Shown here one piece after another: positions 1 through 56,594 of a stretch of 56,594 nucleotides of DNA; within the stretch, counting starts at the first letter, position 1; every line of letters starts with the position of its first letter. The position numbers and the translations under genes were made by a program. The notes below the pieces were generated by a model. It was not told the origin of the DNA, made no database searches, and saw only the letters and a program-made list of their open reading frames with translations. The stretch comes from Clostridia bacterium (GTDB lineage: Bacteria > Bacillota > Clostridia > Monoglobales > Monoglobaceae): the NCBI GenBank assembly GCA_045595345.1, contig JAZOAF010000110.1, positions 1 to 56,594 on the forward strand, in the 5' to 3' direction.

Positions 1-1
1 C

Positions 2-427
2 ATTGCGTCAATGATGGATGCAATTTCCGAAATAACAAATCTGATGGCGCTGCTTACTGCTGGAATTGCAGGAATTTCTCTTGTAGTGGGCGGTATAGGG
101 ATTATGAATATTATGCTTGTATCCGTAACTGAGAGAACAAGGGAAATCGGAATAAGAAAGGCGATAGGGGCAAAACGAGCCAGTATACTCACACAGTTTT
201 TAATAGAGTCAATAGTCGTCAGCTCTATGGGCGGAATAGTCGGGATTATAATAGGGACGCTTGCCTCTGTGATGATAGGAAATTCTATGGGAATAAGCGC
301 TTTTCCGAAAATATCTGTAATACTTATTGCGTTTTTATTCTCAGCAGCAATAGGAACATTTTTCGGATGGGCACCGGCAAATAAGGCGTCAAAGCTTAAT
401 CCAATTGATGCACTACACGCAGATTAA
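2..427 (+). CDS. ABC transporter permease, FtsX/MacB type, C-terminal fragment (5' end outside window)
   Basis: ORF open to the window edge; 'VTERTREIGIRKAIGA' motif, C-terminal TM helices and 'NKASKLNPIDAL' tail typical of MacB/FtsX permeases. Confidence 0.8.
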   Translation: MASMMDAISEITNLMALLTAGIAGISLVVGGIGIMNIMLVSVTERTREIGIRKAIGAKRASILTQFLIESIVVSSMGGIVGIIIGTLASVMIGNSMGISAFPKISVILIAFLFSAAIGTFFGWAPANKASKLNPIDALHAD

Positions 428-442
428 GAATGGGAGAAGAAT

Positions 443-2341
443 ATGAAAAGAATAATTTCAATAGTTTTAACTTTTATAATGCTGTTGCCGTTTTCAACAG
501 TTTTCGCGGGAAGGTATGCAGATGTTCCTGATGGGGCGGCATATGGCAGCGCAATTGAAAATTTGAGTAATTACGGAATAGTATCGGGTTATAACGGCTC
601 TTTTAACCCGGGCGGGAGTATAACAAGGGCGGAAATTGCAAAAATTACTGCTGTGGTAGGTGGGATTGACGATGAAGCATCCGCCAAAGCGGGAATTAAA
701 AAATTCAGCGATGTTGAGCTTGGAGAGTGGAGCATAGGATATATAAATGCGGTAGCCGACGCTGGATACATCCTGGGTTATCCAGACGGTAACTTTATGC
801 CTGACAATAATATAACCTATGCAGAAATTGTTACCATAGTTTTAAGACTTTTAGGTTATGATTCATCGGTTTTGGGAGATAACTGGCCTTATTCCTATAT
901 GCTTAAAGCAGGGGAGTTAGGAATAACAGACGGAGTTACCCTTGATGACTTTGCTTTTGTTTCAAGGGCACAGGTCTGCAAAATTATTGACAATGCGTTA
1001 AATGAAACGATTTATGGAAGAAACGAAAAACTTTTGTCAAAGGTATCCGGACTTAAATATTCAGAGCCTGTTGTCATCAGTAGCGAAGACCCGTATGCAA
1101 GTCTTGTTGTTTTAGGAATATCGCCTCTTAACATAGCTGATTACACAGTCGTAAGAGACGGAAAAGCGTCATCAGTAGGAAATATCAAGCCTTATGATGT
1201 TGTATATAAATCGGAGAGCAACAAAACTCTTTATGTTTATTGCGATAAAATTTCGGGAGTATATAGAGAAGCCTACCCAACTAAAGCTGATGTAGAATCT
1301 GTGGAAATTTCGGGCAATACTCTTGAAATTGAAACCCAGACCGCAAAAGATAAGCTTGGTGAGAGGTCTAATTCATATAAACTTAATTCAAGAATTACTG
1401 CTCTTATAGGGAAAGACGGAAAAATTGTTGATGTTGTAGATTTAAGTTCAGCAGGAAACGGCGGATACGGAATTTTGCTTTCTTATAGTGAAGCTATGGA
1501 AGATAGCATTTATGATAAGGGCGAAGAAAAATATTATATAAATCTTTTAACAGGGGACGGAAAACGCGTATCCTATGAAACAAAGAAAGATTATAGCGAA
1601 TATATTGGAACCGTGGGGAAAATTAAGTTTGATGAGGACGGTTTTGCAACCTTTACCAGAGAAACTAACAAAACTGAGCTTTCGGGAAAGGTAGATAAAA
1701 GCAAGGGTAAAATAGGGGACACTTATCTTACAACGGATGCGACTTTAATTGAACTCGTGTATGAGCCTGATTCACATACGGGAACAGCGGTTGCTACAGT
1801 TATAGATATAGAAGATATAGCTTTTGACGAAATATACAGTAGCAATGTTGTCTTTGCTCTTAAGACGGGAGATTTTGACGATGTTTCATTTGCTGTTCTT
1901 AAAAATGTAAGTAACAATGGTTATACTTACGGAGTTTTGACTGACTGTAATGTTTACTCTAATGGAATGAGCGTGGGCAGTTCATACAAGGTTATCGTAA
2001 ATGGCACAGAAAAAAGCTATAGCACATCTTTCGGGAAAGGTATAGATGAGGGTATGCCCGTTGCTATGATGCTTGATGGAGGCACTCTTAAAAGTATATT
2101 TGCTCTTCGTGATGCCGGTTGGGGAGAACTTAAGGCCATTGATGGATTAAGAGTTAAAATAGGCAGTGCGGTAGTTGAACTTTCGGACGATGTTCAAATA
2201 TACAGATATTCATCAGGAAGCGGATATAAAAGCCTCTCGATAAGTCAGGTGCAGAATTATAAAGGAAAGACAGCAGGCGTATTTACCGATGCACAAACTG
2301 CAAAAATCGGCATTGGTCGAGTTATTATAATATACGAATAG
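443..2341 (+). CDS. S-layer homology (SLH) domain surface protein with signal peptide
   Basis: N-terminal signal peptide MKRIISIVLTFIMLLPFSTVFA; repeated SLH signatures ('GYNGSFNPGGSITRAEIAKI', 'GYPDGNFMPDNNITYAEIVTIVLRLLG'); the C-terminal ~430 aa have no motif I recognise. Confidence 0.75.
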   Translation: MKRIISIVLTFIMLLPFSTVFAGRYADVPDGAAYGSAIENLSNYGIVSGYNGSFNPGGSITRAEIAKITAVVGGIDDEASAKAGIKKFSDVELGEWSIGYINAVADAGYILGYPDGNFMPDNNITYAEIVTIVLRLLGYDSSVLGDNWPYSYMLKAGELGITDGVTLDDFAFVSRAQVCKIIDNALNETIYGRNEKLLSKVSGLKYSEPVVISSEDPYASLVVLGISPLNIADYTVVRDGKASSVGNIKPYDVVYKSESNKTLYVYCDKISGVYREAYPTKADVESVEISGNTLEIETQTAKDKLGERSNSYKLNSRITALIGKDGKIVDVVDLSSAGNGGYGILLSYSEAMEDSIYDKGEEKYYINLLTGDGKRVSYETKKDYSEYIGTVGKIKFDEDGFATFTRETNKTELSGKVDKSKGKIGDTYLTTDATLIELVYEPDSHTGTAVATVIDIEDIAFDEIYSSNVVFALKTGDFDDVSFAVLKNVSNNGYTYGVLTDCNVYSNGMSVGSSYKVIVNGTEKSYSTSFGKGIDEGMPVAMMLDGGTLKSIFALRDAGWGELKAIDGLRVKIGSAVVELSDDVQIYRYSSGSGYKSLSISQVQNYKGKTAGVFTDAQTAKIGIGRVIIIYE

Positions 2342-2519
2342 AAATTATTTTGTTTTAAAATTTGTGAAAAATGATTTTACAGGTGTCAAAAGCTGAAAAA
2401 ATATTATAAAAAATCACAAAATTAGGGAAATTATATTGATTTTTTTAAAAAAGTGATGTATTATATTATTAGTTTTTAAGTTGGCAGTTTTACGGACTGC
2501 AAAAGGAGAGGATAAAATA

Positions 2520-3203
2520 ATGAATTTGATTTACAAAGGTAAAACAAAAGATGTTTACGGACTTGAAAATGGAAATGTTATGCTTAAATTCAAGGATGAC
2601 TGTACAGGTAAAGATGGCGTTTTCGACCCGGGCGAAAATAGTGTTGGATTAACAATTGACGGAATAGGTAAGGAAAATTTAAAAACATCAGTTTATTATT
2701 TTGACCTCCTCAAAGAAGCGGGAATTAAAACTCACTATGTGAGCGCAAATATTGATGAAGCAACAATGGAAGTTCTTCCTGCAACTGTTTTTGGCCATGG
2801 CCTTGAAGTTATCTGTCGTCTCGTGGCAACAGGTAGCTTTATAAGAAGATATGGCGAATACATTGAAGACGGAACAAAGCTTGAAGGCGGATATGTTGAA
2901 TGCACATTTAAGAATGACGAAAAGGGCGATCCTCTTGTAACTGGCGAAGGTCTTGCTGCTCTTGGCGTTATGACACCTGAAATGTTTGAGAGTATGAAGG
3001 AACAGACTCTTAAAATAACAAATATTGTTGCTGACGACCTTAAAAAGATAGGGCTTGACCTTTGGGATATTAAGTTTGAATTCGGTTACAACAACAATGA
3101 AGTTATCTTAATTGACGAAATTGCTTCTGGTAATATGAGAGTTTATAAAGGAAACGAAATTGTTGACCCTGTTGAACTTACAAAGCTTATCTTAAACAGA
3201 TAA
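2520..3203 (+). CDS. purC: phosphoribosylaminoimidazole-succinocarboxamide (SAICAR) synthase
   Basis: '[11 protein letters not shown]' N-terminus and overall SAICAR synthase pattern; ATG 2520 follows RBS AAAGGAGAGG, whereas the track start 2481 is a TTG extension. Confidence 0.9.
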
Positions 3204-3207
3204 GACC

Positions 3208-3227
3208 TTTTGCGAAATAACGCAAAA
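3208..3227 (+). terminator. weak hairpin after purC
   Basis: UUUUGCG-aaauaa-CGCAAAA stem-loop 5 nt after the purC stop; poor U tract. Confidence 0.35.
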
Positions 3228-3231
3228 CTTG

Positions 3232-3260
3232 TTGACAAACGAAAATTCATATGGTATAAT
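3232..3260 (+). promoter_or_regulatory. sigma-A promoter of the T-box leader
   Basis: Exact TTGACA (3232-3237), 17-nt spacer, TATAAT (3255-3260). Confidence 0.6.
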
Positions 3261-3274
3261 CTTAAAAGTATAAA

Positions 3275-3536
3275 GGCATTGACGAAGAGTGCGTAAAAAT
3301 ATGCCCTTGAGAGAGATGGCGGTTGGTGTGAGCCTGAGGAACAGTTTTTATGTTTGTAGCTTCCGAGCCGAGAGGAAGAAAGCGTTTTAGTTAGTAGAAC
3401 CTCTCCGTGATTGCTGCGTTAAAGCATAGGGGTTGATGGACCCCAAGAGTGGCGGAAATTCCGCAATTTGAGTGGTACCGCGGGTGAAGAAGTTTTACAC
3501 TCGTCTCAAAGAAAACTTTGGGACGGGTGTTTTTTT
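3275..3536 (+). promoter_or_regulatory. T-box transcription-attenuation leader (tentative specifier GUA/Val)
   Basis: Stem I K-turn halves 3275-3287/3360-3369; AG bulge GAGAGAG 3309-3315; distal loop GGUUGGUGUGA 3321-3331; T-box motif AAUUUGAGUGGUACCGCG 3465-3482; mutually exclusive antiterminator/terminator. Confidence 0.8.
3498..3536 (+). terminator. T-box leader terminator
   Basis: CACUCGUCUCAAAG / CUUUGGGACGGGUG stem followed by U7, 26 nt upstream of the ATG at 3563. Confidence 0.8.
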
Positions 3537-3562
3537 AGTCCCTAATAAAGGAGAAGATAGAA

Positions 3563-5854
3563 ATGGAACAAATGACAGGTCTTGATTTGAAAATCAAGGA
3601 AATGGCCGGCCGTATTAAAGAACTTCGTGAAATTGAAAACATTTCAATTGAAGATATGGCGAGTAAAACAGGCGTTTCTGCTACAGAATATCTAAACTGT
3701 GAAAACGGCGTAAGCGATTTGAACTTTGCGTTTATATACAGATGCGCTGCGGCTCTTCGTGTCAATGTTACGGATATTATTGAAGGATACAGCCCGAAGC
3801 TCAGGTCCTATACTGTAACTCGTGCAGGCTCAGGTCAGCAGATTGCAAAGGCTCACGGAATGACCTATTACAATATGGCTTATGCTTTCCGAAACAGAAT
3901 TGCAGAGCCACTCTATGTTCATAGTGTTTATAGCGAAGAAGCACAAAGCAAGGAGATAGAGGTTACAACACATGAAGGTCAGGAATGTGATATCGTTCTT
4001 GAAGGCCGTCTTATGGTCCAGATTGGCGACCACAAAGAGATTTTAGGACCCGGGGACAGCATTTATTATAACAGCAGCACCCCTCACGGTATGATTGCTG
4101 TCGATGGAAAAGATTGCTATTTCTATGCAATTGTATTAAATGCTAAGGGCGAGCCTATGACAGATAAGGAGCTTAGCCGTGTTGTTGCAACCCCTGTAAT
4201 CGCAGCGAGAAAAGACGAAAAAGACAGAATTTACAGAAAATATATTGATGTTGAGGAAAATGAAAATGGAACTCCTACATCGATCCAGTTTAAAAATACA
4301 GAAAACTTTAACTTTGCTTTTGATTTGGTTGATGTTCTTGCTAAAAAAGAGCCTGAAAAACTTGCAATGCTCCACATTTCAAAGGATAAAGTTGAAAGAA
4401 GATTTACCTTTAAGGATATGAAAAAAGCCTCCAACCAGTGCGCTAACTATTTTAAAACCTTGGGTATTAAAAAAGGCGACAGGGTTATGCTTGTTTTAAA
4501 GCGTCATTATCAGTTCTGGTTTGCAATGCTTGGCCTTAATAAGCTTGGCGCTATCGCAATTCCTGCAACAAATCAGCTCCAGGAACACGATTTTGAGTAT
4601 CGCTTTAAGAGCGCCGGCGTAAGTGCAGTAATTTGTACGGCAGACGGTGATACAGCAAATCAAATTGATATTGCGGCGGCAAATTGCCCTGAACTTACAA
4701 CTAAACTTTTAGTTGGCGGTCAAAGAGAAGGTTGGCGTGATTTTGACGAGGAATATACCCGTTACAGCACTCATTATAAGAGGGAGGATAATGCTCCGGG
4801 CGGAGATGACTTAATGCTTATGTTCTTCACATCCGGAACAACAGGATATCCTAAAATTGCGGCTCACAACTATAAGTACGCACTAGGCCATTTCCATACT
4901 GCAAAGTATTGGCATAATGTTGACCCTGACGGACTTCATTTTACGATTTCCGACACAGGCTGGGCTAAGGCGATGTGGGGCAAGCTCTAGGGACAATGGC
5001 TCTGCGAAGCGGCAACCTTTGTTTATGACTTTGACCGTTTTGATGCAGCCGACATTCTCCCAATGTTTGCAAAGTATCAGATAACAACATTCTGTGCTCC
5101 GCCTACAATGCTCAGGATGATGATTAAGCAGGATATATCTAAATACGATTTTTCATCTGTTAAGCATATGTCAACAGCTGGGGAAGCCCTAAATCCTGAG
5201 GTTTACAGACAATTTGAAAAAGCGACAGGGCTTCAAATTATTGAAGGCTTTGGCCAGACGGAAAGCACAATGATTATTGGTAATATGGTAGGTGCGCCTC
5301 ATAAGATTGGCTCTATGGGTAAACCGGCACCAATATATAATGTTGAGCTTGTGGACTCTGACGGAAATCCTGTTAAGACCAGTGAAAACGGTGAAATCGT
5401 TATCAATGTAAAAGACGGTGCACCTTGCGGATTGTTTACCGGATACTATAATGCTCCTGATAAAACCGCAGAAGTATGGCATGACGGGTATTATCATACC
5501 GGCGATGTTGCTTGGCGCGATGAGGATGGGTTCTATTGGTATGTTGGCCGTGCTGACGATGTTATCAAGTCATCAGGTTACAGAATCGGACCATTTGAAA
5601 TTGAGAGCGTTATCATGGAACTTCCGTATGTATTGGAATGTGGTGTTTCCCCTGTTCCTGACGAGGTAAGAGGCCAGATTGTTAAAGCGAGCATAGTGCT
5701 TGTTGACGGAACTGAACCAACAGAAGAACTCAAAAAGGACATCCAGACTTATGTTAAGGAGAAAACTGCTCCTTATAAGTATCCGCGAATTGTTGAATTC
5801 AAGGAAAGTCTCCCTAAAACAGTAAGCGGAAAAATACAGAGAAATTTACTCTAA
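3563..5854 (+). pseudogene. XRE-HTH + cupin + AMP-forming (medium-chain type) acyl-CoA synthetase fusion, interrupted by one in-frame TAG at 4988-4990
   Basis: ORFs 3563-4990 and 5063-5854 share one frame and homology continues across the stop ('GWAKAMWGKL*GQWLCEAATFVYD'). HTH aa ~10-75, cupin aa ~130-195. AMP-binding motifs 'FFTSGTTGYPK', 'GYYHTGD', 'GRADDVIKSSGYRIGPFEIES', 'PKTVSGKIQR'. Confidence 0.75.
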
Positions 5855-5876
5855 AAGACAAAATTTTATATGAAAT

Positions 5877-5903
5877 AAACACTCCGTTCGGGGTGTTTAT
5901 TTT
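5877..5903 (+). terminator. rho-independent terminator after the acyl-CoA synthetase gene
   Basis: AAACACUCC-guuc-GGGGUGUUU stem followed by a U-rich tract. Confidence 0.75.
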
Positions 5904-5904
5904 G

Positions 5905-5933
5905 TTGACATTATAAAAAAAATAGGTTATAAT
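5905..5933 (+). promoter_or_regulatory. sigma-A promoter of dxs
   Basis: Exact TTGACA (5905-5910), 17 nt, TATAAT (5928-5933). Confidence 0.6.
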
Positions 5934-5974
5934 AAAATAGTTAGATTATACACAAAAGAAAGCGATAAAGTGCG

Positions 5975-7819
5975 ATGAAAATTCTTGATAAAATCAACAC
6001 TTCGGCAGACTTAAAAGCTCTGAATAATTCGGAAATTAAGGTGCTTTGCCAAGAAGTAAGAGAGTTTTTAGTTGAAAAGGTTTCCAAAACAGGAGGACAT
6101 CTTGCATCAAATCTTGGTGCAGTTGAACTTACTGTTGCTTTGCATCGCTCTTTAAACCTTGAAAGTGATAAAATTATATGGGATGTGGGACACCAGTCTT
6201 ATGTTCATAAAATTTTTACAGGTCGTAAAAAAGATTTTAACAATCTTCGAAAAATGGACGGCCTTTCAGGCTTTCCTAAAACTTCTGAAAGTGAGACTGA
6301 CAGCTTTAATACAGGACACAGCTCAACCTCAATTTCTGCTGCGTTGGGAATTGCGACAGCGAAAAAGCTTGCGGGAGAAGACGGGGTTGTGGTTGCGGTT
6401 ATCGGCGATGGTGCGATGACAGGCGGAATGGCTTATGAAGCTCTTAACCATGCAGGAAGCCTCAAAATCCCGATGATTATAATTTTAAACGATAACGGAA
6501 TTGCTATTTCTCCAAGTGTTGGCCTTTTGTCAACACAGCTTAATCGTCTCAGATTAACTCCCGGATATTTTAGGTTTAAGCGAGGCCTTAAAAAGTCAAC
6601 CAGAAAAATTCCGTTTATTGGAAAATCTATTGAGCGTGGCTTTTCGAAATTTAAAAACAGAGTAAAGAGAATATTTATAAAAGACGGCTTGTTTGAAAGC
6701 CTTGGAATAAAATATATGGGGCCTGCTGACGGCCACGATGTTGAAGAAATTGAACTTCTTTTAAATGAAGCGAAGAAGAATAAAGAGCTTACGGTTATTC
6801 ATATCCAGACAAAAAAGGGAAAAGGGTATATCCATGCGGAAAACTCCCCTGATGTTTTTCACGGTATTTCAAAATTTAACCCTGAGACAGGTCAGCCACT
6901 GGATAAAGAAAGCATAACCTATTCAAAGGTTTTTGGAGAAGCTCTCATTTCTCTTGCAGATAAAAATGAAAAGGTTGTAGGAATTACTGCGGCTATGCCT
7001 GACGGAACCGCAATGACTGATTTTGCAAAAAAATATCCTGACAGATTCTTTGATGTGGGTATAGCAGAGCAACACGCCGTAACATTTTCGGCAGGCCTTG
7101 CAACAAGGGGAATGGTGCCGGTTTTCGGAGTATATTCAACTTTTCTTCAAAGAGGCTACGACCAACTTCTCCATGATGTTGCGTTGCAGGATTTACACTG
7201 TGTTTTTGCAATTGACAGAGCAGGTATAGTAGGCAGAGATGGGGAAACCCACCAAGGCGTGTTTGACCTTTCGTACTTGTCTCCGCTGCCTAATTTTACA
7301 ATTATGGCTCCTTCGAACGGAGACGAACTTAAAAAGATGCTTTCACTTGCGGTAAATACTCTTGATGGCCCTGTTGCCATAAGATACCCAAGAGGCGAGG
7401 CGACTATCGGAAATGATGATGAGAAAATTGAGTTTGGAAAAGGCAGGGTTTTAAAGGATGGAACAGATGTTGCTTTGATAGCCATCGGCTCTTCCGTCGA
7501 AGATGCGCTTTTGGCATCTGAAATTCTTGAAAGCAAGGGCATAAGTACGGCGGTTCTTGATATGAGGTTTTTAAAACCTCTTGACCGCGACCTTGTTCAA
7601 AGATATATTGAAAAATGTAAAATTGTTGCAACTGTTGAGGAAAATGTTTCAACGGGCGGGTTATACAGTGCGGTTAAGGAAATTTCCGATGCAGATATTT
7701 TAAGATTTTCTCTTCCGTGCGAACCAATTCAGATGGGTTCGATTATGGAAATTAAGAAAAAATATAACCTTGACGGCGAGAGCATTGCAAAGACAATTTT
7801 GAAAAAATTTGATAAATAG
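5975..7819 (+). CDS. dxs: 1-deoxy-D-xylulose-5-phosphate synthase
   Basis: 'GGHLASNLGAVELTVALH' and the 'GDGAMTGGMAYEALN' ThDP motif; length 614 aa. Confidence 0.95.
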   Translation: MKILDKINTSADLKALNNSEIKVLCQEVREFLVEKVSKTGGHLASNLGAVELTVALHRSLNLESDKIIWDVGHQSYVHKIFTGRKKDFNNLRKMDGLSGFPKTSESETDSFNTGHSSTSISAALGIATAKKLAGEDGVVVAVIGDGAMTGGMAYEALNHAGSLKIPMIIILNDNGIAISPSVGLLSTQLNRLRLTPGYFRFKRGLKKSTRKIPFIGKSIERGFSKFKNRVKRIFIKDGLFESLGIKYMGPADGHDVEEIELLLNEAKKNKELTVIHIQTKKGKGYIHAENSPDVFHGISKFNPETGQPLDKESITYSKVFGEALISLADKNEKVVGITAAMPDGTAMTDFAKKYPDRFFDVGIAEQHAVTFSAGLATRGMVPVFGVYSTFLQRGYDQLLHDVALQDLHCVFAIDRAGIVGRDGETHQGVFDLSYLSPLPNFTIMAPSNGDELKKMLSLAVNTLDGPVAIRYPRGEATIGNDDEKIEFGKGRVLKDGTDVALIAIGSSVEDALLASEILESKGISTAVLDMRFLKPLDRDLVQRYIEKCKIVATVEENVSTGGLYSAVKEISDADILRFSLPCEPIQMGSIMEIKKKYNLDGESIAKTILKKFDK

Positions 7820-7827
7820 GTGTTTAA

Positions 7828-8625
7828 ATGGCAAAAATCAGACTTGATGTTTATTTGTTTGAAAATGGATATGCAAAAAGCCGAAGTGCGGCACAGGCTC
7901 TTATTATGGAGGGTATTGTCTATATTGATAATCAAAAGGCGATGAAGGCCGGGGATATGATAAGCGGCGATGAGAAAATTGAGATTCGCGGAAAGACCCT
8001 TGAATATGTAAGCCGTGGCGGACTTAAACTTGAAAAAGCGATGAAAAGCTTTGATATTTCTCTTGATAATTGTGTCTGTATGGATATTGGCGCATCAACG
8101 GGCGGATTTACCGATTGTATGCTTAAAAACGGAGCAAGTAAGGTTTATTCTGTTGATGTTGGCTATGGTCAGCTTGCGTGGAAATTGAGGCAGGACGAAA
8201 GAGTTGTCAATATGGAAAGAACAAACATCCGATATGTGACAAGAGAAAACATTGAGGACGATTTGGACTTTTTCTCAGTTGATGTTTCATTTATTTCTCT
8301 CAAAAAAGTTCTGCCTGTTGCGTATAGCCTTTTAAAAGACGGCGGAAGAGGGGCGTGCCTTATTAAGCCTCAGTTTGAAGCCGGAAGAGAAAAAGTAGGT
8401 AAAAAGGGCGTTGTAAGGGATATTGCCGTACATAAAGAGGTAATTGAAAATGTCCTTGAATTTACCAAAGAGATAGGGTTCTCTGTTAAAGGCCTTGATT
8501 TTTCTCCAATCAAAGGGCCTGAGGGAAATATTGAATATTTAATGTATGTTGAAAAAAGCAATGACGAGTCCTCAATGTTTGAAATAGACAAAATTATTGA
8601 AGATTCACATCAGCTTGATAAATAA
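7828..8625 (+). CDS. tlyA: TlyA-family rRNA (cytidine-2'-O)-methyltransferase
   Basis: N-terminal S4 domain 'RLDVYLFENGYAKSRSAAQALI'; SAM motif 'DIGASTGGFTDC'; conserved position after dxs. Confidence 0.9.
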   Translation: MAKIRLDVYLFENGYAKSRSAAQALIMEGIVYIDNQKAMKAGDMISGDEKIEIRGKTLEYVSRGGLKLEKAMKSFDISLDNCVCMDIGASTGGFTDCMLKNGASKVYSVDVGYGQLAWKLRQDERVVNMERTNIRYVTRENIEDDLDFFSVDVSFISLKKVLPVAYSLLKDGGRGACLIKPQFEAGREKVGKKGVVRDIAVHKEVIENVLEFTKEIGFSVKGLDFSPIKGPEGNIEYLMYVEKSNDESSMFEIDKIIEDSHQLDK

Positions 8626-8644
8626 TCCAAAGGGGGGCATAAAA

Positions 8645-9496
8645 ATGAAACGGATTTCTATTATTCCCAATATCAAAAAGGATGAAGGCTTGGTTGCAAC
8701 AACAAAGCTTATAGATATTCTTTTGTCTTTGGGTAAAGAAATTTGGGTTGATGAAGGTCTTGATTTGCCCGATATTAAGAAAGTTAAAAAGGTAAAATCA
8801 GAAAAGCTTTCAAAGGCGGACTTGCTTGTTGTTCTGGGCGGAGACGGGACAATTCTTGAAGTTGCCCAAAGCGTAGCGAAAGATAACACCCCCGTTCTTG
8901 GAATAAATTTAGGCCATCTGGGATTTTTGTCTCAGGCGGAAGAATTCTCTAAGGAAATGTTTGAAGACATTTTTGCAGGGAACTATTCAATAAGAGAGTG
9001 CATGATGCTCTCCGCGGAAGTTGTTGAAAAAGGGAAGACGGTTGAAAAATTTACAGCCCTTAACGACATCGTATTAAAAGGCGAGTTTGCAAGAATGGTG
9101 AACATAAATCTTGATATTGACGGGACGAATACCAATAACTATCCTGCAGACGGAGTGATTATAGCAACAGCAACGGGTTCGACGGCTTATTCGCTGTCGG
9201 CAGGGGGTGCAATTGTTCATCCTGAACTTGACGCAATAATTATAACTCCGATTTGTCCGCATACTTTAAAGGCAAGATGTATGATTGTTCCTGACAGCAA
9301 GACTGTTCAGGTTTCCTTCTCAGAACCATACAGAAACAATGCGGTTTTAAATGTTGACGGAGAGAGAAATCTTGTCTTGTCGGAAAATACCTGTGTCAGG
9401 GTTGAAAAATCAAAGTATAAAGTGAAGTTTATAAATCTCAATAAGCGAAACTTTTATGACATTATAAGAGAGAAAATTGCAGACAGAACAATATAA
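8645..9496 (+). CDS. nadK: NAD kinase
   Basis: 'VLGGDGTIL', 'GINLGHLGFL' and 'ATGSTAYSLSAGG' motifs; ATG 8645 follows RBS AAAGGGGGG (the track start 8597 overlaps tlyA). Confidence 0.9.
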   Translation: MKRISIIPNIKKDEGLVATTKLIDILLSLGKEIWVDEGLDLPDIKKVKKVKSEKLSKADLLVVLGGDGTILEVAQSVAKDNTPVLGINLGHLGFLSQAEEFSKEMFEDIFAGNYSIRECMMLSAEVVEKGKTVEKFTALNDIVLKGEFARMVNINLDIDGTNTNNYPADGVIIATATGSTAYSLSAGGAIVHPELDAIIITPICPHTLKARCMIVPDSKTVQVSFSEPYRNNAVLNVDGERNLVLSENTCVRVEKSKYKVKFINLNKRNFYDIIREKIADRTI

Positions 9497-9514
9497 AAGG
9501 AAGGGGGATTTGCC

Positions 9515-11197
9515 ATGCTTAAAGAATTATACATAAAAAACATTGCTGTAATTGATGAAGCTATTATTGATTTCGAAAAAGGCTTTAATGTTTTGACAGG
9601 GGAAACAGGCGCAGGTAAGTCCATCCTGATTGATGCAATAAATATGGTCATCGGAAGCCGTTCCAATAAAGAACTTGTAAGAACAGGTGCTGAGAAAGCT
9701 ATGGTAAGCGCCACCTTTTCTGTTACCTCCAATGAGGTTAAGGAAAAGCTTGACGAACTTGGTATTGACCTTGAAGATGATGGGGTAATTGTGTCACGCC
9801 AGATAAGTGCGGATGGGAAAAGCGTATGCCGTGTAAACGGAATGATGCTTCCTCTTGCAAGCGTAAAGGAAATCGGAGAACTTCTGGTTGACATCCACGG
9901 ACAGAACGATAACCAGAAAATTATGAACAAAGGCAACCATATTCTTTTCCTTGACGGATATGGGAAGTATGATACTTTAAAAGATGAATATAAGGCGATT
10001 TTTGCTGATTACAAGCGTATTTTAAACGAACTTGACGAGCTCAAAGGGGATAAGGAAGAAAGGGAAAGACGCCTTGATTTGCTTGAATTTCAGATGAACG
10101 AAATTGAAAGTGCTAAGCTTAAAGCGAATGAGGATATTACCCTTGAAGAAAGAAGAAACTTCCTGCAAAATGCAGAAAAGATTGTTTTTGGTGTTCAGTC
10201 TGCCTATGATGAACTCTATGGCGGAGAATATCAAAGTGCGGCATATGACCTCATTATGAAAGCCGTAAAAGGCCTTGATAATGTTAAAGAATATGACGAA
10301 AATCTAAGGTCTTATGCGGAAAGACTCAGCTCTGCTATGGCTGAAATTGATGATATAACCGGCGAACTTAAAGGTTTTTTGAGTAAAGCTGATTATTCCC
10401 AAGGGGAACTTGACGAGGTTGAAACCCGCCTTAATGTTATAAATAACCTTAAACGAAAATTTGGCAATACTATTGAAGAAATAAATACATACCTTGAAAA
10501 AATCAAGAACGAATATGAGAAACTTAGCCAAAGCGAAGAGAATACGGCAAAGTTGATACAGGAAATGAAAGAAATTGAAGCAAAGCTTGAAGTGGTTTCA
10601 GGAAAACTTACGGATGCCCGTAAAAAGGCGGGAAGAGAGCTTGAAGAAAAGATAGCAAGAGAACTCTCCGACCTGGATATGCCAAATGTTAAGTTCGTTG
10701 TTCTTATTGAGAATGCCCAATATAATAAAAACGGTTGCGACAGCGTTGAGTTTTTGATTTCTGCAAATGCAGGGGAAGAACCAAAGCCTATGAATAAGAT
10801 TGCATCGGGCGGCGAACTTTCAAGAATTATGCTCGCCATAAAGTCTGTAATGGCGGATTCCGAAATATCCGAAACAATGATTTTTGACGAAATTGATACT
10901 GGGGTAAGCGGAAGAGCGGCACAGAAAATCGCTGAAAAAATTGCAGGTTTTTCATCAGATTGTCAGGTTTTTGCGGTTACTCATTTAGCTCAGATTGCGG
11001 CAATGGCGGACACTCATTTCCAGATAAAGAAGGAAAAACGCGACGAAAAAACATACACAGGGGTTACAAAGCTTTCTTATGAAGGAAGAATAGAAGAGCT
11101 TGGCAGAATTATAGGCGGTGTTTCTGTTACCGTGACAACTCTCAAAAGTGCAGAAGAAATGCTTCAAATGGCGGAAACTATTAAAAACGGCAGGTAG
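9515..11197 (+). CDS. recN: DNA repair protein RecN
   Basis: Walker A 'GETGAGKS', long coiled-coil middle region, C-terminal 'ASGGELSRIMLA' signature and 'IFDEIDTGVSG'. Confidence 0.95.
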   Translation: MLKELYIKNIAVIDEAIIDFEKGFNVLTGETGAGKSILIDAINMVIGSRSNKELVRTGAEKAMVSATFSVTSNEVKEKLDELGIDLEDDGVIVSRQISADGKSVCRVNGMMLPLASVKEIGELLVDIHGQNDNQKIMNKGNHILFLDGYGKYDTLKDEYKAIFADYKRILNELDELKGDKEERERRLDLLEFQMNEIESAKLKANEDITLEERRNFLQNAEKIVFGVQSAYDELYGGEYQSAAYDLIMKAVKGLDNVKEYDENLRSYAERLSSAMAEIDDITGELKGFLSKADYSQGELDEVETRLNVINNLKRKFGNTIEEINTYLEKIKNEYEKLSQSEENTAKLIQEMKEIEAKLEVVSGKLTDARKKAGRELEEKIARELSDLDMPNVKFVVLIENAQYNKNGCDSVEFLISANAGEEPKPMNKIASGGELSRIMLAIKSVMADSEISETMIFDEIDTGVSGRAAQKIAEKIAGFSSDCQVFAVTHLAQIAAMADTHFQIKKEKRDEKTYTGVTKLSYEGRIEELGRIIGGVSVTVTTLKSAEEMLQMAETIKNGR

Positions 11198-11199
11198 AT

Positions 11200-11589
11200 A
11201 TGGAAAAGAACGGATATGTTGTTTCATCTGATGAAAAAACAGTAAAAATAAGGATAGACAGAGAATCTGCTTGCGGTGGGAATTGCGCACATTGTAAAGG
11301 CTGCTCCTCGGAGATGATTTTTGAATATGAAAACTCCTGTGGGTTTAAGGCAGGAGAAACTGTCAGAGTCTTAATGGACGATAGAAAGTTTCTTAAAAAG
11401 TCCTTTTTGGTATATGGCCTTTTGATTATAAGCCTTATCGCAGGTGGAATTTTAGGATATTTGCTTTTTGAAAGCGAGCTTATGTCTGCTCTTTTTTCTG
11501 TGATTGCATTAGCCGTGGTTTTACTGGTGCTGAGAAAAGTGCAAAAAGCGGATGATAGAGAAATTAAAGTAGAACGAATTTTAAGTTAG
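11200..11589 (+). CDS. RseC/MucC-family (SoxR-reducing system) membrane protein
   Basis: N-terminal 'CGGNCAHCKGC' cysteine cluster followed by two TM helices; ~130 aa, typical of the RseC family. Confidence 0.65.
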   Translation: MEKNGYVVSSDEKTVKIRIDRESACGGNCAHCKGCSSEMIFEYENSCGFKAGETVRVLMDDRKFLKKSFLVYGLLIISLIAGGILGYLLFESELMSALFSVIALAVVLLVLRKVQKADDREIKVERILS

Positions 11590-11601
11590 AGGATAAGTTT
11601 A

Positions 11602-13518
11602 ATGCTGATTTCAATTGACGGACTTTCTAAAAATTTTGGTGAAAGACGAATACTTGATAATATTAGTTTGACCATAGAGGAAAAAGGTCGCTATGGTCTT
11701 ATTGGCGTAAATGGTGCAGGAAAGTCGACCCTTCTCGATGTGATGTTAGGGAATTTGGAATATGAAGTCGGCAACATTTATAAAAGCGATAATACGGTAA
11801 TCGGTTTTTTAAAGCAGAACAGCGGATTAGAGCGGGATTGCTCTATTATTGAGGAAATGCGAAAGGCTTTCTCAGATGTTATTTCAGCTCAGGAAAGAAT
11901 GATTTCTCTTGGGGAGAAAATGGGGGAAATAGCAGATAAGGAAAGCAGTGAATATAAAGCGGTGGCGGGGGAATATTCGAAATGTCAGGCGCTTATTGAC
12001 AGCCGTGACGGCTATAATATCGATGTTAAGATTGCAACAATCTTAAACGGTATGGGTTTTGGAAACAAAGATACAAACACCATCATAAATACTCTGAGCG
12101 GTGGGGAGAAAACAAGACTTGCAATCGCCAAGCTCTTGCTTGAAGAACCCAATCTCTTGATTCTGGACGAGCCTACCAATCACCTTGATTTTAAGACTCT
12201 TAACTGGCTTGAAGAATATCTGATTTCATATAAGGGCGCGGTTTTAGTTGTCTCCCATGACAGATATTTTTTAGATAAGATAGTGGATACTGTTTTCGAA
12301 ATTGAGCGTGGAAAGCTTTATACATATAAGGGGAACTACTCCAAGTTTTTAAAGCTAAAAGAAGAGCGCAGAGAAAGACAGCAAAAGGAATATGAGACTC
12401 AGCAGGAAGAAATTGCAAAAATGCAAACCTATATTGATAAAAATCTTGCAAGGGCATCAACTTCAAACAGTGCAAAATCCAGAATAAAAGCTCTGGAAAG
12501 TATGGAACTGATTGAAAAACCTGACAGCGACCTTAAAGTTATGAAACTGAAATTTGAAACTGTCAGGGAGCCATATAAGGATGTGTTAAAGGTTAACGAC
12601 CTTGAAATTTGCGTTGGTGAAGAAAAGAAGGTCCTTTGCAGTAACATAAATCTGCATATTAGAAAAGGCGAAAAAATTGCCATAATCGGAGATAACGGAA
12701 TAGGAAAGTCCTCGTTTATTAAAACAATTCTGGATATTATTCCCCATTATAACGGCTCTTTTGAGTGGGGGAAGAATGTTTCGCTCAGCTATTATGAACA
12801 GGAAAATCTTAATTTAAATCAGGAGAAAATCGCAATTAATGAGCTTTGGGACAGATTTCCTCATATAAGTGAAACTGATATAAGAAAGGTTTTGGGAAGC
12901 GTTCTTCTTACAAAGGATGATGTCTATAAACCTGTCAAGGTTATAAGCGGTGGAGAGAGAGCAAAACTTGCTTTTTGCATAATAATGCTTGAAAAAGCCA
13001 ATGTTATTATCCTTGACGAGCCTACCAACCATCTGGATTTGGCATCGAAAGAGGTTTTGGAAAAGGCTCTTTCGGAATATGAAGGAACATTGATTTTCGT
13101 ATCCCATGACAGATACCTCTTAAATAAGGTGCCTGACAAAATTGTTGAAATAGAAGCGGACGGCGTTTTTGTATGCGACGGCGGATATGAAGATTATAAA
13201 GCGAGAAAAGAATTTCTGGCATCAAAAACAGAGGCGCCGACAATAGAAAAAATAGCTGAAAAGCCTAAAAGCTCTTATAGGTCAAAAGAACAAAGAAAGC
13301 AGGATGTTGCGAGGAAAAACCGAATTAAAGAGCTGGAAGTTTTGATAGAAAAGACCGAAGAACTTATAAGGAATCTTGAAGAAGAGATGACGAAAGAAGA
13401 AGTTTTTTCAGATTACGAACTAATGAACGAAAAATGTGAAGCTTTAAACCGAGAAAAAGAAAGTTTAGAAGGCTACTACGAGGAATGGACTATGCTTTCT
13501 GATGAGGCGGAAGGCTAG
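11602..13518 (+). CDS. ABC-F family ATPase (tandem ABC domains, no TM segment, C-terminal coiled coil)
   Basis: Two Walker A sites (GVNGAGKST, GDNGIGKSS), two signature motifs (LSGGEKTR, ISGGERAK), Lys/Glu-rich tail. Confidence 0.9.
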   Translation: MLISIDGLSKNFGERRILDNISLTIEEKGRYGLIGVNGAGKSTLLDVMLGNLEYEVGNIYKSDNTVIGFLKQNSGLERDCSIIEEMRKAFSDVISAQERMISLGEKMGEIADKESSEYKAVAGEYSKCQALIDSRDGYNIDVKIATILNGMGFGNKDTNTIINTLSGGEKTRLAIAKLLLEEPNLLILDEPTNHLDFKTLNWLEEYLISYKGAVLVVSHDRYFLDKIVDTVFEIERGKLYTYKGNYSKFLKLKEERRERQQKEYETQQEEIAKMQTYIDKNLARASTSNSAKSRIKALESMELIEKPDSDLKVMKLKFETVREPYKDVLKVNDLEICVGEEKKVLCSNINLHIRKGEKIAIIGDNGIGKSSFIKTILDIIPHYNGSFEWGKNVSLSYYEQENLNLNQEKIAINELWDRFPHISETDIRKVLGSVLLTKDDVYKPVKVISGGERAKLAFCIIMLEKANVIILDEPTNHLDLASKEVLEKALSEYEGTLIFVSHDRYLLNKVPDKIVEIEADGVFVCDGGYEDYKARKEFLASKTEAPTIEKIAEKPKSSYRSKEQRKQDVARKNRIKELEVLIEKTEELIRNLEEEMTKEEVFSDYELMNEKCEALNREKESLEGYYEEWTMLSDEAEG

Positions 13519-13531
13519 AAAGGAGATAAAA

Positions 13532-16500
13532 ATGCTGCTTAAAAGTGTTGAAATGCAGGGATTTAAGTCGTTTGCAGATAAGATTTACCTTGACTTTAAT
13601 CCCGGAATAACAGCAATTGTAGGACCAAACGGCTCCGGTAAAAGTAACATTTCCGATGCTATACGCTGGGTTATGGGTGAGCAGAGTATTAAAACTCTCC
13701 GCGGAAGTAAAATGGAGGATGTTATCTTCTCGGGAACTCAGAACCGTAAGCCTATGGGGTTTGCGGAGGTTTCCTTGACTCTTGATAACTCCAAGGGGTT
13801 TTTCCCTCTTGATTACGAAGAGATAACAGTAACAAGACGAGTTTACAGAAGCGGCGAGGGCGAATATTTTATCAACCGTGTTGGATGCAGACTTAAAGAT
13901 ATCCATGAACTCTTTATGGATACCGGTCTTGGCCGTGAAGGTTATTCCATTATCGGACAGGGTAAAATTGACGAGATACTCAGCAATAAGTCCGAAGACC
14001 GCAGACAGATTTTTGAGGAAGCGGCGGGAATTACTAAGTATAAATACAGAAAGAACGAAGCTGAAAGAAAGCTTAATCATACAACGGAAAACTTAACTCG
14101 CGTAAAGGACATTATGGCGGAACTTGAAAACCAGATTGGACCTTTATTTGAGCAGTCGGAAAAGGCGAAAAAATACCTCAAAATTCGCGACGAGCTTAAA
14201 GGAATAGAGGTTAACTTATCTGTTGTTAAAATTGATAAGCTTAAAGCAGATATTGAGGAACTTACTAAAAATCTTGCGGAGACTGACGGGGAAATCGATA
14301 AAATCCGTAGTGAAGTTGAAAATAATGAAAAGCTCGTTAACGAGATTTATGCTGACATATCTTCCTGGGATGCTCAGATGGAGGAAATCCGCGAGGAAGA
14401 GAAGAGAACTATTGAAAATATTGGCGATTCAAACAGCAAAATAAGCGTTTTGCTTGCTGATATAAGCCACTATGAAGAGAATATAAAAAAACTTGAAGAA
14501 ACTGTTAATGGTTATATAATCGAAGCAAAAGAAGCGGAAAGTCAGTTCGCTCTCTTAGAGGAAGAACTTGAAAAATTCCAGACAAAATGTGAAGAAATCA
14601 GAGTTTTAAAATCCAATCAGGAAAGCGTTATTTCCGAAATTGAGAAGGAAACCCAAAGCAAAAATTCTTTGGTTGAGGGAATTAAGACCGATATTATAGA
14701 AAAAAGCACGGAAATTAACCGGATAAAAGAGCGTATCGCAAACTCTGAGATTTTCAAACAGAATTTTGAGGAGAGAAAAATAACTCTTATAAATGAACTC
14801 AGCGAAAAAGCGGAAGATTATAATAATCTTTTTAAAAATGTTAAAGAGATAGAAGAAAGCCTTAACAAGAACAAGGAACGACTTGAAAAGCTTGAAGCTG
14901 ACCGTGATTCTATTGCAGAAGAAATTGAGAAAAAGCGCACAGAAAGAACAAATCTTCTTGAAAAATCCGAAAGCGTTAACACAGAACTCAATAAAAAGAT
15001 TTCAAAGAAAAATATCTTAGAAGATATGGAAAAATCTTTGGAAGGCTTCTCGGGAAGTGTCCGTGCTGTTTTAAATGCCTCACCTTCCGAAATAGGAAAC
15101 GCCAAGATTTACGGCCCGTTCGCCCGTCTTGTTAAAGTGTCAAAGGAATATACTGTTGCAATTGATACGGCGCTTTCAAATGCGGGGCAAAATATTGTTG
15201 TTGAAAACGAAGAAGATGCAAAGCGCGCCATTGAATATCTTAAAAATAAGAAGAGCGGAAGAGCTACTTTCCTCCCCGTTTCAACAGTTAAAGAAAGAAC
15301 CCTTGATGTTTCAAAAATCAAAGATATGAAAGGCTATATTGATATAGCATCAAATCTTGTGGAGACGGATAAGAAATACAGAGCAATTAAAAGCAGTCTT
15401 TTAGGCGCAATTGTTATTGCTGATAATATTGATAATGCAACACTTATTGCAAAGGCTGTCGACTATAAAATCAAGATTGTTACTCTCTCAGGCGAAGTTA
15501 TGCAGACCGGCGGTGCTATGACAGGCGGAAGCTTTAACAAAACTGCGGGATTTCTGTCAAGAGATGCAGAAATTAAAGAACTTGCAACACAGATTGAAGA
15601 CCTTAAAGAAAAGCTTTTTGCTTGTCGTGATGAAGCAAATAAGAGTGCAGAAGAGATACAGAAGCTCTCTGAAACTCTTGATTTTGACAATAAAGAAATT
15701 GCTGAAACCAGCGATGATTTGATTAAGGCACAGGCGGACTTTACCCACTATAATGCCTTTTTGGGAAATGTTACTGCGGCTAAAACTCATATTGAAAATG
15801 AGATTTCTTCTATTGATACAAGTATAGAAAAGCTTGATAACGAAAAGATGCAGCTCCTTGAAAATATTGCAAAAACAGAGGAAGAAATTAAAACTCTTGA
15901 AGCAACTGTTGCAGGGGAGCAGGAAGGCTTTGAAGGTCTTATTAAAAAGACCAGAGAGGCAAACGACCGTCTTACTGAAATCATCATTGAAGAAAATTCC
16001 TGTGAAAAAGATATTATATCCCAGAGGGAAAAGGTTTTAGTTGCATCAGAGCTTATTAAATCCATAGCGGAGAAAACCGAGCTTTCCGAAAAGGAAAAGC
16101 AGGAGCTTCTTGATAAAATCAATAAAGCTAAGGAAGAAATTGAAAGCGGAAGGGGAGAGATTGATTCCCTTAAAACTGCAACAAAAACAGCGGAAGAAAC
16201 CCTTAAAGAACTTGCTGAAAAGAAAGCTAAGGCGGAAGAGAGGACCAGACTCTTACAGAAAGAGATTACCGGAACCAACGATATTATGTTCGGTCTCAGC
16301 CGTCAGAAAGCTAAAATTGAGAGCAGAAAATCGGGAAGTGAAACTGAGCTTGAAAATATTTTCACAAGACTTTGGGAAGAATATGAACTTACATATTCAA
16401 CTGCTTACGAAATTGCAGATAAGAATGCAGACCTTACTAATGCAGAAAAAGATATTGCGTCACTCAAAGCAAAAATCAAGAATTTGGGCAATATAAATAT

Positions 16501-17089
16501 TGACGCAATTGAGAGTTACAGAGAAATCAAGGAAAGATATGATTTCCTCCTTGCTCAGACCAATGATTTGGAAAAGGCAAAGGCTGACCTTGAAAAGATT
16601 ATTACAGAGATGCTTACTGTTATGAAGAAACAGTTTGCACAGCAGTTTGAGGTTATTAACCGTAGCTTCAACAAGGTGTTTGCTGAGCTTTTCGGCGGTG
16701 GTTTTGCAACACTAAGTCTTGCTGACCCTGAGGATTTACTGGAAAGCGGAATTGAGATTGAGGCTCAACCACCGGGAAAGAAGCTTCAAAGACTTTCCCT
16801 CTTATCAGGCGGAGAAAGAGCACTCACTGCGATTGCTCTCCTTTTCGCAATCTTAAATGTGCGTCCGACACCATTCTGTATTCTTGACGAGATTGAGGCA
16901 GCACTTGATGATGTTAATGTTAACAGATACGCTGATTATCTCAAAAAATATTCAGAGAAATCTCAGTTTATCGTTGTTACTCACAGACGAGGAACAATGG
17001 AAGCTGCTAACATCTTATACGGCGTTACAATGCAGGAACGCGGTGTTTCCAAACTTTTATCTTTAAACATTGATGAGGTGGCAAAATAA
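13532..17089 (+). CDS. smc: chromosome segregation protein SMC
   Basis: 'GFKSFADK...GPNGSGKSN' head, hinge 'GATFLPV', C-terminal '[16 protein letters not shown]...DEIEAALD'; ATG 13532 follows RBS GAAAGGAG. Confidence 0.95.
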
Positions 17090-17997
17090 TGGCTTTATTT
17101 GACAAGCTTAAAGCAAGTCTTGGTAAAACAAAAAACAGTATAAACGAAAAAATCGAGTTCACTCTTAAATCTTTTAAAAAGATTGACGAAGAGCTTTTTG
17201 AAGAGCTTGAAGAGGTTTTGATAACTGCCGACATAGGCGTTAACACATCTCTTGAAATCATCGAAAGATTAAGGGGTGTTGCCAAGGAGAAAAGGCTTAC
17301 GGAAAGCCATGAGTTAAAAGAAGAACTTGGGAATATATTAATAGAAATTCTTGATGGAGCCGATGATAAAATAAACCTGAAAGGCACTCCTGCGGTTATT
17401 ATGGTTATTGGTGTTAATGGGGTTGGAAAAACAACTTCTATCGGGAAAATTGCCAATATGTATATAAAGCAAGGGAAAAAGGTTATTATGGCTGCTGCTG
17501 ATACATTCAGAGCAGGGGCCATAGAACAGCTCGATGTCTGGGCGGAGCGAGTAGGTGCCGAAATTGTTAAGCAGCAGGAGGGAGCAGACCCGGCGGCTGT
17601 TATCTATGACGGAATAAATGCTGCAAGAAACCGCAAGGCAGACATTCTCCTTTGTGATACAGCAGGAAGACTTCATAACAAGAAAAATCTTATGGATGAG
17701 CTTAAAAAGATTTACAGAATTTTAGACAGAGAACTTCCTGATTCTTCCAAGGAGGTCTTGCTTGTTCTGGATGCGACCACAGGGCAAAATGCAGTTCAGC
17801 AGGCGAAGCTCTTTAAAGAGGTTGCCGACATTACAGGAATTATATTAACCAAGCTTGACGGCACGGCAAAAGGGGGAATAGTTTTCCCTATTAAAAATGA
17901 ATATAATATCCCTGTTAAGTTTGTTGGCGTTGGAGAAACGGCAGACGACATTATGGAGTTTAATGCCGAAGAGTTCGTCAAGGCAATAGTTGAATAA
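17089..17997 (+). CDS. ftsY: signal recognition particle receptor FtsY
   Basis: NG domain motifs 'GVNGVGKTTSIGK', 'DTAGR', 'TKLDGTAKGG'; start overlaps the smc stop (TAATG). Confidence 0.95.
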   Translation: MALFDKLKASLGKTKNSINEKIEFTLKSFKKIDEELFEELEEVLITADIGVNTSLEIIERLRGVAKEKRLTESHELKEELGNILIEILDGADDKINLKGTPAVIMVIGVNGVGKTTSIGKIANMYIKQGKKVIMAAADTFRAGAIEQLDVWAERVGAEIVKQQEGADPAAVIYDGINAARNRKADILLCDTAGRLHNKKNLMDELKKIYRILDRELPDSSKEVLLVLDATTGQNAVQQAKLFKEVADITGIILTKLDGTAKGGIVFPIKNEYNIPVKFVGVGETADDIMEFNAEEFVKAIVE

Positions 17998-18000
17998 GGA

Positions 18001-18030
18001 AAAGCACCGCATAAGCGGTGCTTTATTTTT
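18001..18030. terminator. bidirectional terminator shared by ftsY (+) and trmFO (-)
   Basis: AAAGCACCGC-auaa-GCGGUGCUUU with U tracts on both strands. Confidence 0.8.
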
Positions 18031-19327
18031 AGATTGTAAGACTATCAATTTCGGAAAAGCTTCTTTGTGCAAACATTGAGGCTTTTTCTTTTTTGTCTTT
18101 AATCCTCATTCCCAAATCTTCAAAAATTCCAAAGTTAACATTCATAGGCTGGAAATTAGCAACAGAGCCAGTTGAAATATAATTTGAAAGAGCTCCTAAG
18201 GAGGTTTTGCTGCTGAAGACAACATCGTCTTTTCCTAAAAGCTTTCTTGCGACATTTATTCCTGCAACCATTCCGGATGATGCTGATTCGATGTATCCCT
18301 CAACTCCGGTGATTTGTCCTGCAAAGTAAATTTTCGGGTATTTTCGCATTGAATAAGTGTTTGTAAGCAAATCAGGAGAGTTTATATAGGTGTTTCTGTG
18401 CATAACCCCATAGCGGACAAATTCTGCATTTTCAAGGCCCGGAATCATACTGAAAACTCGTTTTTGTTCGCCAAATTTCAAGTGAGTCTGAAAGCCGACT
18501 ATATTAAAAAGAGTTCCGTTTGCATTATCTTGTCTTAACTGAACAACAGCATATGGTCTGCTATCATCGTGCGGATTTGTAAGACCAACCGGCTTTAATG
18601 GACCATAGCGCATAGTGTCCTCTCCGCGACTTGCCATAATCTCAATAGGCATACACCCTTCAAAAACATTAGGATTATCGATGTCTTCGTGAAGGGCTGC
18701 CGCCTCAGCCTGTATGAGTTCATTCCAAAAAGCAAGATACTGTTCTTTATCCATAGGACAGTTTATATAGTCGTCCCCGCCTTTTCCGTATCTTGCGCCG
18801 CGGAAAGCTTTGCTCATATCAATGCTTTCATAGGAAACGATAGGGGCGGCGGCGTCAAAGAAATGTAGATATTCCTGTCCAGTAAGTCTTTTAATTTCAG
18901 GAATTATCCCGTCTGAGGCAAGAGGACCGGTAGCTATTACGGTGTATTCATCTTCGTTAATTTCGGTAATTTCCCCTGATTTTACGGTTATTTTTGGGTT
19001 ATCCTTAATCTTCTCGGTTATCATTTTGGAAAAGCCTTCACGGTCAACAGCGAGGGCACCGCCTGCGGGAACTTTCGTGGCATCGGCACATTCCATAATT
19101 AACGAACCGATTTTTCGCATTTCTTCTTTTAGAAGGCCAACGGCGTTTGCGATTCCGTCTGCACGAAGAGAATTACTGCAAACAAGCTCCGCAAAATAGG
19201 GACTTTTGTGAGCAGGGCTGTATTTTTGTGGTTTCATTTCCCAAAGCTCAACTTCTACCCCTTGCTTTGCAATTTGCCATGCCGCTTCGCATCCGGCAAG
19301 GCCTGCTCCAATTACTTTTATCTTCAT
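18029..19327 (-). CDS. trmFO: methylenetetrahydrofolate--tRNA-(uracil54-C5)-methyltransferase TrmFO
   Basis: FAD fold 'VIGAGLAGCEAAWQ', 'ELVCSNSLR', 'FAGQITGVEGYIESASSG'; 432 aa. Confidence 0.9.
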   Translation of the reverse strand: MKIKVIGAGLAGCEAAWQIAKQGVEVELWEMKPQKYSPAHKSPYFAELVCSNSLRADGIANAVGLLKEEMRKIGSLIMECADATKVPAGGALAVDREGFSKMITEKIKDNPKITVKSGEITEINEDEYTVIATGPLASDGIIPEIKRLTGQEYLHFFDAAAPIVSYESIDMSKAFRGARYGKGGDDYINCPMDKEQYLAFWNELIQAEAAALHEDIDNPNVFEGCMPIEIMASRGEDTMRYGPLKPVGLTNPHDDSRPYAVVQLRQDNANGTLFNIVGFQTHLKFGEQKRVFSMIPGLENAEFVRYGVMHRNTYINSPDLLTNTYSMRKYPKIYFAGQITGVEGYIESASSGMVAGINVARKLLGKDDVVFSSKTSLGALSNYISTGSVANFQPMNVNFGIFEDLGMRIKDKKEKASMFAQRSFSEIDSLTI

Positions 19328-19439
19328 AATATTTTCTCCTTAAAAGGTTTTTCAACAAAATATTGGACTTTTGCATTTGTTTGTGATATATTAAGTATAT
19401 CATATTTTTTGGATATAAGCAAGAATAAGAGGATATAAA

Positions 19440-19811
19440 ATGAGAGGTCCCTGGAAAAATTTATATAAAGTTAAGCTTAATAGGGTCAGCGGTGGAGATA
19501 TTATCTGTAAGCACTGTAATAATGTTTTGGGTCATATCCAGCCGATGAATTATTCTTACATAAAGATTGCCTTTGTTTGCCAGTGTAAAAATATTGTAAA
19601 AGCTGAGCTTTACAGAGGTAAACGCCCGAAACTTAGCCATCTGGGCAGAGAGCTTTATAACAAAGATGAAAAATATATTTGTCAAAGCTGCGAAACACCG
19701 TTGTTCTCCGTTAATGAAGAAAACTGTATAAGTTTTGCATTTAATGCGGTCTGCAAATGCGGGGTTGAATATGATACTAAATTCAAGAACAAATGGAAAG
19801 ACTTAGACTAA
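19440..19811 (+). CDS. hypothetical protein with two tandem CxxC...CxC zinc-ribbon-like modules
   Basis: Good RBS (AAGAGGA). Internal duplication: 'ICKHCNN..(18)..CQC' and 'ICQSCET..(18)..CKC'. Confidence 0.5.
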   Translation: MRGPWKNLYKVKLNRVSGGDIICKHCNNVLGHIQPMNYSYIKIAFVCQCKNIVKAELYRGKRPKLSHLGRELYNKDEKYICQSCETPLFSVNEENCISFAFNAVCKCGVEYDTKFKNKWKDLD

Positions 19812-19877
19812 AATATTGCATTTTGTGTTCAGTTGGTATATAATAATAAAAAGCCTGAGAAAAGGAGAGATGAGGGA

Positions 19878-20531
19878 ATGGATGTTCTTACAGTGAATCC
19901 CGGGATGCTTTGCAAGACTGTTGACTTTGACAAATTTAAAAGCGAGGAAGATAAGGATTTTTTTGCCAGTCTTTTCCTTGTGGCAGGTGCGATTGGGAAC
20001 GAAATCGTCTGCCAAAATCTTGGGTTTTTAGGTGATAAAAGCTCTAAAATAATAGAGGTTATAAAAAGTGTTGGCGGAGAAATAGAAGAAAGAGATAACT
20101 TTTTACGAGCCAAGAGAAATGCTAAAATGCAAGGTGCAGCTATTTCTTGCAAGGGGTATGAGGATATTCTCCCGTTTATTGCTCTGCTTTGTGCTTTTTG
20201 CGTGGGAGAAAGCAAACTTACAGGCGTTAAGGATACTAAATATATTTCTTTGCTCAAAGGAATAGTCTCCGAATTTTCTCATTTGGGTATTTATACAGAA
20301 CAAACCGCAGATGGATTGATTATTCACGGCGGACAGGTTTTAAGAGGCGACGGCGCATATGTGTGGAATAGTGACTCACTTGCTATGGCCCTTTGGATTG
20401 GAGCTTCCAGAAGCGAAGGAGAGTTGCGTTTATGCGGCATATCCAGAATAAAAGATGAGAGATTTGAAGAATTTTTAAATATTGTGATGGGAGATAAGAA
20501 GTATGAAAATAATGGTAATAAACGGACCTAA
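19878..20531 (+). CDS. EPSP synthase (AroA)-like half-length protein with degenerate catalytic motifs
   Basis: Resembles the C-terminal half of AroA ('FFASLFLVAGAI', 'GDKSSKIIEVIKSVGGEI', 'DILPFIALLCAFCVGESKLTG'). KESDR and DHRIAM positions read 'KDTKY' and 'SDSLAM'. ATG 19878 follows RBS AAAGGAGAG. Confidence 0.55.
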   Translation: MDVLTVNPGMLCKTVDFDKFKSEEDKDFFASLFLVAGAIGNEIVCQNLGFLGDKSSKIIEVIKSVGGEIEERDNFLRAKRNAKMQGAAISCKGYEDILPFIALLCAFCVGESKLTGVKDTKYISLLKGIVSEFSHLGIYTEQTADGLIIHGGQVLRGDGAYVWNSDSLAMALWIGASRSEGELRLCGISRIKDERFEEFLNIVMGDKKYENNGNKRT

Positions 20532-20931
20532 TCTTAATATGCTTGGAATCAGAGAACCTGAGATATACGGGAATAAAACCTTTGCAGATTTGGAAAATAT
20601 GATAGAAGAGCATGGAAAAGAAAGGGGTATTGAAATAACTTCTCTCCAAAGCAATTCTGAGGGAGAAATAATAGATTATATTCATTATGCTTACGGAAAT
20701 TACGACGGAATAGTTATCAATCCGGGGGCGTACACTCATTACAGTTATGCGATTGCTGACGCAATTTCGGCAGTTTCAATCCCTACGGTCGAGGTGCATA
20801 TAAGTGACATAAACAAAAGGGAAGAGTTCAGAAAAATCTCGGTTACTAAGGCGTCTTGTGTTAAACAAATTTCAGGCCATGGTTTTGAAGGTTATCTGGA
20901 AGCAATTGATTTTCTTTGCGAGGATAAATAA
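20503..20931 (+). CDS. aroQ: type II 3-dehydroquinate dehydratase
   Basis: 'INGPNLNMLGIREPEIYG', 'QSNSEGEIID', 'INPGAYTHYS', 'VEVHISDI' motifs. Confidence 0.95.
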   Translation: MKIMVINGPNLNMLGIREPEIYGNKTFADLENMIEEHGKERGIEITSLQSNSEGEIIDYIHYAYGNYDGIVINPGAYTHYSYAIADAISAVSIPTVEVHISDINKREEFRKISVTKASCVKQISGHGFEGYLEAIDFLCEDK

Positions 20932-20955
20932 ATTCTAAAAAATTTCAAAAAACCC

Positions 20956-20984
20956 TTGCAATTGTCATTTTTTTGTGATATACT
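20956..20984 (+). promoter_or_regulatory. sigma-A promoter of rpmE
   Basis: TTGCAA, 17 nt, TGaTATACT (extended -10). Confidence 0.5.
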
Positions 20985-21032
20985 ATATAAGCTATTGCAG
21001 TTAATAACACTCTAAAGAAAGAGGTGAAAATA

Positions 21033-21239
21033 ATGAAAGCAGGAATACATCCAGATTACAAAGAGACAGTTATCAGATGTGCTTGTGGTAATGTTATAGA
21101 AACAGGTTCAACAAAGGAGAATATTTCAATCGAAATTTGCTCTGCTTGTCACCCTTTCTATACAGGTAAGCAGAAGTTAGTTGATACCGGTGGTCGTGTT
21201 GACAAATTTAGAAAGCGTTTTGGTCTTGAAGAGAAATAA
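21033..21239 (+). CDS. rpmE: 50S ribosomal protein L31 (zinc-binding type A)
   Basis: 'MKAGIHPDY', CxC...CxxC motif 'CACGN...[13 protein letters not shown]'; ATG 21033 follows RBS AGAGGTG. Confidence 0.95.
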
Positions 21240-21291
21240 TCTTAGGAACCAAATTTCGTGGATTGTTTTAAAATCAAAAATTACTACACTT

Positions 21292-21323
21292 ATAACAGAG
21301 CAGGGATGCTCTGTTATTTTTTT
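21292..21323 (+). terminator. rpmE terminator
   Basis: AUAACAGAGC-agggau-GCUCUGUUAU followed by U6. Confidence 0.8.
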
Positions 21324-21327
21324 GCAC

Positions 21328-21360
21328 ATAAAAAACGCATCTGTAATTTACAGATGCGTT
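21328..21360 (-). terminator. topA terminator
   Basis: AACGCAUCUGUA/UACAGAUGCGUU stem followed by a U tract on the minus strand. Confidence 0.75.
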
Positions 21361-21366
21361 TTAAAA

Positions 21367-23484
21367 CTATTTCTTTTTGGACGGGATTGTTTCATATTTG
21401 CACTCTTCATTAAAGCAAACATATTTGATTGGTCCTCTGCCACGGAAAGGTCTGCGCTTCATAAGAATGCTTTCGCACTCCGGACATTTTTCATTTGTCG
21501 GCTCATCCCAAGAGATAAAGCAGGAAGTGCCGTTTTCGCAAGCGTAGTATGTTGCGCCCTTCTTGGATTTGCGGACCTGAACTTTCCCCCCACAGTTAGG
21601 GCAGGAAACACTAAGCTCTGGAGTGATTGACTTGGTATTTTTACATTCAGGGTATCCGGGACAAGCCAGGAACTTTCCAAATCTGCCCTGCTTATAAACC
21701 ATCATTCTGCCGCATTTGTCACAAGGAATATCTGAAACTTCGTCGGCAATTTCGATGCTGCCGATTTTTTCTTCGGCTTTGGATAAAGTCTCTTTAAACG
21801 GGCCATAGAAATCATCTAAAACCTTAACCCACTTTGATTTTCCTTCTTCAATGCTATCCAGCTTTTCTTCCATATTGGCGGTAAAGCCCACATCGACTAT
21901 ATTTTCAAAGTTGTCTGCCATAAGGTCGGTAACTATATTTCCAAGCTCAGTAGGATATAAGGACTTGCCTTCACGGGCAACATAGCCACGGCTTGTTATT
22001 GTTATAATGGTTGGATTGTAGGTACTTGGTCTTCCGATGCCGTTTTCTTCCATAGCTTTAACCAGTGACGCTTCTGTATATCTCTGCGGTGGTTGAGTAA
22101 AGTGCTGTTTTGGAGAAACTTCTTTAAAGGATAAAACTTCCCCTTCAGAAACCGTTGGGATTTTTCCTTCTTTTTCTTCTTCGAAATCCTTTCCCTCAAT
22201 ATATAACGCAGTGAAGCCGTCAAACTTAACGGCAGAGCCGGTTGCCACAAGGGAGTGTTTGTTATTTGCAACTATATCAATTTTAACTGTATCATAGATT
22301 GCACTTGACATCTGGCTGGCTAAGAATCTGTTCCAGATAAGCTTATAAAGCTTATACATATCAGGTTTTAATGAATCCTTGATTGCCTCAGGATTAAACT
22401 GCATTGATGTTGGTCTTATTGCTTCGTGAGCATCCTGAGCGCCTTTCTTTGTCTTGTAAAAACGAGGAGCCTTTGGAACATACGCACTTCCGTAAGCAGA
22501 GTCAATATATTTTCTGCATTCTGCCTGAGCATCAGCGGAAATTCTGAGAGAGTCAGTTCTCATATAGGTTATAAGACCGACTGCGCCTGCACCTTTAATA
22601 TTAACACCTTCATAAAGCTGTTGAGCTGCAAGCATAGTTCTCTTAGTTGTAAAGCCGAGCTTTCTTGAAGCTTCCTGTTGAAGAGTACTTGTTGTGAATG
22701 GAGGAGCAGGGTTGCGAAGCTTTGTGCTTTCCTGAATAGAGGTTGCAATATACTGGGCTGTTTCAAGCTCTTTTGCAATTTCAAGAGCAGTCTTTTCGTC
22801 ATTTATATCTGCCTTACCTTTGCCGACAAGTCCCTGATATTTAGCTATAAAAGGAGTCTTTCCTTTATTGTTTGCAAGTTTAACATCAATTGTCCAGTAT
22901 TCTTCTTCGTTGAAGGCGTTGATTTCTCTTTCACGGTCAACGATTAATTTCGTAACAACAGACTGAACTCGTCCTGCGCTAAGTCCTTTTTTAACCTTTT
23001 TCCATAAAAGAGGGCTTATCTGATAGCCTACAATTCGGTCTAAAACACGGCGTGCTTGCTGAGAATCAACAAGGTCCATATCGATTGACCGTGGCTCACT
23101 AATGGCACTTTTAACCGCAGTTTTGGTGATTTCATTAAAGGTTATACGGCAAGCAGAACTCGCGTCAATGTCCAATAAATTTGCAAGATGCCAGGAAATG
23201 GCTTCTCCCTCACGGTCAGGGTCGGCTGCGAGGAAAACCTTTGCAGAGTTTTTCGCTTCTTTTTTTAGTTTTGTGATAAGGTCGCCCTTTCCTCTGATAG
23301 TTATATAGTGAGGCTCAAAGTTGTTCTCAATGTCAATTCCAATCTGGCTTTTTGGTAAATCGCGGAGATGTCCCATAGAGGCCAAAACATTATAGTTTGT
23401 CCCTAAGTATTTTTTAATAGTTGTTGCTTTAGCAGGAGACTCAACGATGATTAGTGTTTTTTTCTTTGTAGTTGTTTCTGCCAC
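21367..23484 (-). CDS. topA: DNA topoisomerase I
   Basis: Toprim 'LIIVESPAKA', 'DPDREGEAISWH', active-site region 'GLITYMRTDS', three C-terminal CxxC zinc ribbons; GTG start 8 nt after AGGAGG. Confidence 0.95.
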   Translation of the reverse strand: MAETTTKKKTLIIVESPAKATTIKKYLGTNYNVLASMGHLRDLPKSQIGIDIENNFEPHYITIRGKGDLITKLKKEAKNSAKVFLAADPDREGEAISWHLANLLDIDASSACRITFNEITKTAVKSAISEPRSIDMDLVDSQQARRVLDRIVGYQISPLLWKKVKKGLSAGRVQSVVTKLIVDREREINAFNEEEYWTIDVKLANNKGKTPFIAKYQGLVGKGKADINDEKTALEIAKELETAQYIATSIQESTKLRNPAPPFTTSTLQQEASRKLGFTTKRTMLAAQQLYEGVNIKGAGAVGLITYMRTDSLRISADAQAECRKYIDSAYGSAYVPKAPRFYKTKKGAQDAHEAIRPTSMQFNPEAIKDSLKPDMYKLYKLIWNRFLASQMSSAIYDTVKIDIVANNKHSLVATGSAVKFDGFTALYIEGKDFEEEKEGKIPTVSEGEVLSFKEVSPKQHFTQPPQRYTEASLVKAMEENGIGRPSTYNPTIITITSRGYVAREGKSLYPTELGNIVTDLMADNFENIVDVGFTANMEEKLDSIEEGKSKWVKVLDDFYGPFKETLSKAEEKIGSIEIADEVSDIPCDKCGRMMVYKQGRFGKFLACPGYPECKNTKSITPELSVSCPNCGGKVQVRKSKKGATYYACENGTSCFISWDEPTNEKCPECESILMKRRPFRGRGPIKYVCFNEECKYETIPSKKK

Positions 23485-23489
23485 AATAA

Positions 23490-24620
23490 CTACCTCCTTG
23501 TCAGTAAATATTTATTTCCAGGTTCTTGCGTAACTATTCCGCCTATCATAAGCATAGTAAGCTTGCTTGAAACCTTCTGGATTGGAAGGTCACAGCTTTC
23601 CGCTATATCATCGGGATATTGACCTTCTCCGAAATCTTTAAGATAATTTATAATCTTTTTGTCATCCTCGTCTAGTTCATAGCCAAGGTCAACGGCGATT
23701 GACTCTTCTTTGGGTTTAACAAGTTTCAGTCCGTTTTCTAGCTTTTTTGGATAAGTTTCTCTATATGTATTGAGTATATCTTCATAGCTTAAAACGGTTG
23801 TTACCCCATCCCTGATTAAGCCGTTTGGAAGCTCAGATGGAGAGAGGATAGGGTTACCGGGAACGGCGAATATATCGCGGGATGCATCGGTAGCGTGTTT
23901 AACGGTAATGGATGTACCGCTTTGCAATGTGCCTTCAACAACCACAATTCCGTTGGCAAGAGATGCCATTATGCGATTTCTTCTTTGATAATAATAATCT
24001 CTGCCGGGGGTCCCTGGTGGGCGCTCGGAAATTACTGCACCGTTTTCAATTATGTTTTCATAAAGCTTTCTGTTCTCAGGCGGATAAACAAGGTCAACTC
24101 CGCCGGCAAGAAATGCAATGGTTTTGCCACCGCCGTCAAGGGCGCCTGAGTGAGCCTCGGCGTCAATTCCTCGGGCCATACCGCTGACAACTATAACGCC
24201 GTTTTCGGCAAGGTCTTTCCCAAGCTGGTTTGCCATTTGTCTTCCCTGACGGGTTGACGCACGGCTTCCGACTATGGTAATTAAAATATAGTCATTAAGG
24301 TTAAGACGCTCGCCTTTTATAAACAGAATACGAGGAGGAAGATATCCGTTTTTAAGATAAATGGGATAATCTTCGTCGTGGTATGACATTATATGAATTC
24401 CTTTTCTTTCGCATTCCTCTACAAGACTTTTTGCATAGTCAAGAGACTTGTCTGCTTTTAATATTCTTGTTAAGGAAGAGAAAAATTCGGATTTTTTATA
24501 TTTGCTTTCCTTGGCCTTATGAGCTTCCTCGGCGCTACCGAAGAAGTCTAAGAATTTGTAAATTATTTCAGGTTCATATTTACAAACATCACAAAGCCAT
24601 ATTTCGTGAAGAAGTGACAT
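23490..24620 (-). CDS. dprA: DNA-processing protein DprA (Smf)
   Basis: Rossmann-like 'IVGSRASTRQG', 'VVSGMARGIDAEAH', 'AFLAGGVD', plus a C-terminal winged-helix extension. Confidence 0.9.
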   Translation of the reverse strand: MSLLHEIWLCDVCKYEPEIIYKFLDFFGSAEEAHKAKESKYKKSEFFSSLTRILKADKSLDYAKSLVEECERKGIHIMSYHDEDYPIYLKNGYLPPRILFIKGERLNLNDYILITIVGSRASTRQGRQMANQLGKDLAENGVIVVSGMARGIDAEAHSGALDGGGKTIAFLAGGVDLVYPPENRKLYENIIENGAVISERPPGTPGRDYYYQRRNRIMASLANGIVVVEGTLQSGTSITVKHATDASRDIFAVPGNPILSPSELPNGLIRDGVTTVLSYEDILNTYRETYPKKLENGLKLVKPKEESIAVDLGYELDEDDKKIINYLKDFGEGQYPDDIAESCDLPIQKVSSKLTMLMIGGIVTQEPGNKYLLTRR

Positions 24621-24639
24621 TTTTCGTCAAATCCTTTCG

Positions 24640-25401
24640 TTAGTTAGCCTTAGAATATTTATACATAATAATTCCGGCGGCAACACCGGCGTTAAGAGAC
24701 TCGGCGTTGCCAATCATATCTATTTTTGTAATAATATCAGACATAGAAAGTATTTCCCGGGAAATGCCCTTTGCCTCGTTTCCGATAACAATGGCATTTT
24801 TAGAAAAGACGGGCGTTTCTTCTAAGGAAACGGAGTCTTTAAGTGCGGCTGATATTATCTTATATTCGTTTTCTTTAAGTTTGTTTATAAATTTGTAATC
24901 TTCTTCAAAATGGAAATTAAGTCTGAAAATTGATCCCATTGTTGAGCGGATTACCTTTGAGTTATAAATATCCGCGGAGCCTTTTGTTATAAAAATACTT
25001 TTAAATCCCATGGCATCTGCGGTTCGAAGGATTGTTCCCATATTCCCCGGCTCTGAAATTTCGTCTAAAATCAAGACATTTGAGGATAGGGAAGAGGATG
25101 CGTTTAAAAATTCAATAACACATAAAATCCCCTGAGGGTTTTCGGTTTCACAAACCTTTGAAAATAAGTCGTCAGGAAGCATATATGTTTCAAATCCATC
25201 GGTAAAATCAGGATTTTTAGCATTGAAGCTTTCGGAGATGAGAAAATATGCAATACTGTCCTTTGCCCATAAAAGAGCTTCCTGAGAGATTCTTTTTCCT
25301 TCTGCAACGAAGAGGGAAAGCTTCTGGCGGGACGACTTTTTCTGTAAAGAAATGGTTTGCTTGACTATTTTGTTTTCACGACTTGATATATACTTAATCA
25401 T
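24640..25401 (-). CDS. TrmH/SpoU-family RNA 2'-O-methyltransferase
   Basis: 'EPGNMGTILRTADA', 'GNEAKGIS', 'ESLNAGVAAGI' SpoU motifs; start moved to ATG 25401 because the longer ORF runs through the rplT terminator. Confidence 0.85.
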   Translation of the reverse strand: MIKYISSRENKIVKQTISLQKKSSRQKLSLFVAEGKRISQEALLWAKDSIAYFLISESFNAKNPDFTDGFETYMLPDDLFSKVCETENPQGILCVIEFLNASSSLSSNVLILDEISEPGNMGTILRTADAMGFKSIFITKGSADIYNSKVIRSTMGSIFRLNFHFEEDYKFINKLKENEYKIISAALKDSVSLEETPVFSKNAIVIGNEAKGISREILSMSDIITKIDMIGNAESLNAGVAAGIIMYKYSKAN

Positions 25402-25446
25402 AATAATTTCCTTAATATAAATTAATGTCGTTTTTTGGCTTGATAA

Positions 25447-25490
25447 ATCGCAAAAAGTTATACCCACGCGTGCGGGTATAACTTTTTAAG
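25447..25490 (-). terminator. terminator after rplT
   Basis: Long stem AAAAGUUAUACCC...GGGUAUAACUUUU with flanking U tract on the minus strand. Confidence 0.75.
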
Positions 25491-25498
25491 CAATTAAA

Positions 25499-25843
25499 TT
25501 ATCTAACTTTTTCAACGAGCTTAGAGAATGCAGCAGGGTCAGAAACTGCAATTTCTGCAAGCATCTTTCTGTTGATTTCAATACCGTTCTTTTTAAGACC
25601 GTTCATGAACTTGCTGTAACTCATACCATTCATACGGGTAGCAGCATTGATTCTTGCGATCCAAAGCTTTCTGAAATCTCTTTTCTTGTTCTTTCTGTCA
25701 CGGTAAGCATATACCAATGACTTCATAACGGCCTGGTTGGCTGTTTTATATAATTTACTCTTGGCACCTCTGTAACCTTTTGCCAATTTTAATATCTTCT
25801 TGCGTCTTTTACGCGTGTGCATAGCACCTTTAACTCTTGCCAT
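25499..25843 (-). CDS. rplT: 50S ribosomal protein L20
   Basis: '[26 protein letters not shown]' canonical N-terminus. Confidence 0.97.
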
Positions 25844-25874
25844 ATCTATAAGGCTCCTTTCTGAAAATCAAATC

Positions 25875-26072
25875 TTATTTGTAAGGTATCATACTCTTGA
25901 TAGTAGCGCAGTTAGCTTTTGATAAATAACCGAGCTTTCTGAGCTTTCTTTTTCTTTTAGTAGTCTTCTTGTTTAAAATGTGACTTCTGAAAGCCTTACC
26001 TCTTTTAACCTTGCCGTTTTTAGTAATGCCAAAACGCTTAGCTGCCCCTTTATGTGTCTTAATTTTAGGCAT
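25875..26072 (-). CDS. rpmI: 50S ribosomal protein L35
   Basis: '[14 protein letters not shown]' canonical N-terminus. Confidence 0.97.
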
Positions 26073-26119
26073 AATATAAGTCTCCTTCCGTAAATGTTTT
26101 CGGTTTGACCGATAGAATG

Positions 26120-26635
26120 TTATACTTTCTTTGGTACAACGAACATAGCCATATTTCTTCCTTCAAGCTTGATGCCCTTTTCAACAACACCAACCTCGGC
26201 CATGGCGTCCTGAACTCTGAGTAACAAGTCTTTGCCGATAGAGGAGTGAGTGATTTCACGGCCTCTGAAACGAACAGAAACTTTAACCTTGTCGCCGGAC
26301 TTTAAGAATTTAATTCCCTGATTAACCTTTGTGTTAAAATCGTGCTCATCAATATTAGGACTAAGTCTTACTTCCTTAATATTGACAACCTTCTGGTTCT
26401 TACGAGCTTCTTTTTCTTTCTTTGCAAGTTCAAACTTGTGCTTACCATAGTCCATAACTCTGCAAACAGGCGGTTTAGCCTGAGGAGCTATTTTAACCAG
26501 GTCAAGGTTGTGCTGTTCGGCAATCTGCTGAGCTTCCTTATTGGAAACGATACCAAGCTGTTCGCCGTCAGGTCCGATAAGTCTGACCTCTGCATCTTTG
26601 ATTTCTGAGTTAATCATTAAATCTTGTTTAGCTAT
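26120..26635 (-). CDS. infC: translation initiation factor IF-3, probably initiating at a non-canonical ATA codon
   Basis: '[21 protein letters not shown]' and '[12 protein letters not shown]' motifs; in-frame ATA at 26635-26633 lies 7 nt after GGAGGTG (26649-26643); the ATG at 26617 has no RBS. Confidence 0.85.
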
Positions 26636-26785
26636 GTCGGAACACCTCCAAAAAATATTAGCACCTTTTTACATAAAAAAAGCGCGAGAGCATAGCTTCC
26701 GCACAAAAATATCAAAATAAATTGATGAGCCCTTTTGCACCATTTTGCTAAGGGGAGAAGCGGAAAACTTCTGCTTTACCAAGAA
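26636..26785 (-). promoter_or_regulatory. infC-rpmI-rplT leader with attenuator-like hairpin (possible L20-responsive leader)
   Basis: ~150-nt 5' UTR between the promoter and the infC RBS; hairpin GCGGAAGC-uau-GCUCUCGC (26682-26702) followed by U7 (26675-26681) on the minus strand. Confidence 0.4.
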
Positions 26786-26814
26786 ATAATACCATTATTT
26801 ATTACCTTTGTCAA
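26786..26814 (-). promoter_or_regulatory. sigma-A promoter of infC operon
   Basis: Minus strand TTGACA (26814-26809), 17 nt, TATTAT (26791-26786). Confidence 0.55.
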
Positions 26815-26865
26815 GGGTTTTTTGAAAAAAGTTTAGATAAATTTGAAAATTTTTCAAAAAAAGAC

Positions 26866-26894
26866 TTGCATTTTAAAAAGTTGTGTGCTATAAT
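26866..26894 (+). promoter_or_regulatory. sigma-A promoter of rplS (extended -10)
   Basis: TTGCAT (26866-26871), 17 nt, TGcTATAAT (26886-26894); ~87-nt leader precedes rplS. Confidence 0.55.
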
Positions 26895-26981
26895 CAAGTA
26901 GTTATTTACGGGATAGTCCGCTGTTTGCCCCTTTCTGATTGGGAGCTTATATGAATGTCCTCAGATGAAAGGATGTATAAA

Positions 26982-27323
26982 ATGAACATTTTAGAACAAA
27001 TTACTCAAGAACAAATCAGAACAGACCTTCCTAAGTTTAACATTGGTGATACCATCCGCATATATGTTAAGATTATCGAAGGTTCAAGAGAAAGAATTCA
27101 GATGTTTGAAGGAACTGTTATCAAGAAGAACCACGGCGGTATTCAGGAAACATTCACAGTAAGAAGAGTTTCTTATGGCGTTGGTGTTGAGAGAACATTC
27201 CCGATGAATTCTCCAAAAATCGACAAGATTGAAGTTACCAGACGCGGTAAGGTAAGAAGAGCTAAGCTTTATTACTTAAGAGACAGAGTTGGTAAAGCTG
27301 CTAAGGTTAAGGAAAGAATTTAA
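26982..27323 (+). CDS. rplS: 50S ribosomal protein L19
   Basis: 'MNILEQI...[28 protein letters not shown]' canonical L19; ATG 26982 follows AAAGGA. Confidence 0.97.
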
Positions 27324-27335
27324 TAACGAAATTCT

Positions 27336-27366
27336 AAAGGTGGTTATGTTTTCATAATCACCTTTT
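27336..27366 (+). terminator. rplS terminator
   Basis: AAAGGUGGUUAUG-uuuu-CAUAAUCACCUUU. Confidence 0.7.
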
Positions 27367-27393
27367 AACTTTAAATTGTTTGTGGAGGGATTA

Positions 27394-28065
27394 ATGATGG
27401 ATAATATGCACGAGAACAATATTCCGGAAGAAACAGAAGAAATCATCCGGGAAGAGCCTGTAAGCAGTTGGAAATCAGGTTGGAAAAAGGAACTTCGCGA
27501 CTGGATTGAAGCTATTGTTATTGCGGTTGTTGTTGCTTTGCTTTTAAGGAATTTTGTTCTTACTCTCGCATTGGTCGATGGAGCAAGTATGGAAAGAACT
27601 TTAAGCCACGGGGACAGATTATATGTGAATAAAGTTTTCTATTCTCCCGAAAAAGGTGATATTGTTATAATTGACACAGAAAAGCATCCGCAGGGCCCTC
27701 TTGTTAAAAGAGTTATTGCAACAGAAGGAGATACAATTTATATAGACCGTGTTTCAGGTATGGTTTATGTTAACGATGAACTTTTGGAAGAGGATTATAT
27801 AAAAGGAAAGACAGTTCTGCCTGTTCAAAAAGATAATCTTGGTATTGTAAGAGGATATTACGGCGAACTTGCTGAAATTTTTGCTGACCCGTCATATAGC
27901 CGTAGCAACCCAATAAAATTGGGAGAAGGCGAAATTTTCGCCATGGGAGATAATCGCGAAAACAGCAGTGACAGCCGAAATCTCGGTATCTTTACAGAAG
28001 ATGAGGTTATGGGACACGCAGTTTTCAGATTCTGGCCCTTTAATAAAATTGAAATGCTTGATTAG
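27394..28065 (+). CDS. lepB: signal peptidase I
   Basis: Catalytic 'GASMERTL' (Ser box), 'KRVIATEGD' (Lys box), 'GDNRENSSDSR'; N-terminal TM anchor; ATG follows GGAGGG. Confidence 0.9.
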   Translation: MMDNMHENNIPEETEEIIREEPVSSWKSGWKKELRDWIEAIVIAVVVALLLRNFVLTLALVDGASMERTLSHGDRLYVNKVFYSPEKGDIVIIDTEKHPQGPLVKRVIATEGDTIYIDRVSGMVYVNDELLEEDYIKGKTVLPVQKDNLGIVRGYYGELAEIFADPSYSRSNPIKLGEGEIFAMGDNRENSSDSRNLGIFTEDEVMGHAVFRFWPFNKIEMLD

Positions 28066-28076
28066 AGGTAATAAAA

Positions 28077-28937
28077 ATGGAATTACAGTGGTTTCCGGGG
28101 CATATGGCGAAAACTCGCCGTCTGCTGAAAGAAAACATAAAGCTTGTTGATGTTGTTATAGAACTTGTTGACGCAAGACTTCCTTTATCATCAAGAAACC
28201 CTGAAATCGACAAAATTGTTGGAAATAAGCCGAGAATTGTTGTTCTGAATAAAAGTGATATGGCTGATAGTGCAACCAACAAGCAATGGATCTCCTGGTT
28301 TAAACAAAAAGGAATTTCGGCTGTTGAAATAAATAGTCTGAGCGGACAAGGAATAACTGGTATTGACCGTGAGATTGAAAAGGTTCTTGCGGAGAAGTTC
28401 CGTAAGGATGAAGAAAGAGGAATTCAAAGACACGCCGTTAAAATGATGGTTGCAGGGATTCCTAATGTAGGAAAATCTTCATTTATAAATAAGCTTTCCA
28501 AAAGAGCGGCAACAAAAACAGGAAACAGACCCGGTGTTACTCAGGCTAAACAATGGATAAGAATAGCAGGGAAGTATGAACTTTTGGATACTCCCGGCAT
28601 TCTCTGGCCTAAGTTTGAGGACAAGGATGCAGCTATGCGAATTGCCTTTACCGGCGGAATAAAAGATGAAATAATGGATATTGAAGAACTTGCTTTTTAT
28701 CTTGTTGATTATCTTAAAAAGAACTATCCTGAAAATCTTCAGGAAAGATATAAGCTTGACGATGGTTTTGACGGGATAGAAAGTTATGAACTTCTTGAAT
28801 TAATCGGCAGAAAAAGAGGCTGTATTGTATCAGGCGGAAAAGTTGATATGTTACGCGCTTCAAACCTTGTTTTAGACGATTTTCGAAGTGCAAAAATCGG
28901 CAATATTTCTCTTGAAAAACCATCTATGTATAAATAA
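28077..28937 (+). CDS. rbgA: ribosome biogenesis GTPase A (YlqF/RbgA)
   Basis: Circularly permuted GTPase: 'WFPGHMAK', 'LNKSDM', 'GIPNVGKSSFIN', 'DTPGILWPK'. Confidence 0.92.
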   Translation: MELQWFPGHMAKTRRLLKENIKLVDVVIELVDARLPLSSRNPEIDKIVGNKPRIVVLNKSDMADSATNKQWISWFKQKGISAVEINSLSGQGITGIDREIEKVLAEKFRKDEERGIQRHAVKMMVAGIPNVGKSSFINKLSKRAATKTGNRPGVTQAKQWIRIAGKYELLDTPGILWPKFEDKDAAMRIAFTGGIKDEIMDIEELAFYLVDYLKKNYPENLQERYKLDDGFDGIESYELLELIGRKRGCIVSGGKVDMLRASNLVLDDFRSAKIGNISLEKPSMYK

Positions 28938-28940
28938 CGA

Positions 28941-28966
28941 AATGCCGACTTATGTCGGCATTTTTT
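28941..28966 (+). terminator. rbgA terminator
   Basis: AAUGCCGAC-uuau-GUCGGCAUU followed by U tract. Confidence 0.8.
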
Positions 28967-28982
28967 ATGGAGGATAAAAGCT

Positions 28983-29585
28983 ATGTTAGAGTTTGAAAAT
29001 AAATTTTATGAAGAAGGGAAAAACCTTATTGCAGGAGTGGACGAGGCAGGAAGAGGTCCCCTTGCCGGCCCTGTTTGTGCGGCGGCGGTTATTCTTCCGA
29101 AAGGCCTGATAATCGAGGGTGTAAACGATTCAAAAAAGCTTACTGAAAAGAAGAGAGATTTGCTTTTTGACGAGATAAAGGCAAAGGCAATTGCTTATTC
29201 AATTCAGTTTGCCTACCCTGAGGAAATTGACAGTATCAATATAAGACAGGCAACACATAAAGCTATGGCTGATGCTGTTAAAAATCTTGAATCTTCCCCT
29301 GAACATATTTTAATCGACGGAAACGATAACATTCCTTTTGATATTCCATATACATATATAGTAAAAGGCGATGCAAAGTCTCAGACCATTGCGGCAGCGT
29401 CTATTCTGGCAAAGGTAAGCAGGGACAGACTTATGGTTGAGCTTGATAAAGAATATCCTGAGTATGGTTTTGCAAAACATAAAGGTTACGGGACAAAGAC
29501 GCATATGGAAGCTATACAAAAGTATGGAGTAACCAAGGTTCACAGGAAGTCCTTTATGACAGATAAGGTTTTGGGTAAAGTGTAA
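28983..29585 (+). CDS. rnhB: ribonuclease HII
   Basis: 'GVDEAGRGPLAGPV', 'DSKKLT', 'IDGN', 'ASILAKVSRD' motifs. Confidence 0.95.
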   Translation: MLEFENKFYEEGKNLIAGVDEAGRGPLAGPVCAAAVILPKGLIIEGVNDSKKLTEKKRDLLFDEIKAKAIAYSIQFAYPEEIDSINIRQATHKAMADAVKNLESSPEHILIDGNDNIPFDIPYTYIVKGDAKSQTIAAASILAKVSRDRLMVELDKEYPEYGFAKHKGYGTKTHMEAIQKYGVTKVHRKSFMTDKVLGKV

Positions 29586-29965
29586 TGAATATGTACAAAA
29601 AACTTGTTGGAAATATCGGTGAGGATATCGCCAGCAATTATCTTAAAAAGAAAAAATATAAGATTTTAGAGAAGAATTTTACGGCAGGAAAGGGCGAGAT
29701 AGATATAATCGCTTTAAAAGACAAAACTACTGTTTTTGTTGAGGTTAAGACAAGGCAGAATGATAGTTTCGGAGCTCCCTCGGAAGCTGTTGATTCAAGA
29801 AAAAGAAAGAAACTTATTGAAACTGCAACACGATATATAAGTGAGAAAGATCCTGACACGGCTTTTCGTTTTGATGTTATTGAGGTTTATGGCTGTTTAA
29901 AGGATGGAGGGTTTTGTTTTGAAAAAATTGAGCATATTGAGGATGCGTTTGGAGTGAATTATTAG
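29585..29965 (+). CDS. YraN-family (UPF0102) endonuclease-like protein
   Basis: 'GEDIASNYLKKKKYKILEKNF....GEIDIIA' and 'VFVEVKTR' motifs; conserved position after rnhB. Confidence 0.85.
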   Translation: MNMYKKLVGNIGEDIASNYLKKKKYKILEKNFTAGKGEIDIIALKDKTTVFVEVKTRQNDSFGAPSEAVDSRKRKKLIETATRYISEKDPDTAFRFDVIEVYGCLKDGGFCFEKIEHIEDAFGVNY

Positions 29966-30885
29966 TGGGTTACAGAATTTTTGATGCACACGCCGACACT
30001 ATGAGTAAGCTTTATGAAAACTGTGAAAGCATCAAAAGAAATAATTGCCACATTGATTTTGAAAGAATGAAAAAATTTGAGGGGTATACTCAGGTTTTTG
30101 CGGCTTTTGTCGATAAAAAAGCTATAAAAGAAACTCCGAAAGAATATGCTAAAAAGCTTATCGAAAAGTATAAGAATGAGACGGCCTCTTGTAGAATTTT
30201 TCACATAGAAACCGCAGATGATTTGGGAAAGGAAGGAGTTTCTTCGATTTTGTCAATTGAGGGTGGCGAAGCGATAGAGGGAAACCTTGATAATCTGTAT
30301 AATTTTTTTAATATGGGTGTAAGAATTATGACACTTACCTGGAATTACGACAACGAAATTTCAGGCGGAATAGGAGAAAATGAAACTGGATTAACTCCGT
30401 TTGGGAAGAGTGCTGTGAAAGAAATGAATGAGCTTGGAATGGCGGTTGATGTGTCCCATATATCCGAAAAAGGCTTTTGGGATGTTTATAATATATCTGA
30501 AAAGCCGTTTATTGCATCTCATTCCAATGTTAAAAAACTCTGCAATCATCAAAGAAATCTTTCTGATGAACAGATAAAAGCTATAATTGATTGTGACGGA
30601 GTAATAGGTGTTAACTTTTATCCGCTGTTTTTAGATAACAGTGGCAAATGCACTATGGAAAAAATTTTGGAACACATTGAATATATTTTGGAAATGGGCG
30701 GAGAAAATAATATAGGAATCGGTTCAGACTTTGACGGAATTGAGTATTTACCGGAGGAAATGACAGGAATTGATGACATAGAAAAGCTGATTTCTCTTAT
30801 GAAAAAGCGGAATTATGGAGAGAAAATTATAAATAAGTTGTTATTTGATAATTTTTCGAGAGTTTTAGGGTCAATTTTTGCCTAA
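29965..30885 (+). CDS. membrane dipeptidase (peptidase M19 family)
   Basis: 'FDAHADT', 'LSIEGGEA', 'LTWNYDN', 'VDVSHIS', 'ASHSN', 'GSDFDG' metal-site pattern; GTG start overlaps the preceding stop. Confidence 0.8.
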   Translation: MGYRIFDAHADTMSKLYENCESIKRNNCHIDFERMKKFEGYTQVFAAFVDKKAIKETPKEYAKKLIEKYKNETASCRIFHIETADDLGKEGVSSILSIEGGEAIEGNLDNLYNFFNMGVRIMTLTWNYDNEISGGIGENETGLTPFGKSAVKEMNELGMAVDVSHISEKGFWDVYNISEKPFIASHSNVKKLCNHQRNLSDEQIKAIIDCDGVIGVNFYPLFLDNSGKCTMEKILEHIEYILEMGGENNIGIGSDFDGIEYLPEEMTGIDDIEKLISLMKKRNYGEKIINKLLFDNFSRVLGSIFA

Positions 30886-30956
30886 AACTATTGCAATTTC
30901 CGGCAAGATGTAGTAAAATGTTGTCATATATCATTTTTTGACATTTGGAGGTTAAT

Positions 30957-32153
30957 ATGAGTTTAAACATATCTAAAAAGGCAGAGTGCATAAGCCCTTC
31001 CCCGACACTATCCCTTGATGCTAAATTCAAGCAGATGAAGAAGCAGGGAATCCCGGTTGTTGGGTTTGGTGCAGGCGAGCCTGATTTTGAAACTCCTGAC
31101 AGAATTAAAAAAGCAGGTATTAAGGCCATAGAAGATGGGTTTACAAGGTACACCCCTGCTGCGGGAACAATTGAATTAAGACAAGCGGTTTGCGATAAAT
31201 TTAAGCGTGACTTGGGGATTGATTATACAATTAACAATATTGTTGTAAGCAACGGCGGAAAGCATTCTCTTACAAATATATTTATGTGTATATGCGAGCC
31301 TGGGGATGAGGTTATTATACCTGCTCCTTATTGGGTGAGCTATCCTGAAATGGTTAAAATGGCAGACGGCAAGCCGGTGTTTATTGACACAACAGAAGAA
31401 ACAGGCTTTAAGTTCACTCCTGAGCAGTTTGAAAAAGCAATAACAGACAGAACAAAAGCTATTGTTTTAAACACACCAAGCAATCCAACTGGTATGGTTT
31501 ATTCAAGAGAAGAGCTTGAAAAAATTACTGATATTGCCATCAAAAATAATGTTTATATAATCTTTGACGAGATTTATGAAAAGCTTATTTATGAGGGCGA
31601 ACATGTTAACCCTGCCACTTTCAGCGAAGAGGCTAAGAATATCGTTGTAATCGTTAACGGCCTTGCAAAAGCTTATGCTATGACAGGTTGGAGAATTGGT
31701 TATACCGCTGCGAACGAAAAGCTTACAAAAGCTATGGCTAATATGCAGAGCCATGCGACCTCTAACCCTAACTCTATTGCTCAGGTGGCTGCGGTTGAAG
31801 CTCTTTTGGGTGACCAGAGCGAAATCGGGGTTATGTGCGAAGAATATGTAAAGCGCAGAGACTATATGGTTGAAAGAATTAACGGCATTGACGGAATAAG
31901 CTGTCTTAAACCTAACGGTGCTTTCTATATATTTATGAATGTAAGAGACCTTCTCGGTAAGGAACATTACGGTAAGATTATAAATACAGCTCAGGAACTT
32001 TGTGATGATATGCTTGAAAGAGCGTTGGTTGCATTGGTACCGAGCGAAGGCTTTGGAATTGACGGATATGCAAGACTTTCATATGCAACATCTATGGAAA
32101 CTATTGTTGAAGGTCTTAACCGTATCGAAAAGTATATAAACGGCGAAGCTTAA
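30957..32153 (+). CDS. class I pyridoxal-phosphate aminotransferase (aspartate aminotransferase-like)
   Basis: 'GEPDFETP', 'YTPAAG', 'NTPSNPTG', PLP-lysine region 'NGLAKAYAMTGWRIGY'; ATG follows GGAGG. Confidence 0.88.
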   Translation: MSLNISKKAECISPSPTLSLDAKFKQMKKQGIPVVGFGAGEPDFETPDRIKKAGIKAIEDGFTRYTPAAGTIELRQAVCDKFKRDLGIDYTINNIVVSNGGKHSLTNIFMCICEPGDEVIIPAPYWVSYPEMVKMADGKPVFIDTTEETGFKFTPEQFEKAITDRTKAIVLNTPSNPTGMVYSREELEKITDIAIKNNVYIIFDEIYEKLIYEGEHVNPATFSEEAKNIVVIVNGLAKAYAMTGWRIGYTAANEKLTKAMANMQSHATSNPNSIAQVAAVEALLGDQSEIGVMCEEYVKRRDYMVERINGIDGISCLKPNGAFYIFMNVRDLLGKEHYGKIINTAQELCDDMLERALVALVPSEGFGIDGYARLSYATSMETIVEGLNRIEKYINGEA

Positions 32154-32169
32154 TACGGGCGGTGATTTT

Positions 32170-32973
32170 ATGAAACTTGGATTTATAGGCGGAGGAAATA
32201 TGGCATCTGCCATTATAAGTGGCCTTATAAGCTCGGGGTTTGTATGCGGAGAGGAAGTCTCCGTCAGCGATAAGGATATTGAAAAAATCGCACATTTTAT
32301 GGAACTTGGCGTGCATATAACTGATAACAATGTTGCGGTTGCAGATGGTGCGGAAGTGGTTGTTTTCGCAGTAAAGCCAAACATTCTTCCCAAGGTTCTT
32401 GAAGAAACAAAGGGCGCGTTAGACGGTAAGATTGTTATATCAATTGCGGCAGGGACTATGCTTTCTGATATTGAGAAGATAATCGGAACAGACAAGCGGA
32501 TTGTCCGCGTTATGCCAAACACTCCTGCTCAGGTTAATTGCGGGATGGCGGTGATCTGTCCCAATAAAAACGCAAAAGAGGGCGATGTGAAAATCGTTTC
32601 TGCTTTATTTGATGCGGTTGGCTCATCTGTCGTTCTGGATGAAAAATATATCAATGCGGCAACTGCTCTTCACGGAAGCAGTCCGGCGTATATCTATATG
32701 CTCATTGACGCAATGGCAGATAGTGGCGTTAAGTATGGTATACCGAAAGATATTGCATTAAAGCTTGTTTCAAAAGCTGTTGAAGGCTCTGCCAGAATGG
32801 TAATGGAAACTGGAATTCATCCATCTACGCTCTGCGACAATGTTTGTTCTCCTGGCGGAACAACCATCGCGGCGGTTTGCGAACTTGAAAAATGCGGATT
32901 TAAAACTGCTCTTTATCAGGCGATTGATGCTTGTGTGAAAAGAGCGGAAGAAATGTCCAAGCAGAGTAATTAA
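32170..32973 (+). CDS. proC: pyrroline-5-carboxylate reductase
   Basis: 'LGFIGGGNMASAI', 'RVMPNTP', 'SSPAYIYMLIDAMAD', 'VCSPGGTT'. Confidence 0.93.
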   Translation: MKLGFIGGGNMASAIISGLISSGFVCGEEVSVSDKDIEKIAHFMELGVHITDNNVAVADGAEVVVFAVKPNILPKVLEETKGALDGKIVISIAAGTMLSDIEKIIGTDKRIVRVMPNTPAQVNCGMAVICPNKNAKEGDVKIVSALFDAVGSSVVLDEKYINAATALHGSSPAYIYMLIDAMADSGVKYGIPKDIALKLVSKAVEGSARMVMETGIHPSTLCDNVCSPGGTTIAAVCELEKCGFKTALYQAIDACVKRAEEMSKQSN

Positions 32974-33023
32974 GATAAAAAATAAAGCATATATTATACC
33001 AGAAGCAAAAGCGGAGGTATAGT

Positions 33024-33611
33024 ATGCGAAATTTAAGACCACAGATAGTTAATTTTGGAAAACGATACAATAAAGCGATAATAACCATAGCAAGTCTTTT
33101 TATTTTCGGTTGTGCCGTTGGTGTTATGCTGTCCTGCCTAGTTGAACAGGACAAGCTGGCAGAAATTGGCGAAACAGTAAGGGGTGCTATTGCGTATTCC
33201 GTAACAGTTGATAGGATGTCACTGTTTAAGGAAATGACGAAGGAATATCTTATTTCATTTCTTTTGATTTGGATATGCAGTTTGTCCTTTTATCTGGTAC
33301 CGTTCTCCGTTTTGATTGTTATTTTAAAAGGAATTATAGGAGGATTATCCTCCGGAATTATAGTGCGAAGCATAGGAGCAGACGGAATTGTTTTTTCAGC
33401 AGTGAACACTCTACTTAAAAACATTTTATTTGCTCCGATTTTTATTGTCCTGACGGCTGTTTCCATAAGAAAAGCTCTTAAACCAAAGAAAATAAGACCC
33501 GTAAAAAATAAAAAATACTTGTCTATAAAGATAGTTGAAATAGCTTTTATCATATTGGTTTCTGTATTTCTCGGAGGATTTGAAAGTTTTTTTGTTTCTA
33601 TTATAAATTAA
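33024..33611 (+). CDS. spoIIM: stage II sporulation protein M-like membrane protein
   Basis: ~195 aa, 5 predicted TM helices, 'ILKGIIGGLSSGIIV' resembling B. subtilis SpoIIM 'LKGVVVGFTVGFLV'; spoIIM lies near xerD in Bacillus. Confidence 0.6.
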   Translation: MRNLRPQIVNFGKRYNKAIITIASLFIFGCAVGVMLSCLVEQDKLAEIGETVRGAIAYSVTVDRMSLFKEMTKEYLISFLLIWICSLSFYLVPFSVLIVILKGIIGGLSSGIIVRSIGADGIVFSAVNTLLKNILFAPIFIVLTAVSIRKALKPKKIRPVKNKKYLSIKIVEIAFIILVSVFLGGFESFFVSIIN

Positions 33612-33631
33612 GATTGAAAGGAGGGAAAGCG

Positions 33632-34531
33632 ATGAACGATTGCAAAGAAAGTTACTTTTCTTATCTTAAAACCAAGAAAAAAGTATCAGATAACACTTTA
33701 TCTTCGTACAAAAATGATATTTTAAGATTTGAAGAATTCTTAACACAGTCCTCGGTTACTCTTATAAAGGCTACCAAAACAAATGTTCTGGACTTCGTTA
33801 TGAGTATGCAGGAAAAAGGGCAGTCTTCATCAACTCTTATGAGAAAGCTTGCATCTATCAGGTCTTTTTATGGATTTATGCTCAAAGAAAAGATGATTGA
33901 TACTGACCCGACTGAAAATATTAAGAATTTTAAAAGCGAGGGAAAAATTCCTGAAATTTTAACAGGCCCCGAGGTTGAAATCCTTTTAAGTCAGCCAAAG
34001 GAAAACACCTTGCTTGGTCATAGAGATAAGGCGTTGCTGGAACTCCTTTATGCAACAGGAATGAGAGTTACAGAACTTATCAACTTAAATATTGATGATG
34101 TTAACATAGAAGTTGGATACATAAGCTGTAAGAGTAAAGGAAAAACAAGAGTTATTCCGATTTATGCAGATGCGGCAAAGGCTCTTAAGAACTATGTTTT
34201 AAAAGTCAGACCGCTTATGACAACGGTTGATGATGGTACGCTTTTTGTAAACCGAAACGGCACGAGACTTTCAAGGCAGGGCTTTTGGAAGATAATCAAA
34301 GGTTATAAAGAAAGCGCGAAAATAACAAAGGAAATAACGCCTCACACATTAAGACATTCCTTTGCAGTCCATCTTCTTGAAAATGGTGCAGATATAAAAT
34401 CAATTCAGGAAATGCTTGGACACAGCAACTTGTCGTCTATGCAGGTTTATAACAGAATTGTAAAACAGAGAATAAAGAATGTCTATTATAACGCCCATCC
34501 AAAAGCTCAGAAAGGGAACATAAATAATTAA
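33632..34531 (+). CDS. xerD: site-specific tyrosine recombinase XerD
   Basis: N-terminal SAM-like domain; catalytic 'ATGMRVTEL', 'HTLRHSFAVHLLENGADIKSIQEMLGH..LSSMQVY'; ATG follows AGGAGG. Confidence 0.88.
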   Translation: MNDCKESYFSYLKTKKKVSDNTLSSYKNDILRFEEFLTQSSVTLIKATKTNVLDFVMSMQEKGQSSSTLMRKLASIRSFYGFMLKEKMIDTDPTENIKNFKSEGKIPEILTGPEVEILLSQPKENTLLGHRDKALLELLYATGMRVTELINLNIDDVNIEVGYISCKSKGKTRVIPIYADAAKALKNYVLKVRPLMTTVDDGTLFVNRNGTRLSRQGFWKIIKGYKESAKITKEITPHTLRHSFAVHLLENGADIKSIQEMLGHSNLSSMQVYNRIVKQRIKNVYYNAHPKAQKGNINN

Positions 34532-34556
34532 ACGCCATACAGTTTGTATGGCGTTT
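34530..34556. terminator. hairpin between convergent xerD and ppa
   Basis: AAACGCCAUAC-aguuu-GUAUGGCGUUU. Confidence 0.7.
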
Positions 34557-34563
34557 AGTATTT

Positions 34564-35097
34564 TTATTTTGAATCAAAGTGGTCTTTGTAGCAATTAATG
34601 GAAGTCTGAATGATTTGTCTTGCTTCTTCGGCGCCTTTGACTTCATCAACGGCAGTTTCCATATTTTCAAGGGACTTATACACTTTGAAGAAGTGTTTCA
34701 TCTCTTCAAATATATGTGTCGGAAGCTGAGAAATATCGGTATAAGTATTATAAGACGGGTCGTCAAAAGGAATTGCGATTATCTTTTCGTCGTTGCTGTC
34801 GTCGTCTATCATTGTGATAACCCCGATTGCGTAACACTTAACCAGTGTCATCGGATAAAGTGTTTCGGAACAAAGAACTAAAACATCAAGCGGGTCGTGG
34901 TCGTCTGCATAGGTTTTCGGAACAAATCCGTAGTTTGCAGGATAGTGGGTAGAAGTATGAAGAATTCTATCCATATTCAAAAGACCTGTGCGCTTATCGA
35001 GTTCGTATTTAATTTTGCTTCCCTTTGGAATTTCAATTATAACAGAAAATGCCTCGGGTGTTATACGGGCGGAATCTACATCATGCCATGCGTTCAT
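34564..35097 (-). CDS. ppa: inorganic pyrophosphatase (family I)
   Basis: 'IEIPKGSKIKYELD', 'YPANYGFVPKTYADDHDPLDVLV', 'DDSNDEKIIA'. Confidence 0.92.
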   Translation of the reverse strand: MNAWHDVDSARITPEAFSVIIEIPKGSKIKYELDKRTGLLNMDRILHTSTHYPANYGFVPKTYADDHDPLDVLVLCSETLYPMTLVKCYAIGVITMIDDDSNDEKIIAIPFDDPSYNTYTDISQLPTHIFEEMKHFFKVYKSLENMETAVDEVKGAEEARQIIQTSINCYKDHFDSK

Positions 35098-35173
35098 ATA
35101 CAACAAATCCTTTCAAGTTTTATAAATAAAAAACTTGATAACACATAGTATTACCAAGCTTATTTCGTTTTAA

Positions 35174-35434
35174 TTATGCAATTTTGTTAAGCTTTGCAGC
35201 ATACTGGCTCTTTCTACGAGCAGCAGTATTCTTATGAAGAATACCCTTCGCAACCGCTTGGTCTGTCTTCTTTACAACAAAAGCATAAGCAACAGAGGCA
35301 GATTCTTTGCCTTCATTAAGCGCAGCCTCAAACTTCTTGATAGCAGTTTTAAGCTGAGATTTGATCATCTGGTTCTGAAGTGTCTTAGTTTTAATAACTT
35401 TTACTCTCTTTTTTGCTGATTTGATATTAGGCAT
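35174..35434 (-). CDS. rpsT: 30S ribosomal protein S20
   Basis: '[13 protein letters not shown]' canonical N-terminus; ATG 35434 follows GGAGGTG. Confidence 0.95.
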
Positions 35435-35634
35435 AATATCACCTCCGTTATATAAATTTGACATCTTTTCACATCAGTATTTAATATTCTAACACAAAGC
35501 AAAAGAAAATGCAAGTGTTTTTTACAAAAAAATTGAGAAAAATTTGAGGAAATTAAGAAATTCTCTGTATATGTTTAAATTGTTGACAAAATTTTGGGAA
35601 TGATATATTATGTTTAAGGAAAGTAAAGAAGAAG

Positions 35635-36183
35635 GTGATATCTTTGAAAGAAGTAAATAAACTTTTCTGGACTTTTTTCAGAATAGGTCTGTTTACCTTT
35701 GGTGGTGGCTACGCAATGCTCCCCCTTATACAAAAGGAAGTTGTTGAAAAAGAAAAGTGGGCAACGGACGAAGAAGTTATGAATTATTTCGCTATGGGAC
35801 AGTGTACCCCCGGAGTTATTGCTGTTAATCTCGCAACCTTTATCGGTTATAAAATAAAGGGGATTTTTGGCGGAATTTTTGCAACAATTGGTGTTGTTGC
35901 ACCTTCCGTTGTGATAATCTCCATAATTGCAAACTTTTTAAAATATTTTGAAAGTGTAGAGGAAGTTCAATATGCTTTCAATGGTATTCGTGTTGCAGTT
36001 TGCGTTTTAGTTTTAAATGCAGTAATTAAATTCTGGAAGTCGGGGGTTAAAGATGCGGTTGGTGTGGTTATTTTTTCAGTCGCCTTTATACTTTCTGTTT
36101 TGTTTAACCTCTCATCCGTTTGGGTAATTGTCGGGGCGGTTATTATGGGTGTTCTGGCAAGTCTGTGTAAAGAGAGGTCGTAA
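35635..36183 (+). CDS. chrA: chromate transporter (short-chain CHR family), subunit 1
   Basis: 'FFRIGLFTFGGGYAMLPLIQKEVV' CHR signature; ~6 TM. Confidence 0.8.
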   Translation: MISLKEVNKLFWTFFRIGLFTFGGGYAMLPLIQKEVVEKEKWATDEEVMNYFAMGQCTPGVIAVNLATFIGYKIKGIFGGIFATIGVVAPSVVIISIIANFLKYFESVEEVQYAFNGIRVAVCVLVLNAVIKFWKSGVKDAVGVVIFSVAFILSVLFNLSSVWVIVGAVIMGVLASLCKERS

Positions 36184-36186
36184 AAA

Positions 36187-36741
36187 ATGCTTTGGATAAC
36201 TGTTTTTTTAGAGTTCTTTAAAATAGGACTTTTCGCTATCGGCGGCGGACTTGCCACCCTTCCGTTTTTATACGATTTAACTGAAAAATATACTTGGTTT
36301 ACGGCTAATGATTTGTCCAATATGATAGCAATTTCAGAATCAACCCCAGGTCCGATTGGTGTTAATTGCGCCACATATGCAGGGGTAAAAGCCCTTGGTA
36401 TTCTGGGTGGCGTTGTGTCTACATTCGGATTGGTTTTGCCATCACTCATTATTATTTTGCTTATTGCAAAAGCGATGGACAAATTCAAGGATAACAGATT
36501 CGTGAATTACGGATTTTACGGCATAAGACCGGCAGTTGCGGCTCTTATTGCTCTGGCTTTTGTGGATATTGCCAAGTCAACATTGTTTAATCTTGAACTT
36601 CTTGGAAAAGGAAACTTTTTGAATATTGGCGCGATTATTTTATTCGCCGCATTGCTGTTTTTTACTAATAAATTCAAGAAAATTCATCCTATTGTTTTTA
36701 TAGCAGTTTCGGCAGTTGTGGGTATCATTTTTAAATTTTAA
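36187..36741 (+). CDS. chrA: chromate transporter (short-chain CHR family), subunit 2
   Basis: 'FFKIGLFAIGGGLATLPFL' second CHR signature; paired with the upstream gene. Confidence 0.8.
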   Translation: MLWITVFLEFFKIGLFAIGGGLATLPFLYDLTEKYTWFTANDLSNMIAISESTPGPIGVNCATYAGVKALGILGGVVSTFGLVLPSLIIILLIAKAMDKFKDNRFVNYGFYGIRPAVAALIALAFVDIAKSTLFNLELLGKGNFLNIGAIILFAALLFFTNKFKKIHPIVFIAVSAVVGIIFKF

Positions 36742-36758
36742 AAAATAGTTGGAAATAC

Positions 36759-36787
36759 TTGCAAAAGGAAGAAATTTGTTGTATAAT
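36759..36787 (+). promoter_or_regulatory. sigma-A promoter of pta-ackA
   Basis: TTGCAA (36759-36764), 17 nt, TATAAT (36782-36787). Confidence 0.5.
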
Positions 36788-36793
36788 AAATAA

Positions 36794-37837
<1,044 letters not shown>

Positions 37838-37858
37838 TATAAGAAAGAAGGATATATT

Positions 37859-39058
37859 ATGAAAATTTTAGTTATAAACGCAGGTAGCTCTTCTCTTAAA
37901 TATCAGCTTATTGATATGACAAACGAAGAAGTAATGGCGAAAGGCCTTTGCGAAAGAATTGGTATCGAAAATTCAAAGCTTAATCATACACCAAACGGTG
38001 GTGAAAAAGTAGTAATCGAAAAGGATATGAAAGACCATTCCGATGCTATTAAGATGGTGCTTGATGCGTTAACAGATGCAAATCACGGCGTAATTAAGAG
38101 CATGGATGAAATTTCTGCTGTCGGACATCGTGTTGTTCACGGCGGAGAAAAGTTCAATAAATCATTTATCATCAATGATGATGTTAAAAAGGCTCTTGAA
38201 GAATGTGTGCCGCTTGCACCACTTCATAACCCTGCAAACATTATCGGTATCGAAGCTTGCGAAAAGGCTATGCCGGGTGTTCCTCAGGTTGGTGTATTTG
38301 ATACAGCCTTCCACCAGACAATGCCAAAAGATGCGTATATGTATGGCATTCCTTATGCAATGTATGAAAAGCATAGAATAAGAAGATACGGTTTTCACGG
38401 AACATCTCATAAGTATGTTTCCGAGCAGGCAGCTTTAATGCTTAATAAACCTGCAAAAGACCTTAAAATTATTACTTTCCACTTAGGAAACGGTTCAAGT
38501 ATTACAGCGGTTGATGGCGGAAAATCTATTGATACTTCAATGGGCTTCACTCCTCTTGCCGGTGTGGTTATGGGTACTCGTTGCGGAGATATTGACCCGG
38601 CTATCGTTAAGTTCCTTGCTGAGAACGAAAACCTTTCTTTAAAGGAAGTTGACGATATGATGAACAAAAAGTCAGGTGTTGACGGTATTTCCGGCGTAAG
38701 CAGTGATTTCAGAGACCTTGAAAAAGCAGAAGCGGAAGGAAACGAGAAAGCAAAATTAGCGCTTGATATGTTTGTTTATAGCGTTCGCAAGTTCTTAGGT
38801 CAGTATGTTGTTGCTATGGGTGGCGTTGATGCTATCGTATTTACAGCAGGCATTGGCGAAAATACTCCTATGATGCGTAAGGCTATTCTTAAAAATACAG
38901 AGTTCTTGGGAATTGAAGTTGATGACGCTAAGAACGAAAAAGCAATTAGAGGAGCTCAGATGGAAATTTCTTCTGACTCTTCAAAGGTTAAAGTTCTTGT
39001 TATACCAACAAATGAAGAGCTTATGATTGCAAAGGAAACTCAGGAATTGCTTAAATAA
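37859..39058 (+). CDS. ackA: acetate kinase
   Basis: '[15 protein letters not shown]', 'VGHRVVHGG', '[10 protein letters not shown]', 'YGFHGTSH', 'HLGNGSS', 'FTAGIGEN'. Confidence 0.96.
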
Positions 39059-39069
39059 AAACTCTTTTT

Positions 39070-39098
39070 AAACAGGCGGACTTTTAGTTCGCCTGTTT
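39070..39098 (+). terminator. hairpin after ackA
   Basis: AAACAGGCG...CGCCUGUUU 9-bp stem; short U tract. Confidence 0.55.
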
Positions 39099-39115
39099 AA
39101 GTAATGGAGGATAAA

Positions 39116-39739
39116 ATGATAGATTTTTATAAAAATCGGAATTTTGAAAATTTAACAGATGAAGAACTTGTGGAACTTTCTGTAACAGGGGATAAAAGTG
39201 CAACCGAGTATATTTTTGATAAATATAAGAATTTTGTCAAAGCTGTTGTCAGAATGTATTTCCTCGTTGGCGCTGACAGGGATGATGTTGTTCAGGAGGG
39301 GATGATAGGGCTTTTTAAGGCAATTAGAGACTTTGATGAAACTAAACAGACCTCGTTTAAAAGCTTTGCGGAAATATGTGTTAAAAGACAGGTTTTAACA
39401 GCCATAAAGAATGCCACCAGGCAAAAGCATATCCCGTTAAATAGCTATATTTCTCTAAGCAAATCATCCTATGACGATGAAAACTCCGAGGGGACACTTC
39501 TTGACACCTTGACTGATAAAGAAAGTGCTGATCCCGAGGAACTCTTTATTGGCAAAGAAAATATAGAGATTCTTGGCGAGAAGATTGATGAAAATCTCAG
39601 CAAGCTTGAAAAAGAAGTTCTTAGTATGTATCTTAAAGGTAGTTCCTATCAGGAAATTGCAAAAATAATGAATCGTCCTCCGAAATCAATTGATAATGCA
39701 CTTCAAAGAGTTAAAAAGAAACTTGAAAAGTTTGTTTAA
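39116..39739 (+). CDS. sigH: RNA polymerase sporulation-initiation sigma factor SigH
   Basis: 'YFLVGADRDDVVQEGMIGLFKAIRDFDE.K..SFKSFAEICVKRQVLTAIKNATRQKHIPLNSY' closely parallels B. subtilis Spo0H. Confidence 0.9.
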   Translation: MIDFYKNRNFENLTDEELVELSVTGDKSATEYIFDKYKNFVKAVVRMYFLVGADRDDVVQEGMIGLFKAIRDFDETKQTSFKSFAEICVKRQVLTAIKNATRQKHIPLNSYISLSKSSYDDENSEGTLLDTLTDKESADPEELFIGKENIEILGEKIDENLSKLEKEVLSMYLKGSSYQEIAKIMNRPPKSIDNALQRVKKKLEKFV

Positions 39740-39769
39740 GAAGCATAGAAATATGCTTCTTATTTTTTT
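39738..39769 (+). terminator. sigH terminator
   Basis: AAGAAGCAUA-gaaa-UAUGCUUCUU followed by AU7. Confidence 0.85.
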
Positions 39770-39874
39770 GTCAAGAAATGAAAAAATAATTTTATGTAAA
39801 CCAATGAAAAATAATTGGTATTTTATGTAAAATATGGCAAAAAAAGGGATGAGCAGAAAAGTGCGTAAAACTAG

Positions 39875-39922
39875 TTATTAACAGACTTATACACATTATC
39901 CACAGGGATAAGCTGTGGCTAA
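39875..39922. promoter_or_regulatory. cluster of four DnaA-box-like 9-mers
   Basis: TTATTAACA (39875-83, 1 mismatch), TTATACACA (39887-95) and TTATCCACA (39896-904), both exact to TTATNCACA and abutting, plus inverted TTAGCCACA (39922-14, 1 mismatch). Confidence 0.5.
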
Positions 39923-39945
39923 AAATTGCATCCGAATTTTGAAGA

Positions 39946-39975
39946 AATAAAAAAGTGGCGTAAAAACGCCACTTT
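39946..39975 (-). terminator. terminator of the alarmone synthetase gene
   Basis: AAAGUGGCG-uuuuua-CGCCACUUU followed by a U tract on the minus strand. Confidence 0.8.
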
Positions 39976-40021
39976 AAAATTTGAATTTTGGTTTACAATA
40001 ATCATGTAAAGAAATTGTAAA

Positions 40022-40699
40022 TTATTTATGAGCTAAGTCGCGGACCTTTTGCATCTCCAAATCAAGCATACGGCTAAGGTCAGCGCACTTATTAAGCTTG
40101 TTAGCAATTTTTTCTTTTGTTTCTTCGTCCATTTCCTTTTTATAACGAATGCCGTGCTCTAAATTTGCCCAGGATTCCATAGCAATTGTTCTGATTTGAA
40201 TTTCCACACGGACCATTCTTTTCTCGTCGGAGAGAAAAATAGGAATTTCTATAATAAGATGAAGGCTTCTGTACCCGTTAGGTTTGGGATTTTTAATATA
40301 GTCTTTGACCTCAATAAGCTTAACATCGTCTTGCTTTAAAAGGCAGTCGGTAATCATATATATATCGTCTATGTAACTGCAAATTACACGGATTCCCGCA
40401 ACATCATTAAGTGTATCCTCAATAGATTTACAAGAAAACTGCATATTTTTACGAGTAAGCTTACCCTGAATACTGGAAATAGATTTAAGTCTGGTCTTAA
40501 TACTCTCAATCGGGTTTCTTTTACCCCCGAGAGAAAGTTCTTTATTCAGGACCTGAAATTTGGTCTCAATCTCTTTCATTGCACACCAATAATAGGTCAT
40601 CATTCTCTCAAAATCATCTCTGAATTGAAAAATTCCTTCAAGGTTATTACCGTTTCGTATTTCGCTCAGAAGCTGTTGTAAAATAGGGGAATTTTCCAT
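40022..40699 (-). CDS. small alarmone synthetase (RelQ/RelP-type GTP pyrophosphokinase)
   Basis: Single RelA/SpoT synthetase domain: 'IESIKTRLKS', 'DVAGIRVICSYIDDIY', 'KPNGYRSLHLII', 'VEIQIRTIAMESWANLEH'; 225 aa. Confidence 0.9.
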   Translation of the reverse strand: MENSPILQQLLSEIRNGNNLEGIFQFRDDFERMMTYYWCAMKEIETKFQVLNKELSLGGKRNPIESIKTRLKSISSIQGKLTRKNMQFSCKSIEDTLNDVAGIRVICSYIDDIYMITDCLLKQDDVKLIEVKDYIKNPKPNGYRSLHLIIEIPIFLSDEKRMVRVEIQIRTIAMESWANLEHGIRYKKEMDEETKEKIANKLNKCADLSRMLDLEMQKVRDLAHK

Positions 40700-40765
40700 A
40701 AGTGTTCACTCCTTGTCTTTTAAATATATCACAATGAAAAAATAAAGTCAAATCTGTCAATGGTT

Positions 40766-40804
40766 TTAAAAATAAAAGCGACTATTCATTTGAATAGTCG
40801 CTTT
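40766..40804 (-). terminator. terminator after the tRNA gene
   Basis: AAAGCGACUAUUCA / UGAAUAGUCGCUUU stem followed by a U-rich tract on the minus strand. Confidence 0.8.
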
Positions 40805-40806
40805 AT

Positions 40807-40883
40807 TGGTGGATCTTCAGGGACTCGAACCCCGGACCAACCGGTTATGAGCCGGTTGCTCTAACCAACTGAGCTAAAGATCC
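40807..40883 (-). tRNA. tRNA with CAU anticodon (Met-type; sequence most like the lysidine-modified tRNA-Ile2)
   Basis: 77-nt cloverleaf GGATCTT/AAGATCC acceptor, GCTC/GAGC D stem, ACCGG-CTCATAA-CCGGT anticodon arm, CGGGG-TTCGAGT-CCCTG T arm, A73, encoded CCA. Confidence 0.9.
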
Positions 40884-40896
40884 GAAAGCATTTCTT

Positions 40897-40925
40897 ATTA
40901 TACTTAATATATCCCCTTTTGTCAA
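40897..40925 (-). promoter_or_regulatory. sigma-A promoter of the tRNA gene
   Basis: Minus strand exact TTGACA (40925-20), 17 nt, TATAAT (40902-897), 13 nt before the tRNA 5' end. Confidence 0.65.
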
Positions 40926-41018
40926 GACTTTTGTGAAATTTTTATTAAATTAAAAAATAAGCTTTTTTTATCATAATCTTTGAAAAGAAATGCAAAATAT
41001 ATTTGAGGGGGAATTGTT

Positions 41019-41120
41019 ATGTTTGATTTAACAAAACTTTCTTTTTCAGAAATGTATGCATTTTATAAAGTCTTTTATAAAGGCGGTAAAACGAATGATT
41101 CTTCAACCTATTACAGCTGA
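41019..41120 (+). CDS. possible 33-aa small ORF in the murA leader
   Basis: Not in the ORF track (<60 aa). ATG is 7 nt after GAGGGGG. MFDLTKLSFSEMYAFYKVFYKGGKTNDSSTYYS. The stop codon lies inside an 8-bp hairpin (41116-41135). Confidence 0.3.
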   Translation: MFDLTKLSFSEMYAFYKVFYKGGKTNDSSTYYS

Positions 41121-41175
41121 GGCGTTTGCCTCAGCTCAAAGCCCAAAAGTTACATAAAACAAAGGAGAAGGGGAA

Positions 41176-42426
41176 ATGGGAAAGTTTTTGGTAAGTCAGG
41201 CAGATGGTATCAAGGGGAGCGTTAAAATAAGCGGGTCAAAAAATTCCGCTCTTCCCATAATAGCTGCATCAACTTTATGCGGAGAAAAAGTAAAGCTAAA
41301 AAACATTCCTCATTTAAGCGATGTAGAAAATTTATGCGAAATTATTTCACATTTAGGAGGGGAATATAATTTTGAAGCCGGAAGTGAACTTGGAATTGCT
41401 TTAAAAGATATAAAAGATTACAAAGCCCCTTATGATACTGTTAACAAGTTAAGAGCATCCTTTCTTATAATGGCACCGCTTCTTGCGAGAAATAAAAAGG
41501 TCAGAATACCTCTTCCGGGAGGTTGCCCTATCGGTACAAGACCAATCGATTTGCATCTTAAAGGCTTTTCGGCAATGGGGGCAAAAATAAGCACAGGTCA
41601 TGGCTTTGTTGAGGCTAAATGTAAAAAGCTTATGGGCGCTGAAATTTACCTTGATTTTCCAAGTGTTGGGGCGACTGAAAACCTGATGATTGCGGGGAGT
41701 GTTGCAGAGGGAAGGACTGTGATTGAAAACTGTGCAACTGAACCTGAAATTGTTGATTTAGCAAACTTTTTAAACAATATGGGAGCAAAGGTGGAAAATG
41801 CAGGCACGGATAAGATAACTATTTATGGTGTAGATAGACTGTCACCTTGTGAATATTCAATTATACCTGACAGAATAGAGGCAGGAACATTCCTTACAGC
41901 AGGATTGATGCGAGAGGCAGACTTAACCATTGAAAATATAGTTTGCGACCATTTAAGACCGGTTATTGCAAAGTATACAGAAATGGGGGCGAAGATTGAA
42001 GAGGGAGTTAATTTTCTTAAAATCAAATCCGATGGTAAAATGACAAACACCGATATTAAGACATTGCCGTTTCCCGGCTTCCCGACGGATATGCAGGCGG
42101 CTGCAACATCGCTTATGTGCACAGCGGAGGGAAGAAGCGTTATGGTTGAAACTGTTTTTGAAAATAGGTTTTTGCATATCCCTGAGCTTTGCAGAATGGG
42201 CGCGAAGATAAAGGTTGACGGAAGAACAGCAATTATTGACGGAGGACAGCTTACAGGTACGAAAGTAAAAGCCACCGACCTTCGTGCAGGGGCAGCCCTT
42301 GTCCTTGCAGGAATTTGTGCAAAAGGGAAAACTGAAATTGATAATATTGAATTTATTGAAAGAGGTTATGAAGATTTTGACCGAAAGTTAAAAGAAATTG
42401 GAGTTAATATTAAAAAAGTGCAATAA
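41176..42426 (+). CDS. murA: UDP-N-acetylglucosamine 1-carboxyvinyltransferase
   Basis: 'GSKNSALPIIAAS', active-site Cys in 'LPGGCPIGTRPIDLHL', 'FPGFPTDMQA', 'DLRAGAALVLAG'. Confidence 0.95.
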   Translation: MGKFLVSQADGIKGSVKISGSKNSALPIIAASTLCGEKVKLKNIPHLSDVENLCEIISHLGGEYNFEAGSELGIALKDIKDYKAPYDTVNKLRASFLIMAPLLARNKKVRIPLPGGCPIGTRPIDLHLKGFSAMGAKISTGHGFVEAKCKKLMGAEIYLDFPSVGATENLMIAGSVAEGRTVIENCATEPEIVDLANFLNNMGAKVENAGTDKITIYGVDRLSPCEYSIIPDRIEAGTFLTAGLMREADLTIENIVCDHLRPVIAKYTEMGAKIEEGVNFLKIKSDGKMTNTDIKTLPFPGFPTDMQAAATSLMCTAEGRSVMVETVFENRFLHIPELCRMGAKIKVDGRTAIIDGGQLTGTKVKATDLRAGAALVLAGICAKGKTEIDNIEFIERGYEDFDRKLKEIGVNIKKVQ

Positions 42427-42452
42427 AAAAAGAGTGCCACAGAGGCACTCTT
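42424..42452. terminator. hairpin between convergent murA and glnN (strong on the minus strand)
   Basis: AGAGUGCC-acaga-GGCACUCU; U7 follows on the minus strand. Confidence 0.75.
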
Positions 42453-42457
42453 AAATT

Positions 42458-44551
42458 TTATCTTACTCCGAAAAGTAAATCGCCATATGATGGATATGGC
42501 CAGAAATCAGATGCAACCATAGTTTCGAGCTCGTCGGTTGTTTTTCGGAGAGCTTCCATTGCAGGAATTATATCGTTCTTACACATAAATGATAATTCGC
42601 ATTTATCAGTTGTTGCATCGGCTTTCGCCATAATCTCTTCTAAGGTTTTGAGATTTCTGTAAAGGTCTCCTGTTAATAAAGAAACGGTCTGAGCAACATC
42701 TTCTTCGTAAGAACGGTCTAACTTGTTGGAAAGAGCCTTCTTTGTAAGAGCTATATCGGCAAGCTCTCTGCCGTAAGACGAAACCGCAGGAAGAATATCC
42801 TTTTTAACCATCTCAATCATCGTAAGAGCTTCAATGTTAATAACCTTGCAGTAATGCTCTAAATTAATTTCGTATCTTGCACGAAGCTCAACCTCGCTTA
42901 GTACCTTATGTTTTGTAAAGAGCTCAATACTCTTTTCACTGATAAGAGCAGGAAGAGCATCAGGAGTTGTTTTGAGGTTTGAAAGACCACGCTTTTCAGC
43001 TTCTCGGGTCCACGCATCATCATAGCCGTTTCCGTTGAAGATAATACGCTTATGCCTTTTGATTGTGTCAATAATAAGCTCGTTTAAAGAAGTTTCGAAA
43101 TCTTCTGCATTTTCGAGGATGTCTGCAAATCTTTCAAGAACATCGCCAACTGCTGTATTGATTATGAAGTTCGGTTCTGCAACAGAAAGAGAAGAACCAA
43201 GCATACGGAATTCAAATTTATTATTTGTAAATGCAAATGGACTTGTTCTGTTTCTGTCAGTTGTATCCTTAGAAAATCTGGGAAGAGTATGTACACCGAT
43301 TTTCATAAGAGTTTTTTCTTTGCTGTCATATTCCTGACCACGCTCAATTGCGTCTAAAACTTCGTTGAGTTCGTCTCCTAAGAACATAGAGATAACAGCA
43401 GGCGGAGCTTCATTAGCCCCAAGTCTGTGGTCGTTTCCTGCACTTGCAACGGATGCACGAAGTAAATCCTGATATTCATCAACCGCTTTGATAATAGCGC
43501 AGAGAAATAATAAAAATTGCGCATTTTCATATGGTGTTTCGCCTGGGTCTAAAAGGTTAACCCCCGTGTTTGTAGAAAGAGACCAGTTGTTGTGCTTACC
43601 GCTTCCGTTTACGCCCTCAAAAGGCTTTTCGTGGAGAAGACAAACCAAGTCATGCTTTTTAGCAACCCTTTGCATAAGTTCCATAGTAAGCTGGTTATGG
43701 TCGCAGGCAATATTTGTTGTTGTAAAAATAGGAGCAAGCTCGTGCTGAGACGGAGCACCCTCGTTATGCTCTGTTTTAGATAAAATTCCTAGTTTCCACA
43801 GTTCTTTGTTAAGGTCTTTCATATATGCCTTAACCCTTGGCTTTATCTGACCAAAGTAGTGGTCATCAAGTTCTTGCCCCTTTGGAGGCCTTGCTCCAAA
43901 AAGAGTTCTTCCTGTATAAACCAAATCTTTTCTCTGCTCAAAAAGCTCTTTGGGAATGAGGAAGTATTCCTGCTCAGGTCCGACTGTTGTTTTAACGGAT
44001 GTAACATTTTCGTTTCCAAATAGTTTTAACACGCGAAGAGCTTGTTTCCCAATATATTCCATAGAACGAAGAAGCGGAGTTTTCATATCAAGAGCTTCTC
44101 CGCCGTAAGCACAAAACGCAGTCGGAATACATAAGGTATCATCTTTTATGAAAGTATATGAAGTCGGGTCCCATGCTGTATAGCCTCTCGCTTCGAATGT
44201 GGCTCTGATACCGCCTGACGGGAAAGAAGATGCGTCAGGCTCCCCTTTAACGAGTTCTTTACCGGAAAATTCCATAATTATTTTTCCGTCTTTTGTAGGA
44301 CAGATAAAGCTGTCGTGCTTTTCGGCAGTAACCCCTGTTAAAGGCTGGAACCAGTGAGTAAAGTGAGTTGCGCCTTTTTCAATAGCCCAGTCTTTCATGG
44401 CTGTTGCAACAACATTGGCAATAGTAATATCAAGCTTTCTGCCGTCTTGAATTGTCTTTTGCATAGCCATATAGGTTTCCTCAGGAAGCCGTTCTCTCAT
44501 AACGGTATCGTCAAAAACCATAGAGCTGAAAATTTCGGTTACATTGCTCAT
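42458..44551 (-). CDS. glnN: glutamine synthetase type III
   Basis: ~700-aa GS with N-terminus '[16 protein letters not shown]', 'GPEQEYFLI', '[15 protein letters not shown]', '[18 protein letters not shown]', as in Clostridia/Bacteroides GSIII. Confidence 0.9.
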
Positions 44552-44624
44552 AAAATCTCTCCTTAAAATAACGGATATAAAAAGGTGCTACAAGAACGAA
44601 ATTTATAGCATCACAGTTAGAAAT

Positions 44625-44653
44625 ATTATACGGCTTTTTCCCACGATTGTCAA
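44625..44653 (-). promoter_or_regulatory. sigma-A promoter of glnN
   Basis: Minus strand exact TTGACA (44653-48), 17 nt, TATAAT (44630-25). Confidence 0.6.
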
Positions 44654-44708
44654 GGGTTTTGAGCACAATATGCGTATAAAAAAGTAAGGCTTTTGATGAT
44701 TTAAATTG

Positions 44709-44737
44709 TTGACACGGATAAATTTGTATGTTATAAT
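44709..44737 (+). promoter_or_regulatory. sigma-A promoter of the SCIFF operon
   Basis: Exact TTGACA (44709-14), 17 nt, TATAAT (44732-37). Confidence 0.6.
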
Positions 44738-44773
44738 AATAAAAAACCGAAATTCGTAAAGGAGATGCTTAAA

Positions 44774-44926
44774 ATGAACAGAATTAAAACAATCGATACT
44801 CGCGACCTTACAAAGAGTGTTAAAGACGGCGGTTGTGGCGAATGCCAGACATCTTGTCAGTCTGCTTGTAAAACATCCTGCGGCGTTGCTAATCAGGAAT
44901 GTGAAAAGTGCGTAAGCAGCAAGTAA
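44774..44926 (+). CDS. SCIFF-type (six-cysteine) ranthipeptide precursor peptide
   Basis: 50-codon ORF absent from the track; RBS AAAGGAG. MNRIKTIDTRDLTKSVKDGGCGECQTSCQSACKTSCGVANQECEKCVSSK carries the SCIFF core 'GGCGECQTSCQSACKTSC'. It sits directly upstream of a radical-SAM/SPASM enzyme. Confidence 0.88.
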   Translation: MNRIKTIDTRDLTKSVKDGGCGECQTSCQSACKTSCGVANQECEKCVSSK

Positions 44927-44941
44927 TTTGATTTAAAATCA

Positions 44942-44974
44942 GGGGCTGTAGCATTGCTATGGCCCCATTTTTTT
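44942..44974 (+). terminator. intra-operon terminator/attenuator between precursor and maturase
   Basis: 11-bp stem GGGGCUGUAGC/GCUAUGGCCCC (two G-U pairs) then A + U7. Confidence 0.7.
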
Positions 44975-44988
44975 GGAAAGGCGTTAAA

Positions 44989-46368
44989 ATGATACATCAG
45001 TATAAATTAAACGGATATAACATTGTTCTGGATGTTTTCTCAGGGGCAGTACATCTGGTTGATGAACTGTCTTATGATATAATTGAAATGTATGAAGAAA
45101 AATCCAAAGAGGAGATTTCTTCGTTCATCCTTGATAAATATAAAAATGAAAACATCACTGAAAAGGATATTGATGAGGTTTTTGAAGATATAGAAGAGCT
45201 TAAAAATGACGGGAAGCTTTACTCAAAGGATGTTTATGAGGATAAAGCTTTTGATTTGAAAAACCGTCATACGGATATTAAGGCTTTTTGTCTTCATGTT
45301 GCTCATACCTGCAATTTAAACTGCGATTATTGCTTTGCAAGTCAGGGTAAATACCACGGCGACAGAGCGCTTATGAGTCTTGAAGTGGGTAAAAGAGCTA
45401 TTGATTTCCTTATTGAAAATTCAGGAAACCGAAAAAATCTTGAAGTGGACTTCTTTGGCGGTGAGCCGCTAATGAACTGGGATGTCTGCAAGGAGATTGT
45501 TAAATATGCAAGAGAAATTGAGAAAGAGCATAATAAGAATTTTAGATTTACCCTTACCACAAACGGCGTACTTTTAGATGACGATGTTATTGACTTTGCA
45601 AACCGTGAAATGCACAATGTTGTGCTCAGCCTCGATGGAAGAAAAGAAGTTCACGATAGCCTGAGGAAAACTGTAAACGGCCAGGGAAGCTATGACATAA
45701 TTCTTCCTAAGTTCAAGCATTTTATTGAGAAAAGAGGAAATCGCGGATATTATATGCGAGGCACTTTCACTCATAATAATGTTGATTTTACCAATGATAT
45801 TTTCCATATGGCAGATATGGGATTTAAAGAACTTTCTATGGAGCCTGTTGTCTGTGCTCCTGATGACCCGTATGCCTTAACTCAGGAAGATTTACCGGTT
45901 TTATTTGAGCAGTATGAAATTCTTGCTAAGGAAATGCTTAAAAGAAGCCGAGAGAAAAATGGTTTCACATTCTACCATTATATGATTAATTTATTAGGCG
46001 GGCCTTGTATCTATAAGCGGATTTCCGGTTGTGGCTCGGGAACTGAATATATGGCGGTTACCCCGTGGGGAGAACTATTCCCTTGCCATCAGTTTGTCGG
46101 GGATGAAAAATACAGTATGGGTGACATCTGGAAAGGTGTTACTAATACCAATGTCAGAGATGAATTTAAACTCTGCAATGCTTACGCCAGAAAAGAATGT
46201 AAAGATTGCTGGGCAAAGCTTTATTGCAGCGGCGGATGTGCGGCAAATGCTTATCACGCGACTGGCTCAATAACAGGGGTTTATGAATATGGCTGTGAGC
46301 TTTTCAAAAAGAGAATTGAATGTGCAATAATGCTTGAAGTTGCTAAAATCCAGGAAGGAATTGAATGA
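44989..46368 (+). CDS. SCIFF radical SAM/SPASM maturase
   Basis: 'CNLNCDYC' CX3CX2C cluster, 'FFGGEPL', C-terminal SPASM cysteines 'CGSG...CHQF...CKDCWAKLYCSGGCAA'; ATG 44989 is chosen because the 44959 start lies inside the terminator hairpin. Confidence 0.88.
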   Translation: MIHQYKLNGYNIVLDVFSGAVHLVDELSYDIIEMYEEKSKEEISSFILDKYKNENITEKDIDEVFEDIEELKNDGKLYSKDVYEDKAFDLKNRHTDIKAFCLHVAHTCNLNCDYCFASQGKYHGDRALMSLEVGKRAIDFLIENSGNRKNLEVDFFGGEPLMNWDVCKEIVKYAREIEKEHNKNFRFTLTTNGVLLDDDVIDFANREMHNVVLSLDGRKEVHDSLRKTVNGQGSYDIILPKFKHFIEKRGNRGYYMRGTFTHNNVDFTNDIFHMADMGFKELSMEPVVCAPDDPYALTQEDLPVLFEQYEILAKEMLKRSREKNGFTFYHYMINLLGGPCIYKRISGCGSGTEYMAVTPWGELFPCHQFVGDEKYSMGDIWKGVTNTNVRDEFKLCNAYARKECKDCWAKLYCSGGCAANAYHATGSITGVYEYGCELFKKRIECAIMLEVAKIQEGIE

Positions 46369-46370
46369 AA

Positions 46371-46401
46371 ATAAAGCCTCATTTTGAGGCTTTATTTTTT
46401 T
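46371..46401 (+). terminator. terminator after the maturase
   Basis: AUAAAGCCUC-auuuu-GAGGCUUUAU followed by U6. Confidence 0.85.
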
Positions 46402-46464
46402 GTCTATAATTTGTGTTATAGAAAAATTCTTTTGTGAATAAAGATTATATAAAGGAGGGATAGC

Positions 46465-46998
46465 ATGGATAAAAAGCTTGTAAGATGGGAGTGGATTGGA
46501 GCAGGAATATGCTTCTTGCTTTCGATACCGCTGCATTTTTTATTTGACTTTATAGGCGGAGAGCCACTTTGGGTTGGCTTTTTTGTAAATGTAAATGAGA
46601 GCGTTTGGGAACATTTAAAGCTTCTTTTTTATCCTGAAATTTTGGTTGGTATTATCCAATATTTTATAGTGGGTAAAAACTATGAAAACTATGTAAGTGC
46701 AAAAATAATAGGGATATTTTTAGGAATGCTTGGCATAGTAGTTTCTTTTTACACCTATTCAGGAATTATAGGGGATAATTTTGTTGTTGCTGATATTCTG
46801 ACCTATGTTTTTGGTGCTGTTGTTATGGCAATTACAACCATAAAAGTTACTAAAAGCGGCAAGGGTGCAAACTATAAAAATCTGCTAATCGTTGCCCTAA
46901 TCGTTATGGGAGTTCTGTTTGCCGTATGGACATATAATCCGCCGTCACTGGGAATTTTTGAAGACTATGCACCGGTTTTTCTTTTGAATATGTTCTAA
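46465..46998 (+). CDS. uncharacterised multi-pass membrane protein
   Basis: RBS AAAGGAGGG; ~5 hydrophobic helices; 'NESVWEHLKLLFYP' motif; no function recognised. Confidence 0.6.
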   Translation: MDKKLVRWEWIGAGICFLLSIPLHFLFDFIGGEPLWVGFFVNVNESVWEHLKLLFYPEILVGIIQYFIVGKNYENYVSAKIIGIFLGMLGIVVSFYTYSGIIGDNFVVADILTYVFGAVVMAITTIKVTKSGKGANYKNLLIVALIVMGVLFAVWTYNPPSLGIFEDYAPVFLLNMF

Positions 46999-47051
46999 AT
47001 GGGGACAAAGCCTAATAAACTAGAAATATCAAAAGAAAAGGTGGATTAGCT

Positions 47052-47984
47052 ATGGAAAAACGAGTTAAAGAAATTTTTGCGGTTCTTCCCGACAATCTTA
47101 AATGTTTACTAAAAGAAGCGCTGACGCAATCCTGCGGAAGTCTTGAAGAAATAAGGATAAGGGTAAATCGCCCGCTTATAATAAGTACCTCCCTCGGAAG
47201 TTTTGCCGTTTTAACAGACGGCAGTATCTCTCCAGCTATTGGGGGTGCTTATATTATAACTGAAAATGATATAAAACGAATTTTTTGTGCCCTTTGTGAG
47301 AATTCAATTTATGCCCACACAGAAGAAATTAAACAAGGATACATAACTATAAGAGGCGGGCACAGAGCAGGCTTTTGCGGGAAGACAGTAGTGAGTTGCG
47401 GTAATATCGAAACCATTAAAGAGATAAACGGAATAAACATCAGAGTTGCATCAGAGCGGATAGGAACAGGCGGGGAATATATAGATGCCGTTTTAAAAAA
47501 TGGTAAAGTTAAAAATACATTGATTGTTTCTCCGCCGGGAGTAGGAAAAACAACACTTTTAAGGGACTTAACAAGACTTATATCCCATTCGGGCATTAAG
47601 GTTTCTGTTATAGACGAGAGAGGGGAAATCGGCGCTCTTTACAGAGGCGTTCCTCAAAATGATATCGGAATTCAGACGGATATAATAGAGGACGCCCCAA
47701 AGAATAAAGCCATTCCCCTTATGCTAAGGTCTATGTCTCCCCAGCTTATTGTCTGCGACGAGCTTTCTACGGAAGGGGATGTTGAGGCGGTCAAAAAGTG
47801 TTTTGGTATGGGCGTCAGCGTTATTGCAAGTGCTCACGGAGGAAGCTTGGAGGAGATTAAGAATAATTGTCATTTAAAGAGAATTCTTGGCAAAAACGGC
47901 TTTAATCAGGTTATAGTTTTAAGACGGAATAATAAAAGCCATATCAAAAAAGTTGTGGGCGAGATTTTTGAGGTGGAAAAGTGA
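47052..47984 (+). CDS. spoIIIAA: stage III sporulation protein AA (ATPase)
   Basis: 'EIRIRVNRPL', Walker A 'SPPGVGKTTLLRDL', 'IVCDEL'; first gene of an 8-gene array. Confidence 0.92.
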   Translation: MEKRVKEIFAVLPDNLKCLLKEALTQSCGSLEEIRIRVNRPLIISTSLGSFAVLTDGSISPAIGGAYIITENDIKRIFCALCENSIYAHTEEIKQGYITIRGGHRAGFCGKTVVSCGNIETIKEINGINIRVASERIGTGGEYIDAVLKNGKVKNTLIVSPPGVGKTTLLRDLTRLISHSGIKVSVIDERGEIGALYRGVPQNDIGIQTDIIEDAPKNKAIPLMLRSMSPQLIVCDELSTEGDVEAVKKCFGMGVSVIASAHGGSLEEIKNNCHLKRILGKNGFNQVIVLRRNNKSHIKKVVGEIFEVEK

Positions 47985-48502
47985 TTTTAAAGCTTATTCT
48001 TTGCGGTGTTATTGTTGCAGGTTTTGGATACATGGGGCATTTGGCGGGAGAAAAACAAAAGGACAGGTTAAGGCAACTTGCTTCATTTTCGGACGGTCTT
48101 ACAATGCTTGAATTCAATATAAAATATATGAATTATCCTATTGCAAAGGCTTTGGAGAGTGCCAGTGAAAACTGCAACGGGGTAGTAAAAAAAATATTTT
48201 ATGAAACAGGGAAACTTTTGCAAAAGGATTATGGAAGTAACCCGGGGGAGATTTTTAACAGAAAGATAGAAGAGAATAAAAAGCTTTTAAGCCTTTCTCC
48301 CGATGAAATCGGAATTTTAAGGAGTTTTTCCAAAACTCTCAGCGAGGGCGACACCGATACTGAAATAAAGAACATTCAGGCGGTAAAAACCCGTCTTGAA
48401 TCGGCTCAAAGCGATGCCACGGAAGAGGTTAATAAAAAAGCAAAGGCTACAAAAAGTATAAGCCTTCTGGCAGGAGTGTTTATTGTTATTCTCCTTTTAT
48501 AA
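47981..48502 (+). CDS. spoIIIAB: stage III sporulation protein AB
   Basis: GTG start overlaps the AA stop; N- and C-terminal TM helices; position and size match SpoIIIAB. Confidence 0.85.
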   Translation: MILKLILCGVIVAGFGYMGHLAGEKQKDRLRQLASFSDGLTMLEFNIKYMNYPIAKALESASENCNGVVKKIFYETGKLLQKDYGSNPGEIFNRKIEENKKLLSLSPDEIGILRSFSKTLSEGDTDTEIKNIQAVKTRLESAQSDATEEVNKKAKATKSISLLAGVFIVILLL

Positions 48503-48519
48503 ATTAACGAGGTGATAAA

Positions 48520-48717
48520 ATGACGGGGGTAGATTTAATATTCAAGGTTGCGGCAATCGGGATACTTGTTGCGGTGCTTAATCTGCTTCTTGTAAGAAGC
48601 GGAAGAGAAGACCAGGCGATGCTCACAACCATAGCAGGACTTATTGTAGTTTTGCTTATGGTAGTACAGCAGATAAGCAATCTGTTTGACACCATAAAAA
48701 GTGTCTTTGATTTATAA
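48520..48717 (+). CDS. spoIIIAC: stage III sporulation protein AC
   Basis: 65-aa two-TM protein 'IFKVAAIGILVAVLNLLL...SGREDQA'. Confidence 0.9.
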   Translation: MTGVDLIFKVAAIGILVAVLNLLLVRSGREDQAMLTTIAGLIVVLLMVVQQISNLFDTIKSVFDL

Positions 48718-48719
48718 AT

Positions 48720-49112
48720 ATGGATATAGAAAAAATTATTGGAATTGGAATAATTGCGGTGCTTCTTTCTGTACTGCTTAAAAACTATCGGCCTGAAATT
48801 TCAGTTTCGATTTCTATAATATCTTGTGCGGTTATGCTTGCCTTGATTGGACCGTACTTTAAAACAGTGACAGCCTTTTTTGTTGATTTGTCGAGGCAAA
48901 TAGGAATTGAAATGCAGTTTATGATTATCGTCGTAAAAGTTATCGGCATAGCATTTATAACACAAATTGGTGCAGAAATTTGTAAGGATGCAGGAGAAAC
49001 GGCAATTGGAACAAACATTGAAACCTGTGGGAAGATAATAATTATTGCAATGTCTATGCCCATAATTTACAGACTTTTTGATGTGGTGGGTAAAGTTATT
49101 AATGTAGCTTAG
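48720..49112 (+). CDS. spoIIIAD: stage III sporulation protein AD
   Basis: 130-aa four-TM protein, 'ITQIGAEICKDAGE'. Confidence 0.9.
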   Translation: MDIEKIIGIGIIAVLLSVLLKNYRPEISVSISIISCAVMLALIGPYFKTVTAFFVDLSRQIGIEMQFMIIVVKVIGIAFITQIGAEICKDAGETAIGTNIETCGKIIIIAMSMPIIYRLFDVVGKVINVA

Positions 49113-49127
49113 CAAAGGAAAAGAAAA

Positions 49128-50294
49128 GTGAAAAAAGGTGTATTTTTACTTATATTACTGTTACTTCTTTCGGTGGAAGTTATGGCAGAAAAGACAGAGG
49201 AACAATCGATTATCGATGAATATATTTCAATATATTCAGAAGATATAACAAGGGCCTCAAATGTAAATGAAGCCATTGTTAGTATTGAATTGGTTTTTCC
49301 AGATTTTTCCTCAGAAAGTTTTATGGGGAAAGTTGCATCCGGCGGTAATATTTTTGATATTAAGGCTCTTCTTGAAAAGATAATAAGTCTTCTTTTTGTG
49401 GAGATGAAGAGTGCTCTTAAAATTATGATTTTTGTTCTATCACTATCAGTTCTGTCTTCGTATCTCTCGGCACTTCCGTCTATGGAAAATAAAGAGGTTT
49501 CCGATGTTGCATTTTATGCTTGTTATATCATAATTGCAGGGGCCTGCTCAGCATCGTTTTTAGAGATAATCAGGTGCGGAAAGGATGCCATAGATACAAT
49601 AACCTTAATAGCCAGAATTATTGTGCCTGTGGTAATTGCAACCTTGACCGCGAGTGGCGCAGTAATATCTGCTTCGGTCTTTCAACCATTGCTTCTCGGC
49701 ATAATTGAAATTGCTCTGACTGTCATTGAAAATATATTTTTCCCTGGAATAATTTTATTTGCATCCCTTGGAATTATAAGCTGTATTTCCGAAAAGTTTA
49801 ATACGGAGAAAATGCTTCAATTTGTAGGGAAAACAATCAAGTGGGGAATATCGGTTTTGCTGACAATTTTTGTTGGAGTGGCAGGTCTTCAAAGTATAGC
49901 ATCAGGGGGTGCGGATGGACTTTCTGTAAAACTTGCCAAATATGCTGCATCAAACCTTATTCCCGTTGTCGGCGGAATACTTTCGGAAACCGTTGAAACG
50001 GTTATGAATTGCAGCGTTATAATCAAAAATTCGGTAGGAATAACGGGTATAATTGTTATGATTGGGGCGATGGCTCTGCCCCTTATAAAAATCTCCGCAT
50101 GTCTCATAATTTTCAGGATTTCGGCGGCTATTATTCAGCCTATAACTGACGGAAGAGTTGTTAAATGCGTTTCAGGAATTGCCGATTCGGTAGGCCTCAT
50201 TTTTTCCGTAACCCTTGCAGTTACTGTTATGTTTATTATTATAATGACCATCATGCTGAACGCAGGAAATACGGCGATTATGCTTGGAGGATAA
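49128..50294 (+). CDS. spoIIIAE: stage III sporulation protein AE
   Basis: 388 aa, signal peptide plus ~7 TM; position and size. Confidence 0.88.
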   Translation: MKKGVFLLILLLLLSVEVMAEKTEEQSIIDEYISIYSEDITRASNVNEAIVSIELVFPDFSSESFMGKVASGGNIFDIKALLEKIISLLFVEMKSALKIMIFVLSLSVLSSYLSALPSMENKEVSDVAFYACYIIIAGACSASFLEIIRCGKDAIDTITLIARIIVPVVIATLTASGAVISASVFQPLLLGIIEIALTVIENIFFPGIILFASLGIISCISEKFNTEKMLQFVGKTIKWGISVLLTIFVGVAGLQSIASGGADGLSVKLAKYAASNLIPVVGGILSETVETVMNCSVIIKNSVGITGIIVMIGAMALPLIKISACLIIFRISAAIIQPITDGRVVKCVSGIADSVGLIFSVTLAVTVMFIIIMTIMLNAGNTAIMLGG

Positions 50295-50297
50295 ATA

Positions 50298-50798
50298 ATG
50301 GAAGCACTGAAAGAGTGGTTTATGGCAATCACAGGAGTTTTGATTTTATCGGTAGTTGGAGAGGGGATTCTTCCCTCGGGAAGTGTTAAGAAATATGTAA
50401 CCATATTGTTTGGGATTTTGCTTACCATAACAATTTGCAGTCCTTTTATAAGCGGAGCAGACTTTAATTTTGATGTAGGCGAGATGCAACAGACAGCCGC
50501 GATTCAGGTTAAGAATATGGAGAAAAAGGAGAGTGAAACTGTGCTTAGATTATATAAAGCAAATATAGCAAAAAAGATGAATACAGACCTTAAAAGTATT
50601 AATGAAAACTGCGATTATGAATTTATGCTTGAAGTTGAGAACCAGAATATGGAGAAATTCGGCGAAATCCGAGGGGTGATTGTTACGGTCAGAACAACGG
50701 AGACAAACCTCTGCATAGATGAGCAGATTGAAGAGGTTATTTCTTCAAAATATGGCATAGACAGAAAGAATATAGCGGTTAAATACATAAGCGTTTAG
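50298..50798 (+). CDS. spoIIIAF: stage III sporulation protein AF
   Basis: Two N-terminal TM helices plus a soluble ring-building-like domain; position in the operon. Confidence 0.85.
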   Translation: MEALKEWFMAITGVLILSVVGEGILPSGSVKKYVTILFGILLTITICSPFISGADFNFDVGEMQQTAAIQVKNMEKKESETVLRLYKANIAKKMNTDLKSINENCDYEFMLEVENQNMEKFGEIRGVIVTVRTTETNLCIDEQIEEVISSKYGIDRKNIAVKYISV

Positions 50799-50810
50799 CG
50801 GGGGATAAAA

Positions 50811-51362
50811 GTGGACTTTGATATTATTAAAAACACCGAAGACGGAAGGCTGAGCAAAAATAAATTCAACAAAATCATTATCTTTGCGGTTATTGTTGCA
50901 ATTCTTTTACTGGCATTCGGCAAAAAAGCGGACAAAGAGGAGAATTTACCTGAAAACCAAATAAACAACTTCAATTTTTCCCAATATAAAGAAGAATTGT
51001 CCGAGGAAGCCGAAAGAGCTTTATCAAAGATAAAAGGGGCAGGAAATGTTGATGTTATTTTAAGCTTTGAAAGTCTCGGGAAAACCGTCATTGCCCGAAA
51101 CAGCCAGTCAAAAACCCAGAAAGATTCAGGAGGTGGGGACGAAAAAGAGGTTAAAGAAAACACAGACAGCGTTGTTGTTTATGGACAGGGACAAAATGAA
51201 ACTCCATATGTAACAGAGGAGAAACTTCCTCTGCCGACTGGGGCGCTGGTTATTGCAAAGGGTGCTTCGAGCGAAAGCGTAAAGCTGGAGCTGTATGAGG
51301 CAGTTAAGGCTCTTTATGGCATAGATTCACACAGAATAAAAGTTACAGCTTCAGGAAAATAA
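50811..51362 (+). CDS. spoIIIAG: stage III sporulation protein AG
   Basis: GTG start, one TM, 'IKGAGNVDVIL' and 'TGALVIAKGA' ring-forming motif domain. Confidence 0.85.
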   Translation: MDFDIIKNTEDGRLSKNKFNKIIIFAVIVAILLLAFGKKADKEENLPENQINNFNFSQYKEELSEEAERALSKIKGAGNVDVILSFESLGKTVIARNSQSKTQKDSGGGDEKEVKENTDSVVVYGQGQNETPYVTEEKLPLPTGALVIAKGASSESVKLELYEAVKALYGIDSHRIKVTASGK

Positions 51363-51402
51363 TTAAAATTTCCGCAAATGATGCGGCGAAAGGATGATAT
51401 AC

Positions 51403-51942
51403 ATGAAAAAAATCACGGAAAACAAAAGGATTGGGATTAAGCCTAAAAAACTCTCGCTGAAAGGTAAGCAAATCTTAGTGGGCGGGCTTGTTGTTATGGT
51501 GGCGGTTGCAGGATATTACAGATTTTCAGTAGGAAATCTGGGTATAGATAATCCTGAGGAAAATGCAGTTCCAGTTATGGCGACGGCAGATACGGAAGAT
51601 TACTTTACCAAAGCAAAAAAAGACAGGGATACTGCACGGAGTGAAGCCAAGGCGAGACTTACAGAAATAACAGAGGATGAGAGCGCTACGGCGGACGCCA
51701 AAGCTGAGGCAGGGAAAAAACTGAAAGACTCGGCAGAGGCAATAAAAAAAGAGGGTGAAATAGAAAATTTAATCAATGCAAAAGGATATAAAGACTCAAT
51801 AGTTTTTATTGACGAGAAAGAAATAAGGGTAATTGTTAAGGCGGATGAACTTGATAAGAAAAAAGTGTCCCAGATTGCGGATATAATAACATCCAAGACT
51901 GAATTTAAACCTTCGGAAATAATTATCAGTAACCATAAATAA
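51403..51942 (+). CDS. spoIIIAH: stage III sporulation protein AH
   Basis: One TM, Lys/Glu/Ala-rich linker, C-terminal YscJ/FliF-like domain; the second ATG (51403) has better RBS spacing. Confidence 0.82.
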   Translation: MKKITENKRIGIKPKKLSLKGKQILVGGLVVMVAVAGYYRFSVGNLGIDNPEENAVPVMATADTEDYFTKAKKDRDTARSEAKARLTEITEDESATADAKAEAGKKLKDSAEAIKKEGEIENLINAKGYKDSIVFIDEKEIRVIVKADELDKKKVSQIADIITSKTEFKPSEIIISNHK

Positions 51943-51967
51943 AAATAGGAAAAAATCAAAAAAATGA

Positions 51968-51996
51968 TTGTAATATTAAATATTTTATGGTATAAT
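51968..51996 (+). promoter_or_regulatory. sigma-A promoter (extended -10) of asp23-nusB
   Basis: TTGTAA (51968-73), 17 nt, TGgTATAAT (51988-96). Confidence 0.5.
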
Positions 51997-52051
51997 AAAT
52001 ACAACTGTAAGATAATTTGACTAAATTACAATATTTCAGGAGGTTAAAACT

Positions 52052-52441
52052 ATGAGTTCCGAAGAAATGATTGAAAAAAAGGGTAATGTTATTATATCAG
52101 ACGAAGTTGTTTCTGTTATTTCTGCCATCGCTGCAAAAAGCGTGGAAGGGGTTAACGGTATTCAAAGCTCTATCGCAGGCGGCTTTGTTGAGTTTTTAGG
52201 AAAGAAAAGTCCCGGTAAAGGCGTTAAGGTTGCCGTTGATGGAAACAGCGTAGTAATTGAAATGAGCATAAGCGTCAACTATGGTACAAAGATTCAGGAT
52301 GTTGCATGGGAAATTCAGGGCAAGGTCAAGAGTGAAGTTGAGGCGATGACAGGATATGAAGTCAGCGCTGTCAATGTTACAGTTGACGGTATAGTTATGC
52401 CGAAAGAAGAAAAAGAGGAAAAAGAAGAACAGGAAGACTAA
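52052..52441 (+). CDS. Asp23/Gls24-family envelope stress protein
   Basis: 'ISDEVVSVISAIAAKSVEGV' and 'VNVTVDGI' family pattern; Glu/Lys-rich tail; conserved position before nusB. Confidence 0.88.
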   Translation: MSSEEMIEKKGNVIISDEVVSVISAIAAKSVEGVNGIQSSIAGGFVEFLGKKSPGKGVKVAVDGNSVVIEMSISVNYGTKIQDVAWEIQGKVKSEVEAMTGYEVSAVNVTVDGIVMPKEEKEEKEEQED

Positions 52442-52449
52442 AAGTATAA

Positions 52450-52488
52450 CCTGATTGACCATCGGTCAATCGGGTTGTCTTTGTGTTT
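52450..52488 (+). terminator. hairpin between asp23 and nusB (possible partial terminator)
   Basis: CCUGAUUGACC-auc-GGUCAAUCGGG followed by a U-rich stretch. Confidence 0.45.
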
Positions 52489-52513
52489 ACAGTACATATC
52501 ATTGGAGAAAACT

Positions 52514-52909
52514 ATGAACAGAACAAAAGCAAGAGAATACGCATTTATTTTATTATTCCAGTATAAGTTTCAGCCTGCTGAAATCGGTCAGATTTTAGAC
52601 GATTTCTGCACGGAATATAATCCAAAAGACCAGGAAGAATATATTCGCAGTATCGTTTTAAATGCTACGGAAAATATTGAACAGATTGACAGTATTATTG
52701 CGGAAAAGAGTAAGGGCTGGGGCGTTGAGAGACTTTCAGCGGTCAATCTTTCTGTTTTAAGATTATCTGTTGCCGAAATGTTGTATCTTCCCGATGTGCC
52801 TAAGGTGGTTTCCGTAAATGAAGCGGTTGGCCTTGCCAAAACCTATGACGGCGAGGAATCTGTTGATTTTGTCAATGGGGTTCTGGATAATATAAAGAAC
52901 AGTTTATAG
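52514..52909 (+). CDS. nusB: transcription antitermination factor NusB
   Basis: 'MNRTKAREYAFILLFQ', 'RLSAVNLSVLRLSVAEM', 'VSVNEAVGLAKTY'; ATG follows GGAGAA. Confidence 0.93.
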   Translation: MNRTKAREYAFILLFQYKFQPAEIGQILDDFCTEYNPKDQEEYIRSIVLNATENIEQIDSIIAEKSKGWGVERLSAVNLSVLRLSVAEMLYLPDVPKVVSVNEAVGLAKTYDGEESVDFVNGVLDNIKNSL

Positions 52910-52917
52910 GGGGAAAT

Positions 52918-53853
52918 ATGGATACCCTGTATATTGGAATTGACACGAGTTGTTATACAACCTCGCTGGGCGTTATGGCGGGAGATAAACACAGACATTA
53001 TAAGACGCCTCTTAAAGTTAAAGAGGGGGAGTGCGGACTGCGTCAGTCGGATGCCGTTTTTGAACATATTAAAAATCTCCCCAAGCTTTTTGAAGAAATG
53101 AGCAGAGAGTTTGATGTATCTGCTTATGAAAACAAGGTTGTTTCCGTAAGTTCAAGACCGAGAAATGTTGACGGCTCATATATGCCCGTGTTTATGGCAG
53201 GAGAAAGTTTTGCAAGGTCGGTTTCGGCAGCGCTTAACGCGAGACTTAACCTTGTTTCCCATCAGGAAGGGCATTTTATGTCGGCAATATATTCCTGCGG
53301 AGCATATTCCCTTTTAAGTGAACCTTTTATTGCAGTACATATATCAGGCGGAACAACTGAAATAACCATGACAAAATGGGAAGATAACAGTTTTAAAACC
53401 GAAATTGTCGGAGGAACAAAAGACCTTCCTGCGGGGCAGTTTATCGACAGAATAGGCGTCCTTATGGGAATGGAGTTTCCTTGCGGTAAATATCTTGACA
53501 CAATGGCCCTTGAATATGAGGGGAGCGAAAAGGTCAAAACCTCTGTTAAAGATGGATATATAAATTTCTCGGGAGAGGAAACGCGATACAGAAGAGCCTT
53601 TGAAAGCGGAGAAAGTAAAGAGAAGATTGCTTATCTTACAATGAAAACCATAAGAGAATCTTTAATTTTGGCAATTGAAGATGTTAAGAAAAAATATGGC
53701 GTTGAGAAAGTTTTGATGGGCGGGGGAGTTTCTTCCTCGGCGTTTTTACGACAAGGCTTTGAGAATATGAAAGATGTTTATTTTGCCGAAGCAGAGCTTT
53801 CGACAGATAATGCAATGGGAGTTTGTCTGCTTGGCAAATTTTTAGATAATTAA
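52918..53853 (+). CDS. Kae1/TsaD-like (peptidase M22, ASKHA-fold) paralogue
   Basis: 'YIGIDTSCYTTS' (compare TsaD 'GIETSCDET'), HxxxH 'HQEGH', 'ISGGTTE', 'GGGVSSSAFLR'; 311 aa. Confidence 0.6.
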   Translation: MDTLYIGIDTSCYTTSLGVMAGDKHRHYKTPLKVKEGECGLRQSDAVFEHIKNLPKLFEEMSREFDVSAYENKVVSVSSRPRNVDGSYMPVFMAGESFARSVSAALNARLNLVSHQEGHFMSAIYSCGAYSLLSEPFIAVHISGGTTEITMTKWEDNSFKTEIVGGTKDLPAGQFIDRIGVLMGMEFPCGKYLDTMALEYEGSEKVKTSVKDGYINFSGEETRYRRAFESGESKEKIAYLTMKTIRESLILAIEDVKKKYGVEKVLMGGGVSSSAFLRQGFENMKDVYFAEAELSTDNAMGVCLLGKFLDN

Positions 53854-53869
53854 GAAAGGAGAGCGTCCT

Positions 53870-55060
53870 ATGGAAGAAAAACCGATTTTAAGCGTCAGCC
53901 AGGTCAATCTTTATATAAAGCAGATTTTGGACAACGATTTGCTTATGTCGGATGTAACCGTTAAAGGCGAAATTTCTAATTTCAAGCTCCATTCGTCCGG
54001 GCATATGTATATGTCCTTAAAAGATGAAACAGGGGTTATGCGTGCGGTTATGTTCCGTGGGGCAAGCTCAAAGATAAATTTCAAACCGGAAAACGGAATA
54101 AAGGTTATTGCCCGTGGCAGAGTCAGCGTTTATGAACGGGACGGGCAGTATCAGTTATACATAAACTCAATGGAACAAGAGGGAGTTGGCTCACTTCATA
54201 TTGCCTTTGAAGAGCTTAAACAAAGGCTTTTTGAAGAAGGACTTTTCGACCAGTCAAAGAAGAAACCTCTTCCTAAATACCCAAAGAGAATTGGTGTTGT
54301 AACCGCACCTACCGGGGCGGCAATAAGAGATATAATAAATGTTTTGTCCCGCCGTTTTTCCTATTCGGATGTTTTGATATATCCGGTTCTGGTGCAGGGC
54401 GAAAATTCTGCCAAAAGCATAGTTTCGGCAATAAAATATTTCAACAATGCAAAAAATGTTGATGTTATGATTGTCGGCCGTGGCGGCGGCTCTATCGAAG
54501 ACTTATGGTCATTCAACGAAGAAATCGTTGCAAGAGCGATTTTTGAAAGTGGGATACCAATTGTTTCAGCGGTTGGCCATGAAATTGATTTTACTATTGC
54601 AGACTTTGTGGCTGACCTTCGTGCTCCCACGCCAAGTGCGGCGGCGGAGCTTGTTGTTCCGTCGGAGGATGAGCTTATTGAAAAATTTGATAATGTTTAT
54701 ACCCGTCTTAGAAATTCGGCAATGCGATTAATTGAAAGCAGAAAACTCGTTTTATCGGGATGCGTTGATAAGCCGGCGTTTAAAAATCCGCTTATTAAGA
54801 TTGCGGATAAGAAAATTGCTCTTGATAATTTGAGTCATAGATTTGAAATGGCAGAAAAGGTATTGCTTGACAGAAAAAAACAACTGCTTTCCGCCGGAAT
54901 TTCAAAGCTTGATGCCCTGAGCCCGCTTGGAACGATTTCAAGAGGTTTTTCAATTGCATCAGGCGAGAGCGGAATAATCAAATCTGTAAGACAGGTTAAA
55001 AGCGGAGATGAAATAAATATTGCAGTTTCAGACGGCAGGTTTGATGCAATAGTTAAGTAA
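53870..55060 (+). CDS. xseA: exodeoxyribonuclease VII large subunit
   Basis: OB fold 'VKGEISNFK.HSSGHMYMSLKD', 'GVVTAPTGAAIRD', 'GRGGGSIEDLW.FN'. Confidence 0.95.
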   Translation: MEEKPILSVSQVNLYIKQILDNDLLMSDVTVKGEISNFKLHSSGHMYMSLKDETGVMRAVMFRGASSKINFKPENGIKVIARGRVSVYERDGQYQLYINSMEQEGVGSLHIAFEELKQRLFEEGLFDQSKKKPLPKYPKRIGVVTAPTGAAIRDIINVLSRRFSYSDVLIYPVLVQGENSAKSIVSAIKYFNNAKNVDVMIVGRGGGSIEDLWSFNEEIVARAIFESGIPIVSAVGHEIDFTIADFVADLRAPTPSAAAELVVPSEDELIEKFDNVYTRLRNSAMRLIESRKLVLSGCVDKPAFKNPLIKIADKKIALDNLSHRFEMAEKVLLDRKKQLLSAGISKLDALSPLGTISRGFSIASGESGIIKSVRQVKSGDEINIAVSDGRFDAIVK

Positions 55061-55070
55061 GGAGATAGTT

Positions 55071-55301
55071 ATGGAAAAAGAAACTTTTGAAAGCAATTTG
55101 AAAGAACTTGAAGCGGTTGTTAAAGCTTTGGAGAGCAGCGATATTAGCCTTGACGAAATGCTTTCTCTTTTCGAAAAAGGAATTAAGCTTACAAAAAGCT
55201 GCACAACTCAGCTTGAAAACGCTGAACAGAAAATAAGCGTTTTAATGCAGAATAAAGACGGAGAAATGACAGAGCAACCATTTGCACCAATGGGGGAATA
55301 A
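55071..55301 (+). CDS. xseB: exodeoxyribonuclease VII small subunit
   Basis: 'FESNLKELEAVVKALESSDISLDEMLSLFEKGIKL' canonical XseB. Confidence 0.93.
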   Translation: MEKETFESNLKELEAVVKALESSDISLDEMLSLFEKGIKLTKSCTTQLENAEQKISVLMQNKDGEMTEQPFAPMGE

Positions 55302-55302
55302 A

Positions 55303-56184
55303 ATGAATTTTAATGAGCAAATGACGGAATATATTGAGCTTGTTAATAAACAGCTCGATGAATATGTTCCCAATAAAAATAATTTGCAAAACTCAATATA
55401 TGAAGCTATGAGATACAGTCTTTTAGCAGGCGGAAAGAGAATAAGACCTGTTTTATCTCTTGGAGTATGCGATATGCTCGGGGGAGATATAAAGAATGCA
55501 CTTCCTTTTGCCTGTGCCCTTGAATGTATTCATACATACTCTTTAATTCATGACGACCTGCCTTGTATGGATAATGATGATTTAAGGAGAGGAAGACCTA
55601 CAAATCATAAGGTTTTCGGCGAGGCAACGGCTCTTCTTGCAGGAGATTCGCTTTTAAATCTTGCCTTTGAAATTATGTCATCGGCTGGAATTAAAAGCGA
55701 AAAAACCGTGGAAATTATAAAGACGGTTTCCAATCTGTCGGGTACAGAAGGTATGATTGGCGGTCAGGTTGTTGACCTTTTATATGAAGAGAGTAATGAC
55801 GCAACCCAAGAAATTCTGGAATATATCCATAAGCATAAGACCGGTGCACTCATTCTGGCGGCAACCCTTATAGGGGCAATTTTCGGAGAGGCAAACGAAA
55901 CGGAAAGAGAAAAAATTACTGAATTTGCTCAGAATTTAGGTATGGCTTTTCAGATAAAAGATGATATACTTGACTTTATAGGCGACGAAGAGCTTTTAGG
56001 AAAGCCTGTGGGCAGCGACAAAGAAAATAGAAAGACCACTTTTGTTACTCTTATGGGACTTGAAAAGGCAAAAGACGCCTTAGAGCGAACTACTATGGCT
56101 GCAAAGGCCGCACTGGATATTTTCGGTGAAAGAAACAGTTTTTTATGTTCTCTTGCAGATTTTCTGCTTGAGAGAAACTTTTAG
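55303..56184 (+). CDS. ispA: (2E,6E)-farnesyl diphosphate synthase / polyprenyl synthetase
   Basis: FARM 'LIHDDLPCMDNDDLRRGRP' and SARM 'FQIKDDILD'; ATG 55303 is 1 nt after the xseB stop. Confidence 0.9.
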   Translation: MNFNEQMTEYIELVNKQLDEYVPNKNNLQNSIYEAMRYSLLAGGKRIRPVLSLGVCDMLGGDIKNALPFACALECIHTYSLIHDDLPCMDNDDLRRGRPTNHKVFGEATALLAGDSLLNLAFEIMSSAGIKSEKTVEIIKTVSNLSGTEGMIGGQVVDLLYEESNDATQEILEYIHKHKTGALILAATLIGAIFGEANETEREKITEFAQNLGMAFQIKDDILDFIGDEELLGKPVGSDKENRKTTFVTLMGLEKAKDALERTTMAAKAALDIFGERNSFLCSLADFLLERNF

Positions 56185-56205
56185 ATACACAGGAGGAATT
56201 TTACA

Positions 56206-56594
56206 ATGGTAAAAATTACACTAAGAGATGAAATTAAAGAATTTCCAAAAGGAATAAAACTAATTGAAGTTGCCAAGGAAATAAGCGAAGGCCTTGCAAG
56301 AGCGGTTTTGGTCGCAGAGGTTGATGGAGCTGTTCGCGAGCTTTCTTATGAAATAAATGAGGACTGTACAGTTAATTTCTTAACATTCAACGATGAAGCA
56401 GGTAAAAACGCATACCGTCATACAGTTTCTCATATTTTAGCTCAGGCTGTTAAAAGATTATATCCTGATGCAAAACTTGCAATCGGTCCTGCTATTGAAG
56501 ACGGGTTCTACTATGATTTTGAATTTGAGACACCTGTAACTGCGGCTGATTTTGATAAAATTGAAGCTGAAATGAAGAAGATTATCAAAGAAAA
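56206..56594 (+). CDS. thrS: threonine--tRNA ligase, N-terminal fragment (runs off the window)
   Basis: RBS AGGAGG then ATG 56206; TGS domain 'MVKITLRDEIKEF', 'RHTVSHILAQAVKRLYPDAKLAIGPAIEDGFYYDF'; no stop before the window end. Confidence 0.88.
   Translation, partial: MVKITLRDEIKEFPKGIKLIEVAKEISEGLARAVLVAEVDGAVRELSYEINEDCTVNFLTFNDEAGKNAYRHTVSHILAQAVKRLYPDAKLAIGPAIEDGFYYDFEFETPVTAADFDKIEAEMKKIIKE

What the first reader, a model, noticed from the sequence alone, without database searches (positions are those of the whole stretch)
3232..3562. T-box leader (tentative Val specifier) controlling an acyl-CoA synthetase fusion rather than an aaRS, biosynthesis or transport gene
Seen in sequence: an exact TTGACA-17-TATAAT promoter precedes Stem I, which shows K-turn halves GGCAUUGACGAAG (3275-3287) / CUUCCGAGCC (3360-3369), AG bulge GAGAGAG (3309-3315) and distal loop GGUUGGUGUGA (3321-3331). 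Downstream lie the T-box motif AAUUUGAGUGGUACCGCG (3465-3482) and a terminator (3498-3536) whose 5' arm CACUCG can pair with CGGGUG of the T-box to form the antiterminator. By positional analogy with the B. subtilis glyQS leader, the 3' side of the specifier loop is UUUGUAG (3353-3359). That puts GUA (Val) at 3356-3358 followed by a purine. The antiterminator bulge UGGU implies discriminator A73, which fits tRNA-Val but not the alternative UGU/Cys reading (tRNA-Cys has U73). One caveat: the usual GAA before the codon is UUU here, so the specifier call is tentative. T-boxes normally control aaRS, amino-acid biosynthesis or transporter genes, whereas the only gene downstream here is an HTH-cupin-acyl-CoA synthetase. 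My hypothesis is that the enzyme activates isobutyrate to isobutyryl-CoA for reductive carboxylation to 2-oxoisovalerate and valine. That route is known in rumen and gut anaerobes and would make sensing of uncharged tRNA-Val logical.
Basis: partly seen in the sequence, partly recalled or inferred. Interest (0 to 1): 0.7.

Follow-up and report, generated by a model that had tools for sequence, protein, structure and literature searches.

The report
Valine T-box controlling isobutyrate-type CoA ligase
A genuine tRNA-sensing T-box switch, set for valine, controls an unusual regulator-enzyme fusion that most likely activates isobutyrate so gut and rumen bacteria can turn it back into valine; in this particular sequence the enzyme gene carries a premature stop codon.

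Summary
Window 3270-3511 matches the whole Rfam T-box model (87.4 bits, E about 1e-17 to 1e-20; curated cutoff 93). It has a perfect promoter and a strong terminator that competes with the antiterminator.

All 77 related loci with upstream DNA carry the same leader before the same HTH-cupin-acyl-CoA-synthetase gene. Four of ten tested orthologous leaders pass the Rfam cutoff.

The specifier is GUA (73 leaders) or GUC (3), always followed by a purine next to a covariation-supported helix. The bulge is always UGGU, which fits A73 of tRNA-Val and not U73 of tRNA-Cys.

- In 53 of 67 loci the gene is followed by a VorB-class 2-oxoacid:ferredoxin oxidoreductase and IlvE.
- In 52 of 68 loci it is preceded by a paralogous fusion behind a duplicated T-box reading AUC (Ile).
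- The synthetase module is closest to MacsMa (3ETC, prefers 2-methylbutyrate) and to MbcS.

Caveats:
- The window has the gene alone, with an in-frame TAG (4988-4990) replacing an invariant Tyr.
- Substrate and tRNA response are inferred, not measured.
- The role of the HTH-cupin module is unknown.

The parts
3232..3260 (+). Sigma-70-type promoter: TTGACA (3232-3237), 17-nt spacer, TATAAT (3255-3260), with extended -10 TG at 3252-3253
   Evidence: 12 of 12 matches. An equivalent TTGACA-17-TAnAAT promoter lies 11-29 nt before Stem I in nearly all 70 orthologous leaders examined.
3270..3511 (+). T-box leader as aligned to Rfam RF00230 (full model: Stem I, Stem II, IIA/B, Stem III, antiterminator)
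   Evidence: 87.4 bits, E = 9.9e-20, model positions 1-219 of 219; E = 1.2e-17 against the whole window.
3275..3369 (+). Stem I. K-turn halves at 3275-3287 and 3360-3369; lower helix GAAG 3284-3287 paired with CUUC 3360-3363; AG bulge 3309-3315; distal loop 3321-3331.
   Evidence: Consensus fold of 70 orthologous Stem I sequences: 16 of 19 pairs show compensatory changes. The top pair of the lower helix is G-C in 57 and A-U in 13.
3356..3359 (+). Specifier GUA (Val, 3356-3358) plus the conserved 3' purine G3359
   Evidence: The covariance model puts it on the same codon columns as CUC and AUC of neighbouring leaders. GUA in 73 and GUC in 3 leaders; next base G in 64 and A in 12; preceding base U in 76 of 76.
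3370..3421 (+). Stem II (GAGAGG...CCUCUC with a GAA element) and the Stem IIA/B element CGUGAUUGCUGCGUUA (3406-3421)
   Evidence: Covariance-model alignment. The stretch is nearly identical in Val-type and Ile-type leaders.
3451..3464 (+). Stem III, flanked by GAGUG on the 5' side and AA on the 3' side (the RRRxG-Stem III-AA motif)
   Evidence: Covariance-model alignment. The motif is described in PMC7583486.
3465..3508 (+). T-box sequence and antiterminator: helix A1 3469-3472, 7-nt bulge UGGUACC 3473-3479 (UGGU pairs with tRNA 3'-ACCA), helix A2 3480-3484, 3' strand CUCGUCUCA 3500-3508
   Evidence: TGGTACCGCG is present in 77 of 77 orthologous leaders, and the bulge is always UGGU.
3497..3537 (+). 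Intrinsic terminator (15-bp stem, loop AAAA, U7 tail) that overlaps the antiterminator's 3' strand
   Evidence: Free energy -22.2 kcal/mol, z = -7.4. Conserved, with compensatory changes, in the orthologues.
3563..5854 (+). HTH(XRE)-cupin-acyl-CoA synthetase fusion gene (763 codons), RBS GGAG at 3550-3553. In this window it is interrupted by an in-frame TAG.
   Evidence: Pfam HTH_19/HTH_3, Cupin_2, AMP-binding and AMP-binding_C. Intact 763-aa orthologues at 94-97% identity in the same context. Best PDB hit 3ETC, E = 1e-191.
4988..4990 (+). In-frame TAG (codon 476) replacing a Tyr codon (TAC or TAT in the closest relatives)
   Evidence: Tyr is invariant in 137 paralogue copies. TAG is a normal stop elsewhere in the window.
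5872..5903 (+). Hairpin terminator after the fusion gene. The dxs gene then has its own perfect promoter (5905-5933), so the T-box unit is monocistronic here.
   Evidence: Free energy -16.8 kcal/mol, z = -5.6. Promoter 12 of 12 matches.

Best explanation
This is a class I (transcription-attenuating) T-box riboswitch specific for tRNA-Val.

**Mechanism.**
1. Transcription starts at the consensus promoter at 3232-3260.
2. Stem I reads the anticodon of tRNA-Val through the specifier GUA (3356-3358) and docks the tRNA elbow on the AG-bulge/distal-loop platform.
3. If the tRNA is uncharged, its 3'-ACCA end pairs with UGGU (3473-3476) and stabilises the antiterminator (3469-3508).
4. The terminator (3497-3537) then does not form, and the downstream gene is transcribed.
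5. Charged tRNA-Val cannot do this, so transcription stops at the U-run.

**The gene.** It encodes an XRE-HTH + cupin + AMP-forming acyl-CoA synthetase. The synthetase most likely activates isobutyrate to isobutyryl-CoA. A VorB-type 2-oxoisovalerate:ferredoxin oxidoreductase then reductively carboxylates this to 2-oxoisovalerate, and IlvE transaminates it to valine. A paralogous fusion behind a duplicated leader with an Ile specifier (AUC) would do the same for 2-methylbutyrate and isoleucine.

**Shown here:** the RNA architecture, its conservation, the specifier register, the gene families and the synteny.

**Inferred:** the tRNA response, the substrate and the direction of flux.

**This window's copy.** The unit is monocistronic. 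The oxidoreductase and aminotransferase are not within the 56 kb. The synthetase gene carries a premature TAG, so this copy may be inactive, or the TAG may be a sequencing error.
For: **RNA**
- Full-length match to RF00230; orthologous leaders pass the Rfam cutoff.
- 16 of 19 Stem I pairs show compensatory changes.
- The terminator and antiterminator are mutually exclusive.
- 77 of 77 loci with upstream DNA carry the leader, each with its own promoter.

**Specifier**
- GUA or GUC followed by a purine in 76 of 76 leaders.
- Same register as AUC in 52 of 52 paralogous leaders and as CUC in the leuA leaders.
- UGGU is invariant, and tRNA-Val in L028 has A73-CCA.
- The rules for the 3' purine and for UGGN pairing with NCCA are given in PMC7583486.

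**Enzyme**
- 3ETC (MacsMa) is the best PDB hit at E = 1e-191, and MacsMa prefers 2-methylbutyrate (PMC10455477).
- The best NCBIfam family is MbcS, whose type enzyme selectively activates 2-methylbutyrate and isobutyrate (PMC10026030).
- Val-type fusions have Ala and Ile-type fusions have Gly in the DTGW[A/G]K motif, where MacsMa has Gly.

**Context**
- 53 of 67 loci with enough downstream DNA have a P-loop protein, oxidoreductase delta/alpha/beta/gamma and a class IV aminotransferase directly after the fusion.
- The alpha subunit passes the VorB model (543 bits against 399), and the aminotransferase passes IlvE (485 against 307).
- No terminator was found between the fusion and ilvE in L001.
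- 52 of 68 loci with enough upstream DNA have the Ile-type paralogue upstream.
- Val and Ile leaders are about 75% identical, against about 63% to the Leu leader, so leader and gene were duplicated together.
Against: - The window's leader scores 5.6 bits below Rfam's gathering threshold.
- The specifier loop lacks the usual GAA; it reads GUUU.
- UGU (Cys) is also invariant in the loop, so conservation alone does not exclude it.
- The window and about a fifth of related loci have the fusion alone, with no oxidoreductase or aminotransferase nearby.
- The window's gene has a premature TAG.
- The synthetase scores well below the MbcS equivalog cutoff (441 against 850), so its substrate is not established.
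- More distant fusion homologues (43-54% identity) have no T-box.
- Nothing here explains why an HTH-cupin module is fused to the enzyme.
- No experiment was done or found on tRNA binding, substrate or flux.
Confidence: 0.72

Rival explanations
1. The T-box reading is the same (Val), but the enzyme salvages isobutyrate as isobutyryl-CoA to prime branched-chain fatty-acid synthesis for the membrane, as MbcS does in Staphylococcus aureus, rather than to make valine. Valine is normally the source of that primer, so a valine shortage would logically induce the salvage route.
For: MbcS is the best-scoring NCBIfam family, and its described role is supplying branched-chain fatty-acid primers (PMC10026030). 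In the window and 14-16 other loci the fusion stands alone, without an oxidoreductase or aminotransferase.
Against: - In most genomes the gene is followed directly, with no detected terminator, by VorB-class oxidoreductase and IlvE genes. Under valine starvation these make sense only in the biosynthetic direction.
- The paralogue pair maps onto two amino acids through two tRNA-specific leaders.
- The score is far below the MbcS equivalog cutoff.
Confidence: 0.12
2. The main product function is regulatory. The HTH-cupin-synthetase would be a 'trigger enzyme', comparable to the biotin ligase/repressor BirA (an analogy from general knowledge). It would bind DNA depending on acyl-adenylate, acyl-CoA or amino-acid occupancy, so the T-box controls the level of a transcription factor as much as of an enzyme.
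For: - The N-terminal XRE-type HTH and cupin domains are conserved across the family.
- 11 of the 17 residues that cleanly separate Val-type from Ile-type paralogues lie in the first 117 residues, inside the HTH-cupin module. This suggests a paralogue-specific ligand or partner.
- The stand-alone relatives MacsMa and MbcS lack this module.
Against: - No conserved operator-like palindrome was seen near the promoters. The 3208-3227 palindrome is confined to close relatives.
- The catalytic motifs of the synthetase are fully conserved.
- The structure model was too poor to assess a DNA-binding or ligand site.
- This reading does not exclude the best explanation.
Confidence: 0.1
3. The specifier is UGU (Cys, 3355-3357), so the leader senses tRNA-Cys.
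For: UGU is invariant in all 76 leaders, and A follows it in most.
Against: - In this register two nucleotides would separate the codon from the lower helix, and the base after the codon would be C in three loci.
- The covariance model puts GUA, not UGU, on the codon columns.
- The same one-base shift in the paralogous leaders gives CAU, UAU or GAU, which is no single amino acid.
- UGGU implies discriminator A73, whereas bacterial tRNA-Cys has U73 (established knowledge; the pairing rule is).
- No UGC variant occurs.
- The neighbouring genes concern branched-chain amino acids, not sulfur metabolism.
Confidence: 0.02
4. The juxtaposition is fortuitous, or the leader is a decaying remnant (for example of a former valS leader) with no role for this gene.
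For: The window's leader scores below Rfam's cutoff, and the gene carries a stop codon.
Against: - The leader-gene pairing is conserved in 77 of 77 loci across many species, with compensatory changes in the helices.
- Promoter, terminator and RBS are all intact.
- The closest relatives have the identical leader and an intact gene.
Confidence: 0.02

Closest known systems
T-box riboswitch family (Rfam RF00230), feature-complete transcriptional type, as in Bacillus subtilis tyrS
   Same: K-turn, long Stem I with specifier loop, AG bulge and distal loop, Stem II with IIA/B element, Stem III with flanking purines, 7-nt bulge starting with UGGN, and a competing antiterminator and terminator.
   Different: - The specifier loop has no GAA before the codon; it reads G-U-U-U with an invariant U next to the codon.
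- The window's copy scores just under the Rfam cutoff.
- The controlled gene is an acyl-CoA synthetase fusion, not an aaRS, a classical biosynthetic operon or a transporter. Two T-box regulon surveys do not list such targets.
T-box-controlled branched-chain amino-acid biosynthesis genes, such as the Leu-specific leaders of leuA (reported in PMC2494555 for Geobacter and Pelobacter; the B. subtilis ilv-leu operon from general knowledge)
   Same: A tRNA-sensing leader switches on a route to a branched-chain amino acid when that amino acid's tRNA is uncharged. The related loci themselves carry a Leu (CUC) T-box before a leuA-like gene.
   Different: Here the route starts from an external carboxylic acid (salvage by reductive carboxylation) rather than from pyruvate. 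Two paralogous leader-gene pairs divide the work between Val and Ile.
MacsMa, the medium-chain acyl-CoA synthetase of Methanosarcina acetivorans (PDB 3ETC)
   Same: Closest solved relative of the synthetase module: E = 1e-191, aligned over about 516 residues. MacsMa prefers the branched acid 2-methylbutyrate (PMC10455477).
   Different: - MacsMa has no HTH-cupin extension and is archaeal.
- The Val-type fusion has Ala where MacsMa and the Ile-type fusion have Gly in DTGW[A/G]K.
- The substrate was not tested here.
MbcS, the methylbutyryl-CoA synthetase of Staphylococcus aureus (NCBIfam NF047394)
   Same: Best-scoring NCBIfam family for both paralogues (about 441 bits). MbcS selectively activates 2-methylbutyrate and isobutyrate (PMC10026030).
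   Different: - The score is far below the equivalog cutoff (850).
- MbcS feeds fatty-acid synthesis.
- The papers read here describe neither a T-box nor a fused HTH-cupin for MbcS.
Reductive carboxylation of isoacids to branched-chain amino acids in rumen and gut anaerobes (classical physiology; 2-ketoisovalerate:ferredoxin oxidoreductase, VOR)
   Same: The gene set in related loci matches the steps: acid to acyl-CoA, then to 2-oxoacid (VorB-class oxidoreductase with delta, alpha, beta and gamma subunits), then to the amino acid (IlvE). Carboxylation of isovalerate to leucine in the rumen is cited in PMC7356843.
   Different: In the searchable literature I found no assignment of this fusion, or of T-box control, to the pathway. 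The window itself contains only the first step.

Membership tests
T-box leader (Rfam RF00230) | Covariance-model score at or above the curated gathering score (93 bits) | tested here: not met
   The window scores 87.4 bits, though E = 1e-17 to 1e-20 over the full model. Orthologous leaders in L001, L041, L069 and L079 score 99.7-101.6 and pass. The shortfall comes from the atypical specifier loop, not from missing elements.
T-box leader (Rfam RF00230) | Stem I with a K-turn at the base, an AG bulge and a distal loop (the tRNA-elbow platform) | tested here: met
   The sequence elements are present. AGAGA and GGUUGGUG are conserved, and 16 of 19 helix pairs covary across 70 leaders.
T-box leader (Rfam RF00230) | Specifier loop presenting a codon followed by a conserved purine | tested here: met
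   GUA or GUC followed by G or A in 76 of 76 leaders, adjacent to the covarying lower helix. The rule is given in PMC7583486.
T-box leader (Rfam RF00230) | GAA (S-turn) element 5' of the codon in the specifier loop | tested here: not met
   The window has GUUU. Positions -2 to -4 vary and position -1 is always U.
T-box leader (Rfam RF00230) | Conserved T-box sequence with a 7-nt bulge starting UGGN, complementary to the tRNA NCCA end | tested here: met
   AAUUUGAGUGGUACCGCG at 3465-3482. UGGU is present in 77 of 77 leaders. tRNA-Val from L028 ends A73-CCA.
T-box leader (Rfam RF00230) | Mutually exclusive antiterminator and intrinsic terminator | tested here: met
   The strand at 3500-3508 is shared between them. 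The terminator folds at -22.2 kcal/mol, z = -7.4, with a U7 tail.
T-box leader (Rfam RF00230) | Read-through induced by uncharged cognate tRNA | not testable with these tools
   This needs in vitro transcription or in vivo reporter assays.
MbcS acyl-CoA synthetase (NCBIfam NF047394, equivalog) | Score at or above the equivalog cutoff (850 bits) | tested here: not met
   441 bits for both P0001 and the Ile-type paralogue. Related, but not filed as MbcS.
Macs-type branched short/medium-chain acyl-CoA synthetases (MacsMa, 3ETC) | Full-length homology of the adenylate-forming and C-terminal domains, with conserved core motifs | tested here: met
   E = 1e-191 over residues 21-536 of the module. Pfam AMP-binding plus AMP-binding_C. 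TSGTTGYPK and the other motifs are invariant.
Macs-type branched short/medium-chain acyl-CoA synthetases (MacsMa, 3ETC) | Preference for small branched acids (isobutyrate or 2-methylbutyrate) | not testable with these tools
   Inferred only, from homology, the Ala/Gly difference between paralogues, and the Val and Ile leaders.
VOR-dependent reductive-carboxylation route to valine | 2-oxoisovalerate:ferredoxin oxidoreductase and a branched-chain aminotransferase encoded with the synthetase | tested here: inconclusive
   Met in 53 of 67 related loci, where VorB scores 543 against 399 and IlvE 485 against 307. Not met within this 56-kb window. The rest of the genome was not available.

The most novel reading that the evidence does not exclude
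The HTH-cupin-synthetase is a bifunctional 'trigger enzyme'. The cupin and HTH modules would sense the branched acid, its acyl-adenylate or acyl-CoA, or the amino acid, and feed back on transcription or on enzyme activity. Isoacid assimilation would then be gated by two independent inputs: demand, read from tRNA charging by paralogue-specific T-boxes, and supply or product, read by the protein itself. The Val/Ile paralogue pair would have co-evolved RNA specifier, enzyme pocket and sensor domain after a single duplication.
Probability: 0.25. Interest if true: 0.78.

Novelty: new variant of a known kind. Interest (0 to 1): 0.62.

Why it matters
Rumen and gut fibre-degrading Clostridia have long been known to need or use 'isoacids' (isobutyrate, 2-methylbutyrate, isovalerate), but the genes and regulation behind this are poorly assigned.

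Here the T-box acts as a built-in label. A Val-specific leader and an Ile-specific leader sit in front of two paralogous, uncharacterised HTH-cupin-acyl-CoA-synthetase genes, next to VorB-class oxidoreductase and IlvE genes. Together they give a concrete, testable gene set for converting isobutyrate to valine and 2-methylbutyrate to isoleucine.

The family is large: more than 8000 homologous proteins at E <= 1e-20, and at least 596 matching stretches in species-representative genomes, mostly uncultured Oscillospirales from human, ruminant and other animal guts.

The finding also extends the T-box regulon to carboxylate-salvage enzymes. It shows a leader and its gene being duplicated together, with only the specifier changed. 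And it offers natural specificity-swap material in the form of the RNA codon and the Ala/Gly pocket residue.

Tried and rejected
- **Default Rfam scan.** The gathering-threshold scan found no T-box. Only the permissive scan did.
- **Cys reading.** I first read the covariance-model alignment as putting UGU right after the 'GAA' columns. Comparison with the Leu and Ile leaders showed that the codon columns are the three before the last loop base, so I rejected this.
- **L056.** It seemed to lack the leader. That came from a wrong gene-start coordinate, and the leader is there.
- **Ile-paralogue specifiers.** Three 'GTA' calls among them (L021, L035, L064) were artefacts of paralogues cut off at the contig end.
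- **Operator search.** The palindrome TTTTGCGAAATAACGCAAAA (3208-3227), just upstream of the -35 element, is only partly kept in L081. No common palindrome appears in 70 promoters, so I dropped it.
- **Structure prediction.** The full-length model of the intact relative P0001 (44-sequence alignment) had mean pLDDT 58, with the cupin region below 50. No fold search was run because the matches would be meaningless.
- **A third specificity (Leu or Phe).** Only three full-length fusion clusters exist at 50% identity. The metagenome scan with the most distant one found fusions with no T-box, plus one Ile-type leader. No Leu- or Phe-type fusion was found.
- **Literature.** Vitreschak 2008 and the MacsMa structure paper are not held in the library. 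My recollection that the Ala/Gly position aligns with an acyl-pocket residue of acetyl-CoA synthetase could not be verified.
- **tRNA scan of 60 loci.** It gave one tRNA-Val and no tRNA-Cys.
Full report
**1. Is the feature there?**

Yes.
- A perfect TTGACA-17-TATAAT promoter with an extended -10 TG lies at 3232-3260.
- The K-turn halves are at 3275-3287 and 3360-3369.
- The AG bulge is at 3309-3315 and the distal loop at 3321-3331.
- The T-box sequence is at 3465-3482.
- The terminator has a 15-bp stem at 3497-3530 followed by seven U. It folds at -22.2 kcal/mol (z = -7.4, 0 of 200 shuffles as good).

The default Rfam scan reported no T-box. The permissive scan aligns the whole RF00230 model (positions 1-219) to 3270-3511 at 87.4 bits. 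E is 9.9e-20 for the region and 1.2e-17 for the whole window, and the curated cutoff is 93.

The alignment shows every module of a feature-complete transcriptional T-box: Stem I, Stem II, the IIA/B element CGUGAUUGCUGCGUUA, Stem III with its RRRxG...AA flanks, and the antiterminator. The antiterminator's 3' strand (3500-3508) is shared with the terminator.

**2. Is it conserved with the gene?**

The downstream ORFs 3563-4990 and 5063-5854 are one gene in one frame, split by a TAG. The gene encodes XRE-type HTH + Cupin_2 + AMP-binding + AMP-binding_C.

The fusion is common. More than 8000 proteins score E <= 1e-20. At least 596 stretches in species-representative genomes encode relatives, almost all from uncultured Acutalibacteraceae, Oscillospiraceae and other Clostridia of human, ruminant and other animal guts.

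Of the best 80 loci, 77 have upstream DNA, and all 77 carry TGGTACCGCG about 85-190 nt before the start codon. In four of the ten loci tested, the fusion's leader exceeds the Rfam cutoff, at 99.7-101.6 bits. Nearly all have their own TTGACA-17-TAnAAT promoter. A consensus fold of 70 distinct Stem I sequences has 19 pairs, 16 of them with compensatory changes. The juxtaposition is therefore not fortuitous.

**3. Which amino acid?**

The 3' side of the specifier loop is G-U-U-U-G-U-A-G (3352-3359), one base longer than the textbook GAA-NNN-R and without GAA. Five results settle the register.
- (i) The covariance model places G3356-U-A3358 on the same three model columns that hold CUC in the leuA leaders and AUC in the paralogous leaders of L001 and L069. 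G3359 falls on the following 'purine' column.
- (ii) In 76 orthologous leaders that triplet is GUA (73) or GUC (3), both Val codons. The next base is always a purine (G 64, A 12).
- (iii) The helix right after that purine is fixed by covariation (G-C 57, A-U 13). This matches the rule that a conserved purine immediately follows the specifier (PMC7583486).
- (iv) The competing UGU (Cys) register would leave two bases before the helix and would be followed by C in three loci. It has no UGC variants. Applied to the paralogous leaders, it gives CAU, UAU or GAU.
- (v) The bulge is UGGU in every leader, implying discriminator A73. A tRNA-Val found in related locus L028 ends ...UGUCUCC-A-CCA. That bacterial tRNA-Cys has U73 is established knowledge and was not tested here.

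The +1 register gives UAG, UAA or UCA and is meaningless. The specifier is Val.

**4. What does the gene do?**

The synthetase module's closest solved relative is 3ETC, at E = 1e-191 over about 516 residues. 3ETC is MacsMa of Methanosarcina acetivorans, whose preferred substrate is 2-methylbutyrate (PMC10455477). [quoted passage not shown]

The best NCBIfam family is MbcS (441 bits, below the 850 equivalog cutoff). The type enzyme selectively activates 2-methylbutyrate and isobutyrate (PMC10026030).

**5. Decisive context from relatives.**

In L001 the gene order is as follows:
- leuS fragment, then a HAD hydrolase.
- Promoter and T-box with AUC(Ile), then a 755-aa paralogous fusion.
- Promoter and T-box with GUA(Val), then the orthologue of the window's gene.
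- A 221-aa P-loop (CbiA/ParA-like) protein.
- A 71-aa ferredoxin subunit with two [4Fe-4S] motifs.
- Oxidoreductase alpha, beta and gamma subunits.
- A class IV aminotransferase.
- Promoter and T-box with CUC(Leu), then a leuA-like gene.

The alpha subunit passes NCBI's VorB (3-methyl-2-oxobutanoate dehydrogenase) model at 543 bits against 399. The aminotransferase passes IlvE at 485 against 307.

Of 67 loci with at least 2.5 kb downstream, 53 have this P-loop and oxidoreductase block, usually with ilvE. Of 68 loci with at least 3 kb upstream, 52 have the paralogue. The paralogue's leader reads AUC in all 52 real cases and also has UGGU.

No convincing terminator lies between the Val-type fusion and ilvE in L001. 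There the Val T-box probably gates the whole set.

Val-type and Ile-type leaders of one genome are about 75% identical, with long identical runs through IIA/B, Stem III and the T-box. Identity to the Leu leader is about 63%. Leader and gene were therefore duplicated together and the specifier changed.

The two protein types are 65% identical. Seventeen positions separate them cleanly. One is Ala (Val-type) versus Gly (Ile-type and MacsMa) in DTGW[A/G]K. From memory this aligns with an acyl-pocket residue of acetyl-CoA synthetase, but I could not verify that.

**6. Mechanism proposed.**

Uncharged tRNA-Val stabilises the antiterminator, and the synthetase is made. It converts isobutyrate to isobutyryl-CoA. 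VOR carboxylates that reductively to 2-oxoisovalerate, and IlvE makes valine. 2-Oxoisovalerate also feeds the Leu-T-box-controlled leuA route. The Ile paralogue does the same with 2-methylbutyrate.

Induction by starvation, an AMP-forming (effectively irreversible) ligase, and the two tRNA specificities all argue for the biosynthetic direction. None of the biochemical steps was measured.

**7. What is particular to this window.**

The unit is monocistronic. A hairpin at 5872-5903 (-16.8 kcal/mol, z = -5.6) follows the gene, and dxs has its own perfect promoter. No oxidoreductase, aminotransferase or Ile paralogue lies within the 56 kb.

The closest relatives (P0001 at 97%, P0004 at 94%) share the purC-fusion-dxs-tlyA-nadK-recN context and an identical leader core, but have an intact 763-aa gene.

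The window's TAG replaces TAC or TAT. That Tyr is invariant in 137 paralogue copies, and TAG is an ordinary stop elsewhere in the window. This is either a recent nonsense allele or a sequencing error.

**8. Limits of the family and of the evidence.**

At 50% clustering only three full-length fusion clusters exist. More distant fusions (43-54% identity) have no T-box, and one at 58% has an Ile-type leader. T-box control is therefore a trait of the Oscillospirales Val/Ile pair.

The role of the HTH-cupin module is unknown. Eleven of the 17 paralogue-specific residues fall in its first 117 residues, which hints at paralogue-specific sensing. No conserved operator was found, and the structure model was too poor to use.

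**9. Prior knowledge.**

Eight full-text searches found no paper linking a T-box to this fusion, or to an acyl-CoA synthetase and VOR cluster. Two T-box regulon surveys do not mention such targets. Vitreschak et al. 2008 was not available, so an earlier mention cannot be excluded.

**10. Verdict.**

This is a real, conserved, Val-specific T-box. The RNA is an ordinary member of its class with an atypical specifier loop. The interest lies in what it labels.

Noticed in passing
window 4988-4990: An in-frame TAG interrupts the fusion gene at codon 476. The closest relatives have TAC or TAT (Tyr) there, and that Tyr is invariant in 137 paralogue copies. It is either a nonsense allele or a sequencing error.
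   Followed up: yes
L001 3099-5656 (also L069 3121-5657 and about 50 other loci): A paralogous HTH-cupin-synthetase sits behind a duplicated T-box whose specifier is AUC (Ile). The base after the codon is C in 24 of 52 leaders, which departs from the conserved-purine rule.
   Followed up: partly
L001 8317-12684 (and 53 of 67 loci): A conserved block follows the Val-type fusion: a 221-aa CbiA/ParA-like P-loop protein with no NCBIfam match, a 71-aa ferredoxin subunit with two [4Fe-4S] motifs, VorB-class oxidoreductase alpha, beta and gamma subunits, and IlvE. The role of the P-loop protein is unexplained.
   Followed up: partly
L001 12740-12973; L069 12693-12928: A third T-box with specifier CUC (Leu), scoring 108.8-128.5 bits, precedes a leuA-like (HMGL-type) gene at the end of the cluster.
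   Followed up: partly
Fusion protein residues 1-117 (window 3563-3913): Eleven of the 17 residues that cleanly distinguish Val-type from Ile-type paralogues lie in the HTH-cupin module (I11L, N54P, Y59H, R60K, I72L, I73L, P78A, A97E, M100I, Y102I, L117Y). This suggests paralogue-specific sensing.
   Followed up: partly
window 3208-3227: The palindrome TTTTGCGAAATAACGCAAAA lies between the purC stop codon and the -35 element. It is kept in L082 and L083, imperfect in L081, and absent from more distant promoters. It could be a weak purC terminator or an operator.
   Followed up: partly
window 3355: The base immediately 5' of the specifier is U in 76 of 76 Val-type leaders. It could extend the pairing to A37 of tRNA-Val, as UGUA against 3'-ACAU-5'. 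This is speculative.
   Followed up: no
window 26670-26782 (- strand): A sub-threshold match to the ribosomal protein L20 leader (RF00558): 52.4 bits against a gathering score of 58.7, E = 1.5e-7.
   Followed up: no
window 40810-40883 (- strand): The only tRNA gene in the window; its anticodon is CAU (72.3 bits).
   Followed up: no
window 5905-5933: A second perfect TTGACA-17-TATAAT promoter, directly upstream of dxs (5975-7819).
   Followed up: no
P0124 (representative protein, 758 aa): The most distant full-length fusion cluster (44% identity) has a degenerate phosphate-binding motif, FLQSYSYGMAKP, in place of FFTSGTTGYPK. It may be a catalytically inactive, purely regulatory derivative.
   Followed up: no
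L085-L089, L098: Distant HTH-cupin-synthetase fusions (43-54% identity; G+C 36-61%) have no T-box core motif upstream. One of them, L088, is followed by an oxidoreductase alpha-subunit gene.
   Followed up: partly
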